From the NCBI GenBank assembly GCA_964526965.1, contig CAZGML010000001.1, positions 19,667-83,666 on the forward strand: 64,000 bases of DNA. Reading direction: 5' to 3'. The translations under genes and the position numbers were made by a program. The first letter of the stretch is position 1, and each line of letters begins with the position of its first letter. Source of the DNA: an uncultured Sphaerobacteraceae bacterium. GTDB lineage: Bacteria > Chloroflexota > Chloroflexia > Thermomicrobiales > UBA6265. Shown here in pieces: positions 1 to 64,000 of the stretch. Under the pieces are notes generated by a model that did not search any database, had not been told where the DNA came from, and saw nothing but the letters and a program-made list of their open reading frames with translations.

Positions 1-536
1 TCCGGCGAAAAATCTTCCGAAAGCAATCCGGAGACCGTGTCCACAATGGTAATGGCGCCATGCTCTTTCGCGATCTTGCCGATCTCACGGACCGGGTTGA
101 CCGTACCGCTTGGCGTCTCGGAGTGAACAACACTCACCACGCTGATATCGGGATCGATCTCAAAGGCGCGTCGGACATCTTCCGGATCGATCGCATCGTT
201 GTATGGCACGGCGATCTCAATCACCTCACCGCCGTATTTGGTGATCCAGCCCTCGAACCCTTTGCCGAAAACTCCACTCACCAGATTAAGCACCCTGGTG
301 CCGGGTTCAATGACACTTGCCGCCGCGGCCTCAAGCGCAGCTATGGCCTCCGCCTGCATGAGAACGATGTCATGCTTTGTCTGGAACACCTGCGCCATCA
401 ACTCTGTGGTATGTCGAAATGTTTGCAAAAATGCAGGATCGTAATGATAAACCACGGGTTTTTGCATTGCGCGTAGTGTTTCGGCAGAAACATCTACAGG
501 ACCAGACGCGAGCGTCAAACGGGGAAGAGACACCAT
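1..536 (-). CDS. Class V PLP aminotransferase (serine-pyruvate / alanine-glyoxylate type), first 178 codons; the 3' end lies outside the window
   Basis: Not in the ORF track because it runs off the edge. My minus-strand translation from ATG 536 reads MVSLPRLTLASGPVDVSAETLRAMQKPVVYHYDPAFLQTF...VVHSETPSGTVNPVREIGKIAKEHGAITIVDTVSGL. This is the typical N-terminal and large-domain pattern of AGXT/SPT aminotransferases. The gene is divergent from hyi. Confidence 0.75.
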   Translation of the reverse strand, partial: MVSLPRLTLASGPVDVSAETLRAMQKPVVYHYDPAFLQTFRHTTELMAQVFQTKHDIVLMQAEAIAALEAAAASVIEPGTRVLNLVSGVFGKGFEGWITKYGGEVIEIAVPYNDAIDPEDVRRAFEIDPDISVVSVVHSETPSGTVNPVREIGKIAKEHGAITIVDTVSGLLSEDFSP

Positions 537-636
537 TAAAAAGACCTCCGGGGGCTATATACGTTTGCTTCCTCCCGATTATCGCCGATATTTGGCAGAA
601 TAGCTGCAGTGCTTGCCGTCATCGTCGGAGAATTCA

Positions 637-1413
637 ATGGTCCAACTTAGTGTCAACCTGTCCATGCTCTTCACCGAGCTTCCGTTCATCCAGCGCTTTG
701 CTGCCGCACGTGCGGCCGGGTTTAGCGCCGTGGAGGTGCAATTTCCGTACAATCATTCCGCCCGTGATATCCGGGCCCAGCTGGAGGAGCACGAGCTCGA
801 ACTGGTGCTGTTTAACCTGCCCGCTGGCGACTGGGAAGCCGGAGACCGCGGGATTGGGGCGAACTGGGCGCGACGGGAGGAGTTTAAGGAAGGGCTGGAA
901 AAAGCACTCGAGTTCGTGGACGAACTGCGCCCCAGGGCCGTTAACCTGCTTGCTGGCGCGAGTGAAGATATCGATGAAAACGACCTGGCGCTGCTCCAGA
1001 ACATTCGGATTTCAGCGGAAGAATTGGCAGAGGAAGATGTGCTCCTGCTGGTGGAGCCAGTCAATACAATCGATGTCCCCGACTTCGCGCTTCCTACCGC
1101 GTTCGCCGCACTGGATGTGATCTCGGAAATCGAGAACGACAACATCGCGCTTCAACTCGATATTTATCACGCATTACAAATGGACGAGAACCCGCTAGAA
1201 CTCATCAGCGAGCATCTCGACCAAATCGGGCACATTCAGATTGCCGATGTCCCCGGCCGCCATCAACCTGGAACCGGTGATATCGACTGGAAGATGTTCT
1301 TCGACACGCTAAAAAAACTTGAATACCAGGGAGCCATCGGGCTGGAATACATCCCCGAGGGTCGAACTGAAGAAAGCTTCTCAAAGCTGAAGGAACTGGG
1401 CCTGCTGGACTAG
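637..1413 (+). CDS. hyi: Hydroxypyruvate isomerase (xylose-isomerase-like TIM barrel)
   Basis: Lies in ORF 613..1413. ATG 637 is preceded by GGAG at 626-629 and gives 258 aa. The sequence MVQLSVNLSMLFTELPFIQRFAAARAAGFSAVEVQFPY...LQLDIYHALQMDENP matches the Hyi family along its length. Confidence 0.85.
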   Translation: MVQLSVNLSMLFTELPFIQRFAAARAAGFSAVEVQFPYNHSARDIRAQLEEHELELVLFNLPAGDWEAGDRGIGANWARREEFKEGLEKALEFVDELRPRAVNLLAGASEDIDENDLALLQNIRISAEELAEEDVLLLVEPVNTIDVPDFALPTAFAALDVISEIENDNIALQLDIYHALQMDENPLELISEHLDQIGHIQIADVPGRHQPGTGDIDWKMFFDTLKKLEYQGAIGLEYIPEGRTEESFSKLKELGLLD

Positions 1414-1452
1414 ACTTTCCTGAGCATCCGCTTTCAGCCGAAGGGGCAATAC

Positions 1453-2094
1453 ATGACGCCAAAACTGCATGTGAGTAATCATCCATTGATCAAGCACAAG
1501 GCGACGCTGCTTTCAAAAGACTCCACCGATACTCGCATGTTCCGCGAACTGGTGCGCGAGCTTACGGCATTGCTGGTATACGAGGCTATGGCAGATATGC
1601 CGGTGAGAACCATCCGATATAATACGCCCCTCGAGGAGGCAGAAGGCCACGAACTGGAAGCGCGTATCGGGCTGGTGCCCATTATCCGGGCCGGTATCGG
1701 TATGGTGGATGCCGCTGTAGATATGATCCCGAGTTCAGAGGTCTGGCACCTCGGCATGTATCGTGACGAAGTCACGCACACCCCGGTGAGCTATTACAAC
1801 AAGTTGCCAGATGAGAATCCGGACGATCTGATCGTGGTGCTCGATCCTATGCTGGCCACGGGCGGCTCTGCACGAGATGCCATTTCCGTTCTCAAGGACT
1901 GGGGCGCAACGTGGATCAAGTTTGTGGGGATAATCGCCGCGCCAGAAGGCGTTGAGGAGCTTCACCGGGCCCACCCGGATGTGGAAATCTATATTGCTCG
2001 GCTGGACCGCGAACTCGATGAAATGCGCTACATACGCCCGGGGCTTGGTGATGCTGGCGATCGACTCTACGGGACCCACGCCTCACACGGATAG
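1453..2094 (+). CDS. upp: Uracil phosphoribosyltransferase
   Basis: 213 aa. Contains HPLIKHKATLLSKDSTDTRMFRELVRELT, the PRPP loop VVLDPMLATGGSA, and C-terminal YIRPGLGDAGDRLYGT. Confidence 0.95.
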   Translation: MTPKLHVSNHPLIKHKATLLSKDSTDTRMFRELVRELTALLVYEAMADMPVRTIRYNTPLEEAEGHELEARIGLVPIIRAGIGMVDAAVDMIPSSEVWHLGMYRDEVTHTPVSYYNKLPDENPDDLIVVLDPMLATGGSARDAISVLKDWGATWIKFVGIIAAPEGVEELHRAHPDVEIYIARLDRELDEMRYIRPGLGDAGDRLYGTHASHG

Positions 2095-2136
2095 CGACTT
2101 GTCGCCACTCCCGCACTGAGCGCAAGCTTGACCGGT

Positions 2137-2421
2137 TTACCGGGACTGCTCATCAATCATGCGTTCGACGTCTTCCCCGGTGGCGTCATCGAAAATGGAA
2201 TCGAGATCCACGTTTTTGGAGAGCATCAGGTCGATACCGGCTTCGGCGAGTGTAGCGCGGAATTTATGCACCAGCTCGAGTTCCCGTGGATAAAGATCGT
2301 ACCCCCACTGCTGGAGGGCTGTATCCAAATCTGCCGCGGCGGCACGACGGAATTCCTCATCGCTCATCGCCTGCTCGGCAATGCGCTTCAGTACCGGCAC
2401 ACGGAGATCATCTTGTTCCAT
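2137..2421 (-). CDS. Small acidic hypothetical protein (94 aa), possibly NHLP-clan-like
   Basis: ORF 2137..2421. The segment AMSDEEFRRAAAADLDTALQQWGYDLYPRELELV resembles the AxxDxxFRxxLxxDPxxAL..Y.L..EE pattern of NHLP-related small proteins. No maturation enzymes lie nearby. Confidence 0.5.
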   Translation of the reverse strand: MEQDDLRVPVLKRIAEQAMSDEEFRRAAAADLDTALQQWGYDLYPRELELVHKFRATLAEAGIDLMLSKNVDLDSIFDDATGEDVERMIDEQSR

Positions 2422-2628
2422 TCGGCTTCGTCACCTTTGCCTAACCATTCGTAACGTGATTCTGAATGGTGTCAAACCTGTACACTGTCAGACATAGTGT
2501 AACGAGACACCCGCCGAGATGTCAGCACGGGTGACCCGAACCAGACCATCGAGTAATTCCACTGGGCGGGTAGCGCAGACGACAACACTGGATCAGGGCC
2601 CATCAATCGTGGCGTGTTAAGGGCACAG

Positions 2629-2654
2629 AGAGCCGAACCGGGCGGCTCGGCTCT
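2629..2654 (-). terminator. Hairpin between the pepF stop and the next gene (weak terminator candidate)
   Basis: agagccgaacc (2629-2639) pairs with ggctcggctct (2644-2654), giving 10 of 11 bp. There is no clear U-run on the minus strand. Confidence 0.3.
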
Positions 2655-2674
2655 TTGTGTCGCTCATCTGCTCG

Positions 2675-4528
2675 TTACGAATCAGCGTCAAGCTGCGCGG
2701 CTGCCTGCTCCAGAACGCCGTCATCAGCCAGCTGTTCCATCTCACTGATGACCCGGTCGAACTCCGCAATGCCCTGCTCGATCGGCTCAGGAGATTCCAG
2801 ATTGACACCTGCAGCCTTGAGCACGTTCATCGGGTAGTCGCTACCACCGGCGGCCAACATCTTCAGATATCGGTCTCGAGCGGCGTCACCTTCATCCCGA
2901 ACGGCAGTTGCCAGGTTGATAGCGCTACTCATGCCCGTGGCGTACTGGTAAACATAGAACGCATTGTAGAAATGCGGGATGCGCGCCCAGGTAATGCGAA
3001 CGCTATCGTCAATCACCACACCCGGGTTGTACGTGGCGAAGAGTTCGCCGTACATATCGCTCAGCACCTCAGGTACAAGCGCTCCACCGCCCTCGATGAT
3101 TTCGTGTGTACGCTGCTCGAATTCAGCGAACATGGTCTGTCGACTCACCGTGCCCGTGTATGTATCGGCGAACCGGTTGAGCAGCGCGAACCGCTGCACC
3201 GGGTTCTGCCCTTCGGGCCGATTGAGCAGGTGCCAGTTGAGCAAAACCTCGTTGACTGTAGAAGCGATTTCCGCCAGGAAAATCGAGTACCCGGCGTACT
3301 GGATCGGCTGCGCATTCTCGGCGTAGAAGCTGTGCATGCTGTGCCCGGCTTCGTGGGCGAGCGTGAACACATCGTCGAGCGTACCGTTCCAGTTCATCAG
3401 CATCACTGGCGGGGCGCCGTACGCTCCCCAGCTGTACGCGCCGGATCGTTTCCCCTTGCTTTCATGCACATCCACCCAGCGGCTCTTAAAGCCCGTGCGC
3501 AGGTCGTTCACGTACTGTTCGCCCAGCGCGCCAACGCCACCCAGCACGATATCTACCGCCTGCTGGAAGGAGTACTCTTTCTTGCTCTCCGGCGCGAGCG
3601 GTACACGCAGGTCGTAGGATTTCAATTCATCCAGGCCGAGGGCGCGTTTGCGAAGTTGCAGGTATCGGTCAACGACCGGAGTTGCCTTTTCCCGCACGGT
3701 GCTCACCAGCGTGTCGTAGACGGTTTCCGGAATATTGTTCCCGAAAAGTGCGGCTGCGCGGGCGGATTCGTGTTTACGAATCTGCGCATTGGCAACGTCC
3801 GTCTTAACGCTGTTGGTGTGAAGTGCACCAAATGTGAATGTATGGTCGAGATACTGCTTGTGGAACGCCTCACTGGCCGCTGCCCGAACCTCGCGATTGC
3901 GTGATTCCTGGATCATGGCATATCGCCCCTGGGTGAGATGAATTTCGTTGCCGTCCTCGTCCTTAATCGTGCCGTAATCGATATCAGCGTCATCAAGGGC
4001 GCTCATTGCCTGGCCAGATCCGCTAAGCACTTCGCTCAGTTGGGCGAGAACGGTCTCAACCTCTTCCGAGCGCACGTGGGCTCGTCCGCGTTCAATGTCC
4101 TCCAGCAGGAAGCGATACGGCTCCAGCTCCTCGCTGGCGATCGCTGCGTCCATCTCCGCTTTGGGGAGTCCCACGAGCTCTGGAGTGACGAAGCTCAATT
4201 GCTGACTGGCGAGTACATTGATCTGGATTGCCTTGTCGGCGCGAGTCAGGCTTTCGGTGTTGGTTTGATCCTCATCGCGACGCAAAAGCGCATAGACAAT
4301 CAACTTTCCCAACGTTTCTTCGAGGCTATAGTACGCATCGAGCGCCTCACGAATAACAGCCGGCCCCTCATGGAATCGACCACGATATGCAGCCACGTTC
4401 TCGATGGCGGCGGGAGCGGCTTCGGCAGCGGCCTGCCACGCTTCGTCGTCAGCAAACATCTGGGAAAGATCCCAGGTTTCTTCGACCGGGATATCGCTGC
4501 GAAGTCGGACTGAAGATTGATCGGACAT
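2675..4528 (-). CDS. pepF: Oligoendopeptidase F (M3B family)
   Basis: Lies in ORF 2675..4768. I place the start at ATG 4528 (MSDQSSVRLRSDIPVEETWDL), which has GGGAG upstream. The zinc motif TLAHEAGHSMH is present and the M3B pattern runs throughout. Confidence 0.9.
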   Translation of the reverse strand: MSDQSSVRLRSDIPVEETWDLSQMFADDEAWQAAAEAAPAAIENVAAYRGRFHEGPAVIREALDAYYSLEETLGKLIVYALLRRDEDQTNTESLTRADKAIQINVLASQQLSFVTPELVGLPKAEMDAAIASEELEPYRFLLEDIERGRAHVRSEEVETVLAQLSEVLSGSGQAMSALDDADIDYGTIKDEDGNEIHLTQGRYAMIQESRNREVRAAASEAFHKQYLDHTFTFGALHTNSVKTDVANAQIRKHESARAAALFGNNIPETVYDTLVSTVREKATPVVDRYLQLRKRALGLDELKSYDLRVPLAPESKKEYSFQQAVDIVLGGVGALGEQYVNDLRTGFKSRWVDVHESKGKRSGAYSWGAYGAPPVMLMNWNGTLDDVFTLAHEAGHSMHSFYAENAQPIQYAGYSIFLAEIASTVNEVLLNWHLLNRPEGQNPVQRFALLNRFADTYTGTVSRQTMFAEFEQRTHEIIEGGGALVPEVLSDMYGELFATYNPGVVIDDSVRITWARIPHFYNAFYVYQYATGMSSAINLATAVRDEGDAARDRYLKMLAAGGSDYPMNVLKAAGVNLESPEPIEQGIAEFDRVISEMEQLADDGVLEQAAAQLDADS

Positions 4529-4742
4529 GAGATTCAACTCCCTGGTTGACACATTATGCGCGGTTGACGTATATTCAGCCTCCGCTTCACAACGTGAGAC
4601 ATCGTTGTGCCACGTACGCGTGGACCGGAACGGAAACAACACACGCACGGGATTTCTGCATAGCACGTTACCACGGTAGTGGATGCTGATGCAGCACAAC
4701 CGCGTGCGATTTTGTCCGTATTGCACGCGAAGGGATGGCGCG

Positions 4743-5534
4743 ATGCGTATGTACTTTGAGCTGGGCAAACGCTCATTTCAGCAGCAGTTCGCATATCGGG
4801 CTGCAACAGTTGCGGGATTGTTCACGAACTCCATTTTCGGCGTGCTGCTCTCCTCCGTATACCTTGCACTCTTTTGGGATCGACCCGATAACGCCAGCGT
4901 GGGTGGATTCACTGCCCAACAAACAGTCACGTATACATGGATCGGCCAGTCGCTGATTGTGCCAGTGTTAGCCTGGGGCTGGTGGTTGATTATCGATACC
5001 ATTCGCTCCGGCACCGTGGTGATGGATATGCTGAAGCCGATGGATTATTTCCGTTACTGGCTGAGTCGCGATCTCGGTCGCGCCGCGGGGCAGATTCTCA
5101 CCCGGGGCGCGCCAACACTCATCGTCGGCTCCATGCTTTTCGACCTCGTTTGGCCAGATACCTGGCAGCGGGCGGTCGCTTTTGGCATCTCTGTGCCCTT
5201 CGCGGTGATCGTCAGCTTCTGTGTGCGTTTTCTTATGAACCTGAGCGGATTCTGGCTGCTCGATCATCGCGGTATAGGGGCGTTGATGGTGGTATTTACC
5301 GGCCTTTTCTCCGGGCATTTGCTCCCGATCTCCTAGTACCCACCACTGATACGAGACGTGATCAACGTGCTGCCATTCCGGTCGATGGTCATGACTCCCG
5401 TAGAGATTTGGCTCGGACAGGTCAGCATCCTGCAAGGGTTATCTTTGCAAGTTTTCTGGACGGCAGTAATGGTGGCAGTATGTTACGGAGTGCTCCACGT
5501 AGCAGAGCGGAAAGTGGTGGTGCAAGGTGGATAA
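4743..5534 (+). pseudogene. ABC-2 family (former DUF990-type) permease interrupted by an in-frame TAG at 5334-5336
   Basis: ORF 4683..5336 reads MRMYFELGKRSFQQQFAYRAATVAGLF from ATG 4743 and stops at TAG. The same frame continues YPPLIRDVINVLPFRSMVMTPVEIWLGQVSILQGLSLQVFWTAVMVAVCYGVLHVAERKVVVQGG* to TAA 5532-5534. That stop overlaps the GTG start of the next permease in the pattern GTGGATAA. Confidence 0.65.
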
Positions 5535-6348
5535 GCCGATCACACTCCGCGAAGAACTCCATATCGCCCTGAAAGTCGCCGGTATTCGGCTGCGCGGACA
5601 AATGACCTACCGCGCCAGCTTCTGGATGCAGATATTCGGCAACTTCCTGATACACGCAGCCGAAATCCTCGCCCTGTTCGCGATGTTTTACCGATTCGAC
5701 ACCCTGGGCGGCTGGACGCTCGGCGAAGTTGCCCTGCTGCATGGCATGAGCATGATCTGCTTCAGCCTTGCTGACCTGCTGACAGTCGGCATGGATAACG
5801 TTGCGCCGCAAATACGAAGCGGCGAGTTCGACCGCATCCTCACGCGTCCGCTTGGAAGTTGGCTCAATGCGGCAACCAGCGACTTCAGTCTGCGCCACCT
5901 GGGACAGTGTGTACAGGGGCTTCTGGTAATCGCTTTCGCGCTTACGCAAGTAGAGATCGCCTGGAGCATCGACAAGGTGCTGCTCGTTCCCCTGACACTT
6001 GCAACGGGAATCGCTCTCTTCATGGCGCTCTTTACCATCGAAGCAATTCTCAGCTTCTGGACAGTCAACGGGGTCGAGGCGATCAATGCGTTCACGTACG
6101 GTGGCTCGGATTTGGCACAGTTCCCGATGCACATCTTTGGCCGAACAATGCGTCTGCTCTTCATGTGGGTGATCCCTGTTGCCTTCGTCACCTACTATCC
6201 TGCCCTCTATCTGCTGGATAAACCGGATCCGCTCGGGATGCCGGACTGGTTTGTCTTGTTAGGACCGGTAATTGTCACCTTCTTCTGCCTGCTCGTCGCC
6301 TGGGGCTGGCGTCAGGGGATTCGTCACTATCGCTCAACGGGGAGTTAA
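5527..6348 (+). CDS. ABC-2 family transporter permease (second subunit)
   Basis: 273 aa with a GTG start. It is multi-pass hydrophobic (FWMQIFGNFLIHAAEILALFAMF..., ...IPVAFVTYYPALYLL) and sits between a paralogous permease and the ATPase. Confidence 0.8.
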   Translation: MDKPITLREELHIALKVAGIRLRGQMTYRASFWMQIFGNFLIHAAEILALFAMFYRFDTLGGWTLGEVALLHGMSMICFSLADLLTVGMDNVAPQIRSGEFDRILTRPLGSWLNAATSDFSLRHLGQCVQGLLVIAFALTQVEIAWSIDKVLLVPLTLATGIALFMALFTIEAILSFWTVNGVEAINAFTYGGSDLAQFPMHIFGRTMRLLFMWVIPVAFVTYYPALYLLDKPDPLGMPDWFVLLGPVIVTFFCLLVAWGWRQGIRHYRSTGS

Positions 6349-6350
6349 CC

Positions 6351-7358
6351 ATGTCGATGATTCACGTACGAAACCTGACAAAACGATTCCCGATCAAGAA
6401 ACATCGCACGGGAGCAATCGGATCGCTGACTTCGCTCATCCGCGGAGACAGCGATGGCGAATTCACGGCAGTTGAAGATGTCTCGTTCAGCATCGAACGC
6501 GGAGAAATGGTCGGCTACATCGGGCCAAACGGCGCCGGTAAAAGCACCACGATCAAAATGCTGATCGGGATCCTGGTACCGAGCAACGGCGAGGCAACGG
6601 TTGCCGGCCTGACACCATGGGAGAGCCGGAAGCAACTGGCGCAGAAGATCGGGGTCGTTTTCGGGCAACGCACACAACTATGGTGGGATCTCGCGCTCAT
6701 CGAAAGCCTTGAACTGCTGAAGCACATGTATCGGGTGCCAGAGGATCAATTTCGGGAAAACCTCGCCACCGCAACCGAACTCCTGGCCCTCGACGATTTC
6801 CTGCGTACACCGGTGCGGCAACTCAGCCTCGGCCAGCGAATGCGTGGTGACCTCACGGCGGCACTGCTGCACGACCCGGAGATTCTCTACCTGGATGAAC
6901 CGACCATTGGCCTTGATATCGTGGCGAAATCAGCGATTCGGGAGTTCCTGGAAACGCTCAATCGCGAGCGCAAGACCACAGTCATGCTCACCACACACGA
7001 CCTTGATGATATCGAGCAGCTTTGTCCGCGCATCCTGGTGATCGATCATGGCCGGGTTATGTACGATGGCGCGCTTCAGGCGCTGAAATCAAGGTGGGGA
7101 GGTCGACGGCAGTTGATCGTCGATTTCGCCGCAGATCCTGACGAGGCGATAGCGTCAATGAGCAATGGTGAGATCCATGTCGCGAAAATCGATGGACCAC
7201 GCGTGACGATTGCGTTCGATCGCGAATCCATCTCCGCGCCCGAGGTACTCACCCGGGCGGGCGCCTTTGGCGAAGTACGAGACATGAGCCTTCAGGAGCC
7301 AGATATCGAAGATGTGATTCGGCGAATGTACGCCGGCTCGATTCCAGTGGGGATCTAA
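6351..7358 (+). CDS. ABC transporter ATP-binding protein
   Basis: Walker A GPNGAGKSTT, signature LSLGQRMR, Walker B ILYLDEPTIGLD and H-loop TTHD are all present. Confidence 0.92.
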   Translation: MSMIHVRNLTKRFPIKKHRTGAIGSLTSLIRGDSDGEFTAVEDVSFSIERGEMVGYIGPNGAGKSTTIKMLIGILVPSNGEATVAGLTPWESRKQLAQKIGVVFGQRTQLWWDLALIESLELLKHMYRVPEDQFRENLATATELLALDDFLRTPVRQLSLGQRMRGDLTAALLHDPEILYLDEPTIGLDIVAKSAIREFLETLNRERKTTVMLTTHDLDDIEQLCPRILVIDHGRVMYDGALQALKSRWGGRRQLIVDFAADPDEAIASMSNGEIHVAKIDGPRVTIAFDRESISAPEVLTRAGAFGEVRDMSLQEPDIEDVIRRMYAGSIPVGI

Positions 7359-8545
7359 ACACAAAGCAGCTCACCGAGCGTGGCGGCGTAGATGCGCGCC
7401 TGGGTGACGAGATCGTCAACCAAAATACTCTCGTTGGCACCATGTTCGTTGAGGCCAACAGCACCCATGATGACGGTGTCCACACCGATCTGCCGATACA
7501 GGCGGGCATCGGTAATACCCGCCCACTCGACGAAGAACTCCGGCTCGCGGTCGAATGATCGCAACGCGTTCTGGAATGCCGTCACCAGCGGGGAATCTGG
7601 CGACGTCATATTCGCCTCGGTGTAGCTCTCGGGATCATACTCGAGTTCATAAACAAAATCGGGGTCATTGGCAGCCACTGCATCGAGCTTCTGCCGAATA
7701 TCGGCGATTACGGATTCTACAGTTTCGCCCGGCACCGTGCGGCGATCAATGTCCAACGTCGCTTCGCCGGGCACAACGTTATGGGCAATACCACCTTCAA
7801 TCCCGTTGACGCTAAGCACTGGATGCCCAACGGCCGGGTGGAACCTATCCAGATGCTGCTCCAGCGCGAGGATTGCCTTGGCGGCCTTCTGGATAGCGTT
7901 CTTTCCAAGTACCCGGGCAACCGCTGTGTGGCTGGCTTTCCCCTTCAGGTGAACCTTAACACCAAGGCCGCCGCGCTCGGCGATACGAATCTTGAAATCG
8001 CTCGCCTCTCCAACAATTGTGTAGTTTGGTCGCGGAATGTTGCCGGCCTCGATTTCCGCAATGACATGCCTGGTGCCGAATGTGGCTCCCCTCTCCTCAT
8101 CGCTCACGATATGAGCCGTGAGTGCGCCTTTGAGTGGCGCTTGCCGGAACATCTCCAACATCGTCAGCATTACGCCGACGCTCGATTTCATATCGGCAGC
8201 ACCTCGTCCGTAGAGCGTTGAGCCGTCTTCGCTCAATACGCCTTCAAACGGATCCGTCTTCCAGCTGGCCTCATCGCTGACTGGTACGACGTCGAGGTGG
8301 CCGTTCATGGCGACGAGTGGTCCATCCCCTGGATTGCCAATAGTGGCGATGATGTTGGGTCGCTGTGGATCGTTGGCGGTCTCCATGTATTCAATGTCGC
8401 GTTCTTCGAGCCAGCGCTTCACGAACTGCATAATCTCGAATTCATTGCCACTGACTGACGGAATCGATACCAGATGTTTGCCGATATCGATAATCGCATC
8501 ACGATCGACCTGCTCCACCCACTTGTTCATAGTCATGTTGCTCAT
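7355..8545 (-). CDS. M20 family metallopeptidase (ArgE/DapE-like), paralog 1
   Basis: 396 aa with NGHLDVVPV, GRGAADMKS and SDEE motifs. The start may be ATG 8536 rather than 8545, because the GAGGA box sits only 1 nt from 8545. Confidence 0.85.
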   Translation of the reverse strand: MSNMTMNKWVEQVDRDAIIDIGKHLVSIPSVSGNEFEIMQFVKRWLEERDIEYMETANDPQRPNIIATIGNPGDGPLVAMNGHLDVVPVSDEASWKTDPFEGVLSEDGSTLYGRGAADMKSSVGVMLTMLEMFRQAPLKGALTAHIVSDEERGATFGTRHVIAEIEAGNIPRPNYTIVGEASDFKIRIAERGGLGVKVHLKGKASHTAVARVLGKNAIQKAAKAILALEQHLDRFHPAVGHPVLSVNGIEGGIAHNVVPGEATLDIDRRTVPGETVESVIADIRQKLDAVAANDPDFVYELEYDPESYTEANMTSPDSPLVTAFQNALRSFDREPEFFVEWAGITDARLYRQIGVDTVIMGAVGLNEHGANESILVDDLVTQARIYAATLGELLCV

Positions 8546-8639
8546 ATCCTCACTGCTTTACGTGCTTGTTCACTTCTTGTATCACAGTTCGCGGCGGGAC
8601 TGACGTACAATTGAATGAGTGAATTGAACGAACGATGAG

Positions 8640-9014
8640 ATGACTATGACAGCGACCATAATTTGCAACCAATGTGATTCAAACTTCGACTACTCCACCG
8701 CCGAGCAAGAGTTTCGCGAACTCCATGGACTTTCCCGACCGGCATTGTGCCCGGGCTGTCGACAACGAGACCGTCAGCGCCGGAACGGTGACCTGGTAAA
8801 CCTCTACATGCGCACGGATTCGTTTGATCCGTTCCTGGTCGGCGAGAACACTCAGGCGGGAAATACTTACCGTAGCGGCAATGGACGGGATGTCCGTGTG
8901 ATGCACGATGCGGTGTGCGCAGATTGCGGATCGGATACGCGGGTGCCATTCGTGCCGCGCGGCGATCGCCCCGTGTACTGCAGGGACTGCTTCAACGCTC
9001 GCAAGGGGCGATAA
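8640..9014 (+). CDS. Double zinc-ribbon protein (two CxxC...CxxC units)
   Basis: 124 aa. The first unit is CNQCDSNFDYSTAEQEFRELHGLSRPALCPGC and the second is CADCGSDTRVPFVPRGDRPVYCRDC. Confidence 0.7.
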   Translation: MTMTATIICNQCDSNFDYSTAEQEFRELHGLSRPALCPGCRQRDRQRRNGDLVNLYMRTDSFDPFLVGENTQAGNTYRSGNGRDVRVMHDAVCADCGSDTRVPFVPRGDRPVYCRDCFNARKGR

Positions 9015-9072
9015 GCGCCGCAGCTGCTGGGCCCATGACATCCTTACAAGTAAGGAATGAAAGGGCAACAGC

Positions 9073-9450
9073 ATGGAAATCGCCAAAGTTACGTCTAAAG
9101 GTCAGGTAACTGTACCCAAGGCAGTGAGAGAAAAGCTGGATCTTGAAGCCGGGAGCAAGATTGTCTTCATTCAGGTGGGTGATGATCTTGTGGTTCGTAA
9201 TGCCGACTCGATAGCATCGCCCGAAAAATCCAGGTCGGACGAACTAAAAGCGCGATTTTTGGCGGAAGCTGCAGCGAAGTACGATCTTGACCTACAGGAG
9301 ATTCAAGCAGCAGCGACCAACAAGTCTGTTTCTCAGCTTTTAGATGAAGTTCGCGCCAGTTTCCTGACAACAATTGAAGAGAAGGGGCTGAAGACCGAAG
9401 CAGAAATACTGGATTATTTTGGCCTTCCTCAAGATGATCATCAGGAATAA
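9073..9450 (+). CDS. AbrB/SpoVT-domain antitoxin
   Basis: The N-terminus MEIAKVTSKGQVTVPKAVREKLDLEAGSKIVF is the swapped-hairpin AbrB/MazE motif. The gene sits immediately upstream of a PIN gene in a low-GC region. Confidence 0.8.
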   Translation: MEIAKVTSKGQVTVPKAVREKLDLEAGSKIVFIQVGDDLVVRNADSIASPEKSRSDELKARFLAEAAAKYDLDLQEIQAAATNKSVSQLLDEVRASFLTTIEEKGLKTEAEILDYFGLPQDDHQE

Positions 9451-9473
9451 AGGTATTCATCGACACCAATATC

Positions 9474-9857
9474 TTGTATTCCGCTTTCATCCGAGAATCT
9501 GGAACAATGGTCCGACTCATAGAATGGGTAATGGTCAACCACGATGCAATTATTACTCCTCATATTGCAAACGAGATTCTTGAGAAAGTGGAAATGAGGG
9601 CACCAAATGCACTCGGGGTTGTAACTGCTTTCCTGTCCTCCAGCAATCTTCATTTCGTTGAATCAATCCCACATCCACGAAGCCCCCAACCCGTTATCCG
9701 TGACCAAGACGATCAATCAATTGTCGACGCCGCCCTGGACAACGATATCGATGTAATTCTCACAGGCGATAAGGACTTCCATGTCCTGGTGATTGACCGA
9801 CCGAGAGTAATGTATCCTGCCGATTTCATTGCAGAGTTCATGGATGATCAAACCTGA
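9474..9857 (+). CDS. PIN-domain toxin with unresolved 5' boundary
   Basis: The ORF track starts at TTG 9474. The same frame reads KVFIDTNILYSAF from 9450, which carries the first PIN acidic residue. No ATG, GTG or TTG lies between the stop at 9435-9437 and 9474. Later motifs are ILTGDKDF and DQSIVDAAL. Confidence 0.72.
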   Translation: MYSAFIRESGTMVRLIEWVMVNHDAIITPHIANEILEKVEMRAPNALGVVTAFLSSSNLHFVESIPHPRSPQPVIRDQDDQSIVDAALDNDIDVILTGDKDFHVLVIDRPRVMYPADFIAEFMDDQT

Positions 9858-9923
9858 TCACCAAATTGGAAAGCTCGGGCCTTGTGCCCGAGCTTTCAAC
9901 CACCGGCATCAATTATTGGATAC

Positions 9924-11111
9924 CTACACGCCCAGCAGATCGCTGATTGTGAGGGCGTAAATCTTCGCCTGCTTTTCGAGGTCATCGATATTGATGCTCT
10001 CGTTGGCACCGTGGGCGCCTTCGCCGCGTGGACCCATACCGACAGTGTCCATATTGTGCTGGCGGTAGAAGCGTCCGTCCGTCATACCGGCCCACTGCAC
10101 GAAGTACTCCGGCTCTTCTCCAGTGAGATCGCGCACAGCCTTCTGGAATGCCTGCACCAGCGGCGAATCCTCTGGCGTAATGTTCGGTGCGATGTACGAT
10201 CCGTCCGGATCGACTTCCAGCTCGTAAACGAACTCGGGATCCTCCGCGGCCACTGCATCCAGCTTGGCGCGAATGTCAGCGACAGCACTCTCCTTGTCCT
10301 CTCCGGGAACGAGGCGGCGATCGATCGTAATCATCGCTTCCCCCGGTACAACGTTGTGCGCAACACCGGCTTCGATCTGGTTCACACTCAGTACCGGATA
10401 CCCAACTGCCGGGTGGAAGGTATCAATGTGATGTTCCAGCGCCAGAATTCCCTTGGCAGCTTTCTGCAGGGCGTTAATACCGTTCACGCGGGCAGCGGCA
10501 GTGTGACTGGCACGACCCTTAAAGTGGACGTTCACAGCGAGGCCACCGCGCTCGGCGTTGCGAATCTTGTGCTCGCTACCCTCACCGATAAACACGTAAT
10601 CCGGTCGGGGCAAGTTCCCCTTTTCGATTTCGGCGAGTACGTGCTTCGTGCCAAAGTTGGCGCCAACTTCCTCGTCGCTCACGATGTGGGCACTGAGGGC
10701 GCCCTTCAGTGGAGCATCCTTGAACGTTTCCAGCATGTGCATCATTACGCCTACGCTGGTTTTCATGTCGCTGGCGCCACGACCGAAGATCTTCTGGCCA
10801 TCTTCGCTCACCACGCCCTCGAACGGATCCGTATTCCAACTGCCAGCGTCGCTCACCGGCACCACATCGAGGTGACCGTTCATCGCGATCAGCGGACCTT
10901 CCTCCGGGTTGCCGACGGTCGCTATGATATTTGGCCGCTTCGGGTCATTGGCGGTTTCCACGTAGCTGATACCGCGTTCATCCAGCCAGCGCTTCACAAA
11001 CTGCATTACCTCGTATTCGTCGCCGCTTACCGAGGGAATGGAAACCAGCTGTGTACCCACCTCGACGATCGCGTCTCGGCTTACCTTGTCTGTCCATGAA
11101 TTCGTTGACAT
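9924..11111 (-). CDS. M20 family metallopeptidase (ArgE/DapE-like), paralog 2
   Basis: 395 aa, roughly two-thirds identical by eye to the 7355..8545 product. The same NGHLDVVPV, GRGASDMKT and SDEE motifs are present. GGAGG sits 5 nt upstream of ATG 11111. Confidence 0.85.
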   Translation of the reverse strand: MSTNSWTDKVSRDAIVEVGTQLVSIPSVSGDEYEVMQFVKRWLDERGISYVETANDPKRPNIIATVGNPEEGPLIAMNGHLDVVPVSDAGSWNTDPFEGVVSEDGQKIFGRGASDMKTSVGVMMHMLETFKDAPLKGALSAHIVSDEEVGANFGTKHVLAEIEKGNLPRPDYVFIGEGSEHKIRNAERGGLAVNVHFKGRASHTAAARVNGINALQKAAKGILALEHHIDTFHPAVGYPVLSVNQIEAGVAHNVVPGEAMITIDRRLVPGEDKESAVADIRAKLDAVAAEDPEFVYELEVDPDGSYIAPNITPEDSPLVQAFQKAVRDLTGEEPEYFVQWAGMTDGRFYRQHNMDTVGMGPRGEGAHGANESINIDDLEKQAKIYALTISDLLGV

Positions 11112-11203
11112 GTGTCCTCCAACAACCGCTATGTTCTACCGTTCACTTGTATCACGGTTTGGGAGGTCAGCCAACGATGCTTGCTCACGTAAAGAGAAAA
11201 GAA

Positions 11204-11854
11204 TCAGTTTGATTTCCGAACCAGTCGAAGATGCGTTGTGCCGTTTACACCGATGGATTCTGCCACCTCATAGGTGTCGGTAAGATTGGATAGCCCATCC
11301 CACAGATTCTCACCCTTGCCAAGAACGATCGGTACGATAGCGAGGTGGGCTTCATCGATCAGTCCTTCCAACAGGAAGCTACGCAGCGTGCTCACCCCAC
11401 CGCGGACACAGATATCCTGATCGCCCGCTGCATCTCGAGCCAGCTGCAGGACTTCAGCCGGTGAGCCGGATACGAAATGAAAGGTCGTACCGCCATCCAT
11501 CTCAAGCTCAGCACGTGGATGATGTGTCATCACAAAGGTCGGATGGTGGTACGGTGGATTTGAGCCCCACCAGCCGGTCCACGATTCATCTTCCCACGGG
11601 CCACGCTGTGGACCGAACATGTTTCGGCCCATTATTGTTGCGCCAATCCCGTTGAAACCTCGTTCCACCATATCGTTCACGACACCATATTCTCCATCAG
11701 TCTCACCGAACATGGCCGCGCCGTGGGCCGTCCTGAACATCCACTGGTGTAACTGCTCACCCGCGTGACCAAATGGCGCATCGAGTGATTGCCCTTCTCC
11801 AGCTCCAGAGCCATCGAGCGAAATTGAGAAACAATGAACTCGCACGTTAGACAT
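11204..11854 (-). CDS. Dihydrofolate-reductase-like protein (RibD C-terminal domain family)
   Basis: 216 aa. MSNVRVHCFSISLDGSGAG, ...IMGRNMF... and ...LAIVPIVLGKGENLW are typical of the RibD_C/DHFR-like family. Confidence 0.75.
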   Translation of the reverse strand: MSNVRVHCFSISLDGSGAGEGQSLDAPFGHAGEQLHQWMFRTAHGAAMFGETDGEYGVVNDMVERGFNGIGATIMGRNMFGPQRGPWEDESWTGWWGSNPPYHHPTFVMTHHPRAELEMDGGTTFHFVSGSPAEVLQLARDAAGDQDICVRGGVSTLRSFLLEGLIDEAHLAIVPIVLGKGENLWDGLSNLTDTYEVAESIGVNGTTHLRLVRKSN

Positions 11855-11926
11855 ATCGGGCTCCTTTCTCGTCTTTTTGAGCGTATCAAGGCCAAGGCGA
11901 GTCGATTACTTTATTTTTGCGATACG

Positions 11927-11956
11927 AAAAAGCCCGGCCACCATTGGTGACCGGGC
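11927..11956 (-). terminator. Intrinsic terminator after darA
   Basis: The stem runs gcccggccacc/ggtgaccgggc over 11932-11956 with one mismatch. An A-run at 11927-11931 on the plus strand corresponds to a U-run on the minus strand. Confidence 0.6.
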
Positions 11957-11972
11957 GAAATATCAGTGTGTT

Positions 11973-12302
11973 CTAAATGCGCTCGAAACGCTCGACGTCG
12001 AGTACGAAGACGATAGCGCCGCCTACCTCAACTTCGAAGTTCTCCGGCATATATAACAGGCCTGGTTCGAGTGCGGGCGAGTACGGCACCGCGATCTGGG
12101 TACGACGACGGGCCGAGCGCTGGAGAATATTCATTACAGTCGGCACACCTGCATCTTCGACACCAATCATAAGGCTGGTATTACCGGTACGCAGGAAGGA
12201 GCCAGTGGTCGCGATTTTCGTAAACCGGAACCCGGCCGAGATCAATGACTCGGTAAGTACATCCGTATCCTCGTCCTGAACAATGGCAAAGATCAACTTC
12301 AC
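11973..12302 (-). CDS. darA: PII-like cyclic-di-AMP receptor (DarA/PstA, former DUF970)
   Basis: 109 aa. MKLIFAIVQDEDTDVLTESLISAGFRFTKIATTGSFLRTGNTSLMIGVED...EVEVGGAIVFVLDVERFE is colinear with B. subtilis YaaQ/DarA. Confidence 0.85.
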   Translation of the reverse strand: MKLIFAIVQDEDTDVLTESLISAGFRFTKIATTGSFLRTGNTSLMIGVEDAGVPTVMNILQRSARRRTQIAVPYSPALEPGLLYMPENFEVEVGGAIVFVLDVERFERI

Positions 12303-12387
12303 GATGTAACCTCCTCGTCACCCGCGGAACGGTGTTCACGCGCCCTTCTGGAGCCATAATACACGATCATATCTTGCGATTCCGGTG

Positions 12388-13209
12388 TTAACTCGCCTCA
12401 TCTGCCAATGTTTGATGAATGAGTTGTATCACCTGTTCATGCAACAAACCATTGGTCGCGCATATCTCCCGATCCTCAATCTGATACGGCTCACCGTTTG
12501 TGCGGCTCACCTGGGCACCCGCTTCGCGGCAGATTATCACTCCGGCCGAGACATCCCAATTATTGATGGGACGCTCGAAATAGAAATCCAGTCGGCCACA
12601 CGCTACCCACACCATATCGAGCGCAGCCGCGCCGTTTCGTCGCATTGCCCGGGCGTTCTGGTTGAAGGATTCCCACAGGCGGAAGCTGTTGGCCCGCTCT
12701 GAAATGTCATATGAAAATCCGGTTGCACCCATGGCCTGAATGAGCTCGTCGGCCGAGGAAGCCTTAATCGGTTTTCCGTTGAGATAAGCGCCTTGTCCGG
12801 TGATCGCGGTGAACATCTCGCGTTTGGCGACATCGTACACAACGCCCATGACCGGGTTGCCCTGGTGCTCCAGGCAGATGCTCACGGCCCAGTGTGGCTG
12901 ACCATGCGCGAAGTTCGTGGTGCCATCAATCGGATCAATCAGCCATCGGTACCCATGCTCAGTACTGCCAACAGCTCCCTCTTCCCCGGTGAGGCGGTGC
13001 TCGGGAAACTCCCGCAATATGCCAGCGGAGATAAGCTTCTCGGATGCGATATCAGCATCCGTTACGAGGTCAATCGAGCCCTTGTAATGAACCTGATTGT
13101 CATCATGCTGTGCTGCTCGCTGGATATCGCCGGCTTCCTCCGCCAGGGAAACGGCTACATCCTTGGCTCGTTGCAACAAGGCAAGGTCGGTCATATTAGT
13201 GGACTGCAT
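12388..13209 (-). CDS. Inositol monophosphatase family protein (SuhB/HisN-like)
   Basis: Motifs WLIDPIDGTTNF and WDVSAG are present. The start is ATG 13209 (AGAGGA 10 nt upstream) or ATG 13194, and it abuts or overlaps the tsaD stop. Confidence 0.85.
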   Translation of the reverse strand: MQSTNMTDLALLQRAKDVAVSLAEEAGDIQRAAQHDDNQVHYKGSIDLVTDADIASEKLISAGILREFPEHRLTGEEGAVGSTEHGYRWLIDPIDGTTNFAHGQPHWAVSICLEHQGNPVMGVVYDVAKREMFTAITGQGAYLNGKPIKASSADELIQAMGATGFSYDISERANSFRLWESFNQNARAMRRNGAAALDMVWVACGRLDFYFERPINNWDVSAGVIICREAGAQVSRTNGEPYQIEDREICATNGLLHEQVIQLIHQTLADEAS

Positions 13210-14278
13210 GTGTAATAGATCCTCTCGGGTGAGCATCAGTTGCCAAATCACCAAACACGTCACGCTGGGCGAGATGCCAGGCACGGCCAGCAACCATGGC
13301 GGCGTTATCGGTGCAGAATTCCATTGCGGGCCATCGCACAATTACATCTTCCGGTACATCGCGCTGAATGCGCTCGCGCAGATCCCGGTTGGCAGCCACG
13401 CCTCCCGCCAGCATCATCGTTCTCGCACCGGTCTCGATAGTGGCGCGATTGAGCTTGGAGGCGAGTACATCAACTATCGCTTCCTGATAGCTCGCGGCCA
13501 GATCCGCCAGTGGCATGTCGTCGCGATAGACCGGTGGCCGGTGCTTCGGGAAAATCGCGCCGGTTTCTTTTGGTCGGTCGTCCGGTAATCGATAGGGGTC
13601 GACCTGACGGAGCAGGCTCGTTTTGAGGCCGCTGAAGCTGAAATCAAAAGAATCGCCCAGCTGCGAGCGCGGGAAAGCAAACGCATCTGGATTTCCACCC
13701 TCGCTTGCCTTTTGAATCGCCGGACCGCCCGGATAGCCAAGGCCCAACAGACGAGCGCCCTTGTCGAACGCTTCACCAGCGGCGTCGTCGATTGTTTGGC
13801 CGAGCAGCTCGTAGTGATCGTGAGACCGCATCAGCACGAGTTCGGTGTGTCCACCGGATACCAGCAAGCACACTGCAGGGAACTCCGGCTCTGGCATGGA
13901 TTCGCCTGCCCGTTGGAGCCAGTTCGCGTGCACGTGCGCCTCAAGGTGGTTGACCGGGATCATTGGCTTCCCGGTGCTCCAGGCCCAGGCCTTGGCCGCG
14001 TTGACTCCCACAAGGAGTGAACCGGCGAGGCCCGGCGTGTTTGTGAAGGCGATGGAATCGATGTCATCGATCACCACATCCGCTTCGGTTAGAGCGGCTT
14101 CAATCACCGGGATGATCGCCGTAACCTGGCCACGAGCGGCAAGCTCTGGCACCACGCCCCCGTGCGCCTTGTGGAGATCGATTTGCGAGGAAATGACATT
14201 GCTCAGCACATCGGTCCCGTTTTCAACCACCGCGGCCGCAGTTTCGTCGCAGGACGTTTCTATTCCCAATATCTTCAC
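13196..14278 (-). CDS. tsaD: tRNA N6-adenosine threonylcarbamoyltransferase
   Basis: ILGIETSCDETAAAVV and HGGVVPELAAR are present. The GTG start at 14278 overlaps the rimI stop in the pattern GTGA. Confidence 0.9.
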   Translation of the reverse strand: MKILGIETSCDETAAAVVENGTDVLSNVISSQIDLHKAHGGVVPELAARGQVTAIIPVIEAALTEADVVIDDIDSIAFTNTPGLAGSLLVGVNAAKAWAWSTGKPMIPVNHLEAHVHANWLQRAGESMPEPEFPAVCLLVSGGHTELVLMRSHDHYELLGQTIDDAAGEAFDKGARLLGLGYPGGPAIQKASEGGNPDAFAFPRSQLGDSFDFSFSGLKTSLLRQVDPYRLPDDRPKETGAIFPKHRPPVYRDDMPLADLAASYQEAIVDVLASKLNRATIETGARTMMLAGGVAANRDLRERIQRDVPEDVIVRWPAMEFCTDNAAMVAGRAWHLAQRDVFGDLATDAHPRGSITHAVH

Positions 14279-14919
14279 GAAGACGCTCCCGACGGCAAGA
14301 AGCTCAACTTGTGGTGCAGGCGGCGACGGAGCTTCTCGATGTGTTGGAGGTAATCCGGGTTCCGGAAGCTCTCGCTCCACATGATGTATGCATCTTCGTT
14401 GTTATCGGTGTAATAACGAGGTTTCTTACCCTGAATCGAAAATCCGTACTTACGATAGAGCTGTTGAGCACCATAGTTGCTCACGCGTACCTCGAGGGTG
14501 AGCCAGGTGGCTTCACGCCGAATAGCCTCGTCAATGAGATTAAGGAACAGGAGTTCGCCCAGTCCCCTGCCCTGCAATTCCGGGAGCACACCAATAGTGG
14601 TGACGTGGGCTTCATCCAGCACGTGCCACATGCCGGCAAAGCCGACTATTGGTGGTATTTCCTTCTTCGAATCCCGACGGCCCAGGGGCCAGAACGCGAA
14701 CCGACCCTGGCGGCGAGGGGTGCCGGGACCGATCTGCACAGGAATATCGCCGCTCTGTTCCGCATCCGGATCATCCCGCAATACGATGTAGTAGTTCTGT
14801 TTCGGGTTCCGGAGTTCCCGCCGATAAGCGGCAAGTGGCCAGGCATGCGTGAACGCCTGGCGTTCCACCGAGGAGACCTCGTCGATATCTTCCAATGTCA
14901 TCGGCTCAAGAATGTACAC
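14275..14919 (-). CDS. rimI: Ribosomal-protein-alanine N-acetyltransferase (GNAT)
   Basis: MTLEDIDEVSSVERQAF, ...LPELQGRGLGELLF... and ...AQQLYRKYGF are present. The start is uncertain (GTG 14919 or ATG 14901). An insert of about 45 aa (DDPDAEQSGDIPVQ...KKEIPP) precedes motif A. Confidence 0.78.
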   Translation of the reverse strand: MYILEPMTLEDIDEVSSVERQAFTHAWPLAAYRRELRNPKQNYYIVLRDDPDAEQSGDIPVQIGPGTPRRQGRFAFWPLGRRDSKKEIPPIVGFAGMWHVLDEAHVTTIGVLPELQGRGLGELLFLNLIDEAIRREATWLTLEVRVSNYGAQQLYRKYGFSIQGKKPRYYTDNNEDAYIMWSESFRNPDYLQHIEKLRRRLHHKLSFLPSGASS

Positions 14920-15031
14920 CTTAATACCCGTTGTGGTTACGCGTGCGTTCCCATGCACGTCCGACTTAATTCTACCGTACAAAACAAGGGACAAATGAGC
15001 CAAAGCTGCTGTACACTTTGTGGGCGGATGT

Positions 15032-15115
15032 GCCGGGGTGGCGGAATGGCAGACGCAGCGGACTCAAAATCCGCCGGGGAAACCCGTGGGGGTTCGAATC
15101 CCCCTCCCGGTACCA
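15032..15115 (+). tRNA. tRNA-Leu (anticodon CAA), class II with long variable arm and encoded CCA
   Basis: Hand-folded structure: acceptor GCCGGGG/TCCCGGT; anticodon stem GCGGA/TCCGC with loop CTCAAAA; variable arm CGGGGAAACCCGT; T-arm GGGGG-TTCGAAT-CCCCC; then A-CCA. Confidence 0.9.
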
Positions 15116-15135
15116 ATAGTTCACGATACTACGCC

Positions 15136-15168
15136 AAAACCGGGCCTTTGTGCCCGGTTTTGTTGTTT
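15136..15168 (+). terminator. Intrinsic terminator after tRNA-Leu
   Basis: The stem aaaaccgggc...gcccggtttt is followed by gttgttt. Confidence 0.6.
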
Positions 15169-15202
15169 CTGAAGACTTTCGCACTCCTGCCTTTGAAACC
15201 AC

Positions 15203-15233
15203 TTGACATTTATCCAAATAAGAACGCTAATGT
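15203..15233 (+). promoter_or_regulatory. Candidate sigma70-type promoter for the solute-binding-protein gene
   Basis: TTGACA (15203-15208), a 17-nt spacer, then GCTAAT (15226-15231). TAATGT with a 19-nt spacer is an alternative. Confidence 0.35.
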
Positions 15234-15394
15234 GAATGGTGCGACCAGAGACGTTCGCGCTTCACCTTGACGGGTGGATTGTCTCTGGTGCGCAGGCACC
15301 GGTATGTTCATTCCCACTACAACTCAAGGTCATTGGCTTTTCCGGGTGGCATAGCGCGTTTACTAACGCGCGCAGTTTTCAGGAGAGAGATTTC

Positions 15395-17203
15395 GTGGCT
15401 AGTATTGATCCATCGCTTTCACGCCGAACAGTCGTTCAGGCAGGAGCTGCCGTAGCGGCGACTGTTGCACTCAAGGGCGCATCCGCACAGGACGCAAGTC
15501 CGGAATCAGCCGGTTCCGGGCCGATAGCTATCCCCTCCAGCGGGACCGAGAATCAGGCCCGCGGAGAAGGTGGCGAGCTCAAGATGCTGCAGTGGCAGGC
15601 ACCGACAACCCTGAATCGATACCGAAGCACGGGCGTGAAAGATTACCTCGCTGGCTCATTGGTAATGGAACCCCTTTTTGTGGTGATGAAAGATGGTAGC
15701 CTCGCGCCGATGCTCGCCGACACAGTACCGAGCGTGGAAGATGGCACGCTGGCCGAGGACCTTACGTGGGCCACGGTGTCTCTCAAGCCAGATCTTCTCT
15801 GGAGTGATGGCGAGGCAGTCACCTCCGAGGATGTGCGGTTCACCTGGGAGTGGAACATCAATCAGGACAATGGCTCGTTCTCCTACGACATCTTTGCCAC
15901 TGTTGAGGATGTTGAGATCATCGACGATCTCACCGTCACGTTCCATTTCAAGGAATCGAACCCGATCTGGTTTGAGGTAGTCTCCAGCTCTGGCGGCACC
16001 GTTATCCTGCCGCAGCACATTTTGCATGAGCAGACTCAGGAGGTGAATGACGCCTTTGGTATCGCACCGATTGGCACAGGCCCGTTCGTGGTTACTGAGT
16101 TCACACCCAACGACCAGGCCGTATACGTTGCCAACGAAAATTACCGCGAGCCGAACAAGCCATTCTTCAGTAGCGTATTGCTCAAGGGTGGTGGAGACGC
16201 TGCAGCGGCCGCCCGCTCGACGCTGCAGACAGGTGAGTACGACTTCGCCTGGCTGCTGAATGTGGAGCCTGAAATTCTCGAGCCGATGACTGGCGAGGAT
16301 TCTCCAGGCGTGTTGGACATCACGCCGACTGTCTCGCTGGAATTCATGGACGTAAACATGAGTGACCCGCACACAGAGGTCAACGGCCAGTTCTCGGAAA
16401 TGAACACGCCACACCCGATTCTTTCGGACGTGCGTGTGCGTAAAGCACTTGCTCTCGCGATCAATCGTGAAGTCATCACTTCCGAACTGTACCTGGAAGG
16501 CAATGAGCCGGCGGCCAACGTCATTCTTGGAAACCCGGCTATCGATACATCCCACAATACCGCCGTCTACGATCAGGGAGAGGCGAAGGCCCTACTGGAC
16601 GAAGCAGGATGGGTGCTGGAAGACGGCGCGCAGGTTCGAACCAAGGATGGCGAGGAGCTTAGACTCAGCCTGGCAACATCCGTGAGCTCAATCCGACAGA
16701 AGACACAATCGATTATCCAGGCAAATCTAGCGGAAGTTGGAATTGCTGTCGAACTCGAGCAGATTGATGCCGGCCTCTTCTTCGATGGCTCGGCCGGGAA
16801 TGACCAGAACCTCACCCACTTCTACCGCGACCTGCAGTTCTACTCTACGAGCGTAGGTAACGCGCGCCCGCTTACCTTGATGAACAACTGGTACACGGGA
16901 CCTGAGGGCGCTAATATCGCCCAGAAATCCAACGGGTGGTCGGCTTCGAACAACTCGCGTTGGCAGAACGAAGAGTACGACGCGGAACTTGAAGCGGCCC
17001 GAGTTGAATCAGACGATGAGAAGCTGATCGAGCGACTGATCAACCTCAACGATATGGTGGTCAACGATTACGCCGTGATTCCGCTGGTGCACTACGGTTT
17101 GAATGTTGGTTACAGCAAGCGCCTGAACGCCGAGAACTTCGGTTTTGGTCCGTTCGAGTACCACTACTGGAACATAGCCAACTGGAATCTTGCAGAGCGT
17201 TAG
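15395..17203 (+). CDS. ABC transporter substrate-binding protein, family 5 (peptide/nickel/opine type), Tat signal
   Basis: Lies in ORF 15236..17203. I place the start at GTG 15395, after AGGAGAG. The N-terminus is VASIDPSLSRRTVVQAGAAVAATVALKGASA. The SBP_bac_5-like body includes ...WSDGEAVTSEDVRFTWE.... No permease or ATPase genes are adjacent. Confidence 0.85.
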   Translation: MASIDPSLSRRTVVQAGAAVAATVALKGASAQDASPESAGSGPIAIPSSGTENQARGEGGELKMLQWQAPTTLNRYRSTGVKDYLAGSLVMEPLFVVMKDGSLAPMLADTVPSVEDGTLAEDLTWATVSLKPDLLWSDGEAVTSEDVRFTWEWNINQDNGSFSYDIFATVEDVEIIDDLTVTFHFKESNPIWFEVVSSSGGTVILPQHILHEQTQEVNDAFGIAPIGTGPFVVTEFTPNDQAVYVANENYREPNKPFFSSVLLKGGGDAAAAARSTLQTGEYDFAWLLNVEPEILEPMTGEDSPGVLDITPTVSLEFMDVNMSDPHTEVNGQFSEMNTPHPILSDVRVRKALALAINREVITSELYLEGNEPAANVILGNPAIDTSHNTAVYDQGEAKALLDEAGWVLEDGAQVRTKDGEELRLSLATSVSSIRQKTQSIIQANLAEVGIAVELEQIDAGLFFDGSAGNDQNLTHFYRDLQFYSTSVGNARPLTLMNNWYTGPEGANIAQKSNGWSASNNSRWQNEEYDAELEAARVESDDEKLIERLINLNDMVVNDYAVIPLVHYGLNVGYSKRLNAENFGFGPFEYHYWNIANWNLAER

Positions 17204-17223
17204 TAAACAACGAAGACAGGTAA

Positions 17224-17260
17224 ACGAAGCGCAGGCCATCCCGCCTGCGCTTCGTGTTTT
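17224..17260 (+). terminator. Intrinsic terminator, probably bidirectional between convergent genes
   Basis: A 13-bp stem forms between acgaagcgcaggc (17224-17236) and gcctgcgcttcgt (17243-17255), followed by gtttt. Confidence 0.65.
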
Positions 17261-17280
17261 CACGCTCGCTGCAAGCTCAC

Positions 17281-17892
17281 CTACTCCATCGTTATATGAA
17301 TATGCTGTGCGAGTTCTTGCGGGGTGCTATGGCCAGTAACGATCATTTCGGTGGCAAGCATGGAATTGCTTTCGCTTTGCAGTTGCGTCATCAGGATCGG
17401 CGCGAACGCGCGCACGAACTCATTCGGATTCGGCTGTTCGGTTACATACGGCACATTCCGCAGCCGATCCTGCAATACCCGCAGCGAGTCCTGACCATGG
17501 TCCGTCGGTAACAACAGGATTACGCGACTCGCCACGTCCAGGGCAGCCCTGGCCCGCTGGATATGCTCCTCGTCCTCGTAGACGCTCTGCCCGCCGCCAA
17601 AAGTGATGACTGTGTTGGTGGGGTTCTCGCGCATCACTCGCTCGACACTCATGACCTCGTAGGGCTTCCAGGCCTTCACCAACTCACGCAGGCCGCCCTG
17701 CTCCATTGCCTTTCGCTCAACGTCCGGATCGAGCCCGAACTCCGGGTACCATTCGCTCCGCAGTTCATCGAGCTCAACGAGTGGCCAATTCAATAACTCA
17801 GACAACGCAGTACCCACAGCAGATTTCCCAACTCCGGTTGGGCCGATCAGCACGATACTGCCACGCTCTTGCTGTTTGCTCAGAACAACCAC
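17281..17892 (-). CDS. P-loop NTPase, shikimate-kinase-like / AAA_33-like
   Basis: 203 aa with a GTG start. The Walker A motif is IVLIGPTGVGKSAVG. No further specific motif was recognised. Confidence 0.6.
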   Translation of the reverse strand: MVVLSKQQERGSIVLIGPTGVGKSAVGTALSELLNWPLVELDELRSEWYPEFGLDPDVERKAMEQGGLRELVKAWKPYEVMSVERVMRENPTNTVITFGGGQSVYEDEEHIQRARAALDVASRVILLLPTDHGQDSLRVLQDRLRNVPYVTEQPNPNEFVRAFAPILMTQLQSESNSMLATEMIVTGHSTPQELAQHIHITME

Positions 17893-18632
17893 CTCGGAAT
17901 TTGTACGATAACAGCTACCGTTTCTCGAAATACGTAGCTGAACTCCCCTGCGCTCCAGGGTTCAATCGGACTGTACGGCGTTGGGGAAGTATATGACTCA
18001 AAGCCTACGGCATTGGACATACGCTCGGCCCGGAAGAGATGGAAACCATCGCTCACTATGAGAACGCGTTCGATCCCGTGAGGTTCCGCCACATCGCGCG
18101 CGCCTGTCATGTTCTCCCAGGTATTCCGACCTTCATTTTCCAGCAGGATCACGCTTTCGGGCACGCCCCGCTCCTGGAGCCAGTCGCTGGAAACACCAGC
18201 CTCCGTGTACGGATCGCCCTCTATGCGGCCGCCAGTGACGATAATCCATTCGGCGTGGCCAGACTCATATAACTCAAGGGCGTGTTGCAGACGCCCTTCC
18301 AGGTAGGCACCAGGCGTGCCGTAGTTCTGAGTGGTGCCGAGGACGATAATGGCATCTACCTCACGAGCTTCGTCACCGTGAGCTTCCGCGTAGATCGCCA
18401 CCATGAATCCGAACCCGACAAGCATTGCCGATGCCATCAATACTGCCAGCACGACCACCCACCGACGATGCCCAGCCTTTTCCTGAGCGAAACTCAAATC
18501 GGTATAGCGCTCAAGCGACGGATTCTCGAAACCGTCCGTACGCTGAAAAGGCCACGAACGTTCGGACTTGTGGGAGACCGTTTCCTGATTCGGTCCTTCG
18601 GGACGGTAAGACATCTCGTCAGCCTTGTTCAT
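17880..18632 (-). CDS. DUF218 (YdcF/ElyC/SanA-like) membrane-anchored protein
   Basis: A TM helix WVVVLAVLMASAMLVGFGFMVAIY is followed by DAIIVLGTTQ, ...WIIVTGG... and ...VLIVSDGFHLFRA. Confidence 0.75.
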   Translation of the reverse strand: MNKADEMSYRPEGPNQETVSHKSERSWPFQRTDGFENPSLERYTDLSFAQEKAGHRRWVVVLAVLMASAMLVGFGFMVAIYAEAHGDEAREVDAIIVLGTTQNYGTPGAYLEGRLQHALELYESGHAEWIIVTGGRIEGDPYTEAGVSSDWLQERGVPESVILLENEGRNTWENMTGARDVAEPHGIERVLIVSDGFHLFRAERMSNAVGFESYTSPTPYSPIEPWSAGEFSYVFRETVAVIVQIPRWLF

Positions 18633-18693
18633 AATCAGAAATATGACACCCTCTTCGATTCTCTACAAGAGAGAGCGAGCGAAATCAGCGTCA

Positions 18694-20100
18694 CTAACGT
18701 GCGTTAAGCTGCAATTCGATGACGGGAATGGTCACACCCGGCTTTCTTGTGGGGATAGTGAGGATCACATCACCCGCTTCTTCCGCCATTTCGATTGTCT
18801 GCGGTATAGCGGCTGGATCGGCATCTTTGAACCGGATTTCCGAACCATCGTGGACGAACCGTGCGAAGCTGACCTTTCCCGCCAAGCCTTCCAGATGTAT
18901 GTGTGCCAACGGCCAATTCAGGATATGCAGGTAGAGCCGGTCGTCATGTTGGGTGTACCGACAATCCGGCGGTGGTATGTGCTCGCTGGCCGAGCAGCCG
19001 TGGATCGCCCGGCTGTGGAGTCGCATCCACTCACCTATTATCGCCAGGGTCTCCCGAGCCTCGGGTTGGATCTCGCCGCGCGCATTCGGACCCACATTTA
19101 ACAGCAGGTTGCCACCCTTGCTCACCGTATCGATGAGGAGCGAGAGCAGAAGATCTGGTGACTTCCAGTTGTGATTGTCACGATCGTATCCCCAGCTTCC
19201 ATTGAGCGTTTGGCATGTCTCCCAAATAACGCGCTCGCCGTTGCGTGTTGGCCAACGCTTGGCCTGGTACTCCTCAGGCGTTACGAGATCCGCGCCGTCG
19301 GAATAATCGATGCGATCGTTGAGAATGATCTCCGGCTGCAACTCGCGTGTCATCTCAACGAGAGCGGGCGAATCCCAATCCGCGGCGGAACGCTCTGGCG
19401 GGGTCCAGTCGTACCACATCACATTGATTTTGCCGTAGTTTGTGAGCAGCTCCCGTACCTGCGCGAACATGTACTCGCGGTAGCGATTCCAATCCCGCCC
19501 CTGGTTGAACTCTTCCGGGTCCATTTCCCGCATGGGGTGCGGACTATCCAGCGTGTAATCGGAATGATGCCAATCGATCACGGAATAATAGAACCCTACC
19601 TTGAATCCTTCTGCGCGAAATGCGTCAATCCATTCCCGCAACACATCTCGGCCTGCTGGCGCGTTTGTAACCTTGAAGGCGGTGGTAGCGGTATCCCACA
19701 TCGCGAACCCATCGTGGTGTTTGGCGGTAAAGATCGCGTACTTCATACCGGCAGATTTGGCATGTCGGGCCCAGTCAACGGGGTCGTACAGGTCAGCATC
19801 GAAGTAATTCATATAGCGCCCGTACTCTTCTGTGGTGCGCTTTTCCCGGCTTTGCACCCATTCGTGGCGCGCTGCAACGGAGTAGATTCCCCAATGAATG
19901 AACAAGCCAAATCGGTCGCGAACAAACCACTCCATGTGCTCTGGAACAATCACGTTAATCACCCTTCCCTTTGCGTCAGCCCTGGCCGAAGCTGCTCGCA
20001 CATATACCCGTTGCGCATAGTCGACGCATAAATCAGGGGGTCCGTACACTTGCAGAACATCAGCAATACAACGCACACTCATGATAAGAGGTTTTCGCAT
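18694..20100 (-). CDS. Alpha-L-fucosidase (GH29)
   Basis: FGLFIHWGIYSV, AKHHDGFAMWDT and the YYSVIDWHH pattern are present. The start is uncertain: the candidate ATGs at 20115, 20109, 20100 and 20082 all lack a good SD. Confidence 0.82.
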   Translation of the reverse strand: MRKPLIMSVRCIADVLQVYGPPDLCVDYAQRVYVRAASARADAKGRVINVIVPEHMEWFVRDRFGLFIHWGIYSVAARHEWVQSREKRTTEEYGRYMNYFDADLYDPVDWARHAKSAGMKYAIFTAKHHDGFAMWDTATTAFKVTNAPAGRDVLREWIDAFRAEGFKVGFYYSVIDWHHSDYTLDSPHPMREMDPEEFNQGRDWNRYREYMFAQVRELLTNYGKINVMWYDWTPPERSAADWDSPALVEMTRELQPEIILNDRIDYSDGADLVTPEEYQAKRWPTRNGERVIWETCQTLNGSWGYDRDNHNWKSPDLLLSLLIDTVSKGGNLLLNVGPNARGEIQPEARETLAIIGEWMRLHSRAIHGCSASEHIPPPDCRYTQHDDRLYLHILNWPLAHIHLEGLAGKVSFARFVHDGSEIRFKDADPAAIPQTIEMAEEAGDVILTIPTRKPGVTIPVIELQLNAR

Positions 20101-20136
20101 CTTGCCCATCGGCATCTTGAGGCGCCAGGAGTTCAG

Positions 20137-21378
20137 ATGAACGCACACCCTGTTGCAGGGCAACCACCAGCATCGCGTCGGCGACAGCACTGGTCCAGAC
20201 GCAAGAAAATTGCGGTCTGGATTGTGGCGTTGATGATCTTGACCCCATTCCTGGCTGCCGGTATCTATGTCTGGAACATTACCCGTGCCATCGAAGGGGC
20301 GCAGGACCAGGCCGTTGTTGAGTTGCCAACGAGCATTACCAAGCTCGGTGGTGTCAGCGATGATGATGACGAATCAACCGACGCCACGCCTGAATCCGTT
20401 GCTGACGATTCCGGCAACCACATCACCGAAGACATTGAGCCAACTGCCACGGTGGGGCCAGAGCAATCCTCCTCTTCCAACAACAACCCTTCGGCACTTG
20501 GAATCGCTCGCGACATCATCGGCACCGGTACGCGTGCGGATGTGGTTCGTCCCAGCGAGGCCTGGCCCGATGAAAATCACATCAATGTAATGGTGCTCGG
20601 CGTTGATACACGAGAAGTTGAGGGCGACCAAAACGCTGACGTGATTATGGTGGCGCGAATCGACTTCGTAACCAACGAGGTTCGCGTTGTCTCGATTCCG
20701 CGCGACCTCCAGGTGGAAATACCTGGCCATGGCCTCAGCAAGATCAACGGCGCGTACAACATCGGCGTTAAGGAAGATCCGGACAACAACATCGCCGGCG
20801 TGCTGATGATGCGAGACACCATTGAATACAACTTCGGCGTGCCGATCCACGAATTTGTGTTGGTGGACTTCGAGGGATTTGAGGAAGTCATCGACGCCGT
20901 TGGTGGCATCACAATCGATGTGCCCGAGCGAATTGAAGATGACGCCTACCCCACCGAGGACTTCGGTACGACCACACTCATCATCGAAGAAGGCAAGCAG
21001 GAAATGGACGGTGACACCGCCCTCGCCTATGCCCGCACCCGGCACCAGGATAGTGATGACCATCGACGGGAGCGCCAGATGCTCGTGCTGCGCGCCCTGC
21101 TGGATAAGGGGCAGTCGCTCGGCTCACTCACCCGCGTGACGCAGGTGATTCGCGCCGCCGGTGGCGCCGTGCTCACCAGTTTCGGGTGGGAGAAACAACT
21201 GGCATTGGCCAACATCGCTCTCGACCTCAATCAGCGGGACATCGTGATGGAGAACATCACCGAACCGTTGGTAACCCCGGGTACTTCGGAAGAAGGCGCC
21301 TGGATTTACATCGGGGATCCCGAAGAGCTCGCCGAGTTTATCGATATGGTGCTTTCTGGCGAATCAGCGGACGAGTGA
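20137..21378 (+). CDS. LCP (LytR-CpsA-Psr) family protein
   Basis: Start at ATG 20137 (MNAHPVAG...). A TM helix IAVWIVALMILTPFLAAGIYVW is followed by NVMVLGVDTRE...ADVIMVARID and ...ALAYARTRHQDSDDHRRERQ. Confidence 0.85.
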   Translation: MNAHPVAGQPPASRRRQHWSRRKKIAVWIVALMILTPFLAAGIYVWNITRAIEGAQDQAVVELPTSITKLGGVSDDDDESTDATPESVADDSGNHITEDIEPTATVGPEQSSSSNNNPSALGIARDIIGTGTRADVVRPSEAWPDENHINVMVLGVDTREVEGDQNADVIMVARIDFVTNEVRVVSIPRDLQVEIPGHGLSKINGAYNIGVKEDPDNNIAGVLMMRDTIEYNFGVPIHEFVLVDFEGFEEVIDAVGGITIDVPERIEDDAYPTEDFGTTTLIIEEGKQEMDGDTALAYARTRHQDSDDHRRERQMLVLRALLDKGQSLGSLTRVTQVIRAAGGAVLTSFGWEKQLALANIALDLNQRDIVMENITEPLVTPGTSEEGAWIYIGDPEELAEFIDMVLSGESADE

Positions 21379-22317
21379 CGACACATAGCCGTGTTCGAAC
21401 TTGATCGTGCCGGTCAATCCGCTTTCACCAATCGTTGTGTTCTCGAACACATCCGTAGCGTTTCGCAGGAATTCAACCGGGTCAGTCAATCCCACGCCGA
21501 AATGCGTTAGCCACAGCGCGCCCACCTGCGCATCGCGCGCCAGCGTCGCCGCCTCCCGAAACGTCATATGGCCGCGCTCTGCGGCCGTGTCGGCATCGGC
21601 ATCATCTCCGTGTGTGCCTTCAGCGATGAGGAGATCCACACCAGCCATCAACTCGCGCACAGCATTCGTCGGACGTGTGTCTGTGGCAATGCCGAATGAA
21701 ACACCTTCCCGAGGGCCGGAGAGCACAGCATCAGGGCGTATCACCTCGCCATTCACAGTCACACGTTCGCCCTTCTGCAGCAGGGACCACTGTTCCCTGG
21801 GGATGCCGAGTGCCTCCGCCTTCTGCGGCAGGAAGGCAGGCTGGCGGTCGAGATCGCATCGATACGTGAGGACCGGCCCGCGATGCTTCCCTTCTGCTGC
21901 AGTCACACGTACACCACTCGGAAGGGTGCCTGTATCGCCCTGCCCCAGCTCATGGATATAGACCTCGAACGGCAATTTGCCGACGATGACAAAGAGCCCT
22001 TCCACCACCTGGTATGTCCCCGCCGGACCGAGGATATGCAGCGGCTCGGTTTTGCCGGAATGGGCCAGGGTGTGCATAAGCCCAGGCAAGCCGGCAACGT
22101 GATCGGCATGGAAATGTGTGAGCAATATCGAATCCAGCCGCTTGAAGCCCCAGCCATGTTCGCGCATGGCTACCTGGGTTCCCTCGCCACAGTCGATAAG
22201 ATGCAAATGCGACCCCACTCGAAAGAGGGTGGCCGAAAGGTAGCGATCTGGTAGCGGCATCATGGCTCCTGTTCCCAGGAGCAGCACGTCTATCATAGGT
22301 ACTTTCGCTTGCGCCAA
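21364..22317 (-). CDS. rnz: Ribonuclease Z (MBL fold)
   Basis: LLLGTGAMMP, ...IDCGEGTQ..., ...LLTHFHADHVAGLPGL... and C-terminal THF are present. The start is ATG 22317 or ATG 22296. Confidence 0.85.
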   Translation of the reverse strand: MAQAKVPMIDVLLLGTGAMMPLPDRYLSATLFRVGSHLHLIDCGEGTQVAMREHGWGFKRLDSILLTHFHADHVAGLPGLMHTLAHSGKTEPLHILGPAGTYQVVEGLFVIVGKLPFEVYIHELGQGDTGTLPSGVRVTAAEGKHRGPVLTYRCDLDRQPAFLPQKAEALGIPREQWSLLQKGERVTVNGEVIRPDAVLSGPREGVSFGIATDTRPTNAVRELMAGVDLLIAEGTHGDDADADTAAERGHMTFREAATLARDAQVGALWLTHFGVGLTDPVEFLRNATDVFENTTIGESGLTGTIKFEHGYVSSLVR

Positions 22318-22498
22318 ATGAAGGGCACAGTATACAATCCGGCTGGTTATCCGTAGTGGATACCTTTGCTTTCATCATCTATCAGAAGGGCTCTTAATGC
22401 TACAGACAGTCCTTGTCACGATCGATGCCCTGAAGCGCTAGAGTAGCCAGGTACTCCCCGACTCCTCTTACGTTCACGGCATCGAACCCACGTGATCT

Positions 22499-22524
22499 CC
22501 TCGCACCCCGCGAGGGCGGTTTTG
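22499..22524 (+). terminator. Orphan hairpin plus T-run in the rnz/RNHCP intergenic region
   Basis: cctcgc (22499-22504) pairs with gcgagg (22510-22515), followed by gcggttttg. No plus-strand CDS lies upstream. Confidence 0.3.
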
Positions 22525-22657
22525 TATTGCCTGAACGAAAGAGAGCTTTTTGTGACACAAACCCTTGTGAATGATGCCGCCATGTGCGGCGTACAACTCC
22601 TCGACCCATCGAATTTCGCGTGTTGCGCCGATTACGGCCAACGCCGAGGGTTTGACA

Positions 22658-23122
22658 TTGTCATTCACAGAATACGACTCGGATTACGAGTACGAAACCC
22701 AGGAAAAGTTCCACAAGCGTACCAATTCTTCGCGGTCGGCGCGCAAGCGCACCCGTTTAACACGACCGCCCCGAACAGCAGAAGATCAGGCGTTTCGATG
22801 TGTCCACTGCAAGCAGTGTATTGGCGCACCAATCACTGGTGGCAAACATCGTAACCACTGCCCGAACTGCCTTTGGAGCCGACACGTTGACCTTCGCGTG
22901 CCAGGTGATCGCAAGAGCGATTGCCATGCTGCGATGGAACCGATCGGCAGAATCGTGCGGCGTAATGGTGAACAAGTGCTCTTGCACGAATGTCGCGGGT
23001 GCGGCAAGCAGGATCCGAACAGGATCGCGGCGGACGATAGTCCGCTCCTGCTCATCAGGTTGCCACTGCTCGTGAACCCGGCGGAAAGCATGATTGATAC
23101 AACGGACCAGGAATCTGCCTGA
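22658..23122 (+). CDS. RNHCP-domain zinc-binding protein with a basic N-terminal extension
   Basis: FRCVHCKQCIGAPITGGKHRNHCPNCLWSRHVD...PGDRKSDCHAAMEPIG...LLHECRGCGKQDPNRIAADD matches the RNHCP family signature. The start is uncertain: TTG 22658 (GAGGG 7 nt upstream), TTG 22652, or the track start at 22571. Confidence 0.7.
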   Translation: MSFTEYDSDYEYETQEKFHKRTNSSRSARKRTRLTRPPRTAEDQAFRCVHCKQCIGAPITGGKHRNHCPNCLWSRHVDLRVPGDRKSDCHAAMEPIGRIVRRNGEQVLLHECRGCGKQDPNRIAADDSPLLLIRLPLLVNPAESMIDTTDQESA

Positions 23123-23127
23123 TGTAC

Positions 23128-23160
23128 AGCGGCGAGGGATGAATCCCTCGCCGCTTTTTG
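23128..23160 (+). terminator. Intrinsic terminator after the RNHCP gene
   Basis: An 11-bp stem agcggcgaggg/ccctcgccgct is followed by ttttt. Confidence 0.75.
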
Positions 23161-24108
23161 TTACTTCGGAGGATCGAGCAAAATCCCGTGCACCTTGTAC
23201 CAGCGCAGCAATCCTTGTGCGCCGAGGTAGCTCGGCATGGCAAGCTCCATACTGGCAAGACGCGCTTGCGGATCACTGTCGCCTGAAGCGTATTCGTCCC
23301 GAGTACGATCAAGGATGGCGTCGGTGAGCGGTTCAACATCGTCCAATGATGTCACGATTTCCTCAGCGATTGCGATGCGGCTACGGATGCGCTCTTCAAT
23401 TTGGCCGAGGTGTTCGTCCACGTCAGGGACCCAACCGAAATGCGGCAGCGCCAATGCAGTTGGCTTGAGCCCCCGAATCTTGACGGCTGTAGATTGCCAG
23501 GCGTCAAAATCGAGTTCGATTGGCGCCAGTGTTGGAACGATGACATTTGAGTCGGGAAGTCGTGCATGCGTAGCATCACCGGCAAAAAGCACTCTGTCAT
23601 CGAGATTGAGGTAGGACAAATGTGTGGCGGTATGACCAAGCGTGGCAACTGCCCACAGTTGTGTTCCCGGAACCATATCTCCCGGCATGATGGTATCGAC
23701 GCGATCGGGATCGACGCCGATCACCTCGCCCCAGAGCTGCTCCATACGGTCCCCGAAGCTCCTGGCGGCGCTCTTCAGCAATCGCGACGGGTCTACGAGC
23801 ACCTGGGCAGCATCCTCGTGCACGGTGACACGAAGATGGGGATGATCACGCATCAACGTACCCGCAGCACCGCCGTGGTCGAGGTGAATATGTGTCAGCA
23901 CGATGCGCGAGACATCGCGCATATCAATGCCCGCCTCGGCCACGCCTTTCTCCAACGTCGCCTGCGAGGTGCTCGGGCCACAGTCGATCATCACCCAGCC
24001 ATCTGAACCGCGCACAAGCCAGGTAGCGATAGCCTCTGGAGTTCCCTGAAAGAGTACATCTATAAGAATGTGATCACGGTTGTTACTATTGTTCGAATCG
24101 GTGGTCAC
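23161..24108 (-). CDS. MBL-fold metallo-hydrolase
   Basis: The metal motif VLTHIHLDHGGAAG is present, along with ...GHTATHLSY... and ...FAGDA.... Confidence 0.8.
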   Translation of the reverse strand: MTTDSNNSNNRDHILIDVLFQGTPEAIATWLVRGSDGWVMIDCGPSTSQATLEKGVAEAGIDMRDVSRIVLTHIHLDHGGAAGTLMRDHPHLRVTVHEDAAQVLVDPSRLLKSAARSFGDRMEQLWGEVIGVDPDRVDTIMPGDMVPGTQLWAVATLGHTATHLSYLNLDDRVLFAGDATHARLPDSNVIVPTLAPIELDFDAWQSTAVKIRGLKPTALALPHFGWVPDVDEHLGQIEERIRSRIAIAEEIVTSLDDVEPLTDAILDRTRDEYASGDSDPQARLASMELAMPSYLGAQGLLRWYKVHGILLDPPK

Positions 24109-24188
24109 GGGGCTCTACCTTTCCGGGATTTGGCATATAATCGATAAACATGTTGTTGCATGCTACCAATCAGGGGACGACTTCTTCC

Positions 24189-24512
24189 ATGGACTATACC
24201 GCCAACAATCAGGATGGGTTGAGCGTGGCCGAGGCGGCCCGAATGCTGAATCGCAGCACGGAACAGGTACGACGATACCTCCGCGAAGGCCGACTCGCCG
24301 GTCGGCGAATGGGTGGACAGTGGTTCATTCCCCCTGCTGCGGTGGAGGAGTTCACCGCCAGCAACAATAAGGAGGATCGTTTCCTCCGCGACCTGCGTTC
24401 CGCTGCCCGTTCCAAACCACTCGATGCTGTAATCGGCATCGGAGAAGGTCCGGGATCGGACATCGTCAACGGACTCTCCAGCTACCGCGCCGCCAGCTTG
24501 CATCGCCAGTAA
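24189..24512 (+). CDS. Excisionase-type HTH protein, probable VapB-like antitoxin
   Basis: Start taken at ATG 24189 (MDYTANNQDG). LSVAEAARMLNRSTEQVRRYLREGRLAGRRMGGQWFIPPAAVEEF is an MerR/excisionase-like HTH. The gene ends 10 nt upstream of vapC. Confidence 0.7.
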   Translation: MDYTANNQDGLSVAEAARMLNRSTEQVRRYLREGRLAGRRMGGQWFIPPAAVEEFTASNNKEDRFLRDLRSAARSKPLDAVIGIGEGPGSDIVNGLSSYRAASLHRQ

Positions 24513-24522
24513 AGGACCCTGC

Positions 24523-24933
24523 ATGTCTGACAGTTCCGCTCCGACCCAACCAACCGCGTTTGTTGACGCCAGCGCAATTGTGGCGCTGGTGGATCGCAAC
24601 GATCGCTCACATGAAGATGCAGTGGCCGCGTATCGCGGATTGCAACAGGAGAATTACCGACTTTTCACCACGAACCTCGTGCTTACCGAGGTAGTGCAGC
24701 TACTGAACGACGGCGTTGGAGCCGACGTTGCGAGACAGTTCCTGCGTGACCACAGACTCACCGTCTACCACGCCACCGAAGAAGACGAAGCTCGTGCGCG
24801 GGCCATGGTGATGTCTTCCCGCACGTCGCGCGGGCTGAGCATGGTCGATGCCGTTAGCCTGGTGGTGATGGAGAAGCTCCGGATAGCAGACGCATTTGTG
24901 GTGGATACAACGTTCCTCGCCGAAGCCAATTAG
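24523..24933 (+). CDS. vapC: PIN-domain ribonuclease toxin VapC
   Basis: The conserved acidic positions sit in FVDASAIVAL, TTNLVLTEV and SMVDAVSLVVME. 136 aa. Confidence 0.85.
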   Translation: MSDSSAPTQPTAFVDASAIVALVDRNDRSHEDAVAAYRGLQQENYRLFTTNLVLTEVVQLLNDGVGADVARQFLRDHRLTVYHATEEDEARARAMVMSSRTSRGLSMVDAVSLVVMEKLRIADAFVVDTTFLAEAN

Positions 24934-24939
24934 GAGCGA

Positions 24940-25332
24940 GTGATGGCAGCAGCCAATACCAAAATATGCCCGGATTGCGGCGCAGAAAATGATGCCAACG
25001 ATCTGTTTTGTAAGGATTGTGGAACGAGCATCGCCATGGTGACGGCCGGATCACAACATACGGCCGCGTTCACGCCTGTCGATACAGGCGCAGAAACCCA
25101 AACCACCACCATTGCACCGGCGCCTCCCCCACCGAGCACTTACACAGGTGGGTTCGCGAGCGTGCCGGCCGAGCAGAGCCCAGCATATACCTATACCCCG
25201 CCGCCGGAGAGCATTCGGGGCGCGGTGCTTGGGTGGATCGCCGCGACGATCATCCTGATCATTCTTGCAGCATATCTCTGGTCGAGCGTGATCTCTGATT
25301 CAGCGCGAGACAGTATTACCGGTATTTTCTAA
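24940..25332 (+). CDS. Zinc-ribbon protein with a Pro/Thr-rich linker and a C-terminal TM helix
   Basis: AGGAG lies 6 nt upstream. CPDCGAENDANDLFCKDCG is followed by a linker, then the TM segment VLGWIAATIILIILAAYLW. Confidence 0.65.
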   Translation: MMAAANTKICPDCGAENDANDLFCKDCGTSIAMVTAGSQHTAAFTPVDTGAETQTTTIAPAPPPPSTYTGGFASVPAEQSPAYTYTPPPESIRGAVLGWIAATIILIILAAYLWSSVISDSARDSITGIF

Positions 25333-25853
25333 ACGGGCCACTCGTCAGACGCCAATGTCGCATACGCCTCATCAGCGGCTTTACGAATTTTCGCAGCAAA
25401 CCCGGGATTCGATTCCTGAATCCCGCTCTCAACCAGTTCGTGCTCGTCAAGCAGCGACATCTCGCCGCCAGGCAACTTCACCACATCCAGCCAACAGTCG
25501 ATCCAGGTCAGAAACAACTCACTGCCATCGATTACCGTCAGCATCGGCAACTCGGTCACATTGGCATAATAACCGGACGATTCGCCGTTGCGGCGGAATA
25601 CGTGAAAGATGTTGAAGTGCCGTTCTGGAGAGAAGTACTCGATGATCTGGCCACCATTCTCATAGAGCACGCCATCGACTTCCATGTCTTCCAGTCCCCA
25701 CTCGGCGTAGAAGGCATACCAGCCGGGGTGATCGCTGGTCATGGCCCGGGCCGGGTACATGACGTCCTGTCGGCCCGGGGTGTAATGCGTTTTTATGATG
25801 GTGAGGTCATCGCCTGGCTTCAGCGATTCCCACAGATGCTTATCCTCAGTCAT
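25329..25853 (-). CDS. DUF402 domain protein (nucleoside di/triphosphatase-like)
   Basis: 174 aa. YYANVTELP, ...WIDCWLDVVKLPGGEMSLLDEHEL is the DUF402 core pattern. The ATG overlaps the PMM stop by 1 nt. Confidence 0.72.
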   Translation of the reverse strand: MTEDKHLWESLKPGDDLTIIKTHYTPGRQDVMYPARAMTSDHPGWYAFYAEWGLEDMEVDGVLYENGGQIIEYFSPERHFNIFHVFRRNGESSGYYANVTELPMLTVIDGSELFLTWIDCWLDVVKLPGGEMSLLDEHELVESGIQESNPGFAAKIRKAADEAYATLASDEWPV

Positions 25854-27229
25854 CAGCCGCGCACGAGCCCGAGCACTTCAGCGGTTTTCTGCTCGAGAAT
25901 GTCATCGCCCTCGGCCTCGACATTCAGGCGCAACAATGGCTGCGTGTTGGAGCCTCGCAGGTTGAACCACCAGTCATCGAACCCAACGGTGAGACCATCC
26001 AGGTGGTCGATGGTTGCGCCCTGCTGGGTGTAAAAATCCTCGACCCGCTTCATCACCTCATCGGAATTAGCGACCTCGGAATTGATCTCACCGGAGCGGA
26101 CGCGACTGTCGATCGGCTCAAGCACCTGCGAGAGCGTATCGCTACCTTCAGAGAGAAGCTCCACAACCGTGAGCATGGCGATGAGGCCGCTATCGGCATA
26201 CCAGTTATCGCGGAAGTAGAAGTGGCCGCTATGCTCGCCACCGAAAATCGCATCCTCCTCGCGCATCACCGCCTTGATATAGGAGTGACCAACACGGGCG
26301 CGGATAGCCTTGCCGCCGTTTTCCGTGATGAGTTCCGGTACCGTGCGCGAGCAAATAAGGTTGTAAACGATATGCGAGCCGGGATGCTTTTTCAGCATCT
26401 GCAGGCTGACCATAGCGGTCGTCATATCACCGCCCACGAAAACGCCGTTTTCGTCGATCAGGAACATGCGGTCGGCATCGCCATCAAAGGCGACACCAAG
26501 GTCGCACCCTTGCTCCACCACAGCCCGTTGCAAGTCACGAATGTTCTCCGGCTCGATCGGGTTTGCCTCGTGATTCGGGAAGGTGCCATCCAGCTCGAAG
26601 AAGAGCGGCACGATCTCGATTGGGAGCTTTTCAAATACGGGCGGAACGAGCCTGCCGGCCATACCGTTACCAGCATCAACCGCGATCTTCATCGGCTTGA
26701 TGCGGTTTACATCGATCATGCTGAGTGCATGCTCGGCATATGCCTCCAGGACATCGCGCTCGGTAACTGTGCCTTTCTCACCACGCGGTGCACCGACATC
26801 CCCGCTCACGACCATGTCGCGAATCTCGCCGATGCCAGAGTCCATGGACAACGCCTGCGCCTGATCCTTACTGATCTTGAAGCCGTTGTAGCCGGCCGGG
26901 TTGTGGCTGGCAGTGATCATTACGCCGGCAGGATAGTTGTACTTGCCCACGGCGAAGTAGAGCGTATCCGTGCTGACCAGCCCGATGTCGATCACATCGG
27001 CGCCCTGCTCGGTAATGCCTCGAATGAGCTCGGCCTGAAGTTCCGGGCCGGAAACGCGCATATCGCGACCAACGACGACCGTATCAACATCGAGATGGGC
27101 AACCAGTGCCCGGCCGATGCGATAGGCGACTTCTCCGTCCATCTCCTGCGGCACCAGTCCGCGCACATCGTAGGCCTTGAACAGATCCCCTACAGCGGAA
27201 TCCAGTGGGGCGAGGTTCGAATCAACCAT
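25853..27229 (-). CDS. Phosphomannomutase / phosphoglucomutase
   Basis: The active-site loop MITASHNPAGYNGFK, the metal loop FDGDADRMFLID and GGEHSGH are present. Confidence 0.92.
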   Translation of the reverse strand: MVDSNLAPLDSAVGDLFKAYDVRGLVPQEMDGEVAYRIGRALVAHLDVDTVVVGRDMRVSGPELQAELIRGITEQGADVIDIGLVSTDTLYFAVGKYNYPAGVMITASHNPAGYNGFKISKDQAQALSMDSGIGEIRDMVVSGDVGAPRGEKGTVTERDVLEAYAEHALSMIDVNRIKPMKIAVDAGNGMAGRLVPPVFEKLPIEIVPLFFELDGTFPNHEANPIEPENIRDLQRAVVEQGCDLGVAFDGDADRMFLIDENGVFVGGDMTTAMVSLQMLKKHPGSHIVYNLICSRTVPELITENGGKAIRARVGHSYIKAVMREEDAIFGGEHSGHFYFRDNWYADSGLIAMLTVVELLSEGSDTLSQVLEPIDSRVRSGEINSEVANSDEVMKRVEDFYTQQGATIDHLDGLTVGFDDWWFNLRGSNTQPLLRLNVEAEGDDILEQKTAEVLGLVRG

Positions 27230-27309
27230 GGTTCCTCCTCAAATCGTGATGCAATGAACGACCGGCTGCTTATCGCTCCATGATACCCGGCAAAGGTGTG
27301 GTGCGCGGA

Positions 27310-28947
27310 TTAGCGACCGAGGGCCATACCTTCGACGCGTGCGTCTGATCCACCGATCATCACGCCGCTTTCCGGATCGCGCGCAATGATCTGCGCCGCA
27401 CCGCCACCTCCGAAGTCCGCTTGCTGAACAACCCTGTGTCCACGATCAGCCAGCTCGGCGCGCAACGATTCATCGAACCGTGCTTCCATTCGCAACTCGA
27501 ACGGATTGTCTATCGTAGATGGGTCAGTTCCTGGCCAGCTGGTCCAGCGGGGCTGCTCAATTGCCGTTTGCACGTCGTAACCGGCGTCGATCAGGCCAGC
27601 AATCGCCTGCAGGTTCCATTGCGGCTGACCATCGCCTCCCGGTGTGCCGCCAACCAGAACCGGAACACCCTGCTCGCTCGCAATGAGATACGCATTGAGC
27701 GTATGCATGGATCGCTTGCCGGGCTCGTAAACGTTGGGATGCGATGGATCGAGCGAGAAGCCACGCCCGGCGCGATTATTCATCACAACGCCGGTGTCAC
27801 CAGCAACGATGCCAGACCCGAACGCCGCGGATACGGACTGGATCAGGGAGACCATGTTGCCCTCCCTGTCCATTGCGCAGAGGTAGGTTGTATCGCCACC
27901 TGAAAGCGTCCCGATAGTGGCTGTGTCTGCAGCCCAGGCCGGGTCGATCTGTGCGAATCGCTGGGCAGCGAAATCTTTATCGAGCAACTGCCCAACCGGG
28001 TTCTCCTTGCCGTGCGCGAGATATGCGCCGCGATCGGCATAGGTCATTTTCTTGGCCTCGACCATCGTGTGGATTGCCTCCGCCGCAAGCGGATCACTCA
28101 GATCGGCGTTTTCCACGATGTTGAGCGCCTCAAGCATCATGATCCCCTGACTGGGGATGGTCGTCTGGTAAACGGTGTGGCCGCGGTAGTTCACGGAATA
28201 GGGTCCGGAAAAATCCGTTTCGTAATCAGCGAAATCCTCGACGGTGAACTTGCTGCCCACAGACTGCAGGTAGGAGATCATTCGCTGGGCAAGGTCGCCC
28301 GAATAGAAGCTCCGGGGGCCATCGGACGCCAGGGTCTCGAGCGTATTGGCAAGGTCGGTTTGCACGATTCTGGTACCTGGAGCCGGATTATTCCCGTGGG
28401 CCAGGAAGATCGCGGAGGCGGCCTCATCCTTCTGAAGCAACTCCGCGCACTCGGCAATCGCCTGGGCACCCAACGGGTGCAAGGGATAGCCGTTGCGAGC
28501 GATATCGATTGCCGGTTCGGCAACCTGCGCGAATGACATCGTTCCATGCTGGTTCAGCAAATGAAAATAGGCATCCACCATTCCCGGCACGGCTATGGAG
28601 TGCGTCCCGTTATACGGCATTTGGTCGCCGCCGAGCTGCTTCATGAGATCATAGCTGGCACCTCGGGGAGACCGCCCACTTGCCTGGATTGACTGGGGCT
28701 GCTCTCCACGGGCCGAATAGACAGCAAAGAGATCGCCACCGAGACCGCACATCTCTGGCATAACCACTGCCGTCGCCAGGGCCGTACCAATAGCGATATC
28801 AAAGGCGTTGCCACCCTGGTGCAGAATGCGCATCCCCGCATCAACGGCAATCGGGTGCGCCGCGGCAATCATGGCGTTGTCGGCGTAGGCGGGATATGCC
28901 CGCCGCTGTACGAAGCGATCATCTGATTTCCCGAATCCAAGTGTCAT
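27310..28947 (-). CDS. ggt: Gamma-glutamyltransferase family protein without a signal peptide
   Basis: The start ATG 28947 ([12 protein letters not shown]) overlaps the stop of the upstream small ORF in the pattern ATGA. The autoprocessing region GGDTTYLCAMD and the GGTPGGDGQPQ motif are present. Confidence 0.85.
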   Translation of the reverse strand: MTLGFGKSDDRFVQRRAYPAYADNAMIAAAHPIAVDAGMRILHQGGNAFDIAIGTALATAVVMPEMCGLGGDLFAVYSARGEQPQSIQASGRSPRGASYDLMKQLGGDQMPYNGTHSIAVPGMVDAYFHLLNQHGTMSFAQVAEPAIDIARNGYPLHPLGAQAIAECAELLQKDEAASAIFLAHGNNPAPGTRIVQTDLANTLETLASDGPRSFYSGDLAQRMISYLQSVGSKFTVEDFADYETDFSGPYSVNYRGHTVYQTTIPSQGIMMLEALNIVENADLSDPLAAEAIHTMVEAKKMTYADRGAYLAHGKENPVGQLLDKDFAAQRFAQIDPAWAADTATIGTLSGGDTTYLCAMDREGNMVSLIQSVSAAFGSGIVAGDTGVVMNNRAGRGFSLDPSHPNVYEPGKRSMHTLNAYLIASEQGVPVLVGGTPGGDGQPQWNLQAIAGLIDAGYDVQTAIEQPRWTSWPGTDPSTIDNPFELRMEARFDESLRAELADRGHRVVQQADFGGGGAAQIIARDPESGVMIGGSDARVEGMALGR

Positions 28948-29138
28948 GAACGTGTCTCCCACCTGTGTTCTCGAAGTGCGTCGCGCTTGCCGGCCTCGCG
29001 CCATTTGTTCACCGGCGCGGCTATTTCATCCTCTTGCACTTTCGAAGCCATGGCAACTACGGCCGCAGCGATCGCCGCCTTCTCACGATCGTTTGGCTCT
29101 GGATATACGGATATTCGTAATTGCTGATCGTCGCTCAT
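28944..29138 (-). CDS. Candidate acyl-CoA carboxylase epsilon subunit (64 aa)
   Basis: Lies in ORF 28944..29216. ATG 29138 overlaps the pccB stop (ATGA). [57 protein letters not shown] resembles the LRV..G.P.EE.AA..AVL....W pattern of ACC epsilon peptides, which lie downstream of pccB in actinobacteria. Confidence 0.5.
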
Positions 29139-30691
29139 AGGGGAATGTTTCCATGCTTGCGTTTCGGAACATGGACACGCTTGCTCCGGGCGATATCGAG
29201 CATGCGCACAAGCCACTGTCGCGATTCTTCCGGCTCGATCACTGCATCGATGTAACCGCGATTCGCAGCCTGGTATGGACTCGCGAACAAGTCTTCATAC
29301 TCCTGGATCAGCTCTGCCCGGCGTTCCGCGGGATCATCGAGCTCTTTGAGCTCCCGCCGAAACACGAGATTCACCGCAGCATCGGGACCCATAACCGCGA
29401 TCTCGGCCATCGGCCACGCAGCCACGAAATCCGCCCCGATGTGCTTGCTGTTCATCACTACATACGCGCCGCCATAGGCCTTGCGCATAATGAGTGTGAC
29501 CTTCGGCACCGTGGCCTCGGCGAAGGCATAGAGCAACTTGGATCCGTGCCGAATAATGCCGTTGTACTCCTGGTCTGTTCCAGGCAGGAAGCCGGGGACA
29601 TCCTCCAACACAACGAGGGGGATATTGAAGGCATCGCAAAAGCGCACAAACCTCGCCCCTTTTACGCTGGCATTGATATCCAATGTGCCAGCGAGCACGG
29701 AAGGTTGGTTCGCTACAACCCCGACGGCCTTGCCTTCGATGCGGCCAAACCCGACCACGATGTTCATTGCGTATTCAGGCTGAACTTCCATGAAGTCGCC
29801 ATCATCGACGATTTCGGCAATCACATCGTGAACGTCGTAGGGACGGCTGGTGTTCTCCGGGACGATGTTGAGGAGTTCATTAGCCATGCGCTCCGGTTCA
29901 TCATCTGGCTCGATTTCCGGCGCATCCTCGAGGTTGTTGGCAGGCAGGTACGACAATAGCTCGCGGACCTGATCGTTCAGATCATCTTCAGCTGTTGCCC
30001 GGAAGTGCGACACACCGCTCGTTGTGGAATGGGTCTCCGCACCACCGAGCTCCTCCAGCGACACGGCTTCTCCCGTAACCGTTTTGATCACATCCGGGCC
30101 GGTGATGAACATCTGGCTGATGTCGTTCACCATGAAGACGAAGTCCGTCATTGCAGGCGAGTATACAGCGCCACCGGCACAGGGGCCGACGATAATCGAA
30201 ATCTGTGGCACAACTCCACTCAATTTCACGTTACGGAAGAAAACCTCTCCGTAACCGGCAAGCCCCTCAACGCCTTCCTGGATGCGGGCGCCTGCAGAAT
30301 CGTTGATGCCGATAATGGGACAACCATACCTCTCGGCGCCATCCATGAGTTTCACCATTTTTTCCGCATAGGCTTCGCCGAGTGAGCCGCCGAACACAGT
30401 GAAATCCTGCGAAAACACGGCTACACGCCGGCCATCGATGGTTCCAAACCCGGTAACCACACCATCGCCCGGCGGGTGTTTGGCAGCCATACCGAAATCC
30501 GTAGCACGGTGCTTCACCATCGAATCGAGTTCGACGAAGGAGCCTTCATCCAGCAGCGCCAACACGCGCTGCATTGCACTCCGTTTGCCCCGGCTCTCTT
30601 GTTTGACTCGTGCGGATTCGTGCTGCTCCTCGATTTCGGCCCGTAGTTTTTGCAACCGCTCGTATCTGGAACTGGCGGATTCCGTCATCAA
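29135..30691 (-). CDS. pccB: Acyl-CoA (propionyl-CoA) carboxylase carboxyltransferase beta subunit
   Basis: 518 aa. [51 protein letters not shown] and AYGGAYVVM are present. Confidence 0.92.
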
Positions 30692-30841
30692 AACCTTCCT
30701 TCAGGCAATACACTCTATAGTGCTGATTGTAGCGTTGAAGTCGACACCCGGCAGCGAGTCCCGGCTCGGCGCTTGCGGAAACCTGGCCAGGAATACGCAA
30801 GTGAAAGCATCTCCCGCCGGCGGCGGGCGCAAGGAGCACGA

Positions 30842-32968
30842 ATGGCAAACGGCATCTACATTTCTTCGGCCGAAGGGCATACGGGTAAATCGATGATCGC
30901 GCTCGGACTCCTCTCGACGTTATCCGACGAAGGTATCGACGTTGGCGTTTTCCGGCCCGTAACGGCATCCCGCACCGAACCCGATGCGCTGCTCGAGCGA
31001 CTGATCCGGGAGGTCGGCATCGACGATGATGTTGAAGCCTGCATGGGCGTCAGCTACGAAGATGTGCACCAGGATCCGGACAATTCCCTCGTCACCATCA
31101 TCCAGCGATACAAGGCACTGGAAGCCCGCCACGAAGCAATGGTGATTTTGGGTTCGGATTATACGGATGTCACAACTCCCACCGAACTTGGTTATAACGC
31201 CCGCATTGCTGCCAACCTGGGCACGCAGGTGTTGCTGGTGCTGGGCGGACGCAACACCGATGATTCCACAATGGCCAACAGCCAGTTCCTTACCGGCGAC
31301 CCGCGCACTCCAGAAGACATTCGCCACATCGCCGAGGTTGCTGTCTTCGAACTCCACGCAGAGCACGCCGAGCTGGCGGGAATTGTGGTGAACAGGGCGG
31401 GATCAATGCGCCCTGAGTTCGCCGATATCCTGCGCCGAGATAACCTGATCGATGCCACAACACCGGTTTGGGTTCTGCCAGAAGATAAACGGCTGGTCTC
31501 GCCCACCATCGGCGACCTGTTGGAACATCTGGACGGCAAACAGGTGTACGGCAGCGAGGAAAGCCTGGAAAACTACGTTTTTGATTACCTGGTTTCCGGC
31601 ATGAACATGGAGCACGTGCTCGAGCGACTGATCGAGGGTGGTGTGCTGGTTGTGCCAGGGGATCGCACCGAGGTCTTGCTTGCCGTGCTTGTCGCCCAGG
31701 GAAGCAAGAACTTCCCTACGCTCTCGGGCATCATCCTCAATGGAGGGTTTGAGCTATCCCCCACTATTCGCAGATTGATTGAAGGCGCCGATTACGACAT
31801 CCCGATCGTGCAGACGAAACAGGGCACGTTCTTGACAGTGCTGGCGATCACCCGCACCCGCGCAGGATTTGCCAGCGCACCACAGAAGAAAATCGATTTG
31901 GGACGTCGCACCTTTGCAGAATGCGTCGACAAGAACCAGGTGCTGCAGATGTTCGATTCGGCACAGTCGGGTATCGTGACGCCGCTGATGTTCGAGCACA
32001 TGCTGATGCAACGCGCCGCCGGCAATCCACGGCATATCGTGCTGCCGGAGGGAGATGATGACCGCATCCTGATGGCGGCGGACGAAATCCTGCGCCGCAA
32101 CGCTGCCGAGATCACGATCCTTGGCGACGAAGAACGGATCAGGGCTCGTGCGGAAGAGCTTGGCATCAACCTCGACTCCGCAAAGGTGTTGAGTCCGAAC
32201 GACCCGGATCTGGTGGAACAGTTCGCGCAGGAGTATGCGCGGCTACGATCCCACAAGGGCATGACACTCGAAAAGGCGCGTGAGACAGTTCAGGATGTCA
32301 GCTACTTCGGCACCATGATGGTGCACATGGGCATGGCAGATGGCATGGTGAGCGGCGCCGCCCACACCACTGCACAAACAATTCGGCCGAGCTTTGAAGT
32401 GATCAAGACCACACCAGACGTCTCCATCGTCAGCAGTGTCTTCTTTATGGCGCTGGCGGATCGGGTGCTCGTGTATGGAGATGGCGCCATCAACCCGAAT
32501 CCAACGGCCGAACAGCTCGCGGATATCGCGATTAGTTCCGCGAAATCTGCAGACCAGTTCGGAATCGAACCGCGCATCGCCATGCTCAGTTACAGCACCG
32601 GAACATCCGGCATGGGTGACGATGTAGAGCGCGTTCGCACTGCCACGGAGTTGGTAAAACAACGGGCGCCGGAGTTGCTGGTAGAAGGTCCGATTCAGTA
32701 CGACGCTGCCGTAGATGCGAGCGTCGCCAAGAGCAAACTGCCCGATTCGGCAGTGGCAGGCCAGGCGACGGTTTTCATCTTCCCGGATCTCAATACAGGC
32801 AATAACACCTACAAAGCGGTGCAACGTTCGGCTGGCGCTGTAGCGATTGGCCCGATGCTGCAGGGCCTGCGGAAACCGATTAATGATCTCAGTCGAGGAG
32901 CGCTCGTGAAGGATATCGTCAACACCATCGCGATGACCGTGATTCAGGCACAGGGAGAGGATGCATGA
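30842..32968 (+). CDS. pta: Phosphate acetyltransferase, long form (AAA-like and DRTGG N-terminal region plus PTA domain)
   Basis: Start ATG 30842 follows AAGGAG (MANGIYISSAEGHTGKSMIALGL). The C-terminal PTA_PTB core is RHIVLPEGDDDRIL...GMADGMVSGAAHTTA...DLSRGA. Confidence 0.9.
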   Translation: MANGIYISSAEGHTGKSMIALGLLSTLSDEGIDVGVFRPVTASRTEPDALLERLIREVGIDDDVEACMGVSYEDVHQDPDNSLVTIIQRYKALEARHEAMVILGSDYTDVTTPTELGYNARIAANLGTQVLLVLGGRNTDDSTMANSQFLTGDPRTPEDIRHIAEVAVFELHAEHAELAGIVVNRAGSMRPEFADILRRDNLIDATTPVWVLPEDKRLVSPTIGDLLEHLDGKQVYGSEESLENYVFDYLVSGMNMEHVLERLIEGGVLVVPGDRTEVLLAVLVAQGSKNFPTLSGIILNGGFELSPTIRRLIEGADYDIPIVQTKQGTFLTVLAITRTRAGFASAPQKKIDLGRRTFAECVDKNQVLQMFDSAQSGIVTPLMFEHMLMQRAAGNPRHIVLPEGDDDRILMAADEILRRNAAEITILGDEERIRARAEELGINLDSAKVLSPNDPDLVEQFAQEYARLRSHKGMTLEKARETVQDVSYFGTMMVHMGMADGMVSGAAHTTAQTIRPSFEVIKTTPDVSIVSSVFFMALADRVLVYGDGAINPNPTAEQLADIAISSAKSADQFGIEPRIAMLSYSTGTSGMGDDVERVRTATELVKQRAPELLVEGPIQYDAAVDASVAKSKLPDSAVAGQATVFIFPDLNTGNNTYKAVQRSAGAVAIGPMLQGLRKPINDLSRGALVKDIVNTIAMTVIQAQGEDA

Positions 32969-34158
32969 GCACGATACTCGTCGTGAACTCTGGATCATCG
33001 TCTATCAAATACCAGTTGATCGAAATGGATGACGAGCATGTATTGGCGAAGGGCCTGGTTGAGCGGATCGGGACGAATCACGGCACAGTGAACCATACGG
33101 TCGATGGCACGGAGGAGACCTACAACACTTCGGTGCTGGATCACGTCTCCGGATTCAACGCCATGATCGCTGCCTGCGAGAAGTTTGGGCCAAACCTGAA
33201 CGAGGCGAACATCGTGGCGATTGGCCATCGCGTGGTTCAGGGCGGAGCGCGGTTCTTCACACCGACTGTGATCGACGATGCGGTAATCCGCACGATTGAG
33301 GAGCTCAGCCCGCTCGCGCCGCTGCACAATCCACCAAACCTGCTGGGAATCCAGGCTGCCCAAATCTCGTTTCCGGATATCCCGCATGTGGCGGTTTTCG
33401 ATACGGCGTTTCATCAGACCATGCCGCCCGAGACGTACACGTATGCGATTGATCGCAACCTCGCATCACAGTTCCGCATTCGGCGTTACGGGTTCCACGG
33501 TACCAGTCACAAATATGTGAGCGAGCTGGCCGCGAGGTACCTGGAGATGCCCCTGGAAACGGTCAACACCATCGTGTTGCACATCGGGAACGGGGTTTCC
33601 GCCACCGCAGTGCGGGGCGGCAAAAGCATGGAAACCAGCATGGGCCTTACCCCGCTGGAAGGGATGGTGATGGGTACCCGAAGCGGCGATATCGATCCAG
33701 GCATCATCTTCCATCTTGCGCGTGAAGCGGAAATGAGTTCCGCGCAAATAGACAACCTGCTCAATCGGCGCTCCGGGCTCCTCGGCATGACTGGTAGCGG
33801 CGACATGCGAGACGTGATGAAACGAGTTAACCAGGGCGACGAACAATCGAACCTCGCCCTGGATGTGTATTGTCACAGGCTACGCAGTTACGTAGGTGCA
33901 TATTACGCGCAACTCGGACGACTGGATGCGATCGCGTTTACGGCGGGTGTTGGTGAAAACGTTCCTGAAGTTCGGGCACGGACCCTGGCGAACCTTGAGG
34001 AAATGGGGATCGAAATCGATCCTGAGCGAAACCGGTCTGCAGAGCGAGGTATCCGCCGCATCAGCACGGATGACAGTCGCGTTGCCGTGCTTGTGATTCC
34101 CACCAACGAAGAGGTGGAAATCGCGCGACAAACGCTGGAGGCGATCTCTTCAGATTAG
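32965..34158 (+). CDS. ackA: Acetate kinase
   Basis: ILVVNSGSSSIKYQL, RRYGFHGTSH and FTAGVGEN are present. The start overlaps the pta stop (ATGA). Confidence 0.95.
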   Translation: MSTILVVNSGSSSIKYQLIEMDDEHVLAKGLVERIGTNHGTVNHTVDGTEETYNTSVLDHVSGFNAMIAACEKFGPNLNEANIVAIGHRVVQGGARFFTPTVIDDAVIRTIEELSPLAPLHNPPNLLGIQAAQISFPDIPHVAVFDTAFHQTMPPETYTYAIDRNLASQFRIRRYGFHGTSHKYVSELAARYLEMPLETVNTIVLHIGNGVSATAVRGGKSMETSMGLTPLEGMVMGTRSGDIDPGIIFHLAREAEMSSAQIDNLLNRRSGLLGMTGSGDMRDVMKRVNQGDEQSNLALDVYCHRLRSYVGAYYAQLGRLDAIAFTAGVGENVPEVRARTLANLEEMGIEIDPERNRSAERGIRRISTDDSRVAVLVIPTNEEVEIARQTLEAISSD

Positions 34159-35165
34159 GGGCGTCCGCGCTGTCGCAGATATTTGACGTGACCGAACATC
34201 GACTCCCAGATGTCCCACACACCGATCAACACCACGATTCCGAGGATGATGTTGTTGGCATATTTGCCGATGAAATTCCAGTCGCCGAGATCCGAACGCA
34301 ACGCTTGAATCTCCGGATTGAGGATATCGCCGCGAGACACCAGTAGCGCGAAGAACCCTATCCAACCGGCGGAGAGCAGCACGTTCACCACGGTGACGCT
34401 GCGCGTCCAGTTCCCGACCATGAACGACCATACCGCCACGAGGACATTGGCAATCACAAGGATGATGAGTCCCCACAGCCAGAGGGCGGAAAGTTGTGGA
34501 TTGAACGCCGGAAGTTCGGCCGGAAGGTCCATGAGCTCGTTCAACCCAAGCGCTCCCATGCCATCGATCGCCAACCGATACACATACCAGGCGAACAGAC
34601 TGACGGGCACGATTTGGAACACCAGATCGAATTTGCCGATCTGGCGGCCAGTTTCGATTTCCGGGAGATCGTCGATCGACCAGTCAGATTTCGGGATGAG
34701 TGATCCTTCCATCTCTGGTGTTACCCCGACGCGCTCTACAACCAGGTATGTGAGGGTGACCCAAAAGAAGGCATGGATCGCGAAATTGAAGCCGGAGCCG
34801 ACGGCCTCAATCATCACCTCTCCCACGTTCATGTCCGGATGTGCTGCATTAGCGGCGGCGGTAATTGCGACGACAATCGGAGTCACAAGGAGCAAGAGTG
34901 TTCGCATAATGAACCACCATGATCCGAACAGTTCTGGCCCGACGAGGTAGCGCGGATTTCTTCGGAACTGAGCGGCGAACTTCTTCGGATCACCCAGTTC
35001 CTCGACAGCCGCTCGCTCTGCTTCTTCCCGGTCGAGCCCATCGTCCATGCGGGCCTCGACAATATCGTTCAGTGCGGCGCGGACGTCGCGCTCAACCTCC
35101 GCCTGATCGCCTCCAGGAAAGCCATCATTCGTTGCTGCAATGTAGCGGTCGATGATTGATGTCAT
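34155..35165 (-). CDS. PadR-associated integral membrane protein (permease-prefix / DUF1700-like N-terminus)
   Basis: ATG 35165 overlaps the padR stop (ATGA). A soluble head IDRYIAATNDGFPGG...AVEELGDPKKFAAQF is followed by about six hydrophobic helices. Confidence 0.7.
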   Translation of the reverse strand: MTSIIDRYIAATNDGFPGGDQAEVERDVRAALNDIVEARMDDGLDREEAERAAVEELGDPKKFAAQFRRNPRYLVGPELFGSWWFIMRTLLLLVTPIVVAITAAANAAHPDMNVGEVMIEAVGSGFNFAIHAFFWVTLTYLVVERVGVTPEMEGSLIPKSDWSIDDLPEIETGRQIGKFDLVFQIVPVSLFAWYVYRLAIDGMGALGLNELMDLPAELPAFNPQLSALWLWGLIILVIANVLVAVWSFMVGNWTRSVTVVNVLLSAGWIGFFALLVSRGDILNPEIQALRSDLGDWNFIGKYANNIILGIVVLIGVWDIWESMFGHVKYLRQRGRP

Positions 35166-35503
35166 GATGTCTCTCCGTTGAGATCGTTGAGAACCCGGCT
35201 TAACCGATTCCATTCGGTCAGTATTGCCTTGCGAACCTCATCGCCTTGAGTCGTGACCCGGTAGTACTTGCGAGGGCGAGATTCTTCCGTGTTCCAGATG
35301 GATTCCAATAGCCCCTGCTTTTCCATTCGTCGCAGTAAGGGATAGAGCGTGTTTGCTTCTGTATCGATTCCAGAGTCGTTGAGCAAATCGATAAGCGCGT
35401 ATCCGTAACGAGGCTCATCCAACACCGACAACACTGCGATCACGACCGTTCCGCGACGGATTTCGTGGATATGCGGCTGGTACAGCTCGTCATCTATGCT
35501 CAT
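35162..35503 (-). CDS. PadR family transcriptional regulator
   Basis: Start at ATG 35503. The winged-helix core is PRYGYALIDLLNDSGIDTEANTLYPLLRRMEKQGLLESIWNTEESRPRKYYRVT. Confidence 0.88.
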   Translation of the reverse strand: MSIDDELYQPHIHEIRRGTVVIAVLSVLDEPRYGYALIDLLNDSGIDTEANTLYPLLRRMEKQGLLESIWNTEESRPRKYYRVTTQGDEVRKAILTEWNRLSRVLNDLNGETS

Positions 35504-35509
35504 GTCGGT

Positions 35510-35539
35510 ACAATACTGTGCGTAACACACTATTGTCAA
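35510..35539 (-). promoter_or_regulatory. padR promoter (TTGACA-18-TATTGT) with an embedded 27-bp inverted repeat; predicted leaderless transcript
   Basis: The minus strand reads TTGACAatagtgtgttacgcacagTATTGTaccgacATG. The palindrome ACAATA-n-TGTG-n5-CACA-n-TATTGT spans 35510-35536. Only 6 nt separate the -10 box from the ATG. Confidence 0.45.
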
Positions 35540-35650
35540 ACGCCACTTTGGAGGGCCACCGGAGCATAGGATTAATTGCATTCAGACAAGAATCGACCCG
35601 ACCGGGAGGATCCTGGTCGGGTCAATGTTCATGTTACGCGAAGCCGATGG

Positions 35651-36583
35651 TTAGAAGCCCTTGGCCTTCTCGTAGAGCTTGTTGGCGATTTCGAGGATCT
35701 CCTCCGGTGCGTAATCCGGCGCGAAGCTAGATGCGATACCGGCAAGATGCTGCAGGTCGCCTCCTTCAGGCGGAGCATCAACGAACTCCAGGGGGCCAGG
35801 GTTACCCTCTGCGTATGCCTCTGGGGCCTCACCATTCCAGATGGCAGCCGCTTCGCTGTAATCGTTCACGGAGAATCGATAGAGCTTGCGGTGGGATCCG
35901 TGGTCAATGAACTTCTTCGCTTCCGGGAAGTCAGCGTTCGGGATATTCGGGATGGGAAGCATCTTCGCCATCTCCACACCCGTCAATGTCTCCAGTGCCT
36001 TCGCGTAGGCAAGGGCGTGAACACCACCACGGACGAAGAGGAATCCGAGCATCTCTCGTGCTGCCGGGTTCCTGGTCATGTGGTACACGCGCAGCTTTTG
36101 GGTGCGGGCACCGTTCTCCAGGAAGAAGTTGTGAAGTAGATCGAGGATCAGGTTACCGCTACTGAAGACATTGTCTCCTGTCCACGGAGCACCACGGGAA
36201 TCCACGGGCAGTGCTGTCTGACCGGAGTTGATGAAGTGATGCGGGTTGTAGCCACCGGGAAGGTTAGCCCACGGACCACTGGTTGGATCATCGAGCGGAT
36301 CCCACTCTTGGCGAGGGCCGTTGAGCAGTGAGTTGATCGACGCTGCAACGATCTCGATGTGGCCATTTTCTTCCGCCGCGATGTTGGAAATAAGCGCGTA
36401 GTACGGCTTGAGCTTGTCTCTGTTGCGGAAGTTAAATGATTGATAGGTATAGTTCATGAGTGTAGACATCTCACCGAACCGGCCACCCAACAGTTCCTGC
36501 ACGTTCTTTGCGGCCTCTGGATCGGCCTCGGTTGACATGGGCAGAGACACTGGCAGGCGGTCGATACGTAATTGCATAGACAT
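35651..36583 (-). CDS. Manganese catalase
   Basis: 310 aa. VQELLGGRFGEMSTLMNYTYQSFNFR...IAAEENGHIEIV is the di-Mn ferritin-like catalase signature. AAGGAG lies upstream. Confidence 0.9.
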   Translation of the reverse strand: MSMQLRIDRLPVSLPMSTEADPEAAKNVQELLGGRFGEMSTLMNYTYQSFNFRNRDKLKPYYALISNIAAEENGHIEIVAASINSLLNGPRQEWDPLDDPTSGPWANLPGGYNPHHFINSGQTALPVDSRGAPWTGDNVFSSGNLILDLLHNFFLENGARTQKLRVYHMTRNPAAREMLGFLFVRGGVHALAYAKALETLTGVEMAKMLPIPNIPNADFPEAKKFIDHGSHRKLYRFSVNDYSEAAAIWNGEAPEAYAEGNPGPLEFVDAPPEGGDLQHLAGIASSFAPDYAPEEILEIANKLYEKAKGF

Positions 36584-36704
36584 TACTCCTTTTCCCGAGT
36601 GTTTCGGGGTATGTGCCGTGGCGAGATGAAGGGGATGTACATCGGCCTTTGCGGCACCCGTATATACACTGTATCAACTTGATTCACCAGGAGCAATAAA
36701 TAAC

Positions 36705-36720
36705 AGTGAACGGGTTCACA
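36705..36720. promoter_or_regulatory. CRP/FNR-type palindrome candidate upstream of the Mn catalase gene
   Basis: AGTGA-ACGGGT-TCACA compares with the consensus TGTGA-N6-TCACA. The inner part GTGAAC-GG-GTTCAC is a perfect inverted repeat. It lies about 125 bp upstream of the catalase ATG. Confidence 0.25.
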
Positions 36721-37015
36721 ACTAAACGAAATATCAGCGACAGTATAGGGAATAGACTTGACTACCACCCGAATTCTTCGCCGCTTACTACAATCCGTGA
36801 TGACATCGACTTGATAAGCCTGGTATTTCACTTGGCGTGCGATGACTGAGCGGCTTGTGCCTGCCGGAACGTCTTGGCGTTTTTTGAGGAGACTGGCGAT
36901 TGCCGGATTTCTTCCGGGCGACAAGTGAGTATCGCCTTCTTCCAGAAGTGTGTTGGTTGCAGGAACCAATCCGCGCCGGGCTGCGTCCCATTAGTAATCA
37001 ATAGAAGGAGAAGCA

Positions 37016-37579
37016 ATGAGGCGGCGGACATTTCTTCAAACGGGTATTGCGGGCATGGCGATGCTACCCCTGACCGGATTGGCGCAGTCAAACACTGCCC
37101 AAACCGGCGGACGTGAGCTGGTGGTGCATTCCGTGCACGAGGCACTTGTTCACTCGACCCCTCTGCAGGTCTATTCAGGACTGCAAACCCGGCCGGTCGA
37201 CGACCCGCTGCTCACAGAAGTCGCTGGCACTGAACTCACAATAGAAGTCTGGGACAACTGGAACGACCACGACATTCGGCGCGCGTTCGGTGGCTTTATT
37301 GTTCGTACGGGAGAAGACACTCTCGGTGCGTATTTGATTTTTGATACGCCTGATATCGCCCACAGCGTTCACCAACCAGTTGTTGACGAAATCGAACGCG
37401 GCTTCGTGAATGTTGGTGGTGTGCGTGCCAGTTGGATGGATGCCGGCGGTGTGGGTTTTGCACGCATGCGGCTTTGGAACGTGCTCATTACCGGTGCCGC
37501 TGAAACCGAACGCGAGACGGAAGATGTGATGCTGGGGTTGGTAAAACACCTTGGCCGCGCGATTGGCGTGCAGATTTAG
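37016..37579 (+). CDS. Tat-signal secreted hypothetical protein
   Basis: AGGAGAAG lies upstream. MRRRTFLQTGIAGMAMLPLTGLAQS is a twin-arginine signal. No recognisable domain follows it. Confidence 0.6.
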   Translation: MRRRTFLQTGIAGMAMLPLTGLAQSNTAQTGGRELVVHSVHEALVHSTPLQVYSGLQTRPVDDPLLTEVAGTELTIEVWDNWNDHDIRRAFGGFIVRTGEDTLGAYLIFDTPDIAHSVHQPVVDEIERGFVNVGGVRASWMDAGGVGFARMRLWNVLITGAAETERETEDVMLGLVKHLGRAIGVQI

Positions 37580-37604
37580 GTATCCCGATCAGGAACCACG
37601 TGAC

Positions 37605-38312
37605 TCAAGGCTCCTGATCCGCTCCGGTGAGATCCTTGTCCTCCATCTCCCAGGCATGATCCATAACGTGATAGGCCAGGTGACGAATGAGGAATCTGTG
37701 CGTCCAGTACGGTCCACCCTTTGCCCTCGATTCCTCGTGCCCCTGCACATGGAGATCACGGATCTCGTCCACGATCTGTTGATGAAAAAGGCTGCGTGCA
37801 TCCTGCGGGACGATGTCATGCACATCGGGGCGGATATCGAGTCGCTTCACCCAGTCGATCTCGCTGGCGAGAACATGCCGAACGATATGATCGCGGTCGC
37901 GTCCGCCACCGCGTGGCCCCTTTTTCAGATTCGGGGAAACGCGGGTAGCGATGTCATCTAACTCGGCCCAACATGCCTGGAGCCAATCCAGTTGGCGCTC
38001 AAGCTCTTCCATGCCAATCGGCTCGTGATCGAGCTCACTGTGCGCGAAAGAGATACCCCAGAAATCGGTGGAACTCACCCCTTCGTACTCGATTACAACG
38101 GAGGTCGCAGGCTCTGCGGCGTATTCCGCCGCGAGGCCGGCGCGTTTGGCCACCGCGGCATAGCGCTCCCGGTAGCGATTCATATGCTCAACGGCTGCGT
38201 CGGCTGACTTGCCGTTTCGTTCAAGCCCCGGCCAGTCGATAGCGTATGCCACGTGCTTCTTGTCCTTGGGGCCACGTTCCACTGCGGTTCGCATTTCACC
38301 CTCCAGTTTCAT
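37605..38312 (-). CDS. Hypothetical protein with a DinB-like C-terminal four-helix region (tentative)
   Basis: Lies in ORF 37605..38360. The start is ATG 38312 or ATG 38294. The His-rich C-terminus HIVRHVLASE...LIRHLAYHVMDHAWEME resembles the DinB/YfiT metal triad. Confidence 0.45.
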   Translation of the reverse strand: MKLEGEMRTAVERGPKDKKHVAYAIDWPGLERNGKSADAAVEHMNRYRERYAAVAKRAGLAAEYAAEPATSVVIEYEGVSSTDFWGISFAHSELDHEPIGMEELERQLDWLQACWAELDDIATRVSPNLKKGPRGGGRDRDHIVRHVLASEIDWVKRLDIRPDVHDIVPQDARSLFHQQIVDEIRDLHVQGHEESRAKGGPYWTHRFLIRHLAYHVMDHAWEMEDKDLTGADQEP

Positions 38313-38375
38313 TGATGTAACCAGAGAATAGCGGAAGCAGGTGACATATAGCGTCTGCATTAGCGTGTTTTAAAC

Positions 38376-38408
38376 GCAAAACGCCGGGAGGCGTGAACCT
38401 CCCGGCGT
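38376..38408 (-). terminator. Intrinsic terminator after dnaK
   Basis: An 11-bp stem forms between acgccgggagg (38381-38391) and cctcccggcgt (38398-38408). The minus strand then reads ttttgcgttt. Confidence 0.7.
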
Positions 38409-38428
38409 AGCTTGCTTCAGGCGAGCGT

Positions 38429-40393
38429 CTACTCAGACTTCTCGGATGTTTCCGCATCGTCGTCGTTGACTTCGCGGTACTCGCCTTCCACAGTGGTTTC
38501 ATCGTCAGCGGCCTGACCGGTGTCTTCCGCGGCACCACTGGCATCGAATCCGCCCATGTCCGGCTGGCCTTCAGCAGCGCCGGCTGCTTCGTACATGGCG
38601 CCACCGGCCGCCTGGAGGCTCTGCATCAGGGCCTCGTGGGCTGGCTTGATTCGGTCGATGTTTTCGCGGTCGTTCTCAAGCACGTCCTTGACGTCAGCGA
38701 TCTTGGTTTCGAGGTCGCTCTTGAGCTCGTCCGGAATCTTGTCGCCGCTCTCTTCGATCAGCTGCTCGGCCTGGAACATCATGCTTTCCGCTTCGTTGCG
38801 GGTATTGATGGCTTCCTTGCGAGCGGCGTCCTCGGAGGCGTGCTCCTCGGCCTCCTTCACCATGCGATCGACTTCCTCTTCGCTGAGGCCGGAGCTACCG
38901 GTGATGGTGATCTTCTGCTCCTTACCGGTCGCGGTGTCGGTTGCAGTGACGTTGAGGATACCGTTGGCGTCGATATCGAAGGTCACTTCGATCTTCGGAA
39001 CACCTCGCTGGGCCGGGGCAATTCCATCCAGAATGAATCGACCAAGGCTCTTGTTATCGGTGGCCATTGGGCGCTCGCCCTGGAGAACGTTAATCTCCAC
39101 CTGCGGCTGGTTGTCGCTGGCCGTGGTGAACGTCTGGCTCTTGCGGGCCGGGATTGTAGTGTTGCGCTCAATAAGCGGGGTAGCAACTCCACCCAATGTC
39201 TCAATGGCGAGTGTGAGCGGGGTCACGTCCAGCAGGAGGATGTCCTTGACGTCACCGCCAAGCACACCACCCTGGATCGCAGCGCCGATTGCCACGACTT
39301 CGTCCGGGTTGATGCCCTTGTGCGGCTCCTTGCCAAAGAAGTCAGAAACATGCTTCTGCACGTAGGGCATACGGGTCTGACCACCAACGAGCAATGCTTC
39401 GTCGACATCACCCTTACCAATGCCGGCATCCTTGAGCGCGGCTTCCATCGGCTGCGTTGTACGGCCGATCAGCTCACCAACCAGCGATTCCAGCTTGGAG
39501 CGGCTGAGGTCGATGTTGAGGTGCTTGGGTCCACTGGCATCGGCCGTGATAAACGGCAGGTTGATGTCAGTATTCTGCGTGCTTGAAAGCTCGATCTTGG
39601 CCTTCTCGGCAGCTTCCTTGAGACGCTGCAGGGCCATGCGGTCGTTGCGAAGGTCAACACCTTCCTGCTTCTTAAACTCATCGGCCAGCCAGTTAATGAT
39701 GATCTGGTCGATGTCATCACCACCAAGGTGGGTATCACCATTGGTCGCGAGCACCTGGAAGACGCCATCGCTGAGGTCGAGGATGGAGATGTCGTATGTA
39801 CCACCACCAAGGTCGTACACGGCTACCTTCTCATCCTTGTCATTCTTGTCGAGGCCGTATGCCAGTGCAGATGCGGTTGGCTCGTTGATAATGCGGAGCA
39901 CTTCGAGACCGGCGATCTTGCCCGCGTCCTTGGTGGCATCGCGCTGGGCGTTGTCGAAGTACGCCGGCACAGTAATGACCGCCTTGTCTACGGTTTCGCC
40001 CAGGTAAGCTTCAGCATCCTGCTTCATTTTCTGCAGGATCATCGCGCTGATTTCCTGCGGGCTGTACCACTTGTCGCCCATCTTCACCTGCACGTCGCCG
40101 TTCGGGGCGGCCTGCACGCCGTAGGGAACAAGTTCCTTGTCCTTGGCGATGGCGGGATCGTCGAACTTACTACCGACGAAGCGCTTCACCGAGAAGATAG
40201 TGTTATCCGGGTTCGTAACGGCCTGGCGTCGGGCAAACCGACCAACGAGTCGCTCACCGGAACTGGTGAGGGCCACTACGGACGGGGTGAGTCGTTCACC
40301 TTCCGCGTTGGGGATTACGACCGGCTCGCCACCTTCGATGGCGGCCATTGCCGAGTTGGTAGTTCCGAGGTCAATACCGATTGTTCGTCCCAT
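38429..40393 (-). CDS. dnaK: Chaperone DnaK (Hsp70)
   Basis: [22 protein letters not shown] and the [11 protein letters not shown]-type motifs are present, with an acidic C-terminal tail. Confidence 0.98.
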
Positions 40394-40473
40394 ATCTCTG
40401 TTTCTCCTTTAAAGGTTTGTGGCAACTGCCACGGTTTCACGGTTGGTTGCTCTCGTCGTTGAGAAACAACCCG

Positions 40474-41049
40474 TTAAGCGTCAAACTCCTGTGGTGCATC
40501 ACCGGTTTTCACCATGGCGGCACGCAACAGCGTGTCTCCAAGCTTGTACCCCTTCTGATACACCTCAACCACGACTTCTCCACTGCTTCCGGGCTCGGTT
40601 GCGACGGACTCATGAATCGCGGGATCAAACTTCGATCCAACGCCATCGACTTCCTCAACACCCGAAGACTCCAGGACCTGATGAAATTTGCCCTGGATCA
40701 TCTTGATGCCCTTAACCCAGCTATCGTCGTCCTCATTTTCGGGGACGGCTTCCATCGCCCTGTCCCAATCATCAATGACCGGAAGGAACTTTCCGATAGT
40801 GCTAGCGGTAACCATTTCGCTCAATCGCAGCTTTTCGGCTTCAGAGCGTTTGCGGAAGTTGATGAACTCCGCCCGGCTGCGCTGGAGCTGGTCGAGATAG
40901 TCATCGCGCTGGGCGATGAGCTTCTCTACGATGCTTTCCTCTTCGTCTGATTCCTCGTCGACGTCGGGCTCTTCGCCCTCAAACTGCTCGACTTCTTCCA
41001 GTTCTTCATCGAACTGATCTTCGTGGTCATTCACGTGTTCATTCGTCAT
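40474..41049 (-). CDS. grpE: Nucleotide exchange factor GrpE
   Basis: An acidic N-terminus is followed by YLDQLQRSRAEFINFRKRSE and the C-terminal beta domain ...VVVEVYQKGYKLGDTLLRAAMVK. Confidence 0.92.
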   Translation of the reverse strand: MTNEHVNDHEDQFDEELEEVEQFEGEEPDVDEESDEEESIVEKLIAQRDDYLDQLQRSRAEFINFRKRSEAEKLRLSEMVTASTIGKFLPVIDDWDRAMEAVPENEDDDSWVKGIKMIQGKFHQVLESSGVEEVDGVGSKFDPAIHESVATEPGSSGEVVVEVYQKGYKLGDTLLRAAMVKTGDAPQEFDA

Positions 41050-41103
41050 TCACTCACTCCAGTTAACCGAACCCGTGTCCGGCAGGTCTCATCTTCAATC
41101 TCA

Positions 41104-42147
41104 TCAGGCCGTATACAAATCGGCCATTAGATCACTCATTAATCGGGCCATGTACCGCACAGACGGGATGCTGTGCCAATAGCGCATACGGGTTGGGCCA
41201 AGTACACCCAACAGGCCGGTAACTTCGCCATCGATACCATACGTTGCAATTACAATGCCGAAGTTGCGTAGCGCCTGGGCCGGATTCTCCTCACCAATGA
41301 AGACCTGAACGTCATCATCGGGTGTTAGTTGAGGCAGTAGCTCGCTCAGGAGCGCCGATCCGTGCATGAGCTCGAGCACCACATGCCCGTCGCTACCGCT
41401 GAACTCTGGCTGGCTCAACATCTTGTCCAGCCCCGAATGTCGCAGCGGTGTATCCTGCACGGAATCCATTGCCCGCAAACCGCTTACGATTTGCTGCAGC
41501 ACGAACTTGTCGATACCTGTGGCAACTTCTGCATAGGGCTCGATCTCGCGGCTGCTAAGACCGCGCAGCGATGCAACGCGATCGTCTGCCAGTGCGCTCA
41601 GCAATGGCTGCTCAGCCTCCTGCGGCAGGTGCAGCATCATCTGGCGAACCGCGCTTTCCTGCGTCACCAGAATCAACAGCGCCATGCGCGGCTGAAGCGA
41701 AATCAGCTCGAAGTGCCGCAACCTGGCAACATGGGTCTTCGGCGCGGTCACAATGCTCGCCATGCCAGATGTGCTGCTCAGCACGCTGGCGGCAAACTCG
41801 ACCATGCTATCAAGCTGCGCCTCGACTTGCCGGAACTGGTGACGAATCATCACCTGGTCACTCTGCGCCAGGGATCGGTTCGGCATCAAATGATGCACGT
41901 AATAGCGGTACCCCTGGTCGGTCGGCACTCGTCCACCCGAGGTGTGCGGCTGCACCACGTACCCCATCTGCTCCAGCGCAACCATCTCATTTCGAATAGT
42001 GGCACTGGAAATCGGGGCGTTGTAGCGGGAAACCAGTGTGTTTGAACCAACTGGCTTACCAGAATCCACATACTCTCGTACCAGCAACTGCAAAAGCTTC
42101 TGCCGTCGCTCGGTCATATCTGGATTGTGAGGATTTCGTTGATCCAT
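41104..42147 (-). CDS. hrcA: Heat-inducible transcription repressor HrcA
   Basis: Start at ATG 42147. MTERRQKLLQLLVREYVDSGKPVGSNTLVS, ...SSATIRNEMVALEQMGYVVQPHTSGGRVPT is present. Confidence 0.92.
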   Translation of the reverse strand: MDQRNPHNPDMTERRQKLLQLLVREYVDSGKPVGSNTLVSRYNAPISSATIRNEMVALEQMGYVVQPHTSGGRVPTDQGYRYYVHHLMPNRSLAQSDQVMIRHQFRQVEAQLDSMVEFAASVLSSTSGMASIVTAPKTHVARLRHFELISLQPRMALLILVTQESAVRQMMLHLPQEAEQPLLSALADDRVASLRGLSSREIEPYAEVATGIDKFVLQQIVSGLRAMDSVQDTPLRHSGLDKMLSQPEFSGSDGHVVLELMHGSALLSELLPQLTPDDDVQVFIGEENPAQALRNFGIVIATYGIDGEVTGLLGVLGPTRMRYWHSIPSVRYMARLMSDLMADLYTA

Positions 42148-42168
42148 ATCACACCTCCGGCACACAGT

Positions 42169-42195
42169 TTAGCACTCTCACACAGAGACTGCTAA
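42169..42195 (-). promoter_or_regulatory. CIRCE operator (HrcA binding site)
   Basis: TTAGCACTC-tcacacaga-GACTGCTAA compares with the consensus TTAGCACTC-N9-GAGTGCTAA, with one mismatch. It sits 22 nt upstream of the hrcA ATG. Confidence 0.85.
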
Positions 42196-42203
42196 CACCG
42201 AAA

Positions 42204-42233
42204 AGGTTACAAGGTTGATACGGACCTTGTCAA
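42204..42233 (-). promoter_or_regulatory. Candidate promoter of hrcA-grpE-dnaK
   Basis: The minus strand reads TTGACA (42233-42228), an 18-nt spacer, then TAACCT (42209-42204), just upstream of CIRCE. Confidence 0.4.
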
Positions 42234-42274
42234 GGTTAAGGAGCCGAGCCTAAACGCGTGTTGATGGGTTCTAT

Positions 42275-42964
42275 TTATTGTTGCTTGCCGCGGCGGAAGA
42301 GCTTGTCCAGCAGGCTCTGCTGCTCTTCCTTGAGCGCCTGGTCGATGCGGGCACGCATGTCCGGATCCATCTTCTTGCGCTCGGGGGTCTGCACTACCTG
42401 GGCGCCCGGTGGGAGCACATCACTCGACTCAATCAACCCGAGGCCGCGCTTGCTCGCCTCCTCGACTGCCATGTGAATCGTTGTGAGGATCGGGTACGGA
42501 TCCATCTCCGCATCATGGATTCGCTTCGCCCAGAGTTCAAGTCGCTGCTCCACCATCTCCTGCAACTTGGGGATGAGATGCGGAGGCACCCAGGCGCCAC
42601 CCATCGGGAAACCACCCTGCATTTCCAGGCGGATCGGCATCTTGTCGATCAGTTTCGGGTTGTGTCCGTGGTCAACGAATACACGTGCTGGCGGGCGCAT
42701 CAGCATTCCCACGCCCCGGTCGATCATGGCCTCCCAGTGTGTGAGTCCGCAGAACTCGTAGTAGAAGGATGGATACTGCTCGGCCATTGCCATCGCGATA
42801 CCGCTGGTGAGGCGGTTTGCTTCGTCTTCCGAGATCTCTCGTGAGATAAACTCCGGCAAATCGGGTTGCCACCAGTTCCAGGCAGGCGCCTCCTCGCCTC
42901 GAAGCGAGTTGATGTATTGTGTAGCGATTTCAGGCGAGTAGAGATGCAGGCATACCTGTTGCAT
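42275..42964 (-). CDS. Hypothetical protein with no recognised domain
   Basis: Lies in ORF 42275..43000. The likely start is ATG 42964 (MQQVCLHLYSPEIATQY). The C-terminus is basic and coiled (KKMDPDMRARIDQALKEEQQSLLDKLFRRGKQQ). Confidence 0.55.
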   Translation of the reverse strand: MQQVCLHLYSPEIATQYINSLRGEEAPAWNWWQPDLPEFISREISEDEANRLTSGIAMAMAEQYPSFYYEFCGLTHWEAMIDRGVGMLMRPPARVFVDHGHNPKLIDKMPIRLEMQGGFPMGGAWVPPHLIPKLQEMVEQRLELWAKRIHDAEMDPYPILTTIHMAVEEASKRGLGLIESSDVLPPGAQVVQTPERKKMDPDMRARIDQALKEEQQSLLDKLFRRGKQQ

Positions 42965-43030
42965 GGTTGATCCTTTCCTGTGATGAACATATCGTGCCAC
43001 GAATCACCGGATTACGTCATACTATCCGGC

Positions 43031-43663
43031 ATGAAAACGATGCACGCGTACATGCGTCTCTCCACCAATCTCACCGAACGTACACGCGACCGATGCCCGG
43101 ATGCCGTGTTTTGCAACGACGGCGTTGAGGTCTCGGCCATTCGTACCGACACGGAACACCCGCACCTGTCGGTTGATGATCACAGTCTGGAAGAGCTGTC
43201 CCTTCATGATGATGTGCTCAGCCGCTTCATTGACGAAGAAGCCTGGCTGCAGGAGTTCGCGCGGGTGTTATCGCCGGGAGGGACGCTGCGCTTCACCGTG
43301 CCGGCAACAGGATTGTTCGCCTGGCTTGATACGATGAACGCCTACCGCTACCTGGCGGATGTCAGCGGCAGGGGTCATGCACCGGACGCCGCCCTGCCCA
43401 CCGGCTGGAACCGTCACTACTCCCGCAATCACATCCGCACGCTGCTGGAAGCTACAGGCTTCAGCAGCGTGCACATCCGCTCGCAGAGCTACGCCATACA
43501 GGAAATGCGGCTCCTGACGGGGATGTTGTACGAAAACTGGATCAGGCAGGATCGGCTGGCTGAATCCAGGCTGTTTCCTGAGCTTGGCAAGCGCGACCCG
43601 AATAACGATGCATCGCTGCTCACCACCACCTGGAGTGTGACTGCCACGAAACGCGTTAAATAG
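43031..43663 (+). CDS. Class I methyltransferase-fold protein with a degenerate SAM-binding motif I
   Basis: Start at ATG 43031. The post-I to motif III region is clear (LQEFARVLSPGGTLRFTVP). The position of the VLDxGCGxG loop reads PDAVFCNDG. Confidence 0.55.
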   Translation: MKTMHAYMRLSTNLTERTRDRCPDAVFCNDGVEVSAIRTDTEHPHLSVDDHSLEELSLHDDVLSRFIDEEAWLQEFARVLSPGGTLRFTVPATGLFAWLDTMNAYRYLADVSGRGHAPDAALPTGWNRHYSRNHIRTLLEATGFSSVHIRSQSYAIQEMRLLTGMLYENWIRQDRLAESRLFPELGKRDPNNDASLLTTTWSVTATKRVK

Positions 43664-43740
43664 GCACGTAACCGGGCCGACGTCAGCACGGTTACGCTGA
43701 GTCGTCCCGGTCGTCAATCCACTTCAAGAGGAACTCATCG

Positions 43741-45153
43741 TTATGCGTTGCCTGCGGCCTCTCGCAACGCGGCCGGGGCTTCCACTGGCACCTTCACTGG
43801 CTTGATGTACTTGTCGACCAGCTCGCCCTTGCCGGCAACGCCCAACTCGCGCATTACCAACTCGAAGCGTGGCTGAATCTCCGCATAAATGGCCTTTTTG
43901 GTATCTTCCGGCAGACTCCACAACTGCTTCTTGAACGGACCAAACGCGTTCTTGCGGGTTGTGTAGTAGAACTGCGCGTCTGTCATATCTTCCTTGCGAG
44001 ACGATGCATGGTGCTCATCGAGGTAGGCATAGATCTCATCGCGCAGATCGGAGGGGAAGTGTTCGCTGTCGTAGAAGGCATTTTGATACGCAGTGGCCAG
44101 GTGCACCTCGATGGCGTCGACTTCGGCGAACTTGCCGAACGCCTCTTCCGGCAAGGTACTGGCACCGTGCTGCACGGAGCCGGCCATGCCGAGTTCCTTG
44201 GAAGCCTGGCTTAGCTTGCCGAGCGTCTCAAAATCGACTGCCGCATCTGCAATGCTGCCATCCGGCAATACAACGCCACCGTGGCTGGTACCGGTTTGCA
44301 CGCTCATTTTGCTCACCGGAACGATATCGTCGCCCAGTTTGGCGAGCTCTTCTTCGTAGCCTTCGTAGAATGCGTGCAGGTCGTCGACAGTACTGTTCTC
44401 GCTGCCGATCTCACCTATTTCCGCTCCTACTGAAATCGTCATGCCCTCTGGCTCGACCTTGCGGATTGCAGCAGTGAGTTCTGCGGTGTGTCGGCTGTTA
44501 AGCTCCTGCTGTTCCTTCAGCGTGGGCCTGGAGAGGTCGACAAGCGTGCTGCAATCAACATCGATATTGCCGTAGCCTGCGTTGATGGCGTTGACAGCGT
44601 GCTGTCGTACCGCCTCGATCTCGGCCTCCGGGTCTTCTCCGTACTTCTTGCGATTGGCCTGATAATGATCGCCCTGAATCATCACCGGACCTTCCCATCC
44701 GGTGCGAACGGCTGCGGCCAACACGCTGGTGGCGTATTCAGCCGGCGTTTGATCGGTGTAGCCATTTTCGGATCGGGCCAGTTCGAGAATCAATTGCCGG
44801 GTTTCCGTGGCCATGGCGGCGCGGAAAACGGTACTGGCAAAATCGAACACATCGCCACGGACGTTGATCGCGGGGGTGGTGCGATTGTGATATTCACCGC
44901 GAGCCGCGGCCATATAGAGTTCCTGAATCGACGCGGGGAATGCGCCCATCTGGAAGGCGATCTGGCGCACCAGCCACCGGGCGGACGCTTGTGGATCGCC
45001 GGTTCCGAATGTGCTGGTCCAGGCGAGCTGCTCGATCACATCCGTGCGCACGGCATCGACATCGAGGATTTCCACGTCGTTTCCGGTCACGCGCACCGAT
45101 CCGTCCAGCGCCTCGACCAGTGACTCCATATTCTCGTGAATAACTCGGGACAT
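43741..45153 (-). CDS. Class II fructose/ketose-bisphosphate aldolase family protein (long form, about 470 aa)
   Basis: Start at ATG 45153. PAINVRG, IQGDHYQ, IDVDCS, EIGEIGS, VQTGTSHGG and VQHGAST map onto the conserved class II aldolase barrel motifs. Confidence 0.78.
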   Translation of the reverse strand: MSRVIHENMESLVEALDGSVRVTGNDVEILDVDAVRTDVIEQLAWTSTFGTGDPQASARWLVRQIAFQMGAFPASIQELYMAAARGEYHNRTTPAINVRGDVFDFASTVFRAAMATETRQLILELARSENGYTDQTPAEYATSVLAAAVRTGWEGPVMIQGDHYQANRKKYGEDPEAEIEAVRQHAVNAINAGYGNIDVDCSTLVDLSRPTLKEQQELNSRHTAELTAAIRKVEPEGMTISVGAEIGEIGSENSTVDDLHAFYEGYEEELAKLGDDIVPVSKMSVQTGTSHGGVVLPDGSIADAAVDFETLGKLSQASKELGMAGSVQHGASTLPEEAFGKFAEVDAIEVHLATAYQNAFYDSEHFPSDLRDEIYAYLDEHHASSRKEDMTDAQFYYTTRKNAFGPFKKQLWSLPEDTKKAIYAEIQPRFELVMRELGVAGKGELVDKYIKPVKVPVEAPAALREAAGNA

Positions 45154-45278
45154 GTGCTTCGGGCCTTTCTGCAGATTCAACAGCTGTTTACGGGCTGAAC
45201 ACGCAGGGCCTGTGCCAGCGAATTACCCGCCGTTACCATCATCATGGTATCGCGACTTGCTGACAAATGGGGCATACG

Positions 45279-45319
45279 AAAAAAACAAAGCCCCGAATAT
45301 GTTGCCATTCGGGGCTTTG
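45279..45319 (-). terminator. Intrinsic terminator after the multi-cupredoxin gene
   Basis: A 13-bp stem forms between caaagccccgaat (45286-45298) and attcggggctttg (45307-45319). The minus strand then reads ttttttt. Confidence 0.75.
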
Positions 45320-45338
45320 CGAGTATTCGATTCAGGAG

Positions 45339-47276
45339 CTAGACGATGTGGAAATCACCAACCATGCCGCTCTGCTCGTGACCAGGCACGGTGCAGATGA
45401 AGTGGTAGCTCTCGCCCGCGGTTGCGTCTTCCGGAATGACGATCTCTTCGCTCTCGCCGTTGTTCAGCAGCTCGGTTCCAATACCAAGCTCATCACTTAC
45501 GAGGTCGTGCTGCATGAAGCCTTCGTTGACTACAACGATTGTCTGACCCGGTGTGACTTCCGGCTGATCGGGGTCGAAGCTGAAGTCGTCGTGCATCGTA
45601 ATGGTGAGTGCATCGCCACTGCCGGCTTCTTCCGGAGTGGCAGCCGGGCTGGCGACGGCGCCATCACCTTCGACGATGGTAATCGTGCCGACCATGCCCT
45701 GCTCCTGCGCCTCGGAAAGGTTGGATCGGAACTCGATAGTCGAGCCGACTTCGGCGTCCTCGGGAATGGTGAACTCGGCGGTGTCGCCAGCGCCAATGCT
45801 TCGAATGAACGGGATATCTCCGTCATTCCACTCATCGGCGGAGAGGCCCATCATCATATCGGTGTCGTTCTGCCAGGTCAGTACGCCGCCCGGGGCCATT
45901 TCAAGCTCGGCCGGCGTGAACTGCCACTGGGTACCGATAACCGTTGAGGCCATGGGATCGTTATCCGATGGCTCCTCGACTGCTGCCGGGGTGGATTCGC
46001 CATTGCCGGAAGCTTCTTCCTCTTCTTCGGCTTCGCCGTTCCCGGCTGCTGCGGCTGACCCACCACCTTCGACAATGTGGAAGTCGCCGACCATGCCGCT
46101 CTGTGCGTGACCCGCAACGGTGCAGATAAAGTGGAACTGCTCACCAACGGTGGCATCTTCCGGGATCGTCAGCTCGGCGCTCTCGCCGTTGTTCAGCAAC
46201 TCGGTGCCAATGCCAAGATCTTCACTTACGAGGTCGTGCTGCATGAAGCCTTCGTTCACGACCGTGATCGTCTGACCTGGGGAGACCTCCGGCTGATCGG
46301 GATCGAAGCTGAAGTCATCGTGCATTGTAATGGTGAGGGCTTCGGTTTCTCCGGAAGCGGCTGCTTCGTCACCGGTCTCCTCTTCGGCCGACTCTTCATC
46401 TTCGGATGCAGCAGCGGCGGAGCCGCCGCCTTCAACGACGTGGAAGTCGCCGACCATGCCGCTCTGTGCGTGACCTGCCACGGTGCAGATGAAGTGGTAG
46501 CTTTCGCCGACGGTGGCGTCTTCCGGAATCGTCAGCTCGGCGCTCTCGCCGTTGTTCAGCAACTCGGTGCCAATGCCAAGATCTTCACTTACGAGGTCGT
46601 GCTGCATGAAGCCTTCGTTCACGACCGTGATTGTCTGGCCTGGGGAGACCTCTGGCTGATCGGGATCGAAGCTGAAGTCGTCGTGCATTGTAATGGTGAG
46701 GGCTTCGGTTTCGCCGGAAGCGGCTGCTTCGTCACCGGACTCTTCTTCAGTTCCGGCAGCTTCGCCAGCTTCCACGATATTGAAGTCACCGAACATACCA
46801 CTCTGTTCGTGGCCAGGTACAGAGCAATAGAAGTAGAAGCTCTCACCAACGGCAGCGTCTTCCGGGATAACGATATCCTGGCTCTCGCCGTTTGTGAGCC
46901 GATCGGTTCCGATCCCAAGCTCATCACTGATGAGGTCGTGTTCCATGAAGCCTTCGTTGACGACTGTGACCGTCTGCCCCGGGGAGACTTTTGGCTGATC
47001 GGGGTCGAAGCTGAAGTCGTCGTGCATCGTAATGGTGAGGGCTTCCGCTGCTCCGCCATTTCCGCTCGACGCCTCTTCGGATTCAGAATCGGAGGACGCA
47101 GCTCCGGGTGTTCCGGTCATCGGGGCAAGTGTGGGAGGTGCGCCGGGAACATCTGGTATCTGGGTTGGATTAAGCGCCGCTTCGTCGGCGGGCTCATTAC
47201 CACATGCAACGAGTATTGCGCTGGTTGCGGTGACGGATGTGGCCGCCACAAATCGTCGTCTATTAATTCGCTTCAT
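45339..47276 (-). CDS. Tat-exported lipoprotein with five tandem cupredoxin (blue-copper, azurin/auracyanin-like) modules
   Basis: Lies in ORF 45339..47354, with ATG 47276 preceded by GGAGG 8 nt upstream. The N-terminus is MKRINRRRFVAATSVTATSAILVAC. Modules 1, 2, 3 and 5 each carry GFM(E/Q)HD and C-x4-H-x4-M (for example FICTVAGHAQSGM). Module 4 lacks these ligands. Confidence 0.85.
   Translation of the reverse strand: MKRINRRRFVAATSVTATSAILVACGNEPADEAALNPTQIPDVPGAPPTLAPMTGTPGAASSDSESEEASSGNGGAAEALTITMHDDFSFDPDQPKVSPGQTVTVVNEGFMEHDLISDELGIGTDRLTNGESQDIVIPEDAAVGESFYFYCSVPGHEQSGMFGDFNIVEAGEAAGTEEESGDEAAASGETEALTITMHDDFSFDPDQPEVSPGQTITVVNEGFMQHDLVSEDLGIGTELLNNGESAELTIPEDATVGESYHFICTVAGHAQSGMVGDFHVVEGGGSAAAASEDEESAEEETGDEAAASGETEALTITMHDDFSFDPDQPEVSPGQTITVVNEGFMQHDLVSEDLGIGTELLNNGESAELTIPEDATVGEQFHFICTVAGHAQSGMVGDFHIVEGGGSAAAAGNGEAEEEEEASGNGESTPAAVEEPSDNDPMASTVIGTQWQFTPAELEMAPGGVLTWQNDTDMMMGLSADEWNDGDIPFIRSIGAGDTAEFTIPEDAEVGSTIEFRSNLSEAQEQGMVGTITIVEGDGAVASPAATPEEAGSGDALTITMHDDFSFDPDQPEVTPGQTIVVVNEGFMQHDLVSDELGIGTELLNNGESEEIVIPEDATAGESYHFICTVPGHEQSGMVGDFHIV
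46077..46802. repeat. Two tandem 363-bp units inside the cupredoxin gene (modules 3 and 2)
   Basis: gtggaagtcgccgaccatgccgctctgtgcgtgac... begins at both 46077 and 46440. The first ~305 nt of each unit differ at roughly 20 positions by eye and include an identical run of more than 100 nt. Confidence 0.9.
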
Positions 47277-47432
47277 ACCAAATAACCTCCATGGCCATGT
47301 AGATTGTGTTTTCTGGATGACACTAAAAATCAGGTATGCGTGGTACGCATACACTCCAACTGGGGCCTATTGTACCGTCAATGTAAGAATGCAGTGCAAT
47401 GAAGCAATGTTCCTGCAAATGTAAGGAGTTCC

Positions 47433-48248
47433 ATGACAACCACAGAACGAGACACCAGGCACATAGCAACCGACTCAGCCGGAACCGCTATAGCCGTACA
47501 CAAATATACGGGAACCGGCCCCAATGTGCTGCTCATTCATGGCATAGGTAGCAGTAGTAAGGATTTCAATCCCGTCATCGCCGGGATGACCGGGTTTTGC
47601 CAACCGATCGCCATCGACCTGCGCGGCCACGGTGAATCCTTCAAGCCGGCTGCAGGTTATCACTACGGTGATTACATTCGCGATCTCGAGATCGTTCTCA
47701 CATCGCTGGAGCTGGATCAGCCAATCGTGCTCGGCCACAGTTTGGGTGGAATCATCGCGCTCATGTGGGCGGCGAAAAGGCCCAACACGCCGCGAGCGCT
47801 CATCATCGAAGACTCGCCGCTTCGCTCCGGCGAAGATTTTCGAGAGGCCTTTGAGGGGTGGCTTCAACTCAACGCGTTACCGCACGAACAGGCGAAAGCC
47901 TGGTATGCCGAAAAGAATCCGCATTGGCCAGAAGCCGTGCTGGAGCAGCGATCGTTCGATATGGTGAACACCTCACGCGCCGCTATCGAAGAGCTGCGGG
48001 CAGCATCGCTTTCAAACGAAGGGCTGGATACCTTCGGCGAACTCGGAGCGATTGCCGCTCCCCTGCTTTTCCTGCAGGGCGATCCGGAAGCCGGCAGCAT
48101 GGTGCACCCTGGTGACCTCGCGGTACTTCAACAGAGGTTGCCACAGACGCAGGTGGAGGTGTTCCCTGGTGCCGGGCATACGATTCACCGTAGTCATTCG
48201 GATGAGTGGTTGGCGCGTGTGCGAGCGTTCATTGAGGAGTTGGGATAG
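47433..48248 (+). CDS. Alpha/beta hydrolase
   Basis: VLLIHGIGSSSKDF, the nucleophile elbow LGHSLGG and C-terminal GAGHTIH are present. Confidence 0.85.
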   Translation: MTTTERDTRHIATDSAGTAIAVHKYTGTGPNVLLIHGIGSSSKDFNPVIAGMTGFCQPIAIDLRGHGESFKPAAGYHYGDYIRDLEIVLTSLELDQPIVLGHSLGGIIALMWAAKRPNTPRALIIEDSPLRSGEDFREAFEGWLQLNALPHEQAKAWYAEKNPHWPEAVLEQRSFDMVNTSRAAIEELRAASLSNEGLDTFGELGAIAAPLLFLQGDPEAGSMVHPGDLAVLQQRLPQTQVEVFPGAGHTIHRSHSDEWLARVRAFIEELG

Positions 48249-48278
48249 CAAGGTGGCAAGATACCCCCTCCCGGAAAC

Positions 48279-48446
48279 CTTGCAGCCTTACCCCTGGGCA
48301 ACACTGCAAACCCGGGGCATGTTGCAGCCTTACAATTCCCTATAAATTCAATCCAATTCATAGCAAGGCTGCAAGGCTGCAGGGTTAAGTGTGGGGCAGT
48401 GTTGGGTGTCATCGTGACCAGACGTGGTCACTGGGCTCCGGCCCAG
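48279..48446. other. Highly structured intergenic element with a four-copy 11-mer (two direct, two inverted) and nested stems
   Basis: TTGCAGCCTTA occurs at 48280-48290 and 48322-48332. Its complement occurs in tandem within CAAGGCTGCAAGGCTGCA (48364-48381). An outer stem pairs caacactgc (48299-48307) with gcagtgttg (48397-48405). Further hairpins are gtgacca/tggtcac (48414-48431) and ctgggc/gcccag (48431-48446). Confidence 0.4.
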
Positions 48447-48526
48447 GTTACGCCTGCGGCGTTGTGCTTCGCACGGGGATGCTTCGCTGCGCTCTGCATG
48501 ACGATCGGGGTGTTTGCGTTGGGATG

Positions 48527-49483
48527 TTATTCGCCGATCATCTTGTCCAGGGTGACGAACTCGTATCCTTCGGCGCTGTAATCCGCGATGATCTGCTCGA
48601 CGGCGAGGTAATCCTGCTCCTGCGCAACGTGCATGAGGATAATGGCGCCGGGGCCACCAAAGTCGGTGTCTGAGGCGCACCGCGCAGCGATTTCAGCGGC
48701 GGTGGTCTCCATCCAGGCGAGGGTGTCACATGTCCACCAGAAGGTGTAGTCGTAGCCCATCTCGGCGAGCAGTTCCTGGCCCTCGGCATCCAGGTCGCCA
48801 TATGGCGGACGCCAAAACGGGCGAGCGTCCCAATTAGCCACGTCTTCAATCGCGTCGTGGGCACCGGTGACTTCGGCCGCCCGCTGCTCTCGCGTGAGGG
48901 GCGCCGTGCCGGGAGAATCACCGGTCCAGCTCTGGTGGCTTTCACTGTGGTTAAAGAGCAAATGCCCTTCATCCAGGATGCGATTGACCAGGTCCGGATA
49001 CTCGCGTGCCCATTCGCCGGTCACACCAAAGCTCGCCTTGAGGTTGTGTTCAAGAAGCAGGTCGAGGATTTCTTCCGTGTAGCCAGCCCCCTCGCCCGCA
49101 TCGAATGTGAGAGCGACGAAATCCTGATCCTCCGGGCCACGCTCAATGACGATCGAACGGCCCGTTGTGTTTTCGGGCACGGGGAAATCGCCACGACCCA
49201 ACGCCTGCGGTTCTTCAGTGGAAGCGGGAGCTTCGGTTGGCGGCGCAGTGGGTTCGGATTCAGGTTGTTCTGGCTCCGAGGTCGGCTCGGCATCGGCCTT
49301 TTCGGTCGACGTGAGATCGAACAGCGGCTCTTCTGTAGGTACGGCTGGAACCTCCTCGGATTCATCGACCGAGGGGGTGCCCGTTTGGGTGGAAACGGAA
49401 TCGCCCCCACCCATCGAGGCTCCGAGCACGAGCAGGATCAGAACCGCAATTCGAGCGAGCGAAGCCGCCGACCTCGAGGTCAT
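48527..49483 (-). CDS. Polysaccharide deacetylase (NodB homology domain), membrane-anchored or secreted
   Basis: A signal anchor LARIAVLILLVLGASMG and an acidic linker precede VALTFDAGEGAGYTEEILDLL...FNHSESH.... Confidence 0.85.
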   Translation of the reverse strand: MTSRSAASLARIAVLILLVLGASMGGGDSVSTQTGTPSVDESEEVPAVPTEEPLFDLTSTEKADAEPTSEPEQPESEPTAPPTEAPASTEEPQALGRGDFPVPENTTGRSIVIERGPEDQDFVALTFDAGEGAGYTEEILDLLLEHNLKASFGVTGEWAREYPDLVNRILDEGHLLFNHSESHQSWTGDSPGTAPLTREQRAAEVTGAHDAIEDVANWDARPFWRPPYGDLDAEGQELLAEMGYDYTFWWTCDTLAWMETTAAEIAARCASDTDFGGPGAIILMHVAQEQDYLAVEQIIADYSAEGYEFVTLDKMIGE

Positions 49484-49791
49484 TACCAGATTCCGAGCTC
49501 GTCTTTAGCTTCTTCGCTCATCATGTCCGGACTCCATGGTGGACTCCAGACAAGCTTCACATCAGTCTCACCGATATCGGGGAGATCCTTGAGGGCGTTA
49601 TTCACTTCCTGCATGATCACCGGGCCCAGCGGGCACCCGAGAGATGTGAGCGTCATGGTTACCAGCACGTCGCCGGCTTCTTCGATATCGGCGTCGTACA
49701 CAAGGCCAAGATCTACGATGTTGATCCCGATTTCGGGGTCATACACGTTCTTCAGGCCCTCGTAGACATCGTCTTTTGTGAACGCTGCCAC
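49483..49791 (-). CDS. DUF59 / MIP18-family Fe-S cluster assembly protein (SufT-like)
   Basis: 102 aa with a GTG start. VYEGLKNVYDPEIGINIVDLGLVYD and ...TMTLTSLGCPLGPVI... are present. Confidence 0.85.
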   Translation of the reverse strand: MAAFTKDDVYEGLKNVYDPEIGINIVDLGLVYDADIEEAGDVLVTMTLTSLGCPLGPVIMQEVNNALKDLPDIGETDVKLVWSPPWSPDMMSEEAKDELGIW

Positions 49792-49866
49792 GTGAATACT
49801 CCTACAAAATCGTTTAACCGCACGCCCTGCATGTGCAAGGGCGTGTACGTTACAAGTGTACAGGTT

Positions 49867-50604
49867 CTAGAAAAATATCAACGCTGCTCCACCGAGAAAT
49901 GGAGTGCCTACCACCGCGAATTTTAGTAATGGCAACGGGGCGCGCCGGGTGAACTTGGCCCCGACATACGATCCCGCCATCATGCCGACGGTTACGCCCA
50001 CCATGTGGATGATGGAAAGATCGCCATACCGTGCCAATGCGAGGCTGCCGCTGGCACTGATGAACACGAGCGCCAGCATTGTGGTTCCCACACTCTGGAT
50101 AAGCGGAAGGCGCATCACTGTCATCAACGCCAGTTGAATAAACGGGGCCATACCAACACCGAAGAAGGCAGATGCCATACCGCCCATAAATCCGACGCCG
50201 GAGCCCACTGCTCCCCGCTTGGCGTTGATGCTGTATGGCTCGCCTTCGGCAATCGATTTGATGCGCGAACCGAGCATCATGCGCAGCCACACCAGGAAGG
50301 CCAGGAACCAGAGTGCATACCCCGCGGCTGGTTGCAGAATGTGCTCCGGAATCAGCTGACTGAGGTCGGCGCCAACAATTGCACCGATCATCCCGCCCAG
50401 GCCAAGAATGATGCCGGGCAAAACGACAACATTTCCCTCGCGGAAGTGGGAATACGAGCCTGCAACTGTGGTGAAGAGCATTGCACCTAGCGCGGTGCCG
50501 ACGGCAGTGTGGATCGACAATCCGAATACGAGGGTGAGAATACTCACCATCACGCCGGCACCACCAGCTCCGATAAAGCCGATAATGACACCGACCCCGA
50601 ACAT
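49867..50604 (-). CDS. TauE/SafE (former DUF81) family anion exporter
   Basis: Two repeats of glycine-rich TM motifs are present (IGAGGAGVMV, FFGVGMAPF). In-frame hydrophobic codons ELLLSLIGV lie upstream of ATG 50604 but have no canonical start codon. Confidence 0.82.
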   Translation of the reverse strand: MFGVGVIIGFIGAGGAGVMVSILTLVFGLSIHTAVGTALGAMLFTTVAGSYSHFREGNVVVLPGIILGLGGMIGAIVGADLSQLIPEHILQPAAGYALWFLAFLVWLRMMLGSRIKSIAEGEPYSINAKRGAVGSGVGFMGGMASAFFGVGMAPFIQLALMTVMRLPLIQSVGTTMLALVFISASGSLALARYGDLSIIHMVGVTVGMMAGSYVGAKFTRRAPLPLLKFAVVGTPFLGGAALIFF

Positions 50605-50630
50605 TACACCGATAAGCGAGAGCAGGAGTT

Positions 50631-50999
50631 CTATTGATCTCGCTCCCGACGAAGATCCTCGAGATCGATCACATCGCGGCGACGCCGCTCTTCTTCGGAC
50701 ATGCCGGATTCACGGAACGGATCATCCTGCATATGTGGCAGGCTGCCCGAGCTCCACGTGTACACGGTTGGGCCTTCGCCTTCGCTGCCGGGGCGGCGGC
50801 GAACATTCCACCAAAACAGGAATGCGGCCACGAATACGATCAGGGCAATAGCCACAAATCCGAACTGCAGCACTGCGCCAACAACGCCACTAAACACCCA
50901 CCCAAGCAGGATGCCCAGGAACAGGCCGAGGACGAAGGCGATTTTCGTCATACGGGGAATGAATGATTGGATTGATTGTCGGTTGGTTTGAAATTGCAT
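50631..50999 (-). CDS. Small membrane protein with two TM helices and a charged C-terminus (hypothetical)
   Basis: FVLGLFLGILLGWVFSGVVGAVLQFGFVAIALIVFVAAFLFWW is followed by ...EEERRRRDVIDLEDLRRERDQ. The start is ATG 50999 or the internal MTKIAF. Confidence 0.5.
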   Translation of the reverse strand: MQFQTNRQSIQSFIPRMTKIAFVLGLFLGILLGWVFSGVVGAVLQFGFVAIALIVFVAAFLFWWNVRRRPGSEGEGPTVYTWSSGSLPHMQDDPFRESGMSEEERRRRDVIDLEDLRRERDQ

Positions 51000-51114
51000 G
51001 CGTGAACTCCGCTAGCGCGCCTGCCTACACCCTCAATGGTGCCAGCGGGTATCCTGAATCTATATTGTAGTGCGTCTGGTTCTGTTGAGAACCCCTATTT
51101 GCAACGGAGCAATC

Positions 51115-51564
51115 ATGTCTGAAGTGACTGTGATCACCACCTCATTTGAAATCGTGGAGCCGCTCTTCCTGCGCGTCTCCGAGCAGCGAATACTCGCCGC
51201 CGGCGGGGCTGTGACTCACGCGAGTTTCAGCGTAAGCCCGGATGCGTTCGGCGCGTACAACATGACGATCGAAGTCGAGCCTGATTCGCTCGAGGCCGTG
51301 CAGGATGTACTTGTGACCGAATTCCCGGTTGAAACGATGATCCGGGACGGCGAGCTGCAAAAGCTCGCGCACGACGCGGGAACGGTAACGACGAAATTCG
51401 GCGAGGTACCGATTCGCGATCGGGTTTGGCATGATCGCGTTATCGGCGTGCTACCCAGCCTGACCGAATGCGCAACACTGGCCAGGCGCTTCAATGTTCC
51501 CGGTGTCATGGTGTGGCACGAGGCGTTGCGGCTTTCCGAATCCCGCATTGGGCTCAAGTACTAA
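51115..51564 (+). CDS. Stand-alone protein resembling the C-terminal domain of LarC/DUF111 nickel-insertion proteins (tentative)
   Basis: Start taken at ATG 51115 (MSEVTVITTSF). TVTTKFGEVPIRDRVWHDRVIGVLPSLTECATLARRFNVPGVMVWHEA parallels the V.T.YG.V.VK....PEYEDC..LA...G.P...V..A tail of LarC. Confidence 0.4.
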   Translation: MSEVTVITTSFEIVEPLFLRVSEQRILAAGGAVTHASFSVSPDAFGAYNMTIEVEPDSLEAVQDVLVTEFPVETMIRDGELQKLAHDAGTVTTKFGEVPIRDRVWHDRVIGVLPSLTECATLARRFNVPGVMVWHEALRLSESRIGLKY

Positions 51565-53188
51565 TTCGCCGGAATCGTGCGGGGAGTCGCTCCCTGATCA
51601 ACGTCCAGAGCTGGCGGATAACATCTGGTACGAGCCAGATCACCATCGCCAGGTAGATGGCTACGAAAATGGCGCCCGGTACCGCAACCAGCATTATCCG
51701 GGATCCGATCATGGGAAGAGAGAAATGATGATCGGTCAGCCAGGCGAGTCCGTACCAGGCAAGCCATCCGCCCGCCGCTGCTGCCAATGCCGAGCCGGCA
51801 ATGCGCGGGATCAGGTTGCGTAACGACGGACTGGAAGCCCACCCGAAGGCACGCCTGCCGAACCACCAAATCACGATGGTATGGAAGATAAATTGGGCCG
51901 AGTTCGCCAGCACCAGGCCCATCATGCCGAGCTGTTCGACAAGTGAAAACGCCACTACGAAATAGACAAACACCGCTGCAACGCCGATGGCGACCGGCAG
52001 CTTCGTATTCTGGCGCGAGTAGAACGCGAATATCAGCACCTGGTCGTACGCGGCCATGAGCGTTCCCGGTAAGTAGCCCAGCAGTGCAAGGGATATCTGG
52101 TTAACGCCTACTTCCGTTGTTGCGCCATACCCAAAGAGCAGGCGGGCGATGGGATCCGAAAGCGTGGCCAATGCGAATGTCGCCGGGAAGATCAGCACCG
52201 TCACCATCGAAAGTGCCCGACCGAGTGTCCCACGGAAGGCGGCAGAATCGCTGCTCTGGAAGTGGCGCGCAAGTGTTGGCAAGGCCGCCAGGGAAATGGC
52301 CGCTGCCACGATTCCGAGCGTGAGTTGTACCAGCGTGGTTGCGTATCGCATTGCGCCAACGGCGTTTTCTCCCGCGCCCCAGGCGAGACCGCGATCGATG
52401 ATCACCGCCGCGCTATTGAACAATAGTCCGATAAAGACGGGGATGTAGAGCCACCCCATCTGGCGGAGCGCGGGATGTTTCCAGGAGAACGCCGGAACGG
52501 GCAGGATTCCGTTTCGAATAAGCGGCGGTATCTGGATCAGGATGATCATGGCAGCGCCGAGCACCGTGCCCCAGGCCATGGCCTCCACGCCCCAACGTGC
52601 TCCGAACAGCGCGGTTACCACCACAATCGCCAGATTGCGCACTGCCGTAGAGAGTGCAGGCGCCGTGACTTTCTCAACGGCGTACAGCATCGCCTGGAGC
52701 ACCGTTGCCAGGCAGAGAAGCAACGCAGCGGGCAGCACGATTTGCACCAGTCGGATGGTTAGGTCGATGGTTTCCGGCCCGCGCGCGAGCTCATCTCCTG
52801 AAATGCGTATTAACAGGTTCACAACGGTGGATGCGTTGAACTCGGCTATGACGACCACCGTGCCGACGACCAGCAGCACACCAATCAACAGCGTGCCGCC
52901 GATTCGTCTCAGTTCCATGCGGGAGGCGAACTCCGGCGCAGCCCACTGGGCCAACACGGGAATTAGCGCTGCCTGCAGTGCTCCACTTGCGAGCAGATCG
53001 AAAAGCAGGGTCTGGAGATTGTCGGCAACGGTGAAGGCAGCGATCTCATCGCCGGTACCGAAGAGCCCGGCCGCGAGCTGCTCACGAACCAGACCCAATA
53101 CGCGACTGAGCACATTCCCCAGCATAAGAATGAGCGCCGCAATGGCGATTCCACCTGTCTTGCGCGACGGTGCCGCCGATTCACTCAC
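51554..53188 (-). CDS. murJ: Lipid II flippase MurJ (MviN)
   Basis: 544 aa. The GTG start overlaps the upstream stop (GTGA). LGNVLSRVLGLVREQLAAGLFGTGDEIAAFTVA is followed by about 14 TM helices. Confidence 0.9.
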   Translation of the reverse strand: MSESAAPSRKTGGIAIAALILMLGNVLSRVLGLVREQLAAGLFGTGDEIAAFTVADNLQTLLFDLLASGALQAALIPVLAQWAAPEFASRMELRRIGGTLLIGVLLVVGTVVVIAEFNASTVVNLLIRISGDELARGPETIDLTIRLVQIVLPAALLLCLATVLQAMLYAVEKVTAPALSTAVRNLAIVVVTALFGARWGVEAMAWGTVLGAAMIILIQIPPLIRNGILPVPAFSWKHPALRQMGWLYIPVFIGLLFNSAAVIIDRGLAWGAGENAVGAMRYATTLVQLTLGIVAAAISLAALPTLARHFQSSDSAAFRGTLGRALSMVTVLIFPATFALATLSDPIARLLFGYGATTEVGVNQISLALLGYLPGTLMAAYDQVLIFAFYSRQNTKLPVAIGVAAVFVYFVVAFSLVEQLGMMGLVLANSAQFIFHTIVIWWFGRRAFGWASSPSLRNLIPRIAGSALAAAAGGWLAWYGLAWLTDHHFSLPMIGSRIMLVAVPGAIFVAIYLAMVIWLVPDVIRQLWTLIRERLPARFRRIST

Positions 53189-53721
53189 CGGAACCGCACC
53201 CAGGCGATCAGGTACGCGATGGCGACGAACACGAGATCGGGTATCGCCCGAAGTTGCAACAGGTTCGCCACCAGGGGCGACATGTCATTGATATGTTCGA
53301 ACGTAATTCCGTAGCGATTCGCCAAGAGAAATCGACTCAACAGGAACCCGGCTGTGATGATCGCCATGGAGGCGATCTGTAAGTCGCTCCCGCGCTTGTT
53401 GTTGGTTGCCCAGGCAACCGTCTCCACAACGCCGAAGCCCATGGCCAAGGAGAGGTAGAACTGCCACGTGGGGAAGAATCGCCACAAAACTGCAACAACA
53501 ACGGCAACCAACAAGCCGGCCAGCACCGCCTTCAGGAGCGAGTCTGTTGCGGTTCGAATAGTTCCCGGCGCACGCACACCCGCACATTCGGGGCAGCGAT
53601 TGCCGACATCGGTGCGAACTGCGTCCAGCGGGCAGATCGGCTTGCCGCACCGGTTGCAGCGCAATCCGGTGAGAGTATCGGGATGATAAGAACAGGGAAC
53701 GGGTCCCGAGGAATAATCCAT
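53185..53721 (-). CDS. Membrane protein with an N-terminal Cys/His zinc-finger (B-box-like)
   Basis: CSYHPDTLTGLRCNRCGKPICPLDAVRTDVGNRCPEC is followed by four hydrophobic helices. Confidence 0.6.
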   Translation of the reverse strand: MDYSSGPVPCSYHPDTLTGLRCNRCGKPICPLDAVRTDVGNRCPECAGVRAPGTIRTATDSLLKAVLAGLLVAVVVAVLWRFFPTWQFYLSLAMGFGVVETVAWATNNKRGSDLQIASMAIITAGFLLSRFLLANRYGITFEHINDMSPLVANLLQLRAIPDLVFVAIAYLIAWVRFR

Positions 53722-53770
53722 GCACGCGAATCCGCAGCGATTCCAGTCGGTTTCTCCGACAACTATCCGG

Positions 53771-54544
53771 CTATTCTACGCCACGTGCCAGCTTCGATCT
53801 GATGGCTTCGAGAATCACCAGTACGGCAAAATGCGGAAGCACCAGTTGTCTGCGCCAGCGCCATGGCTCTCGTGCGAGGCGATACAGCCATTCCAGCCCC
53901 AGGCGGCGCACCAATAGCGGCGCCAGCGGCGTGTGGCCAGAGATGTAATCTAAAGCGCCACCGATACCTGCAACAACCTTCACACCTGAAGCTTCGAGGT
54001 CGGCAAAATTACGTTGAATCCAGTGGATTTGTGCGGGCGCTCCGTAGGCAACCAACACGATACTCGCACCAGATTCACGAACGCGACGAATGGATTCATC
54101 GTCGTGTCCCGCTCGCGGTGAGCCATCGGCCCAGGTGCCGACGATATTCGTGCCGGGGTAGTCGTGGCGCAGTTTCTTCGCGGCATCCTCAGCAACACCG
54201 GGCCCGGCACCAAGCAGAAAGATACCGGCGCCGGTTTCTGCGGAAAGCTGCGCCATATCGGGCGTGAGCATCACACCGGTATACCGCTCGGACTCAACGC
54301 CGCTGTGGAGCAATCGCATCGCTATGGCGAGGCCGGCACCATCTACAGTGACCACGCCTGCCGATTCAATTGACTGGGCGAATTCCGGATCCTTAAGCGC
54401 AGTCATCACATATTCGGGGTTGGCGGTGACCACGTGCAGCAACCCCTCACCTGTACGGAGATGCTGCGCGACTGTATTGAACAAATCGCGTCGGGTGCCG
54501 GGTGTGATTTCCACACCCAGCACTTTTGGACGGTGAGACATCAT
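53771..54544 (-). CDS. WecB/TagA/CpsF family glycosyltransferase
   Basis: VVTANPEYVM, ...VTVDGAGLAIA..., ...LLGAGPGVAE... and ...GLEWLYRLAREPWRWRR are present. Confidence 0.85.
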   Translation of the reverse strand: MMSHRPKVLGVEITPGTRRDLFNTVAQHLRTGEGLLHVVTANPEYVMTALKDPEFAQSIESAGVVTVDGAGLAIAMRLLHSGVESERYTGVMLTPDMAQLSAETGAGIFLLGAGPGVAEDAAKKLRHDYPGTNIVGTWADGSPRAGHDDESIRRVRESGASIVLVAYGAPAQIHWIQRNFADLEASGVKVVAGIGGALDYISGHTPLAPLLVRRLGLEWLYRLAREPWRWRRQLVLPHFAVLVILEAIRSKLARGVE

Positions 54545-56583
54545 CCGAAGCTGCTGCTTCCGCCGCCGCCTCCCCCGCCGCCGAAGCCGCCTCCGCCGGA
54601 GAATCCACCGCCTCCGCCGCCGAAGCCACCGCTGCTGCCAGAGCTGTTACTTAATACCTTGGCCGCGGTACCGAGCATACCCAACAGGCTACCGGAAGCC
54701 CCGGTGAGCCCACGCCCGGCAGCGTCGCTTGAGCCTTGCAGGTCTGGGAATGACAGGCCGCCGCCATCGCCGCCATCACCCTCGCGGGAGCCTCCACGCG
54801 GGGTCGGGCCAGTGCCAAAGACCCAGCCGCCCGAGCGGCGTCGGCCGTGACCGTGTCCATGGTGATGACCATGGCCGAATGCACCTCCGCCCGTGGGGAT
54901 AAAGACCGGTCCGCCACCAAACCAGTCGGGAGTGTTTGCGCCAGCACGCTCGAACTTGGTCACCCAGCTTGATTCGATACCAAAGGCGACCGCGTACGGG
55001 AGGTAGCGCTCGAAGATCTCCTGACTCTCCTTAAGATCGACACGCTTTTCGATATCTTCCAGGTAGCGCTTGAAGGCCTTCCACTTGGCGGCCGCCTCGG
55101 CGCCCTTCAAGGTCTTGCGAACCATTGCCTGGCTAACCGTGAGCCCCAGGAAGAAGACGAATGCTGCCGCAAATGCCATGAACCAAACCCAGCCAGATTC
55201 ACCGCCATAGACCTGGGCCACGAAGAACCAGACGATAACCGCGATGATTGGCGCGAAGATGCCCATAAGGCTGTAGCGAGCCCGCACTTTATCCGGCCGC
55301 TTTTCAAAGTAGCCGTGTTCGACCACTTCCTTGTAGAAGCCACCATGAATCTTGCTGGCGTTCTTCACCATGCGTTCCTGGGCCTTGTGCATAGGGGTGA
55401 CTTTGCCGACCTCAAGCCTGCCGGGGAAGATCGTATCGAGCAGCTGTCGCTCGTAGTCCTGCATCGGCTGTTTGAGATCGAGCAATTCGATGTCGTAGAC
55501 GGTATTGCCGCCGAACCCGGCAAACCCGCCCTCCTTGCGACCATCGCTGATATGAATAATGTGCCTGCGGCCAAGATCGACGAGCGTCGCCACAACATCT
55601 CGGGTGTCGGTGCGTTCGTCGATAAGCGTCCCCGCAGCGCCTGGATGCAGGTCGTCTGGCGGCTCACTCATCGTTTCAGCAACGAGTCCGATTTCGGGAT
55701 CACGACCCGTGGTGTACCAGCGCAGGATGACGAGGATTGCACCGCCGACACCGATCAGCAGGCCAAAGCCAAGATAGATGGTGCCTGCAACTGCGTTCTT
55801 GTCCTCCTGCTCTTCCTGCAGGGCGCGTTCGCGGTCGTCGGCCTCTTGCCAGGATGGCACGGTGGCCGAGGTGATTGGCGGGAACTGCAATCGCGCGTCG
55901 AACTCACTGCCGGACTCCAGATTGGTTCGCTCCCACACCCAGGTTTGGCCATCCTGGGTCTCGCCATCGTCCGGCTGCCAAACCGTCTCTTCAGTATCCA
56001 CGACTTCCGGCAGGTGGTAGGTAATGGTCGCGCTTTCAACATCGGCACTACCTGTTACATCGGCCGGAACACCAACCCACCAAAGCTGCTGGTTGGCGGG
56101 ATCTTCGTCCGGATACACCCGAAGGCCGCCGATAACATCGAATTCGATGACGATGACGCGGTCCTCGGTGCCACTCGTGGGATCGAAGTTATATACGATC
56201 TCGGTCTCATCGATTCGCTCGTTCAGGACATATGTGCCCGGCTCGCCGTTATCTTGCGACATCTGCTCGAACTCGCGCGGCTCCTCGCCCTGGCTATTCG
56301 CAACGTGGACCTGGAAGTTCTCCATTGCTTCCACACGGTCTGCGGGAATAACGCGATTCCCGAATGAGAATTCGCCGCTAAAGGAGACCACCTGGGTCTC
56401 AACCACGTGGAACGTCCCGTCCTCATGGACAGTGATCTCGGTGTTATATTCCTTCCAGTAGGCGCTGCGATTCGCCTGCGCCTCCACGCTTAACAGCGCA
56501 CCGGGAATAAGCATCGCCAGCAGCGCAAGTACTATCCCCGAGCTGAGAACAAATCGGCCCGTACCCCTGATCCACGTTTTCAT
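54541..56583 (-). CDS. DUF2207 domain membrane protein with a Gly-rich C-terminal tail
   Basis: A signal peptide and the N-terminal beta-rich ectodomain (YNTEITVHEDGTFHVVETQVVSF) are followed by TM helices. The C-terminus reads GGFGGGGGGFSGGGGFGGGGGGGGSSSFG. The stop overlaps the tagA-like start (ATGA). Confidence 0.8.
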   Translation of the reverse strand: MKTWIRGTGRFVLSSGIVLALLAMLIPGALLSVEAQANRSAYWKEYNTEITVHEDGTFHVVETQVVSFSGEFSFGNRVIPADRVEAMENFQVHVANSQGEEPREFEQMSQDNGEPGTYVLNERIDETEIVYNFDPTSGTEDRVIVIEFDVIGGLRVYPDEDPANQQLWWVGVPADVTGSADVESATITYHLPEVVDTEETVWQPDDGETQDGQTWVWERTNLESGSEFDARLQFPPITSATVPSWQEADDRERALQEEQEDKNAVAGTIYLGFGLLIGVGGAILVILRWYTTGRDPEIGLVAETMSEPPDDLHPGAAGTLIDERTDTRDVVATLVDLGRRHIIHISDGRKEGGFAGFGGNTVYDIELLDLKQPMQDYERQLLDTIFPGRLEVGKVTPMHKAQERMVKNASKIHGGFYKEVVEHGYFEKRPDKVRARYSLMGIFAPIIAVIVWFFVAQVYGGESGWVWFMAFAAAFVFFLGLTVSQAMVRKTLKGAEAAAKWKAFKRYLEDIEKRVDLKESQEIFERYLPYAVAFGIESSWVTKFERAGANTPDWFGGGPVFIPTGGGAFGHGHHHGHGHGRRRSGGWVFGTGPTPRGGSREGDGGDGGGLSFPDLQGSSDAAGRGLTGASGSLLGMLGTAAKVLSNSSGSSGGFGGGGGGFSGGGGFGGGGGGGGSSSFG

Positions 56584-56715
56584 GAACGCTCCCCGTTATG
56601 GTTTGGTTTATCGTCTCACTATTCTAACGCGCCGGCTTGCCATATGGTTGCCCTGGCTGCTCCCACTTGGCATGGAACCGTACAATAGAACCAGTGAACG
56701 ACGCAGGAACGAGCG

Positions 56716-57174
56716 ATGCAACAGCCAACAACCCACAATCACATCCATCTCAGCCCGACTGAAATCGAACAGCGACTCAAGCAGCACGGCTATCGACTGA
56801 CCGCTCCACGATCCGCAATCGTTGAGGCGGTGCTTCGTCACGATCGACCTTTCACTGCGGAACAGTTGGTGACGGAACTGGCGGGCGGAGCAAATTCACC
56901 CGGCCGGGCTACCGTCTATCGCACGCTGGAAGTTCTGGCCAGTATGGACGTGCTCACCCGAATCGTCTCGCCAGACGGGCAACCCCGGTACATCAGTGGA
57001 GCACCCGGGCATCGGCATCACCTGCTCTGCGAGCGTTGCGGCGCCACGGTAACCATCACGTCGTGCCCGGTGCCGGAGCTGCTCACCATGCTTGCCAGCG
57101 AAACGGATTTCGTCATCAACGACCACACCCTCGAGGTCTTCGGAATCTGCCCCGCCTGCCAACAAACCGGATAA
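56716..57174 (+). CDS. Fur family metalloregulator (Zur-like by context)
   Basis: RLTAPRSAIVEAVL, ...GRATVYRTLEVLASMDVL..., HHLLCERCG and ...CPAC are present. Confidence 0.85.
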   Translation: MQQPTTHNHIHLSPTEIEQRLKQHGYRLTAPRSAIVEAVLRHDRPFTAEQLVTELAGGANSPGRATVYRTLEVLASMDVLTRIVSPDGQPRYISGAPGHRHHLLCERCGATVTITSCPVPELLTMLASETDFVINDHTLEVFGICPACQQTG

Positions 57175-57178
57175 TCGT

Positions 57179-57197
57179 ATTGACACCTGGTATCAAT
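57179..57197. promoter_or_regulatory. 19-bp palindrome overlapping the -35 box of the metal ABC operon (candidate Fur-family box)
   Basis: ATTGACACC-T-GGTATCAAT is a 9-1-9 palindrome with one mismatched pair. TTGACA (57180-57185), an 18-nt spacer, then TAGGTT (57204-57209) form the promoter candidate. Confidence 0.35.
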
Positions 57198-57263
57198 TAC
57201 TGCTAGGTTTGCACCCGCCATGCAATGCCGCTGGCTGCTTCTCGACCAAGGATCTGGATCGGT

Positions 57264-58022
57264 ATGAAACCCGCCAATTACGTACTCATGTGCACAAACC
57301 TGAGCGTGCACTACGAAAATCGTTCTGCACTTCGCAACGTAAACATGACAGTACAAGCGGGTCACATTACCGCACTTCTCGGTCCAAACGGTGCAGGCAA
57401 GAGCACGCTACTGAAAGTGCTGGCAGGCATGATCCCTCCCAGCCACGGATCTGTTGCATTTGAGAACCAGGATCTCACCGGCCCCCACTCCGAAATTACC
57501 TACGTTCCTCAGAGATCCGATGTCGACTGGAAATTCCCGATTTCCGTCCAGGAGTGCGTGCTGCTCGGGCTCGCCAACGCGCGATCCCGGTTTCGACCGT
57601 TCTCACGCAAGGACAAAGAAGCAGCGATAAAGGCCCTGAGCGATGTTGGCATGGATCACCTCGCCCATGCGCAGATTGACGCTCTCAGTGGTGGCCAGCA
57701 ACAGCGCGTATTTCTGGCTCGGGCGCTGCTCAGTCGCGGCGCTGTGTTGCTGTTAGACGAGCCGTTCACAGGCGTGGACGTTCCCACCCAGACCATGCTG
57801 GTGGAGATCCTCGATAATTTGCGTGCCGAGGGGACATCGATCGTCTACGCCACGCACGATCTTGCCCAGGCAGCCCGCACTGCCGATACCGCGGTGTTGC
57901 TCAATGGGGAGATCGTTGCAGAAGGTCCGTCCAGCGAAACCTTCACTGCAGAGAACCTGACCCGAACCTTCGGTGGCTCACTCGTATCGATTGAGTCATT
58001 GCAGGAGGCAGCGGTGTCATGA
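57264..58022 (+). CDS. Metal (Zn/Mn) ABC transporter ATP-binding protein
   Basis: GPNGAGKSTLLK, LSGGQQQRVFLARAL and LLLDEPFTGVD are present. The start is taken at ATG 57264. Confidence 0.88.
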   Translation: MKPANYVLMCTNLSVHYENRSALRNVNMTVQAGHITALLGPNGAGKSTLLKVLAGMIPPSHGSVAFENQDLTGPHSEITYVPQRSDVDWKFPISVQECVLLGLANARSRFRPFSRKDKEAAIKALSDVGMDHLAHAQIDALSGGQQQRVFLARALLSRGAVLLLDEPFTGVDVPTQTMLVEILDNLRAEGTSIVYATHDLAQAARTADTAVLLNGEIVAEGPSSETFTAENLTRTFGGSLVSIESLQEAAVS

Positions 58023-58915
58023 GCTGGCTAACCGAGCCATGGCAGTACACGTTCATGCAGCATGCCTTCCTGGCGATCCTGCTGGTTGGAGTTATCTGCG
58101 GCGCCATTGGCGTCTTCGTGATATTGCGCGGCTACTCCTTTCTCGGGGACGCTCTTGCCCATGCCATCTTCCCGGGAGTTGTGGTCACATTCATTCTTGG
58201 GGGCAATTTCGTGATCGGGGCGCTGATCGCTGCGATCATCGTCTCCATGCTCATTGGGGTCGTTGGGCAAAGTGGACGCATCAACAACGACACGGCCATT
58301 GGCGTGTTGTTTGTGGGCGCGTTTGCCCTTGGTATCGCGCTCATGAGCCTGCAAAGTGGTTACGTCAGGGATTTAAACGCATTCCTGTTTGGGTCGATTC
58401 TGGGAGTGAGTCGCAATGATCTTTGGCTCACCGCTGCGGTCGGGGTCATCGTTCTCGGACTCCTCGTCCTCTTCCGTCGCGAGATCACGCTGATCTCATT
58501 CGACCGCGTGTTCGCACGGTCAACCGGGCTGAACCTGTGGTGGTACGATCAACTCTTCCTCGTACTGCTGGCGATGGCCATCGTAATTTCGCTACAAACA
58601 GTGGGGAACATTCTCGTGCTGGCAATGCTGGTGACGCCAGCGGCCACGGCGCGCATGCTTACGGATAGTCTCCGTCGCATGATCGCGCTGAGCAGTACGC
58701 TCGGCGCCGTGAGTGGAATCACGGGTCTCTACATTAGTTACTACGAAGGTGTGCCAAGCGGGGCTGCCGTTGTGCTGACGGCCACGGTGGTCTTCGGCAT
58801 CGTCTTCCTCTTCGCGCCGCGAACCGGCATCATCATTACGCGTGTGCGGCATCGCATGCATCACGGGCATCCCGAGGATGATGTGGATGTCATACCGGAT
58901 AATCCGCAGCCCTAA
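58019..58915 (+). CDS. Metal ABC transporter permease (ABC-3 / ZnuB-MntC type)
   Basis: 298 aa with an ATGA overlap on the ATPase gene. FMQHAFLAILLVGVICGAIGVFVILRG..., ...LGDALAHAIFPGV... are present. Confidence 0.88.
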   Translation: MSWLTEPWQYTFMQHAFLAILLVGVICGAIGVFVILRGYSFLGDALAHAIFPGVVVTFILGGNFVIGALIAAIIVSMLIGVVGQSGRINNDTAIGVLFVGAFALGIALMSLQSGYVRDLNAFLFGSILGVSRNDLWLTAAVGVIVLGLLVLFRREITLISFDRVFARSTGLNLWWYDQLFLVLLAMAIVISLQTVGNILVLAMLVTPAATARMLTDSLRRMIALSSTLGAVSGITGLYISYYEGVPSGAAVVLTATVVFGIVFLFAPRTGIIITRVRHRMHHGHPEDDVDVIPDNPQP

Positions 58916-59826
58916 TCGTGAACCTCTACGCGCATACCGATTTGCGCGAAGTTGAAGAGAAACACGGCATCGTCCTCATTCAGCCGCACGCACCCGAGCG
59001 TGGTGGTGCCACCGGTTTGGACGACGTTGCCGAACTCATCCCTCACAGGCGAGTGGAACCCGTTGCTACGGTCGGGATCGAACCCAACGAAATCCGTGAG
59101 ATAGACGCCTTCCGCAAACGGGGTCTCGACCAGTGACTTCTCCTTGACGTGCACGTAGAACGTACCAAGGGCGGTAGCGTAATAGCCATCCGGGGAGAGA
59201 TCGGCGCCGACCAGCGAATCGAACTGCGCAACGATAATCTCACCGTTATAGAGCGTCACGGTGCGAGTGGTGCGATTGACATCGATCCACTTTTCACCTG
59301 GCTGCGGCGGGTCTTCGACGTGCGTATGGTGAGCCACCGCCGGCTTGCGTAGCGGTGCTTGTGTCGACTCTGGCGCTGGATCCTGCCGTGCGGGCACCTG
59401 AGTTGGAGCCGGTTCCGACCTCGCCTCAATTGATTCGGACTCAGGCGCAGCTGCTGCAACTGTTTGCGATTGCGCCACAACGCGGTTCGGAGACTCCAGG
59501 TAAGCCGCCGACATCCAGCCACGGGCGCCTTCCACGCTCACCTGAAGGAAGCCGGCCTCAGGTTGCGTATTGGCGGAAACCTCTGTTCCCATCGGGATAA
59601 CCGAGAGCACATCGTACGACGTGCCGGGCCCGGCGCGGAGATTGACATTATCCGTTGTCATCAGCGTGGCGGGCAGCGGCACATCCTCATCAGTGGTGAG
59701 TTCGCCCATGTGAGGCAGCAGGTACCAAGAGGCAGTGGCGATTATCGCCACTGCCAGTATGGCTCGCAGTATCCAACCCGATTTGCGCCGTTGATTCCGT
59801 ACGACAGGAAGCGTCTCCGTATTCAT
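58912..59826 (-). CDS. L,D-transpeptidase (YkuD) with an SH3b-like domain
   Basis: A TM anchor and an SH3-like region (VNLRAGPGTSYDVLSVIPMGTEV...GWMSAAYL) are followed by the catalytic region SNGFHS...TTLGCVRL. Confidence 0.85.
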   Translation of the reverse strand: MNTETLPVVRNQRRKSGWILRAILAVAIIATASWYLLPHMGELTTDEDVPLPATLMTTDNVNLRAGPGTSYDVLSVIPMGTEVSANTQPEAGFLQVSVEGARGWMSAAYLESPNRVVAQSQTVAAAAPESESIEARSEPAPTQVPARQDPAPESTQAPLRKPAVAHHTHVEDPPQPGEKWIDVNRTTRTVTLYNGEIIVAQFDSLVGADLSPDGYYATALGTFYVHVKEKSLVETPFAEGVYLTDFVGFDPDRSNGFHSPVRDEFGNVVQTGGTTTLGCVRLNEDDAVFLFNFAQIGMRVEVHD

Positions 59827-59829
59827 TGC

Positions 59830-60621
59830 CTACCAGTGCACTTCCACGCGCATGTTCATCTGCGCGAAGTCGTAAAGCTGGTCGATATCACCAGCGCCCA
59901 GGGCAACGCACCCGGCGGTAAGGCCGGCACCGTTTGGGGTGACATAGCCATTTTTGTCCTTGGTGTAGCTATGGAACCCGTTGTAGCGTTCCGGATCAAA
60001 GGCGACCCAGTGGGTGATGTAGTTATCTGCATATGGTGTGTAATGCAGATCGTACCGGAACGCATAAATGTAGTAGGTGCCAATGGCGGTGGCGTAAAAG
60101 CCGTAACTGGACTCCTCCCAGCCAAGGGACGCCCAGAACGACGCATACGTTTCATTCCCTATCATCAACCGGGTTTCCCCGGTGGAACGGTTCACATCAA
60201 TCCAGTGCTCACCGTTATTGACAGGCTCGGAGTGAGTGGTGTCCGTCACCGGAGCAGATTGCCCGCCTCCGTAACTACCACTGCTTGCCGGAGCTCCATC
60301 CAGGGAAAGGTAATCAGCCCAGATCCATCCATCTGTGCCGTAGTACCGCACCTGATACAGGCCCTCGTGCGGGCCATAGAGCACATCCACCGGTGTGTTC
60401 ACATCCATGTAGAGCATGGCTGTGAGATCGGTTGGATGCACAAAGAGTTCGGCTCCCTGCACGGCCACGTAGCCAACCTGACCGGCAGAGGCCTTGTTGG
60501 CAGAAATCGCTGCTGTGCTACCGACGAGGCCCAGAGAGCCAGCGGTAAGTGATTTCAGCAGATTTCGCCGAGTCGTCACAGCATTGGTCAGCGTAGCCAG
60601 CGCTGAATTGCGTGTGCGCAT
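59830..60621 (-). CDS. L,D-transpeptidase paralog with a Tat-like signal
   Basis: Start at ATG 60621 (MRTRNSALATLTNAVTTRRNLLKSLTAGSLG). The catalytic region reads YNGFHS...LTAGCVAL. The stop lies 3 nt from the start of the downstream paralog. Confidence 0.8.
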   Translation of the reverse strand: MRTRNSALATLTNAVTTRRNLLKSLTAGSLGLVGSTAAISANKASAGQVGYVAVQGAELFVHPTDLTAMLYMDVNTPVDVLYGPHEGLYQVRYYGTDGWIWADYLSLDGAPASSGSYGGGQSAPVTDTTHSEPVNNGEHWIDVNRSTGETRLMIGNETYASFWASLGWEESSYGFYATAIGTYYIYAFRYDLHYTPYADNYITHWVAFDPERYNGFHSYTKDKNGYVTPNGAGLTAGCVALGAGDIDQLYDFAQMNMRVEVHW

Positions 60622-60875
60622 GATGTTGTTCCCCCCGAGTGGTCCCTTCCACTCCCTTTTTCGAAAGCGATCCGGTGGAGAATCCACCGTAACCGCTGGG
60701 TGCACATACTGTACGTACACTCTGGGCCAAAGCATAAACACAAGAGTCAAAGCATGCAAGAGGTAATTCTGAAAGGCTATGTGCCCGTGCCGGAGTGACA
60801 TACATGGCTTAAGTGGGTCACGACCTAACTCTTTGACATTAAGTCAAGCAGCCGGCGGCACTTACACAGCGGGCA

Positions 60876-60904
60876 TTGTCAGGTCCGGGGGATAGCTCTA
60901 TACT
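60876..60904 (+). promoter_or_regulatory. Candidate sigma70-type promoter of the greA leader
   Basis: TTGTCA (60876-60881), a 17-nt spacer, then TATACT (60899-60904). Confidence 0.4.
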
Positions 60905-60924
60905 GTGTACAGACGCCTCAATTG

Positions 60925-60949
60925 CCGGTTGGCATTGCCATCCGGTTTT
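60925..60949 (+). terminator. Leader hairpin 1 plus T-run upstream of greA
   Basis: The imperfect hairpin ccggttggcattgccatccgg is followed by tttt. Confidence 0.35.
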
Positions 60950-60987
60950 CGCATATGAGGTGGCGCCTTTGCGCTTCAGGTGAGTAG

Positions 60988-61008
60988 CCCCGTTATGGCG
61001 GGGTTTTT
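60988..61008 (+). terminator. Leader hairpin 2 plus T-run upstream of greA
   Basis: ccccg-ttatgg-cgggg is followed by ttttt, 60 nt before the greA ATG. Confidence 0.4.
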
Positions 61009-61068
61009 GCACACCTTAAGGCAAATCGATTCACGGTCACGTTTGCGTGGTACCGAAAGGAAATCAAC

Positions 61069-61539
61069 ATGGCGCATGAACGCCTGGAAATCACTCGTGA
61101 GGGTATCAACAGACTTAACGAGGAACTTCGTGTGCTACAGGAAGAGCGGCTGAAGGAGCTTTCCGAACGCATCTCTAACGCGAGCTCCGAAGGCGATGTC
61201 TCCGACAATAGCGAATTTGAGGATCTCAAAGAAGAGTACTATTACGTCGAAGAACGCATTCGCGAAGTTAAAGACATCCTCAAACGTGCTGATGTCCTCG
61301 AAGAAGGATCAGCAGATGGCACCATTGGCCTTGGTAGCCGCATTGTGGTTTCCGCCGACGATGACAACGAAGAGGACACCTGGCTACTTGTAAATGAGGA
61401 AGAGGCTTCCGCTGTTCATGGCCGCATTTCCGACGAATCCCCGGTTGGTCTCCAGCTTCTGGGCAAAAAAGCCGGCGATTCTTTCACCATCGAAACACCT
61501 GATGGTGGCCTTACATACACGATCATCAACGTAAAATAG
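61069..61539 (+). CDS. greA: Transcription elongation factor GreA
   Basis: The coiled-coil LEITREGINRLNEELRVLQEERLKELSERISNASSEGDVSDNSEFEDLKEE is followed by the C-terminal domain ISDESPVGLQLLGKKAGDSF. Confidence 0.95.
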   Translation: MAHERLEITREGINRLNEELRVLQEERLKELSERISNASSEGDVSDNSEFEDLKEEYYYVEERIREVKDILKRADVLEEGSADGTIGLGSRIVVSADDDNEEDTWLLVNEEEASAVHGRISDESPVGLQLLGKKAGDSFTIETPDGGLTYTIINVK

Positions 61540-61558
61540 CTTCGGAATCTGTTACAGT

Positions 61559-61600
61559 CGAAATGCGGCGGGATTCCAGCCCGCCGCGTTTCGTGTTTTC
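61559..61600 (+). terminator. Hairpin plus T-run between greA and lysS
   Basis: cgaaatgcggcggg...cccgccgcgtttcg is followed by tgttttc. Confidence 0.6.
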
Positions 61601-61632
61601 ACCGCAAACGTCTATCGAATCGGAGTGCCTGC

Positions 61633-63171
61633 ATGGAGCTTTCTGACCTGCAAGAAATTCGGCGACAAAAGGTCGACGATTTACGCGAACTTGGTGTGGA
61701 ACCCTACCCCACGCGAGCCGAGCGTACCCATACCAACGCGGAGGCGATCGCGCTGTTCGAGGCGGAGGAAAAAGCCGAGTCCCTGGATGAAAACGGTCAT
61801 TCAAGTGAAACGGTCATGCTTGTTGGACGTATCGTCAGCTTCCGCCATATGGGCAAAACCGTTTTCGCCCACATTCGCGATGGTCAAGGTGAAATTCAGC
61901 TCTATGTCCGCAAGGACCAAATCGGCGAGGCCGAGTATCAAAACCTGCTCAAGCTGTATGATCTTGGCGATTTTGTCAGCGCTACAGGCACCCTCTTCCG
62001 CACACGCATGGGCGAAATTTCGTTGGGCGTGAGTTCGATCACCATGCTCTCCAAGGCGCTGAACGCTCCGCCGGAGAAATGGCACGGCCTGACAGATATC
62101 GATACGCGCTACCGACAGCGTTATGCCGACCTGATTGCAAACGAGGAAACCCGCCGCGTATTTGCCAGGCGGTCAAAGGTTGTGTCCGAGATTCGACGTT
62201 ACATGGATTCTCATGGATTCATGGAAGTAGAGACGCCGATCCTGCAGCCGCTCTATGGCGGCGCTGCTGCCCGGCCATTCACAACCCACCACAATACGCT
62301 CGACCAGACCTTCTACCTGCGAATTGCCGACGAGCTGTATTTGAAGCGACTGCTGGTTGGCGGGTACGAGAAGGTCTACGAGATCGCAAAGAACTTCCGT
62401 AACGAGGGTATGGACCGCAACCACTCTCCGGAGTTCACAATGATGGAGTGGTACGAGGCCTACTCCGACTATGAGGAACAGATGGAGTTCGTGGAGGAGT
62501 TGATTCACCACGTGGTCCAGCAAGTCTTCGACGGCCCGACATTTGAGTATCAGGGCAACACGATCGATGTAACTCCGCCCTGGCCACGCCAGACCCTGCG
62601 GGAAGCGATTCTCGAACGCAGCGGTATCGACTACACCGAATATCCCGAAGCGGAGGACCTGATTCGCGTGGCTCGTGAGAAGGGTGCGCAAATCGAAGAT
62701 GGCACGGTTTGGCCACGAGCCGTGGATGAACTGCTGAAGCAGTTCGTGCGACCGTACCTGATTCAGCCACAGTTCCTGACGGATTATCCAATTGAGCTGA
62801 GCCCACTCGCCAAGAAGAAGCCCGATGATCCAACACACGTCGAGCGATTCCAGCCGTACATCGGCGGTGGCGAAATCGGCAACAGCTTCACAGAGCTCAA
62901 CGATCCGGTGGACCAGATCGCCCGGTTCAAGGAGCAGCGGAAGGATGCCGAGGCCGGCGACGAAGAAGCAATGCCCCTCGACGAAGACTTTATCAACGCG
63001 CTCATGTACGGCATGCCTCCTACTGGCGGTGTCGGAATTGGCATCGACCGCCTGGTGATGTTGCTGACAGACCAGCACACGATCCGCGACGTCATTCTCT
63101 TCCCGGCTATGCGCAACCTGCCAGCGCATGAAAACGGCATAGGCGAGGATAATTCCGACGCCGGAGAGTAG
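61633..63171 (+). CDS. lysS: Lysine-tRNA ligase, class II
   Basis: The OB-fold region GRIVSFRHMGKTVFAHIRDGQGEIQLYV, motif 2 FRNEGMDRNHSPEFTMMEWY and motif 3 GGVGIGIDRLVMLL are present. Confidence 0.97.
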   Translation: MELSDLQEIRRQKVDDLRELGVEPYPTRAERTHTNAEAIALFEAEEKAESLDENGHSSETVMLVGRIVSFRHMGKTVFAHIRDGQGEIQLYVRKDQIGEAEYQNLLKLYDLGDFVSATGTLFRTRMGEISLGVSSITMLSKALNAPPEKWHGLTDIDTRYRQRYADLIANEETRRVFARRSKVVSEIRRYMDSHGFMEVETPILQPLYGGAAARPFTTHHNTLDQTFYLRIADELYLKRLLVGGYEKVYEIAKNFRNEGMDRNHSPEFTMMEWYEAYSDYEEQMEFVEELIHHVVQQVFDGPTFEYQGNTIDVTPPWPRQTLREAILERSGIDYTEYPEAEDLIRVAREKGAQIEDGTVWPRAVDELLKQFVRPYLIQPQFLTDYPIELSPLAKKKPDDPTHVERFQPYIGGGEIGNSFTELNDPVDQIARFKEQRKDAEAGDEEAMPLDEDFINALMYGMPPTGGVGIGIDRLVMLLTDQHTIRDVILFPAMRNLPAHENGIGEDNSDAGE

Positions 63172-63231
63172 CAGACACCGGCGCGACAGGATATGCTGAA
63201 CACAACAGGGTGAGAGATAGAGGAGCGCTTG

Positions 63232-63372
63232 ATGTCGATTAAAGATAAAATGGAAAACGAGAGCGGAATATACAAGCTCGGCTTCAATCTGTGGTCGTTT
63301 CTGGGGATTGCCTTCCCAATTGCGTTCACAGTTCTGGTCGGCGGGCTTTTGGCACTGCTCTTCGTCTTCTAG
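63232..63372 (+). CDS. Small single-TM protein (46 aa), below the ORF-track size cut-off
   Basis: GAGGAG lies 7 nt upstream of ATG 63232. The product is MSIKDKMENESGIYKLGFNLWSFLGIAFPIAFTVLVGGLLALLFVF*, and a strong terminator follows directly. Confidence 0.45.
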   Translation: MSIKDKMENESGIYKLGFNLWSFLGIAFPIAFTVLVGGLLALLFVF

Positions 63373-63375
63373 AGA

Positions 63376-63424
63376 AAAACAGTTCACCCCGGGCATCGTA
63401 CGTGATGCCCGGGGTGAACTGTTT
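63376..63424. terminator. Long perfect hairpin, probable bidirectional terminator
   Basis: aaacagttcaccccgggcatc...gatgcccggggtgaactgttt forms a stem of about 20 bp between convergent genes. Confidence 0.7.
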
Positions 63425-63428
63425 AAGG

Positions 63429-64000
63429 CTATTCGCCGGTTACCTCCAGCAATACCAGTTGTTGGATCTGTGTCTCGAAATCGAAGTTGTTGTCGTTTGC
63501 AAGCACCAGGGCACGATTACCATTTGGCAGGTCGGGGCCGAAGGCCATGCCCTCAAGGTTGTCGATCGGATACAACTCGGCTTTGTTCAGGTCGATCACC
63601 AGTCGTCGAGAAACCGGTGTGATGTCGGCATCGAGTAGCGACTCGACGCCGTGAACATCGGTAGCGTTGGATACATCCAGCTCCCAAATTCGAATGTAAT
63701 TTTCGAATTCGCCATCGGCATCCGCAATGGTGGTGCGTACCAGCGCAAGCATGCGAGTGTCATCCAGCACAAGGATCTCCGACATTCCACTCGACGTGTA
63801 TTGCGCACCTTCTGGCGCATCGATCGGATCCAGCTCGACGGCGTACTCGCACAGGATTTTACCGGCGCGGTCGATATTTATGATCCGCACCAGGGCGCCG
63901 TTATCCGGGGTCGGAACCGGCCCATCCTGATAGAGCGGATGCTCCATTCCAATCCAGACCGTTTCGCCATCCGCTGAGAAGCTGAGGCCTTCGAAGGTGT
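63429..64000 (-). CDS. Phytase-like esterase family (beta-propeller) protein, C-terminal part; the 5' end lies outside the window
   Basis: The reading frame is open to the window edge. The C-terminus NLEGMAFGPDLPNGNRALVLANDNNFDFETQIQQLVLLEV is typical of the esterase-like-activity-of-phytase family. Confidence 0.6.
   Translation of the reverse strand, partial: TFEGLSFSADGETVWIGMEHPLYQDGPVPTPDNGALVRIINIDRAGKILCEYAVELDPIDAPEGAQYTSSGMSEILVLDDTRMLALVRTTIADADGEFENYIRIWELDVSNATDVHGVESLLDADITPVSRRLVIDLNKAELYPIDNLEGMAFGPDLPNGNRALVLANDNNFDFETQIQQLVLLEVTGE

Follow-up and report, generated by a model that had tools for sequence, protein, structure and literature searches.

To our knowledge, and as far as a literature search showed, every blue-copper electron carrier characterised so far consists of a single domain. 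The window (the whole 64-kb stretch of DNA analysed here) encodes a protein predicted to carry five cupredoxin modules behind one lipid anchor, which raises the question of what such a protein might do. Its gene, an ORF at 45339-47276 on the minus strand (stop codon included), encodes a 645-aa product, the length given in a preliminary description made from the DNA letters; ORF and translation agree on it. A longer reading of the ORF starts at a GTG at 47354. The ATG at 47276 was preferred because a GGAGG sequence lies 9 nt upstream and the N-termini of the homologues agree: those that are complete start at, or a few residues from, M(K/N/S)R(I/M/L)NRRRF. A terminator-like element begins 18 nt past the stop codon, its hairpin proper (45320-45285) being followed by a T run. 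The gene looks monocistronic, with its own Shine-Dalgarno sequence and terminator, as had been described. Two long antisense ORFs within it (46077-47285 and 45267-45947, both plus strand) were judged by-products of the repeats and composition, and not genes. The features, in the order in which they are read, are:

47286..47290, minus strand: Shine-Dalgarno sequence GGAGG (read from the upstream sequence)
45339..47276, minus strand: complete polycupredoxin coding sequence, 645 codons plus stop (ORF list, translation, Pfam, homologues)
47205..47276, minus strand: predicted twin-arginine signal peptide, aa 1-24 (MKRINRRRF plus hydrophobic region), up to the lipobox L-V-A-C25 (pattern match)
47046..47204, minus strand: lipobox Cys25 and 52-aa tether with a conserved motif (alignments, AF2)
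46767..47045, minus strand: module 1, type-1 cupredoxin, aa 78-170, ligands H113/C151/H156/M161 (Pfam, alignment, pLDDT 95-97)
46707..46766, minus strand: linker 1, 20 aa, Glu/Ala/Gly-rich (pLDDT <50)
46428..46706, minus strand: module 2, type-1 cupredoxin, aa 191-283, ligands H226/C264/H269/M274 (Pfam, alignment, AF2)
46344..46427, minus strand: linker 2, 28 aa, acidic (sequence, AF2)
46065..46343, minus strand: module 3, type-1 cupredoxin, aa 312-404, ligands H347/C385/H390/M395 (sequence)
45954..46064, minus strand: linker 3, 37 aa, acidic (sequence, AF2)
45672..45953, minus strand: module 4, predicted cupredoxin fold without a type-1 site, aa 442-535 (alignment A3, AF2, Foldseek)
45615..45671, minus strand: linker 4, 19 aa (sequence, AF2)
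45342..45614, minus strand: module 5, type-1 cupredoxin, aa 555-645, ligands H590/C628/H633/M638 (Pfam, alignment)
45275..45320, minus strand: intrinsic-terminator-like hairpin (15-bp stem, 6-nt loop) plus T run

The N-terminal segment MKRINRRRFVAATSVTATSAILVAC combines the motif RRxF with the lipobox LVAC (predicted by pattern), a pairing kept in nearly all full-length homologues. The features that define a Tat lipoprotein, i.e. a twin-arginine motif, a hydrophobic region and a lipobox of the form [LVI][ASTVI][GAS]C, were found (NRRRF ... LVAC25), a match at pattern level only. The twin-arginine motif and lipobox Cys pointed out in the preliminary description were present and, at the same level, conserved across the homologues. 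The protein is probably exported and lipid-anchored. The tether that follows, previously put at about 50 aa, measured 52 aa, was predicted to be disordered (AF2 pLDDT <50) and contains the conserved motif LNPTQIPDVPGAPPTLAP. Tether residues P37, T38, A46, P48, T49 and A51 were invariant in 29 family members, while G45 was invariant in 15/15 sequences of alignment A1 and at least 90 % conserved in alignment A2. The window and the family loci were scanned for further lipoproteins with the tether motif, and no other convincing lipoprotein was present for comparison. A search with the 60-aa signal plus tether gave three scored candidates; two matches were short fragments, probably of the same family.

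The modules are about 93 aa each and are separated by linkers of 19-37 aa rich in Glu, Ala and Gly, close to the five modules of about 90 aa with acidic linkers first described. Modules 1, 2, 3 and 5 contain GFM(E/Q)HD and C(S/T)V(P/A)GH(E/A)QSGM, the His lying 38 residues ahead of the Cys of a C-x4-H-x4-M loop. The same ligand set had been noticed earlier; it was confirmed in these four modules and aligned to solved structures. With module 2 as query, its His, Cys, His and Met aligned with the copper ligands of the plastocyanins 3cvb and 1fa4 and of 2dv6, and modules 1, 3 and 5 share these residues at the same positions. The ligand set was invariant in 35 diverse family modules. The x4/x4 spacing is of the auracyanin and rusticyanin type, while the azurin loop is C-x4-H-x3-M; the earlier assignment to an azurin/auracyanin type is thus correct for auracyanin and not for azurin.

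With the gathering score as the threshold for membership, the protein matched the Pfam models Cupredoxin_1 (PF13473; 94.5 bits, cutoff 27, 4.6e-27) and Copper-bind (PF00127; 87.4 bits, cutoff 21.2, 9.4e-25). The preliminary description had proposed counting domains with such models, and each gave four stretches. The full-length AF2 model showed five beta-sandwich domains (pLDDT 90-98), and a Greek-key beta-sandwich fold is accordingly predicted for all five modules. By domain models, ligand alignment and predicted fold, modules 1, 2, 3 and 5 are type-1 cupredoxins, and we infer that they bind copper. All linkers scored below 50 and the pTM was 0.29, which suggests independent heads, strung like beads. 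The protein is also extremely acidic (130 D+E versus 4 K+R). Its K+R content is 1.4 % (0.6 % for the mature form), versus 8.9 % for the window proteome; with that figure and a window-proteome median pI of 5.2, proteome-wide halophilic acidity was rejected as the sole cause of the charge.

Module 4 retains only the Met of the four ligand positions, the others being changed from His to Met, Cys to Ser and His to Ala (alignment A3). Its M-x-M-G motif is conserved, and a module of this type sits in the penultimate position in 17 family members. Modelled alone (AF2), it reached a pLDDT of 92 and a pTM of 0.81, and Foldseek retrieved plastocyanins (TM about 0.7) and a B. anthracis Cupredoxin_1 structure (rmsd 1.8 Å). 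Module 4 is thus predicted to have a true cupredoxin fold, and to be more than mere spacer sequence. We read it as a conserved non-redox cupredoxin, which most likely acts as a docking or spacer domain.

Tandem Repeats Finder, run on 45000-47600, reported no repeat because the 363-nt unit is too diverged overall, and the modules were therefore compared pairwise. Modules 2 and 3 were 97 % identical in aa and 93 % in DNA, with a 363-nt repeat unit and a 104-nt exact repeat; as read from these repeats, module 3 is a recent duplicate of module 2. Over 115 aligned codons, 22 differed only synonymously and 5 non-synonymously, a ratio that points to purifying selection on the duplicated modules. Module 5 was 88 % identical to module 2 of its own chain and only 42-69 % identical to the terminal modules of orthologues; it appears to have been homogenised to the array type within the window lineage. 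Could the module number be an assembly artefact, the true gene having fewer or more repeats? The near-identity, the exact repeat and the 363-nt period of modules 2 and 3 would allow it, but a mis-assembled duplicate would be identical, and these copies differ at 27 codons, mostly synonymously. Further, the same 4+1 layout was present in orthologues from independent assemblies (P0004, P0007 and P0013), and others showed 2-6 copper modules, making an artefact extremely improbable. Copy number varies from one orthologue to the next, and recombination homogenises the copies.

The searches found 36 homologues. About 30 Tat/lipobox homologues have 2-6 copper modules; the named ones come from Thermomicrobiales/Chloroflexia MAGs. 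The family was present in at least five MAGs, in a contig scan that was seeded with a generic type-1 loop and covered the best 80 of at least 600 stretches. No sequence identical to the window protein was present in the collection, as determined by exact-sequence look-up. Tandem arrays of other cupredoxin subtypes were frequent in metagenomes, with up to 9-11 matched stretches. The architecture is thus no singular case but belongs to a family. The database search suggested earlier for the five-module layout therefore found that it is not unique. A literature search for tandem or multidomain cupredoxin carriers and for Thermomicrobiales cupredoxins returned comparator papers only, and no experimental one, so that the polycupredoxin family of the Thermomicrobiales is uncharacterised as far as that search shows. 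Orthologues down to 39 % identity occupy one syntenic housekeeping locus, at which the gene is vertically inherited. This inheritance is what one would expect of a core component of respiration, and not of a mobile gene for resistance.

No oxidoreductase or other redox partner is encoded next to the gene, as had been noted, or anywhere in the 64 kb or the syntenic loci, and the window contains no ACIII genes. In nine related Thermomicrobiales-type genomes among the matches listed, a monoheme cytochrome c carries fused C-x4-H-x4-M cupredoxin modules; the best tblastn segments of these modules were 33-44 % identical to the N-terminal region of the query (again among the matches listed). In these nine genomes, which do not include the window organism, the fusion is encoded directly after a Rieske gene, and cytochrome b was confirmed in one locus (L041). 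These Rieske-linked fusions indicate that the module type is used in respiratory chains of this order.

We favour, with moderate confidence, the view that the protein is a membrane-tethered, multivalent type-1 copper electron shuttle, auracyanin- or halocyanin-like, and not a rigid wire. The precursor would leave via the Tat pathway, and Cys25 would be diacylglycerol-modified, so that a lipid anchor and a tether of some 50 residues hold the protein at the outer face of the cytoplasmic membrane. Modules 1, 2, 3 and 5 would form four independent blue-copper heads on flexible acidic linkers, each alternating between Cu(II) and Cu(I) and moving single electrons by collision. Electrons might come from a quinol-oxidising complex (Rieske/cytochrome b or ACIII-type) and pass to terminal oxidases or other extracytoplasmic redox enzymes, a task that elsewhere falls to single-domain auracyanin, halocyanin, sulfocyanin or lipid-modified azurin. 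With tandem duplication, each anchor and each export event would supply more carrier heads, and head-to-head self-exchange could also move electrons along the string. Lipidation, and the direction and partners of electron flow, are what we infer. The lipid-anchored chain with four type-1 sites of the preliminary description is in keeping with the four full ligand sets and the conserved (predicted) lipobox; an electron conduit with defined Cu-Cu spacing, proposed along with it, is not indicated, given the pLDDT of the linkers and the low pTM.

Other functions may be considered against this shuttle. The protein might be the dedicated donor or acceptor for one extracytoplasmic enzyme (copper nitrite reductase, nitrous-oxide reductase, multicopper oxidase or a CO/H2-linked chain), in which case it would represent cupredoxin domains like those fused to some NirK proteins, here detached and multiplied, rather than a general respiratory shuttle. 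Among solved structures the top match by sequence was indeed to Hyphomicrobium NirK, in its extra cupredoxin domain (2dv6, E 4e-6; also 6tfd), and Foldseek also retrieved the Thermus NirK 6hbe and 9cck, an MCO of N. maritimus that has an additional cupredoxin. However, what is shared with 2dv6 is no more than a generic type-1 domain, nirK, nosZ and MCO genes are absent from the window and the syntenic loci, and so constant a housekeeping context speaks against a gene that is accessory to one pathway. We consider a dedicated partner unlikely.

A role in copper homeostasis, as a surface-tethered buffer or resistance protein (CopI-, CopC- or PcoE-like) holding Cu in the four sites and in a Met-lined module 4, appears decidedly improbable. 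CopI (NF051440) was the top NCBIfam match by score, module 4 retains three Met residues (M-x-M plus the axial Met) that recall Met-rich Cu(I) sites, and the charge of the protein is of the kind such a role might call for, being so strongly acidic. The CopI score, however, added up to 102.5 bits from six stretches that covered only the C-terminal loop of the model, where the cutoff is 280; NF047895 gave 24.9 bits against 200, and membership was rejected. The protein has no His/Met-rich stretches, it would take up only about 4-5 Cu with its 645 aa, the window has no cop, cus or csoR genes in the vicinity, and type-1 ligand sets that are complete and invariant typically serve electron transfer. 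The 'multivalent copper protein' offered earlier as an alternative, for storage or resistance, is weakened by the same score and by the presence of only four Cu sites in 645 aa. Very improbable, too, is an outward electron conduit to extracellular substrates, its heads spanning the cell envelope, for metal oxidation of the rusticyanin kind or for extracellular electron transfer. Rusticyanin has the C-x4-H-x4-M spacing, weak matches to it were obtained (TIGR03095, 53.7 bits; PDB rusticyanins, E about 0.3), and a flexible chain with linkers of these lengths could reach tens of nanometres. Against this, the score is far under the cutoff of 146.7 bits, the neighbourhood lacks genes for outer-membrane cytochromes or Cyc2-like proteins, and disordered linkers offer no fixed electron path.

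A bolder version of the shuttle, which we think quite unlikely, is that the string is a working electron relay and not a set of redundant heads, the output of Rieske/cytochrome b passing via its own fused cytochrome c-cupredoxin subunit to the homologous lipoprotein heads. By hopping head-to-head, electrons would then cover tens of nanometres to reach oxidases or enzymes associated with the wall; the conserved ligand-less module 4, with its M-x-M and axial Met, might load or position the array, as a specific docking domain or as one that binds Cu(I), and the invariant tether peptide LNPTQIPDVPGAPPTLAP might be a recognition element. If true, this would be a blue-copper protein 'extension lead', with a logic like that of multihaem cytochrome wires. 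For the favoured shuttle itself, a carrier multiplied 2-6 times per lipid anchor would be a different way to tune stoichiometry and reach at the membrane surface. It also points to Thermomicrobiales respiratory chains using cupredoxins at more than one step, given the Rieske-adjacent cytochrome c-cupredoxin subunit. Natural tandem type-1 modules with flexible linkers could serve as scaffolds for studies of intramolecular Cu-to-Cu electron transfer. The chemistry of the domains is textbook knowledge, and sequence databases contain many tandem arrays of a similar kind; the advance is incremental unless the relay or module 4 ideas hold.

Among known proteins with several cupredoxins per chain, the multicopper oxidases, ceruloplasmin and factor VIII (3-6 packed cupredoxin domains) were the top Foldseek matches by E-value. 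The full-length model retrieved mostly rigid multi-cupredoxin enzymes, with a TM to MCOs of 0.1-0.24. Domains of the MCO/ceruloplasmin/factor VIII type pack rigidly, with inter-domain trinuclear clusters, whereas those of the window protein are predicted to be independent and the TM was only 0.1-0.2. A multicopper oxidase was rejected: there was no Pfam Cu-oxidase match and no HxH in the sequence, the pTM was 0.29 and the linkers were disordered. The metagenome tandem arrays (for example P0042, P0043, P0049, P0090, P0096 and P0132) likewise have type-1 repeats, low-complexity linkers and a lipobox or C-terminal TM helix, but differ in their C-x2-H-x2-4-M loops, Pro-rich linkers and 4-11 matched stretches, and in lacking both a penultimate ligand-less module of the window type and the GAPPT tether; the literature search found no characterised member among them.

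In NirK, the extra cupredoxin is a type-1 domain that delivers electrons and is appended to another protein. In the three-domain NirK of Hyphomicrobium denitrificans, with its extra N-terminal cupredoxin, QHD and C-S-I-A-G-H-R-Q-A-G-M align to the ligands of the window protein. There, however, the cupredoxin is fused to a catalytic enzyme in a fixed geometry, while the window modules are free-standing, multiplied and flexibly linked, with no enzyme domain. Scores for the single-domain carriers lay below the equivalog cutoffs for plastocyanin (TIGR02656, 53.7 versus 87.85 bits), azurin (TIGR02695, 46.4 versus 105.1), rusticyanin (TIGR03095, as above) and sulfocyanin (TIGR03094, 31 versus 168.4).

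Auracyanins A and B (Chloroflexus, Roseiflexus; 2aan, 1qhq/1ov8 and 6kol) are type-1 carriers of Chloroflexota, the phylum of the window protein, and have a site made of His and a C-x4-H-x4-M loop. The window modules match the auracyanin structures 6kol and 1qhq. By sequence they are nearer to plastocyanins and the NirK N-terminal domain; the phmmer matches to auracyanins were weak and confined to the C-terminal half (E 0.0049 for 2aan, 0.043 for 1ov8, 0.053 for 6kol). The single domain of about 140 aa that makes up an auracyanin was not found here, its place being taken by five modules of about 93 aa, four with copper sites and one ligand-less. AuraB has been described as membrane-tethered, auracyanin has been proposed to take electrons from a quinol-oxidising complex, ACIII (PMC3150298), and an auracyanin homologue of Thermomicrobium roseum has been proposed to act in respiration (PMC2615216).

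With halocyanin the window protein shares a lipobox-type Cys, blue copper sites (predicted here) and acidity. Halocyanin is very acidic and, as characterised, archaeal and composed of a single domain. That of Natronomonas pharaonis is a blue copper protein whose lipobox-type N-terminal Cys is lipid-modified, and haloarchaeal lipobox proteins are typically Tat substrates (PMC2945643). The window protein differs from it in being bacterial rather than archaeal, in having several domains in place of one, and in including a ligand-less module.

The gene for the polycupredoxin, its tether and its modules were located as follows.

45339-47276, minus strand: polycupredoxin ORF, translated to 645 aa with the N-terminus MKRINRRRFVAATSVTATSAILVAC
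47046-47204, minus strand (aa 25-77): tether after the lipobox Cys, containing LNPTQIPDVPGAPPTLAP
aa 78-170, 191-283, 312-404, 442-535 and 555-645, minus strand: modules 1 to 5, from regular-expression and alignment work

An alternative GTG start at 47354 would lengthen the ORF. The ATG is favoured since GGAGG lies 9 nt upstream of it and complete homologue N-termini start at, or few residues from, the equivalent M(K/N/S)R-x-NRRRF. A hairpin with a 15-bp stem, followed by a T run, was found 18 nt downstream of the stop codon, and the upstream gene is divergently oriented; the monocistronic unit proposed in the preliminary description is therefore plausible at the pattern level. Every syntenic locus examined has a class-II fructose-bisphosphate-aldolase-like gene directly 3′ of the polycupredoxin gene and on its strand (479 aa; 43741-45180, minus strand, in the window; weak Pfam match, 54.6 bits); the terminator-like hairpin stands between the two genes, and a functional link is unlikely. 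A second hairpin, with an 8-bp stem (GTATGCGTACCACGCATAC; 47334-47352, minus strand), lies between the divergent genes, 58-76 nt ahead of the start codon, and could be a 5′-UTR or regulatory structure, or due to chance. Two repetitive-looking ORFs run antisense through the gene (46077-47285, plus strand, 402 aa; 45267-45947, plus strand, 226 aa), most likely as by-products of repeated GC-rich coding sequence rather than as genes. Elsewhere in the window, a 187-aa protein that matches no Pfam model (37016-37579, plus strand) carries a twin-arginine signal (MRRRTFLQTGIAGMAMLPLTGLAQS).

The five-module lipoprotein first described was borne out. The motifs GFM(E/Q)HD and C(S/T)V(P/A)GH(E/A)QSGM were found in modules 1, 2, 3 and 5, with the first His always 38 residues ahead of the Cys. 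A Pfam scan, the domain count suggested earlier, matched Cupredoxin_1 (4.6e-27) and Copper-bind (9.4e-25) to four stretches each, and gave no match to module 4. The loop spacing had been likened to that of azurin and auracyanin; only the latter holds, since auracyanin and rusticyanin share the spacing C-x4-H-x4-M, while azurin has C-x4-H-x3-M. When module 2 was compared with PDB sequences (phmmer), its His, Cys, His and Met aligned with the copper ligands of cyanobacterial plastocyanins; its best match was the extra N-terminal cupredoxin domain of the Hyphomicrobium nitrite reductase 2dv6 (E 4e-6). Modules 1, 3 and 5 agree with it in all four residues and their positions, and among 35 diverse family modules only these ligands plus N, G and G were invariant.

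An AlphaFold2 model built with a 29-sequence family alignment predicted five β-sandwich domains (pLDDT 90-98). The inter-module linkers (19-37 aa; Glu, Ala, Gly and Ser) and the N-terminal region had pLDDT values below 50 (signal and tether, 1-75; linkers 173-188, 285-309, 406-434 and 540-553), and the pTM was 0.29; the Cu-Cu spacing proposed for measurement on a predicted structure thus has no definable fixed value. As modelled, the protein is beads on a string, not a packed multidomain enzyme.

Modelled alone, module 4 folded confidently (pLDDT 92, pTM 0.81), with structural matches to plastocyanins (TM ~0.7), auracyanin 6kol and a Bacillus anthracis Cupredoxin_1 protein (rmsd 1.8 Å). At its ligand positions Met takes the place of the first His, Ser that of the Cys and Ala that of the second His, and the Met ligand is kept; more distant family members retain the His and lack the Cys. 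With its ligands so replaced, it cannot be a type-1 site. This module type is the penultimate one in 17 family members, and an M-x-M-G motif is conserved in it. The conservation of position and sequence argues for a function, for example in docking, in spacing or, possibly, in binding Cu(I) through Met.

Among 5.8 billion proteins searched, 36 polycupredoxin homologues were found. Where the source gives a name, it is ‘plastocyanin’, ‘plastocyanin/azurin family copper-binding protein’ or ‘hypothetical protein’, and the proteins so named come from Thermomicrobiales MAGs. About 30 have a Tat signal and a lipobox (LVAC or LTAC) with two to six type-1 modules; polycupredoxin is one member of a family, not a singular protein. 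Across 185,579 species, each represented by one genome, the multi-module Tat/lipobox form was present in at least five MAGs; the five listed all belong to Thermomicrobiales or Chloroflexia, and four of them carry the GAPPT tether. Module number varies among orthologues. The gene order (TauE; Fe-S assembly protein; polysaccharide deacetylase; in most loci, alpha/beta hydrolase; polycupredoxin; class-II-aldolase-like gene) is the same in the window and around orthologues of 65%, 51% and 39% identity, which indicates that polycupredoxin is a vertically inherited chromosomal gene.

Array modules share 88-99% identity within one protein vs 57-90% with any orthologue module, a sign of recent duplication or of concerted evolution. 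Modules 2 and 3 of the window protein repeat a 363-nt unit that takes in the linker; their DNA is 93% identical, with an exact stretch of 104 nt. They differ at 22 codons by synonymous changes only and at five by non-synonymous ones, so that both are under purifying selection. These differences also rule out an assembly duplicate for this pair, and the module number is unlikely to be the artefact envisaged earlier. Orthologues have a distinct, conserved kind of terminal module, which shares 48-51% identity with its own array and 61-71% with other terminal modules. Module 5 of the window protein (45342-45614, minus strand), however, shares 88% identity with module 2 of the same protein (46428-46706, minus strand) and only 42-69% with orthologues' terminal modules. 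The terminal module therefore appears to have been overwritten, which suggests intragenic gene conversion in this lineage.

Tandem type-1 arrays are a recurrent architecture, and seemingly an unstudied one: full-text literature searching found no paper on them. An exhaustive search of 1.84 billion representatives with a one-module profile gave 17,713 matches at E ≤0.001 and 156 at ≤1e-30; counted by hand, some 70 of the 150 best had at least three matched stretches, and up to 9-11. The other subfamilies inspected included lipobox-anchored arrays of four to six modules and long arrays whose loops are C-x2-H-x2-4-M and whose linkers are Pro-rich, several of the latter with C-terminal TM helices. 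Five proteins of the representative library (P0090, P0093, P0096, P0123 and P0132; 836-3670 aa) had 9-11 matched cupredoxin stretches, and in those inspected (P0090, P0096 and P0132) the modules were in tandem. Pro-rich linkers and a C-terminal TM helix are frequent in related arrays of six to nine modules.

The mature protein (45342-47201, minus strand; 620 residues) contains 130 Asp+Glu vs one Lys and three Arg, while the window proteome is only moderately acidic (median pI 5.2, K+R 8.9%). This K/R depletion is common to the closest sub-clade. Lys and Arg are equally scarce in relatives such as P0003, P0004, P0008 and P0029. The secreted deacetylase encoded nearby (48527-49483) is likewise unusually acidic. 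Six residues of the tether are invariant in the 29-member alignment, down to 37% overall identity; G45 is invariant among 15 aligned sequences, with conservation of at least 90% in the larger alignment. Despite these invariant residues, the tether is disordered in the AlphaFold2 prediction; it could have a part in docking, processing or glycosylation. Other Chloroflexota-like cupredoxin lipoproteins (P0046, P0049 and L018) have a related ‘EPTVTRIP...AP’ segment.

Gene scanning over the 64 kb of the window, which took in most ORFs of 150 aa or more, found no respiratory or redox enzyme, and nor do the syntenic loci encode one, in agreement with the earlier remark that no oxidoreductase is adjacent. 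The genome scan also revealed a TM-anchored fusion protein in at least nine Thermomicrobiales-type genomes. Its gene directly follows a Rieske gene, and it comprises a monoheme cytochrome c (CxxCH near residue 56) and one or two C-x4-H-x4-M cupredoxin modules (loop CNVPGHKEAGM).

L041:7964-10663, plus strand: Rieske-linked cytochrome c-cupredoxin fusion (also at loci L012, L013, L015, L022, L035, L039, L058 and L074)

In L041, the only locus scanned with Pfam for this, a cytochrome b gene lies just upstream of the Rieske gene. The cluster looks like a bc-type complex whose c1/f-like subunit bears blue-copper domains, so this module type would be built into such a complex in Thermomicrobiales; the literature search found no paper on a complex of this kind. 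One MAG, SMAG_U6270, combines the Rieske-fusion cluster (L035) with a Tat/lipobox protein of three or more modules (L054).

A multicopper oxidase was excluded, there being no Cu-oxidase match, no HxH motifs and independent domains. Polycupredoxin might possibly serve as a dedicated partner of NirK or a similar enzyme, for which the genomes offer no support. A role in copper buffering or resistance is a weak alternative: the match to the CopI model, at 102 bits, falls short of the cutoff of 280, cop genes are absent nearby, and the capacity would be only ~4 Cu per chain. The sole basis for a rusticyanin-like outward conduit is the shared C-x4-H-x4-M spacing. Polycupredoxin is most economically read as a lipid-tethered, multivalent electron shuttle, in which several copper heads, held by the lipid tether on the outer face of the membrane, would carry electrons. 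This reading draws on the presence of the module type in the bc-type complex, with which the heads might exchange electrons, and on known tethered carriers. The preliminary interpretation is thus supported in part, as to a lipid-anchored chain of four type-1 sites; the protein would be a flexible multi-headed carrier, not a wire. The conserved ligand-less module 4, the invariant tether peptide and the possible electron exchange between the heads and the cupredoxin-bearing bc-type complex are points of interest.

Auracyanin is a proposed electron carrier from ACIII, with AuraB membrane-tethered (PMC3150298); a role in Thermomicrobium roseum respiration has been proposed for an auracyanin homologue (PMC2615216), and halocyanin is a blue copper protein with a lipid modification (PMC2945643). 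All of these are precedents for polycupredoxin, which would be a variant of such tethered blue-copper carriers.
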